A stretch of DNA of 63,992 nucleotides, counting the filler, from Collodictyon triciliatum (lineage: Eukaryota): the NCBI GenBank assembly GCA_043381765.1. It is 15 parts of 15 records of this genome, joined end to end, with 100 filler letters (N's around TTAATTAATTAA, not from the genome) between each part and the next. Parts side by side here need not be neighbours in the genome. Positions count along the whole stretch, not along the records: positions 26,564 to 30,887 come from JBHJMP010006233.1; 14 more parts are not named here. One strand, written 5' to 3'. A model generated the notes under the pieces. That model ran no database searches. It was not told the origin of the DNA and was given only the letters and a program-made list of their open reading frames with translations. Position numbers and translations under genes: made by a program. Each line of letters begins with the position of its first letter. Position 1 is the first letter of the stretch. Positions 1 through 63,992 of this stretch are shown here, piece by piece.

Positions 1-26563: not shown

Positions 26564-29500
26564 GACATTTCTGATTTGGATGTTTCCACCTTGCAGCTTT
26601 CTTGGGCCGATAATCTGGATTGTCTTTGCATCTTGGATTCTGTTGGTGTCAATCATGTTCATCGCGTCACTTAATCTGTTGAATACTGCGATGACTTGGT
26701 CTGGATTTTCTTTCTTGACGAGGTATTTTCCTTGGGTGTAGGTCACTTCTGCTTTTTGCAGACTGTGTGTTTGGTTTCCTGAGGCTACATCCCAAATACG
26801 TATTGTATTATCATTGCTTCCAGAAGCCAGCCACTTTTCACCATTCGGTCCTTGAACACTGCAAACACTAAAGACATCATTTGTATGACCTTCTAATACT
26901 TTGATTTGGTTTCCTGTGGCTACATCCCAAATAATTATTGTTCTATCCCTACTTCCAGAAGCCAGCCAATTTTCATCATTCGGTCCTTGAACACTGCAAA
27001 CACTCACGACAGCACTTGTATGTCCTAGAGTTTTGATTTGGCTTCCTTTGGCTATATCCCAAATACGTATTGTATTATCCATACTTCCAGAAGCCAGCCA
27101 GTTTTGACCATTCGGTCCTTGGATACTGCAAACACTCATGACAGCATTTGTATGACCTTCTAATTCTTTGATTTGGTTTCCTGTGGCTACATCCCAAATA
27201 ATTATTGTTCTATCACCACTTCCAGAAGCCAGCCATTTTTCACCATTCGGTCCTTGAATGCTGCAAACACTCATGACAGCACTTGTGTGTCCATATAATA
27301 TTTTTATTTGGTTTCCTGTGGCTATATCCCAAATACGTATTGTTTTATCATCACTTCCAGAAGCCAGCCAACTTTCAACATTCGGTCCTTGAATACTGCA
27401 AACACTATTGACAGTATGTGTATGTCCTTCCAATTTTTTGATTTGGTTTCCTGTGGTTACATCCCAAATACGTATTGTTTCATCACGACTTCCAGAAGCC
27501 AGCCAATTTTCACCATTCGGTCCTTGAATACTGCAAACACTCATGACAGAACTTGTATGACCTTTTAATTCTTTGATTTGGTTTCCTGTGGCTACATCCC
27601 AAATGCGTATTGTGTTATCTTTACTTCCAGAAGCCAGCCAACTTTCAACATTCGGTCCTTGAATACTGCAAACACTATTGACAGTATGTGTATGTCCTTC
27701 TAATGTTTTGATTTGGTTTCCTGTCGCTACATCCCAAATACGTATTGGTTCATCAGCACTTCCAGAAGCCAACCACTTTTCACCATTCGGTCCTTGAATA
27801 GTGCAAACACTCATGACACCTTCTGTATGTCCTTCTAATGTTTTGATTTGGTTTCCTGTGGTTACATCCCAAATACGTATTGTATTATCACTACTCCCTG
27901 AAGCCAGCCAATTTTCACCTTTCGGTCCTTGAATACTGCAAACACTATTGACAGTATGTGTATGACCTTCCAATTTTTTGATTTGGTTTCCTGTGGCCAT
28001 ATCCCAAATACGTACTGTGTTATCATAACTCCCAGAAGCCAGCCACTTTTCACCATTCGGTCCTTGAATGCTGCAAACACTAGTGACAGCATTTGTATGA
28101 CCTTCTAATTCTTTGATTTGGTTTCCTGTGGCTATATCCCAAATACGTATTGTTTTATCTTGACTTCCAGAAACCAGCCAATTTTCACCATTCGGTCCTT
28201 TAATACTGCAAACACTCATGACTTCTCCTATATGACCTTCTAATTTTTTGATTTGATTTCCTGTGACTGCATCCCAAATACGTATGGTGTTATCAATACT
28301 TCCAGAAGCCAGCCACTTTTCACCATTCGGTCCTTGAATACTGCAAACACTCGTGACAGTATCTGTATGTCCACGTAATGTTTTGATTTGGTTTCCTGTG
28401 GAAACATCCCAAATACATATTGTTTTATCAACACTTCCAGATGCCAGCCATATTTCACCATTCGGTCCTTGAATAGAGCAAACACTAAAGACCCAATTTG
28501 TATGACCTTCCAGTTTGTCATGAAGAATTGCTAATTTCACATTATTCATATGCGCATTATCAAAAACACAATCACCAAGCATCGAATTTGTGAAATCGAC
28601 ACCATCCAAGTTGGCACCAGCAAACATTGCACCATCAACGATTGAGTTACTGAGATTTGCATGCGGAATTTTGATGTTTGATAAATCCATCCCACCGAAT
28701 GAAATATTCATGAAATTCAAAAGTGTGATTGCATCAGATGCAGCCTTTGATTTGCCTTCATCAGTTTTTGACATGTAGACAATTCTGAATAACGATGCGA
28801 TGATTTGCTCACGATTCCATTTCTCATCCAGTTTTGCATCATCAACAGTTTCACTGATAAATTCCTTGACTCTCGTAAACTCGACAGGCTCTTTGTTGAC
28901 TCCGGTTTCCTTCGAATGGACGGACAAGTATTCGCACGAGTTTAATGTTCTGGGGTGAATCCATCCGAGTTTATCTGCAAATATATCTCTCATCTCAGCC
29001 CAGAATGCCACTGCCTTGTTATGCTGCTTGTTCTCTTTGCAGTGTTGGTGTGCATTCTCACAAGCCACCCAGCAGTCCCAATTTTCGTAGGAGAGCTTTT
29101 CACCATGTCTGACAGCAGCTGTTTTGTAAAGCTGAATGACGGCTTCATGCTCTTTCTTGTCTACCATAAGTTCCGCAATCCTTGTACATTGCGGACCATC
29201 TTTCAGTGACATGATTGTGCTTGTCTCCTTTCTGATAGCATCTGCCTTCTGGAAGTACTCAACAACTTGGTCCAATCTAAATACATGTATATTAGTTATT
29301 ATTCAATATATTTTTTCATAGCTATTAATAAAATATTCGATTTTTTAACAAATAGAGAAATTAACCTTTTAAGCTCAAAGTTTGTTCGGCCAACATTCTC
29401 CAGGGAAGTCGCATAATATACATGTTTTTCGCCTAGTGTTCTCATGCGAATATCCAGCGTCTTTGTATACGCCTCCAGAGCACCCTTGAGGCTAGGATAA

Positions 29501-30887
29501 TGTGAGTAAATAAATTATTCTTTTCAATTAAATATGTAATAATAATTAATAAAGAGATACTCCTTCAAATCATGGCTGATGTCTCCAATCATCTCATAGC
29601 AGGCCACGACGTTCGGATGATTTTCACCCAGGGCAGACATGAAAATATCCAGCGATTGCTTTAATGAGGATAAGGCTTTAATTTTCCTATAAAAGATAAT
29701 AGTTTTGATATTTATATAATTGATTATATTATGCATAAAATTAACCCCAAATAGGATGTAAATGAAAGATATGAAGCCAAACTCATTTTGCTAAAATTGA
29801 AAGAAATAGATAATTATTATTGTTTTATGAAAATATCTGTAATTTAAAAATCCAAACTTTCCATTGGCAAGATGAACGTTCGCAATAAACTGGATTGTCG
29901 AGGCAACAGATGCATGCTTAGCTCCCAGCGATTTTTCAAGGATTGATTTTGCCTTCTCGAAGTTTTCAATAGATTCTTCATACCTTGATGATTCAATCAT
30001 ATTAATATATCTCAAATTATAAGTGTATTTAAAACTGTCTTTAATGAATGAATGTGCTACTTTTTCCCAGCCAGGGAGACATGGCCGTAGTTCTGGTACG
30101 ATGTTGCGACAAGAGGATGCTCGTTTCCGACTTTCTTTTGGCGAATTTCCATGGCTTTTTCATATTCAACCAGAGCCTGCACATTCCTATCATAAAAAAT
30201 TGATCAGTATAAATATATTTTTACAAAATAAAAGGGTAGAATATTAACGTCTATAAATGATCAATTATTACTTTGACTGCTTCACATAGATGTCTCCGAA
30301 GCAGTCATACGACTGGGCCACTTGCAAGTCGTTCTCGCCCAGTTGTTTGATTCTCAACTCCAGGGACATCTTGTATTCATCAAGAGCTTCATCAATTCTG
30401 TTTAATAAGCAAATCAGAATAATTCCTTTTTGAAACATTATTTTATAATTTATTTTACAGTTGAAACCGAGCCTTACTTGTCTTGTTGCTGATAGATGAT
30501 TCCCATTTCTTCGTGAATGGTGGCGATACGCAGGGAATCATCTGTATTTTTCTCAACTGAATCGAGGCATCTCTTGTAGTAGACCATGGACTCAGCCCAG
30601 CTTTTTAATTTTTATTTTAGAAAAGTTGGCATTATAAACATCATTTCATGTATTAATTTTAATCATTAATGTTTTTTTGTTTTACTTTTGAAGGTTCTTG
30701 TAGACACGACCAAGATTCAGGTAATCAGCAGCCTTCGCATCTGTAAATTGATAAATTATTGAACGTATCCATATATAACTCATATTCATGACATAAATTC
30801 ATCAAAAAGACAATAAATTGCATACCTTCTGTCTGATGCTTTCCAAGACGCACATTCAGAACAGACAACAAGAACGAGTTCTCAAAA
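26564..30887 (-). CDS. TPR - pentapeptide - 13x WD40 protein (NWD/NLR-type sensor tail), truncated at both ends
   Basis: TPR exons 30887-30826, 30741-30686, 30600-30478, 30397-30272, 30186-30061, 29983-29858, 29686-29561 and 29491-29366 splice in frame (AAA AG|A TTG GAC, intron 29365-29277) into a 2.7-kb exon. That exon encodes SKAASDAITLL, pentapeptide repeats and 13 WD40 repeats of 45 aa. Confidence 0.85.
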
Positions 30888-31286
30888 NNNNNNNNNNNNN
30901 NNNNNNNNNNNNNNNNNNNNNNNNNNNNNNNTTAATTAATTAANNNNNNNNNNNNNNNNNNNNNNNNNNNNNNNNNNNNNNNNNNNNATGCAAGATAAAA
31001 TGCAAGATAAAATGCAAGATAAAATGCAAGATAAAATGCAAGATAAAATGCAAGATAAAATGCAAGATAAAATGCAAGATAAAATGCTAGATAAAATGCT
31101 AGATAAAATGCAAGATAAAATGCAAGATAAAAAAGCATTGGAAATCTCTTGAAAAATCAACATCTAAAACTCAATATGATCCTTGTGTGTATCATCAAGG
31201 CAATGTTTATTCTCCATGGTTTAGTCAACCCTAGATATGTGACATCATAGCAAAATCCTTACAAACATCTTACTCGAAACAAAAAG

Positions 31287-34177
31287 ATTGACAAGAAGCG
31301 CATCCGTGAACATGAACTTGCCTCCCGAATCAGAGCTGAAGTCTCTCTCCACTCGCAACTGCAGCACCACAACATCGTGAAACTCTATTCTTTCTTTGAA
31401 GATGCTGATGCAGTTTATCTTGTCCTGGAATTCTGCCCCAACGGAAGTCTGCATCGCTTTCTAAAAACACATGGATCTATTCCCCTCCCGCGCTGTCGCG
31501 AGTGGATTATCCAACTTGTCCATGGTATCCGTCATCTCCATCAAAACTCTATTCTACACCGGGATTTGAAACTCTCCAATCTATTGCTGGACCAAGATTA
31601 CTCATTGGTTCGTATCGTTATCTACCATTCTCTCACATCTTACTTCGATTCTATTTTTTTTGTTTATTGGCAATTACTCCTCACTCACTTGATTAGTTAC
31701 TAATCTTAAGAAAGAGCACCGACTACACTGTTAATAAATAATTATAAGCTTATTTTTTTTGGAGAGATACATTTGATGAATATGCGTCTACCTTTACAGA
31801 AAATCGCTGATTTCGGAATGGCCGCTGTGTGGGACCAAGGCGAAGAAAGGACCACAATTTGTGGAACCCCAAACTTCATCGCACCGTAAGAAAGTCATAG
31901 TAGAATGATTTACTATAGAGGGGTTTTTGTGTCCCAGTTATATTTTACTCATGGCCATATTGAAACCACTTATGCCCAAATCAACTGCAAAGATCAAATG
32001 TTGGACTCCAAATGTCAAATATCACAACATAACCTTGATTTCAATTCATGCGATAATATCTCAAAATGTATCTTCCGATTATTTGGATAGAATCTCAATA
32101 TCAATAACACCACACAGAGAAATAATCCAGAGGCAAAACCAAGGGCCACCTGTCGATATTTGGTCATTGGGTGTGGTGATATACACGATGATTGTTGGGA
32201 GTCCTCCGTTTGAGGTAAATCTACCTCACTGCATTTGAAAATAAAATCTTTTATTTTAGATTTTTCTTTTGTGTGTCATTCTATTTTATCTTTACAACTT
32301 TCCATCAACGAATGCCAGCAACATTATCTGTGCATTTGAAACAAAACCATTGTGATGTTTGGAGACGAATGATGACATTGTCTACTCTACACAGTCCGAA
32401 AATATCGCAGATACCTTTGCCAAAGTAACCCAACTGCAGTACTCCATCCCACACAATGTTCCTGGCGCTGCGCGTGATTTGATAACAAAATTATTGACCT
32501 CGGTTAGTATCCACTTGAAATCCATAATCAATTTACCTATAAATGAGATGCAACAAAAAAAAAGCTGCATTATCGAGCATATCCAATCATCGTCCAAAAA
32601 AAGCAGGAAAAATGCAGCAATTTTATTCCTAGCTTCCTTTCATGAAACACAAGTATCTTACAATATAACTTTCTCCTCTACATCAATGTAGGACCCATCA
32701 GCCCGCCTCGGACTGGATGAGATTCTCAAACATCCGTTCTTGCTATCTGAAGAACCACGCCCCCAATCACCAATGTCACACCGTTCATCTGTTTCTTCTT
32801 TTTCGTCATCCAACGCAAGCTCGACTCTATCAGAGCAATCATCACTCATGCGTCGAACACCACAAAGCACTCGCGTTGGGACTCGTTCTCCTGTTGTGAA
32901 GCATCCACAAACACAACCCCGAATCATGTCCCTGACACAGCACCACAACGCCTCCGAAACATCCAGCACCTCAGCCAGTCGACCCTCCACCCCACGCATG
33001 CAAATATCTATCGATTCGGTCAACTACAATCATCATAGCCTCAGCTCGAATCCATTAACCACAACGTCCAGTTATCTATCAAACAAAGATGTGAGAAATG
33101 ACGAAAATGCACCCGAAAACCACGCTGTTCGTTTGATTGGTTCAGACTTACGCGCCCCGAAAACAGCATTCGATTCCGACCCCACGCAAACGCCGCTGTC
33201 TTTATCCATGAGCGGCTCAAGAAAAGCTCTTCGACCAGTTCTACGTTCAGATTCTCATTCGAGGACAGGACAAACAAAAACCCTCCCGAATGCCTGGAAG
33301 CCGAGCCCGCTTCCATCAACCCTTCGGCTGCAACCAATAGTTCATCGAAACAAGAATGGGTATATTTCAATCGGCTCAGATGGTCATGTGCGACTCGTAT
33401 TCGAGACACTGGCAAATGCAATTGTTGTCTCTGGTAATGGCCAGAAGATTTCCATAGGAAAGCATATCAGTGCAGACTCTTTTCAAGCTAAGGAGGAATA
33501 CTTTGTTGACGAACTTCCTGAAAAATACCACAAAAAGTACCTGTATATTGCAAACTTTGTTGATTTAGTCCGATCTAAAACACCCAAGGTGATTATTTCG
33601 ACCTTCATTAGCGAAGTCCTATTTTCGCCAAATCACGCATCGTTGCTGTACATAGTTATTTGTTATCCTGTATTAATTTGGCCCCAATTTTTTTTTTATG
33701 TTTACTTGGTATCGCACCGTTCTCGAGATAGCATTACTAATCACTTATTCGCCCTAATAATCCACCACCATTTAGGTCACGCTTTATGCTAACGAGTCTC
33801 GATTCATGATAATGGAAAACAACGATGTGGACTGCCGATTCAAATCTGGGCATCACTACTATATTCACGAGAAAGAATCACGTGTGAGTCTCAAATTCGA
33901 TGGCGAGTTGAAGTGGACACTATCCAAAGAGGATTATGAGTCGAATGCGGCGGTGGATTCGCATCATCGTAGCTTCATCGAGTCTGGCCGCAGAAAATCA
34001 CACAGCTTAATAGAGGCAGCAGAGGACTTTTTGCCGATTGTCTGTGGATTGCCAGCGAGTGATGAAACTTTTGCAACGCAGGCAAGTATGATTGTGATGA
34101 ACACGACAGCAACAGATATGCTCGCCAGGACGTCGTTTTCCAGTGACGTGACCATGCACTCATTTCGAAAATTGTGA
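31287..34177 (+). CDS. PLK4: Polo-like kinase 4 (SAK), 5' truncated; 3' end uncertain
   Basis: Kinase exons YLVLEFCPNGSL, HRDLKLSNLLL, KIADFGMA, CGTPNFIAP and DIWSLGV. Cryptic polo-box PSTLRLQPI...LPEKYHKKYLYIANFVDLVRSKTPK|VTLY..FMIMEN. Confidence 0.9.
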
Positions 34178-34566
34178 ATATGCGGAAGGGATGACAACCA
34201 TGCTCCAACCATTTCCAGCAATCCCGACAGTCAAGTGTGATACAGAGTGGATATATCAACCTGTTTCTGTCATACGTGGGCTGAGTGTACACCTCTTAAT
34301 TATTTTCCACTCGAGCAATGTATTACTATAATGTAGCCTCCCCTCATGTTTCATAAAACATTTCATTCTTTGAGTCGCAACCACGGTTTGCTCACCGGTA
34401 TTTCTCTGAACAAAAAACGGAAAAATAAAATAAAATATAGAACAACATAATTGCAATGCTTTCCAGTATCTTCATGTCATTGTTTTCTTTAACCTGGTTT
34501 GCTCTTCACAAAGCAGTTTTGTTGGCAAAGCTGAAAGAATTCTTCCATTTGACGCAAGCATGAGTT

Positions 34567-34828
34567 TTATGATTTTCGATTCTGGGTTTGCTGTCTGAGT
34601 CGCACATAGGCTTCCAAGGCCTCAACGGGGTCCGAAAATCCTGACACTGCGAAGAAAGAAAGATTGATGATGAATAGATTGTATGTAGATTACCAGCAGA
34701 GCGAAAATCACAAGTTCTCCCTTCATATACTCACGATGGCCATACATCAACCCGCCATCATACCTCTTTTCTGCGTCAGAAACTCAGACAGGAGGCCGTG
34801 CAGGTGGCCTAGCTGTGCGGTCTGTTCC
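34567..34828 (-). CDS. 3'-terminal exons of an unidentified gene converging on PLK4
   Basis: Three small exons with GT-AG introns give EQTAQLGHLHGLLSEFLTQKRGRTCDFRSAVSGFSDPVEALEAYVRLRQQTQNRKS*. Confidence 0.4.
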
Positions 34829-35663
34829 TAGAATAAAGAAAAATAAATAAATAAATAAATAAATAAAAAACATACCATCGAAAAAGATGAATTTAACATA
34901 TTAATCAGTATTCGCTATCTTTTGTGGAAGAGTTAAGGACACACCAAAATACTCGCATGAAGAAAAGAACATATACTGTTTCTAGTAAACTCACCAAAAT
35001 ATCCAATGAAAGAAGAAAGAAGAAAGAAAGAAGAAAGAAGAAAGAAAGAAGAAAAAAAGAAGAAAAAAAGAAGAAAGAAAGAAGAAAGAAAGAAGAAAGA
35101 AAGAAGAAAGAAAGAAGAAAGAAAGAAGAAAGAAAGAAGAAAGAAGAAAGAAAGAAGAAAGAAAGAAGAAAGAAAGAAGAAAGAAAGAAGAAAGAAAGAA
35201 GAAAGAAGAAAGAAAGAAGAAAGAAGAAAGAAGAAAGAAGAAAGAAGAAAGAAGAAAGAAGAAAGAAGAAAAGAAAAAAGAAGAAAGAAAGAAGAAAGAA
35301 GAAAGAAGAANNNNNNNNNNNNNNNNNNNNNNNNNNNNNNNNNNNNNNNNNNNNTTAATTAATTAANNNNNNNNNNNNNNNNNNNNNNNNNNNNNNNNNN
35401 NNNNNNNNNNCATATGTTCGGACTAGAGGAAAACAATATTATTATTAAATTAAAAAACAACTGAAAAGGCATATACCACATATAATTCAAACATGTCTAT
35501 CACATAGGTAATCTATAATACGAATGGCTTTCTGGAGCGGGTATGTACTCGTGTTAATGACACTTTCTCGCTTGGTCCTAGTAAATCGGCGTGCCCCTAT
35601 ATAAGTCTCGCAAATCTCCCCTAATTTTAGTAGGATATTCAAATCAGATACACCATCACTACA

Positions 35664-38600
35664 GAATCGTGACATTCTCGTGGTTGACTTGAAGAGATGT
35701 ATGTGGTCAAGCCAAAGTGAACTTGTTCATGGCCTTTTTCCAGAATCCGAGTTTGACGAAAAGAGACGACCACTGACAACAGGATTCCAATTTAAGGTCT
35801 TTTTACTTCCTTTTCAACATCTTCATTTTGTCCCTTTTCCATTCTGATTTTTTTTTTTTTATGATTTTCATACTGAAAATGATTGCTTCCTCGTTTCAGG
35901 GCTCTCTGAACGAGCTGCTTCTGTCCCTTCGCAAAACAGAACCTCACTATGTTCGATGTATCAAACCAAACAGCTCTAAAATAAAAGGGCTTTTTGAGGA
36001 TTCTATAGTCTCCCATCAAATTCGCTATCTTGGGTTGTTCCTTTATTAAAATCGAAATTAGTTCCACCTCATTTCTCAAGATAGTAGAAAATGTAAATGG
36101 ATGGAAAGAAGTACTTGAATTTTTTTATTTTTTATTTTTTATTTTTTATTTTTTATTCATCGTCTACTTCAACTATAGGCTGACGGAAAATATTCGAATT
36201 CGTCAAGCCGGATACGCATTTCGACAAACATTCGGCCGCTTCATACACAGGTTTTTAATTTCAAAAACAAAACAAAAACTGTATTTGCACTTTTCTTCTG
36301 CAAGATGCAAAGTTCATAAATCAATCAATAAAAGAAATGAAAAGTCTCATCGATCAGCCATGCAATCTATTTAAAATCCATCAATCAGGTTCCTGCACAA
36401 AAGTTGAAAGGAAGAATAAAAAAAAAATCCATCAATCAGGTCCAAAGAATATAATAGAATGCATATTAATATCCTACTTACATTAAGGTATAAATCAACC
36501 TGCCCAACCACATGGCCGAATTGGAGCGGAGATGACAAGTCTGCAATAGATGAAATTCTGCGCCACTTCTCGACCCCCAAAGACCAATATTGTTTTGGGG
36601 TAACAAAGGTGTTCATAAAATCACCGACTCAGGTAACGCGCGGTAATTAATTGCCAAATTGCTCTATCTTTCCTGATACATATACATGTTTAGATTGTCC
36701 AGCTCGAGCAGGAAAGAGAGAAGGCCTTACACAAAATGCAGATAATAATGGGGAGAAATTACAAAGGGTTTAAGGTCTCACTCCCTATTAATTCATTATC
36801 GTTTTAAAACTTCAATTCAGCAATGGAAGTTTCAATTGAATAAATCAAATGTCATGACCACTTTCATATATTATGGCGACCAACAGGCAAGGGTGCTGCG
36901 CAAAAAACTATTTGCTGTTAGAAAACTACTGGCTTTATACAGAGGCTATAAAGTTTTATTTTATTTTATTTTATATTACATTATTTTATTATTTTAATCA
37001 AACATCGAAATATTTAACATCACTGGCGGATAGAACAAAATCTAGAATATGATGCATCCTGCCAAAAAGCCTTATAAAACATCCTGTTCCCCCAATATTA
37101 GGCTCGGGTCCTTTACAAGAGAACTAGGGTGGCTATTTTGATCCAAAGAATTATTCGAGGGTGGTTGGTAAGTTTCCCAGTATTCTCTCCTTTAAAATCT
37201 CATTCCACTCACCCCTTTTCTTCTTTTTTTCGAGGGTCTTCTTGGCAAAAATGAGTGTTTTAATAGTATCAAAAATATAGTGTCGCAAAGTATATGAAAG
37301 TCGAAAAGCGTCCACAAAGATTCAGCGCACTTTCAGGAAATATCAGGTAATCATCATTTTTTTTCGGTGCATTCTTCCTCTTGATTTGTTCGTGATTGAA
37401 AGCAATAATACTAAATCGTTAATAAATTAATACCGGTTCTTTCAGAATAAAATTTTCTGTTTTTTCTCCCTTTTAAAAAATCACGGCCTCTTCCTGACGG
37501 AACAATTCTTTGTTATAGCATCGAAAATACATCGATCGCCTGAAGTATCTTTTTTCTGGAAAGCTTTCGTACGAAAATCGCTTCGGTCGCTCTATACTTT
37601 GGCCTAAACCGCATGCATCATTTCGTGTCGCTAATCAATTTTTGGAAAACATGTACATGAAGTACTGGGTATGCAGACACACATTTAATATAAATATATT
37701 CCCTTCTACAAAATCTTCAATGAGCTTCCGTTCCTTAATGATTTCAAATGCAAAACACAAGAGTGCATCGATTTAATCCCCATTTCACTATTTATTTCAT
37801 GTAGTCCAGGAAAATGAGTAATGTTTTTAGAAAAGAAGAGCGAACAGCTGTTATGGTGAAAGTCATCACATATGATATATTCCATCAAAAGAAGCACTGG
37901 ACGTAAGAGATCTCTCATGTTTTTCATCTGTTTCATGTCCACATATATAACAAATATTTCTCGTCCATATTATCAGTGTGTCAAATTATGGACCGACAGT
38001 CGATAACACACCTATGTAACAGTGTCGCTAGAAAACACATGGGAAATTACTTGCTTGCCCCTTCTTGTCCAAAGGCACAGGAATACACAGTAGTGTTTCA
38101 GAAGATACTTGATGCGACAGGTTTGAAGTCAATTAACAATCGGAAAATATCTGTAAAAAAAAAAATAATCTAAACCCCCTTCCTTCTCTTTAATCGAATA
38201 AAGGAAAAAAGACGATTGGAACAAGCCATGCATCCATTGTGAATCATTCTTTGTTATAAATTCATCTAGGGTCGTCCAAAATTGTCTTTGCCTCCATGGC
38301 TATAAAGTACAATCCACGGTGTGCATCAGAGACGCGGGCCATAGTTCTTTCCGACCAGGCTATATTCAAAGTAAATCCCACAAAATTCAAAGTACAAAAA
38401 GTTGGTGTTCTAATACGCGACCTTTGCTCGATATCGTAAGTTTACAATTCTGTAGAAATATTTGTCGGAATATTTTATGATTTTTTTTTTTGTATTATCT
38501 AAAAAAACGCAGTTGCTGGTATGTATATATCATACATGAACACCAATTCGAAGAATTATCTCATGTCAGTTTTGTGAATTTTGTACGATTAGAATGAGTC

Positions 38601-38900
38601 CATATGGAGACCAGTTCATCATTCTGCATTTCCAGCCACCAGAGCGAGACATGCTGCTTGACTTTGGCAATACAAAAGACACACAACCCGGGGTTTGAAT
38701 TCTCTTCAACCCGCCTCATGCTCTAATCACTTCTATGATGTGCATGAATATAATTGTATGTGATATTAACCTGGCACATTTGAATCATCTTTCCTCTCCA
38801 TATATATAAAGGAGGTGCTTTCAGAGTTTGTTACCGTTTTATGGCAGTTGAGTCGAGCTATCACAGGCCGTCCTCCAGTTGTCCAATTTTTAACAGAGTA
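35664..38900 (+). CDS. Class I myosin: motor C-terminus, IQ motifs and TH1 tail; 5' truncated
   Basis: KRRPLTTGFQFK, EPHYVRCIKPN, HQIRYLG|LTENIRIRQAGYAFRQ, RYKSTCPTTWPNW, FGVTKVFIKSP, IQRTFRKY, and TH1-like KYNPR..RAIVLSDQAIF and SPYGDQFIILH. The 3' end is approximate. Confidence 0.9.
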
Positions 38901-39832
38901 AGTATCTTTGACTGAATGCCTATGATGCAAGTTACCAAGCGCACCATATCTCGGCACAAATATTAGCCTGTGTATACTTATTTTTTTTTATTTTTTTTTT
39001 TTGTTTGATGACTCATTTGCCATGCAGAACGAAGTTCAATAACCGACGCCCTTCGTCTGACATGCTCCTGACATTTATGAAAGGCAATTCTAGTCAAGCG
39101 CAGTTTCAAAAAGGAAAGGACAAGCATGTTGTCTTTTGCCCATACCCATAAAATCGAATGTTTGAGCAAATACACTCTGGGGCTCACGAAACAAGGCTTG
39201 GGACTTGACCCACTCTCGAATCCTTCTCGTGGCTTGGCTGAATCTCTGTGGAAATGGCAACTGCATCACGTCTGCGAAGCAAAGTTCTTTCCCTCTCGTG
39301 CTATCCTTCTAAAAGGAAGCCGCTTCCATACAACGGAGCCTTCCTGAGCTACGGCCTTCAGAACATAAAATAAAAATTAATAATCACAACCAACGACCTC
39401 CGCATTGTCTTCGATTGACGGCCGTGATGCCTCACTTGTGTGGAAAAAAACGTGCTTCGGGTTCCGCGTTGGCCCGTTTGCAGATGCGTGCGCAACAGTG
39501 GCTGTCAATCTATATGCACTCCCAATTGAGTCAGTTTTGTGCGTAAAGCCAGAACGGTTTGACTGCAACATGTAATACTCTTAATATTCCAGATATGATG
39601 AAAAGAGCTTCGTTTTTTAATTGCTTGATCAAACTCGGAAAAATCGTCCGCCAAAATATAAAGTGGTATCAAAAAAACAAAAAACAAAAAACAAAAAAAC
39701 AAAAAACAAAAAACAAAAAACAAAAAGACCANNNNNNNNNNNNNNNNNNNNNNNNNNNNNNNNNNNNNNNNNNNNTTAATTAATTAANNNNNNNNNNNNN
39801 NNNNNNNNNNNNNNNNNNNNNNNNNNNNNNNA

Positions 39833-39932
<100 letters not shown>

Positions 39933-40646
39933 AGCCCATAGTCCCCATGACTGACTGAGAAGGTATTAAAACCAACTATTCGACTGGTGGTACCATAGCA
40001 ATATGGTTGTCTCAAACACACACAGCAGCTGCAGATCAGAGTATCAGGCCATGGTGCATATGGAAATGAACAGGACGGGAGGCAAAAAGGCGATGCGCGG
40101 AAGGATTTCGCTTTGTGATTGAGCTTCCCTCCAGATAGGTCGAAAAATCTTTGGTTTGGGTAGTGAATCTCATGTTCGATGCGGCCGTTTCCGAGGTGCT
40201 TGCAAGCAGGGGGATTGGCATTTGCATCTCAAGCTATATATATATTGGCGCACCTGCTTCATTCGAATTTCAAATGTGCGACCTGTTTTGGCATATTTTC
40301 CACAAAAATTGTTCCCAATGTAAAACTTTCGGCACTCCACCTAATCTGGATTAATTTTGCGATACAAATGGAATCCCTCAGCAAATTACCCAGCAGTGAC
40401 CCCCATAAGGAAGGCGTCTCATGCTTCATGCACAAATCTGGAGCGCGCGTTTCTTACGTCTCGTGTACAATCCAGATTCGCCTGTCCATATGTCTTACCA
40501 CGGTTGGGATTGGGGTTGTTTTATTTGGCACAACGACGAGACGCGGAGAGATTGATCCCAGAAGGGCTGCGTGATCGCACGGAAAGGCCGGCCGATCTGC
40601 TCCCCACTCGTGCCAGGCTGCTGCGGGTGGAAGAGTTCCCCTACTT

Positions 40647-40718
40647 CGACTCTGACTTTGATCCAACCATGGCCGCCTGCGAGAAAGCAGTTTGTGGCAC
40701 AGGTCTTCATGTGAGTCG
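40647..40718 (-). promoter_or_regulatory. Eukaryotic type II SECIS element
   Basis: The minus strand reads cgactc ac ATGA agacctgtgccac AAA ctgc-tttctc-gcag gcggccatggttg GA tcaaagtca gagtcg. It has the AUGA/GA core, a ~12-nt helix II, apical AAA with mini-helix, and helix I. It lies ~240 nt after the stop of a TGA-containing gene, with AATAAA near 40520. Confidence 0.88.

Positions 40719-63992: not shown

Follow-up and report, generated by a model that had tools for sequence, protein, structure and literature searches.

Among the closest described systems, the HET-E, HET-D and HNWD proteins of the fungus Podospora anserina carry tandem WD40 units that are much alike in DNA and bear signs of between-unit exchange, with diversifying selection acting on two codon pairs, each around a conserved residue, in the d-a loop and the b-c turn of the propeller top face. 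In the available part of the HET-E study, the variable codons 7,9 and 25,27 flank codons 8 and 26 (Paoletti 2007). Allorecognition by these fungal proteins has been shown genetically, and paralogue exchange and repeat-number polymorphism are documented. The high-internal-conservation (HIC) repeats of fungal NLRs are defined by at least 85% amino acid identity over at least 100 residues, with 80-90% given in a later text.

The TeTIR-NACHT family of STAND proteins (TEP1, NWD1, NWD2, TTC41, NPHP3) is described as carrying C-terminal WD40 or TPR repeats, and its TeTIR fold has been shown to be an NADase; the available part of that report (bioRxiv 10.64898/2026.09.21.753143) describes no internally conserved, hotspot-variable repeats. 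NACHT-pentapeptide-WD40 proteins of Hexamita inflata, of Mortierellomycotina (Dissophora, Linnemannia) and of metagenomes carry no annotation in their sources beyond "WD40 repeat" or "pentapeptide repeats-containing" protein. "Highly-repetitive" WD40 proteins of bacteria, fungi and protists have been catalogued, in the main text of the survey, as young duplications with diverse hotspot sites (Hu 2017). In the literature searched, that catalogue (main text) was the only source on hotspot-variable WD40 arrays in protist NLR-like genes, and nothing was found on NACHT-TPR-pentapeptide-WD40 proteins or on NACHT proteins of Diphylleia or Hexamita.

The DNA analyzed here is a stretch of 63,992 nucleotides from Collodictyon triciliatum (hereafter, the window), composed of 15 contig pieces chained by N44-TTAATTAATTAA-N44 linkers, so that the sole genomic context of the gene is the 4324-bp piece at 26564-30887. 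The gene lies on the minus strand of this 4.3-kb piece and runs off it at both ends, its frame being open to the contig edge; an open frame of 913 codons (26564-29302, minus strand) spans the WD40 array. Pieces of this short-contig assembly end mostly in microsatellites. Rfam and tRNA scans of the piece gave no matches, and metagenome contigs scanned twice, with a single-protein query and with alignment A1, yielded no relative and no extension of the contig. A TMEM132-like ORF, searched as a guide to the placement of the organism, matched only a metagenome sequence at 28% and an insect sequence at 23%, too little to be decisive. Sequencing runs sharing contig sequence were mostly freshwater, sediment and soil metagenomes, with small shares (at most 0.10) that are no evidence of habitat.

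The piece carries the rear two thirds of a large gene, receptor-like and from a microbial eukaryote. This part is collinear with Diphylleia rotans P0015 (2619 aa; EukProt EP00002_Diphylleia_rotans_P032243) at residues 1084-2547, and P0015 extends 72 residues past the aligned tail. We consider that the piece probably encodes some 1,200 residues at the C-terminus of a large NLR-like receptor of the STAND class, with a hotspot-diversified WD40 ligand sensor (Table 1). The predicted N-terminal half, an effector and a NACHT-type NTPase, would lie off the contig, followed in order by seven to eight 42-aa TPRs, a linker, a beta-helix, 13 WD40 blades and a tail.

Table 1. Features of the gene, from its 5' to its 3' end, in window coordinates.
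Feature	Position	Strand	Evidence
Exon 1, partial; helical segment before TPR array, FENSFL...	30826..30886	-	Gene model; tblastn to P0015 1084-1103
Exon 2, 55 nt, first TPR half	30686..30740	-	Gene model; P0015 1104-1121, 72% identity
Exon 3, 123 nt, one TPR	30478..30600	-	TPR_12 weak, 12.4 bits; P0015 1119-1163
Exon 4, 126 nt, phase 2, one TPR	30272..30397	-	TPR_12 20.2 bits
Exon 5, 126 nt, phase 2, one TPR	30061..30186	-	TPR_12 26.0 bits
Exon 6, 126 nt, phase 2, one TPR	29858..29983	-	TPR_12 25.8 bits
Exon 7, 126 nt, phase 2, one TPR	29561..29686	-	TPR_12 22.4 bits
Exon 8, 126 nt, phase 2, last TPR	29366..29491	-	TPR_12 27.4 bits
Helical linker, ~175 aa, start of exon 9, without Pfam family	28751..29276	-	43% identity to P0015 1375-1550, no gaps
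Motif SKAASDAITLLNF at entry to pentapeptide beta-helix	28712..28750	-	Read from sequence
Pentapeptide repeats, ~11-12 pentads	28538..28717	-	Pfam Pentapeptide E 1.1e-7
13 WD40 repeats of 45 aa (unit 11: 44 aa)	26756..28507	-	TRF, Pfam, repeat table, dN/dS, PDB matches
Conserved tail, 64 aa, cut by contig end	26564..26755	-	31% identity to P0015 2486-2547, E 4e-10

Tandem Repeats Finder (TRF) identified a single array at 26770-28510 (period 135, 12.9 copies, 84% matches, 0% indels, score 2397), and Pfam WD40 (PF00400) matched it in 13 stretches (E 2.9e-125), in agreement with the 13 repeats at a 135-bp period proposed in an earlier, sequence-only reading of the locus. One lost codon, in unit 11, is the only length change among the units. 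Tandem Pfam matches, GH and WD dipeptides and the DHSW tetrad residues (H2, S23/S25, D27 and W33), the last present in 13/13 units, place the array among the WD40 beta-propellers. The best sequence matches in the PDB are Tako8 (6g6m/6y7o; E 1e-65) and PkwA (5yzv; 6e-59), and WDR5 and the WD40 region of Apaf-1 (2.4e-43) are also matched. PkwA, Tako8 and the Apaf-1 sensor differ from the array in having 40-42-aa units and single 7- or 8-bladed rings, whereas the unit here is 45 aa long with a longer a-b loop; a total of 13 such units suggests either a pair of rings or a contribution from the tail.

The earlier description of the repeats as nearly identical at the DNA level captures a real likeness but overstates it: mean pairwise identity between units is 85% in DNA (range 79-93%) and 77% in protein (0.64-0.89; 0.84 to the consensus). 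Leaving out eight variable codons, DNA identity is 92-93% and the same at every lag. Among units dS is 0.19, with synonymous sites differing by 17%, and the most divergent units are the edge units 1 and 13. The evidence supports a WD40 array that is young or homogenised. Units 7 and 9 have the rare GPNVESWL variant in common, as already remarked; their first 75 nt (codons 1-25) are identical and all 10 differences fall in codons 26-45. Three units (5, 7 and 9) have the hotspot triad HT-N but differ in the D-1 residue beside it, which fits half-unit shuffling.

The longest exact repeat within the array (78 nt, between units 7 and 9) leaves room for assembly error in the order and count of units around units 7-9. 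It is nevertheless improbable, in our judgement, that the array is in part an assembly artefact, with units of several paralogues or alleles threaded together so that their number, their order and some of their differences are unreal. Such threading would be favored by the shortness of the contigs and the microsatellites at most piece ends, by the many paralogous contigs in RNA-type runs (up to 16-17 at one repeat-1 site; 13-15 at site 29241), and by the 78-nt repeat together with repeated 31-mers covering 19% of positions. However, 913 codons are read without a stop and the 135-nt phasing is exact, no k-mer of at least 81 nt occurs twice, and a chimera, too, would still reflect genuine variation at these codons within this gene family.

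The hypervariable codons of the units are 4, 5, 7, 26 and 28, together with codons 43 and 45 (strand d), which are very variable too and lie outside the canonical hotspots. Their residues are as previously read: NW/DT/GE/NA/HT/EG/HT/SS/HT/SA/NA/SA/ND after GH-x; F,T,M,T,N,M,N,M,N,M,M,V,F in V-x-S; and V,I,Q,Y,S,A,K,R,D,G,M,R,N in SGS-x-D, with K, N, E or R in D-x. Test sites were set beforehand from sequence, with the rule of Wu 2012 (V-R1-R2-V; D-1 preceding the tetrad Asp), as given in the available part of that source, and the sequence-defined top-face hotspots R1-2, R1 and D-1 were tested as codons 5, 7 and 26. These three codons have a pN of 0.62, a level reached by only 2 of 14,190 codon triplets. 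Their dN is 7.0 times the array dS, against 0.61 for the other 42 codons, and minimal-change counts give 21 non-synonymous changes versus 6.35 expected (Poisson P 3e-6), all of these being pairwise and parsimony counts, with no codon model, over non-independent comparisons among units of one gene on a short contig. The variation of the array is thus concentrated at these hotspots. The likeness to HET-E and HNWD that had been suggested is evident in the variable pairs 5,7 and 26,28, which flank the invariant V6 and D27. Alignment to solved propellers and the sequence rule support a predicted placement of the variable codons at ligand-contact positions of the top face.

A recent WD40 expansion devoid of adaptive diversification, in which the loops are simply least constrained and the protein is a housekeeping scaffold like NPHP3, NWD1 and TEP1 in animals, appears unlikely to account for this pattern. 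The young, hotspot-diverse duplications of the Hu 2017 catalogue and the mild constraint on non-hotspot codons (ratio 0.6) are in keeping with such an expansion, yet neutral drift cannot raise dN above dS, and hotspot dN is about 7x dS. The hotspots are moreover near saturation (pN 0.62-0.74) versus the 17% difference at synonymous sites, and the recurrence of the HT-N triad beside different D-1 residues also speaks against it.

Upstream of the array, the presence of SKAASDAITLL (about 28712-28750) and pentapeptide repeats, also part of the sequence-only reading, is confirmed; Pfam Pentapeptide scores the repeats at 31.7 bits (cut-off 20.2), with Pentapeptide_4 covering residues 187-246. The motif SKAASDAITLLNF is invariant or nearly so in comparison with four Diphylleia proteins and in the fragment P0017. 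For the linker, word-index protein searches returned weak pentapeptide-repeat matches only; the Diphylleia relatives were found by exhaustive search, and among 1.84 billion representatives full-length linker matches were limited to 3 Diphylleia proteins. Pfam has no family for the 64-aa tail of the gene, nor for the tail of P0016.

All eight modelled introns are GT-AG and join the TPR exons, one TPR each, six of them of 126 nt in phase 2 in the gene model, to a 2.7-kb WD exon. Scored one at a time, the TPR exons give 12.4-27.4 bits with TPR_12 (family cut-off 30.1 bits), the collinear TPR arrays of P0015 and P0016 score 136 bits, and TPR_NPHP3 matches the exons in the window weakly. Contigs from RNA-type runs X1, X6 and X18 skip 8/8 introns, six at the exact predicted boundaries and the other two within a few bases of prediction, with other letters at the joint. 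The donor GT and joint 30740/30826 (exons 1-2) are seen in X1, X6 and X18, as are joints 30186/30272 (exons 4-5) and 29983/30061 (exons 5-6). Joint 30600/30686 (exons 2-3) is also seen in RNA-type runs, 29686/29858 (exons 6-7) in X6 and X18, and 29276/29366 (exon 8 to WD exon) in two contigs of X1, one of X6 and two of X18; X18 record 11 covers exon 7 at 29561-29685. DNA run X2, which covers four introns, has none of the listed joints. Further joints (29955/30071, 28734/28829, and 30602/30851 with letters between) look like indels or divergent paralogue exons. The spliced RNA-type contigs are only 85-99% alike to the locus, so most are paralogues or relatives and not the locus itself. Splicing of TPR exons to the WD exon is therefore borne out in transcripts of relatives and predicted for the locus itself.

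P0015 and its paralogues P0016, P0014 and P0022 are collinear with the gene from the last pre-TPR helix to the tail, sharing the TPR_12 array, the helical linker, an SxAAxxLLNF motif, the pentapeptide repeats, 45-aa WD40 units with a GPNGExWLASGS insert and the conserved tail. WD units in these four proteins are only 35-49% alike, versus 77% here, and P0015 has 19 units by repeat profile. Its N-terminal half, off the contig here, is known: residues 1-1104 comprise a CH domain, DUF4062 (379-470) and a NACHT/nSTAND1/NPHP3_N-type region, the NACHT-like part lying at 618-845 with a Pfam NACHT score (25.3 bits) just below the cut-off of 26.7. Residues 378-461 match the solved TEP1 domain 11gz_A (E 3.7e-14), with the RWG loop present; this TeTIR-like region occurs in P0015 only, among 150 relatives. 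Residues 1-1083 of P0015 have no match anywhere else in the window.

Both the TIR-like domain and the NACHT-like NTPase of P0015 lie upstream of its TPRs. By this homology the TPRs do not replace the NTPase, and the proposal that they sit where the NTPase usually is finds no support in a gene that is open to the contig edge. Collinearity with P0015 and the open frame make the other alternative offered at the time, an NTPase beyond the contig end, the better one; homology argues for it, the NTPase itself being off the contig. The companion idea of the TPRs as a second sensor is not indicated, the TPRs being 27% alike and not hypervariable.

An NTPase-less TPR-pentapeptide-WD40 scaffold, that is, an adaptor with N-terminal TPRs whose start lies shortly upstream of the contig, would agree with three of the five Diphylleia relatives (the transcript-predicted P0014, P0016 and P0022), which start downstream of the NTPase visible in the other two (P0015 and P0075), and with the absence of any NTPase piece within the window. 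These three may be 5'-incomplete transcripts or NTPase-less forms, but P0016 and P0022 begin inside the region after the P0015 NACHT and so look 5'-truncated. The first residues of the gene, moreover, align to P0015 1084, mid-protein, in a frame open to the contig edge, and a NACHT-like domain precedes the module in 38 of 49 relatives that extend far enough for the comparison (350 residues or more before the match). We accordingly give such a scaffold only a small chance. The same count upholds the earlier statement that the motif-pentapeptide-WD tail usually follows a NACHT domain. The sequence comparisons support TPRs inserted, in this predicted architecture, between the NTPase and a widespread NACHT-pentapeptide-WD40 module; among 52 NACHT-bearing relatives, only P0015 has a TPR array between NACHT and tail.

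The Hexamita, Mortierellomycotina and metagenome proteins share with the gene the motif, the pentapeptides and the WD40 tail, being 40-50% identical over ~90 residues; their NACHT-like domain lies upstream at a median distance of 210 residues. They differ in having no TPR array between NTPase and tail and no family-specific helical linker, and mostly low internal repeat identity (median 0.23). Internal identity across relatives was measured by lag-autocorrelation, as a 45-aa unit HMM was too specific and self-BLAST gave only the diagonal; by this measure the array reaches 0.78, and tandem identity of at least 0.7 is found in only 2/135 related proteins.

The Podospora proteins have 42-aa units with a protein identity of about 85%, start with a HET domain or another N-terminal domain and lack TPR and pentapeptide segments. 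The gene, in contrast, has 45-aa units preceded by TPRs, a linker and pentapeptides, and its nearest relatives are from Diphylleia, not fungi; it is thus not a member of the HNWD group. Its mean amino acid identity of 0.77 falls short of the 85% of fungal HIC repeats, while the diversifying selection that HIC repeats show at predicted binding-surface positions is present. In the relative P0015, a TEP1-like TIR-like domain precedes a NACHT-like NTPase and then repeats, as in the TeTIR-NACHT family. Both kinds of C-terminal repeat used to describe that family, in the available part of its report as WD40 or TPR, occur together here, separated by a pentapeptide beta-helix within a single protein whose N-terminus lies off the contig. 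The gene falls outside a strict definition of NLRs (NACHT or NB-ARC plus a C-terminal LRR sensor) as regards the LRR, no LRR family being among the matches listed for its parts (the best 25 of 49 Pfam families). An LRR exon at 25706-25993 belongs to a different contig piece. PADLOC reported a generic repeat model only for the gene, which says nothing on the NTPase.

In the STAND receptor that we favor, the WD40 array would act as the ligand sensor. Unequal crossing-over or conversion within one intron-less exon would keep the array young or continually homogenised, diversifying selection would keep the ligand-contact residues of each blade different, and shuffling of blades and half-blades would thereby yield novel surfaces for binding. 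Apaf-1, fungal HNWD and other STAND proteins serve as the model for activation: a ligand bound to the top face of the propeller would free the NTPase for oligomerisation and for turning on the N-terminal effector. In P0015, the sole full-length relative, that effector is a putative TEP1-type TIR-like (TeTIR) domain. We infer from these parallels that the receptor may bind ligand, oligomerise and cleave NAD+, and that it may have a role in immunity or non-self recognition.

Receptor repeats that stay similar while their contact residues are made to diverge have been studied thoroughly in filamentous fungi, and in bacteria and protists have so far been only catalogued; this locus carries the full signature in its DNA, in a eukaryote that is neither fungus, animal nor plant. 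A TPR array, a pentapeptide beta-helix and WD40 repeats behind a NACHT-type NTPase and a TIR-like effector, as in P0015, are an arrangement undescribed in the literature searched. If the N-terminal half is confirmed, TeTIR NADase effectors, NACHT-pentapeptide-WD40 proteins and repeat-shuffling would be joined in one protist gene family. The findings also carry a warning for annotation, as such relatives go under the bare names of "WD40 repeat" or "pentapeptide repeat" protein.

More tentatively, as a possibility that we hold to be less likely than not, a free-living protist lineage near Diphylleia (CRuMs) may have its own multi-copy, transcribed repertoire of TIR-like-NADase/NACHT receptors with a shuffling-diversified sensor arm. 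That arm would consist of TPRs, a beta-helix and a double propeller, diversified by blade shuffling and by selection at contact residues, a combination demonstrated so far only for fungal allorecognition NLRs. If true, such receptor diversification would be ancient in eukaryotes or repeatedly invented, and a unicellular predator would possess a sensor for cell suicide or defence, directed at viruses, intracellular bacteria or conspecifics.

The hypervariable WD40 array is a real feature of the minus strand of its contig, lying within a long open frame (table below). Pfam WD40 matches 13 stretches of it (E 2.9e-125), and each of the 13 units keeps the full stabilising tetrad (His, Ser, Asp and Trp). 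Mean pairwise identity among the units is 85% for DNA (79–93%) and 77% for protein, and leaving out the eight variable codons yields 92–93% at every inter-unit distance. Divergence is greatest in the outermost units, 1 and 13, as is usual at the edges of arrays homogenised by unequal exchange. Read off the 13-unit alignment, the residues that the sequence-only reading had listed for the variable positions are all correct.

Exon 9, which carries the array, begins with a helical linker of ~175 aa that matched no Pfam family, followed by the motif SKAASDAITLLNF, about a dozen pentapeptide repeats (Pfam Pentapeptide, 31.7 bits versus a cut-off of 20.2), the 13 WD40 units and a 64-residue tail interrupted by the contig end; the reading frame is open at the 5' contig edge as well. 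In the gene model upstream of the array, nine exons can be joined on the minus strand across GT-AG introns of 69–171 nt. Six of these exons are exactly 126 nt long, in phase 2, and encode one 42-residue TPR apiece, scoring 12–27 bits singly against Pfam TPR_12; the TPRs are only 27% alike and lack the hypervariable pattern. Rfam and tRNA scans of this contig gave no match.

Coordinates of features along the joined contig pieces
Feature	Position	Strand	Description
Exon 9	29276-26564	minus	linker, motif, pentapeptides, WD40 units, tail
Open frame enclosing the array	26564-29302	minus	913 codons
Tandem array	26770-28510		period 135, 12.9 copies, 84% matches, no indels, score 2397 (Tandem Repeats Finder)
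WD40 units	28507 to 26756	minus	13 units of 45 residues; unit 11 short by one codon
Second long WD40 array	ORF 44254-47238 (piece 44253-48573)	minus	19-22 classical 42-aa units (TRF period 126, 73-75% matches), then Cys-rich 'CPxGxY' repeats up to piece end
54-nt satellite	22202-24167		36.5 copies, 81% matches, GC about 51%; open in several frames, both strands
275-nt repeat	24138-24953		3 copies, after the 54-nt satellite
LRR_8 leucine-rich repeats	25706-25993	plus	short open frame, 30.4 bits
Ig_TMEM132_4th frame	3-4331	plus	1443 codons, open across entire piece; domain E 1.1e-11
Polo-like-kinase-4-type gene exons	31251-33789	plus	protein kinase domain and Plk4 polo box 1
Myo-inositol-1-phosphate synthase	53501-55033	plus	E 3e-108
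Gap	20521-20977		457 N

Units this similar might be young repeats evolving neutrally, an explanation that we regard as unlikely. Test sites were chosen in advance of the rate calculation from the rule of Wu et al. (2012), by which three top-face contact positions are definable from sequence alone: R1 and R1-2, from the pattern (V/L/I)-R1-R2-(V/L/I) with which strand a begins, and D-1, which precedes the tetrad Asp. Since the units read V6-x7-S8-V9 and x26-D27, R1-2, R1 and D-1 correspond to codons 5, 7 and 26. The non-synonymous difference per site at these codons is 0.62, equalled by only 2 of 14,190 codon triplets, and the minimum-change count gives 21 non-synonymous changes versus the 6.35 that the synonymous rate predicts (Poisson P 3e-6), figures that derive from pairwise, non-independent comparisons and minimum-change counts among the units of one gene. 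The per-codon dN/dS check proposed in the sequence-only reading places the non-synonymous excess at these hotspots, with a corrected dN of 1.34 against an array dS of 0.19 (ratio 7.0) versus a dN over array dS of 0.61 for the remaining 42 codons. With codon 28 included, the variable codons form two pairs, 5 and 7 around invariant V6 and 26 and 28 around invariant D27, the same layout as in HET-E, whose variable codons, 7 and 9 around 8 and 25 and 27 around 26, map to the top of the propeller, to its d-a loop and b-c turn (Paoletti et al., 2007). Codon 4 is as variable as the hotspot codons, and codons 43 and 45 in strand d, which are not canonical hotspots, vary too.

Units 7 and 9 are identical over codons 1–25, their 10 differences all falling in codons 26–45, and the hotspot triad H-T-N is found again in units 5, 7 and 9, each time beside a different D-1 residue; this mosaic and the recurring triad fit conversion or recombination in which the breakpoint falls within a unit. 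Exact repeats in the array extend to 78 nt at most, a length reached between units 7 and 9, and every 81-mer is unique, so that the assembled array is plausible, the unit order near 7–9 being provisional; that it is in part mis-assembled seems improbable. The window, 63,992 bases in all, is no single chromosomal stretch but comprises 15 pieces, 14 of 4320–4331 bp and a final one of 2057 bp, joined by N44-TTAATTAATTAA-N44 linkers, and microsatellites stand at the ends of most pieces, as in a fragmented short-read assembly. Because adjoining pieces of such a chain are not genomic neighbours, the genomic context of the array is limited to piece 26564-30887.

Other pieces carry features of their own. 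In the second WD40 array, which lies on a different contig piece, the first seven units are 64% alike and most variable at positions 5, 7, 13 and 23, again R1-2, R1 and D-1; several kinds of hotspot-variable propellers may exist in this genome. The LRR_8 frame is on the piece adjoining that of the finding, a different contig. The Ig_TMEM132_4th frame, whose piece begins with (CCCAAT)x24, is most closely related to a metagenome protein of 1090 aa (28% identity) and to an insect TMEM132B (23%). G+C around the synthase is 57% (2-kb bin 54001-56000) versus 38% on the finding's piece; codon bias may account for this, or the contig may be foreign.

Contigs from three RNA-type runs (X1, X6 and X18) and a DNA run (X2) were compared to 28400-30887 at a likeness of at least 85%, and 192, 200, 31 and 25 contigs aligned, respectively. 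Few were at least 99% alike (14, 12, 3 and 1), so most stem from paralogues or relatives. The RNA-type contigs skip all eight modelled introns: six exactly, with CT..AC ends (30740/30826, 30600/30686, 30186/30272, 29983/30061, 29686/29858 and 29276/29366), and two, near 30397/30478 and 29491/29561, within a few bases, where the joint has other letters. In the metatranscriptome run X18, a 576-nt contig (record 11) spans 29052-29276, 29366-29487 and 29561-29685, linking the WD exon with two TPR exons. None of the listed joints occurs in the DNA run, whose contigs continue through four introns. The sequence-only reading had made its proposal hinge on TPR exons being joined to the WD exon, and spliced RNA-type contigs join them, at least in close relatives. 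Per run, up to 16–17 contigs cover one repeat-1 site and 13–15 cover site 29241, numbers that point to a transcribed gene family with multiple copies.

When the 256 residues preceding the array were searched exhaustively with HMMER against 1.84 billion representatives, 2,510 proteins scored E ≤0.001, of which just 4 reached E ≤1e-30. Among these representatives the whole linker was matched by only three full-length proteins (P0015, P0014 and P0016), which, like the weaker P0022, are Diphylleia rotans transcripts; two short environmental fragments are 74–75% identical, one of which (P0017) retains the peculiarities of unit 1. P0015 (EP00002_Diphylleia_rotans_P032243, 2619 aa) is collinear with the gene, aligning without gaps to the linker (43% identity), through residues 1084–1373 to the TPR exons and through 2486–2547 to the tail. 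Its first 1104 residues include a CH domain, DUF4062 and an NTPase-like region at 618–845 matched by NACHT (25.3 bits, cut-off 26.7), nSTAND1 and NPHP3_N; residues 1–1083 have no match elsewhere in the 64-kb window. Residues 378–461 match the solved TEP1 domain 11gz_A (E 3.7e-14), RWG loop included. A preprint (bioRxiv 10.64898/2026.09.21.753143) assigns the effector role in a NACHT family (TEP1, NWD1, NWD2, TTC41, NPHP3) ending in C-terminal WD40 or TPR repeats to a TIR-like domain, 'TeTIR', and demonstrates NADase activity for TEP1 homologues. In our reading of the domain matches DUF4062 and TeTIR are one domain, an equation made here; the Pfam name does not appear in the preprint.

The proposal that TPRs sit in place of the NTPase is not borne out, as P0015 has a NACHT-like region, then TPRs, then the tail; a scaffold devoid of any NTPase is an unlikely alternative. 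Of the 150 best matches, 52 have a NACHT-like domain according to a NACHT profile built from three Pfam-annotated regions. The domain lies upstream in 49 of the 91 matches that cover the motif and pentapeptide part, and in 38 of the 49 whose upstream sequence is 350 residues or longer; examples include Hexamita inflata, two Mortierellomycotina fungi, Diphylleia P0075 and metagenomes. The gap from NACHT to match is usually 210 residues and reaches 531 in P0015 because the TPR array occupies it. A TPR profile made from the window matches just four proteins, three of them from Diphylleia and the fourth an unrelated TPR protein. TPRs lie between NTPase and tail in just one of the 52 NACHT-bearing relatives, so they are an insertion into a widespread NACHT-pentapeptide-WD40 layout. 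Proteins of this layout are numerous in the free-living diplomonad H. inflata (P0037, P0051, P0054, P0080, P0105) and occur in early-diverging fungi (Mortierellomycotina; P0146, P0132), under source names reading only 'WD40 repeat', 'pentapeptide repeats-containing' or 'hypothetical'; we found no paper on them.

Judged from the relatives' sequences, the internal conservation of the array is unusual: WD40 units of Diphylleia arrays are only 35–49% alike, and tandem identity is at least 0.7 in only 2 of 135 relatives, versus 0.78 here. A hallmark of fungal NLRs, according to Dyrka et al. (2014), is WD, TPR and ANK repeats that are internally conserved and carry selected surface sites; such repeats have been noted for bacterial NLRs too. 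The present array, at 77%, misses the fungal criterion of 85% protein identity. Hu et al. (2017) report 305 'highly-repetitive' WD40 proteins, 50% bacterial and 36% fungal with none from animals or plants, and remark on their diverse hotspot sites. Supplements aside, we found no literature that treats a TPR-pentapeptide-WD40 architecture or reports arrays of this kind from NLR-like genes of protists.

The most likely reading, which we hold with moderate confidence, is that this gene segment encodes a STAND receptor's sensor arm. The repeats, their site pattern, the splicing in relatives and the collinearity with P0015 are direct observations; beyond them, we infer that the contact residues on the propeller top would bind a variable ligand, that an off-contig NTPase would then oligomerise, and that an N-terminal effector, for which P0015, the one full-length relative, offers a TIR-like NADase fold, would then fire.
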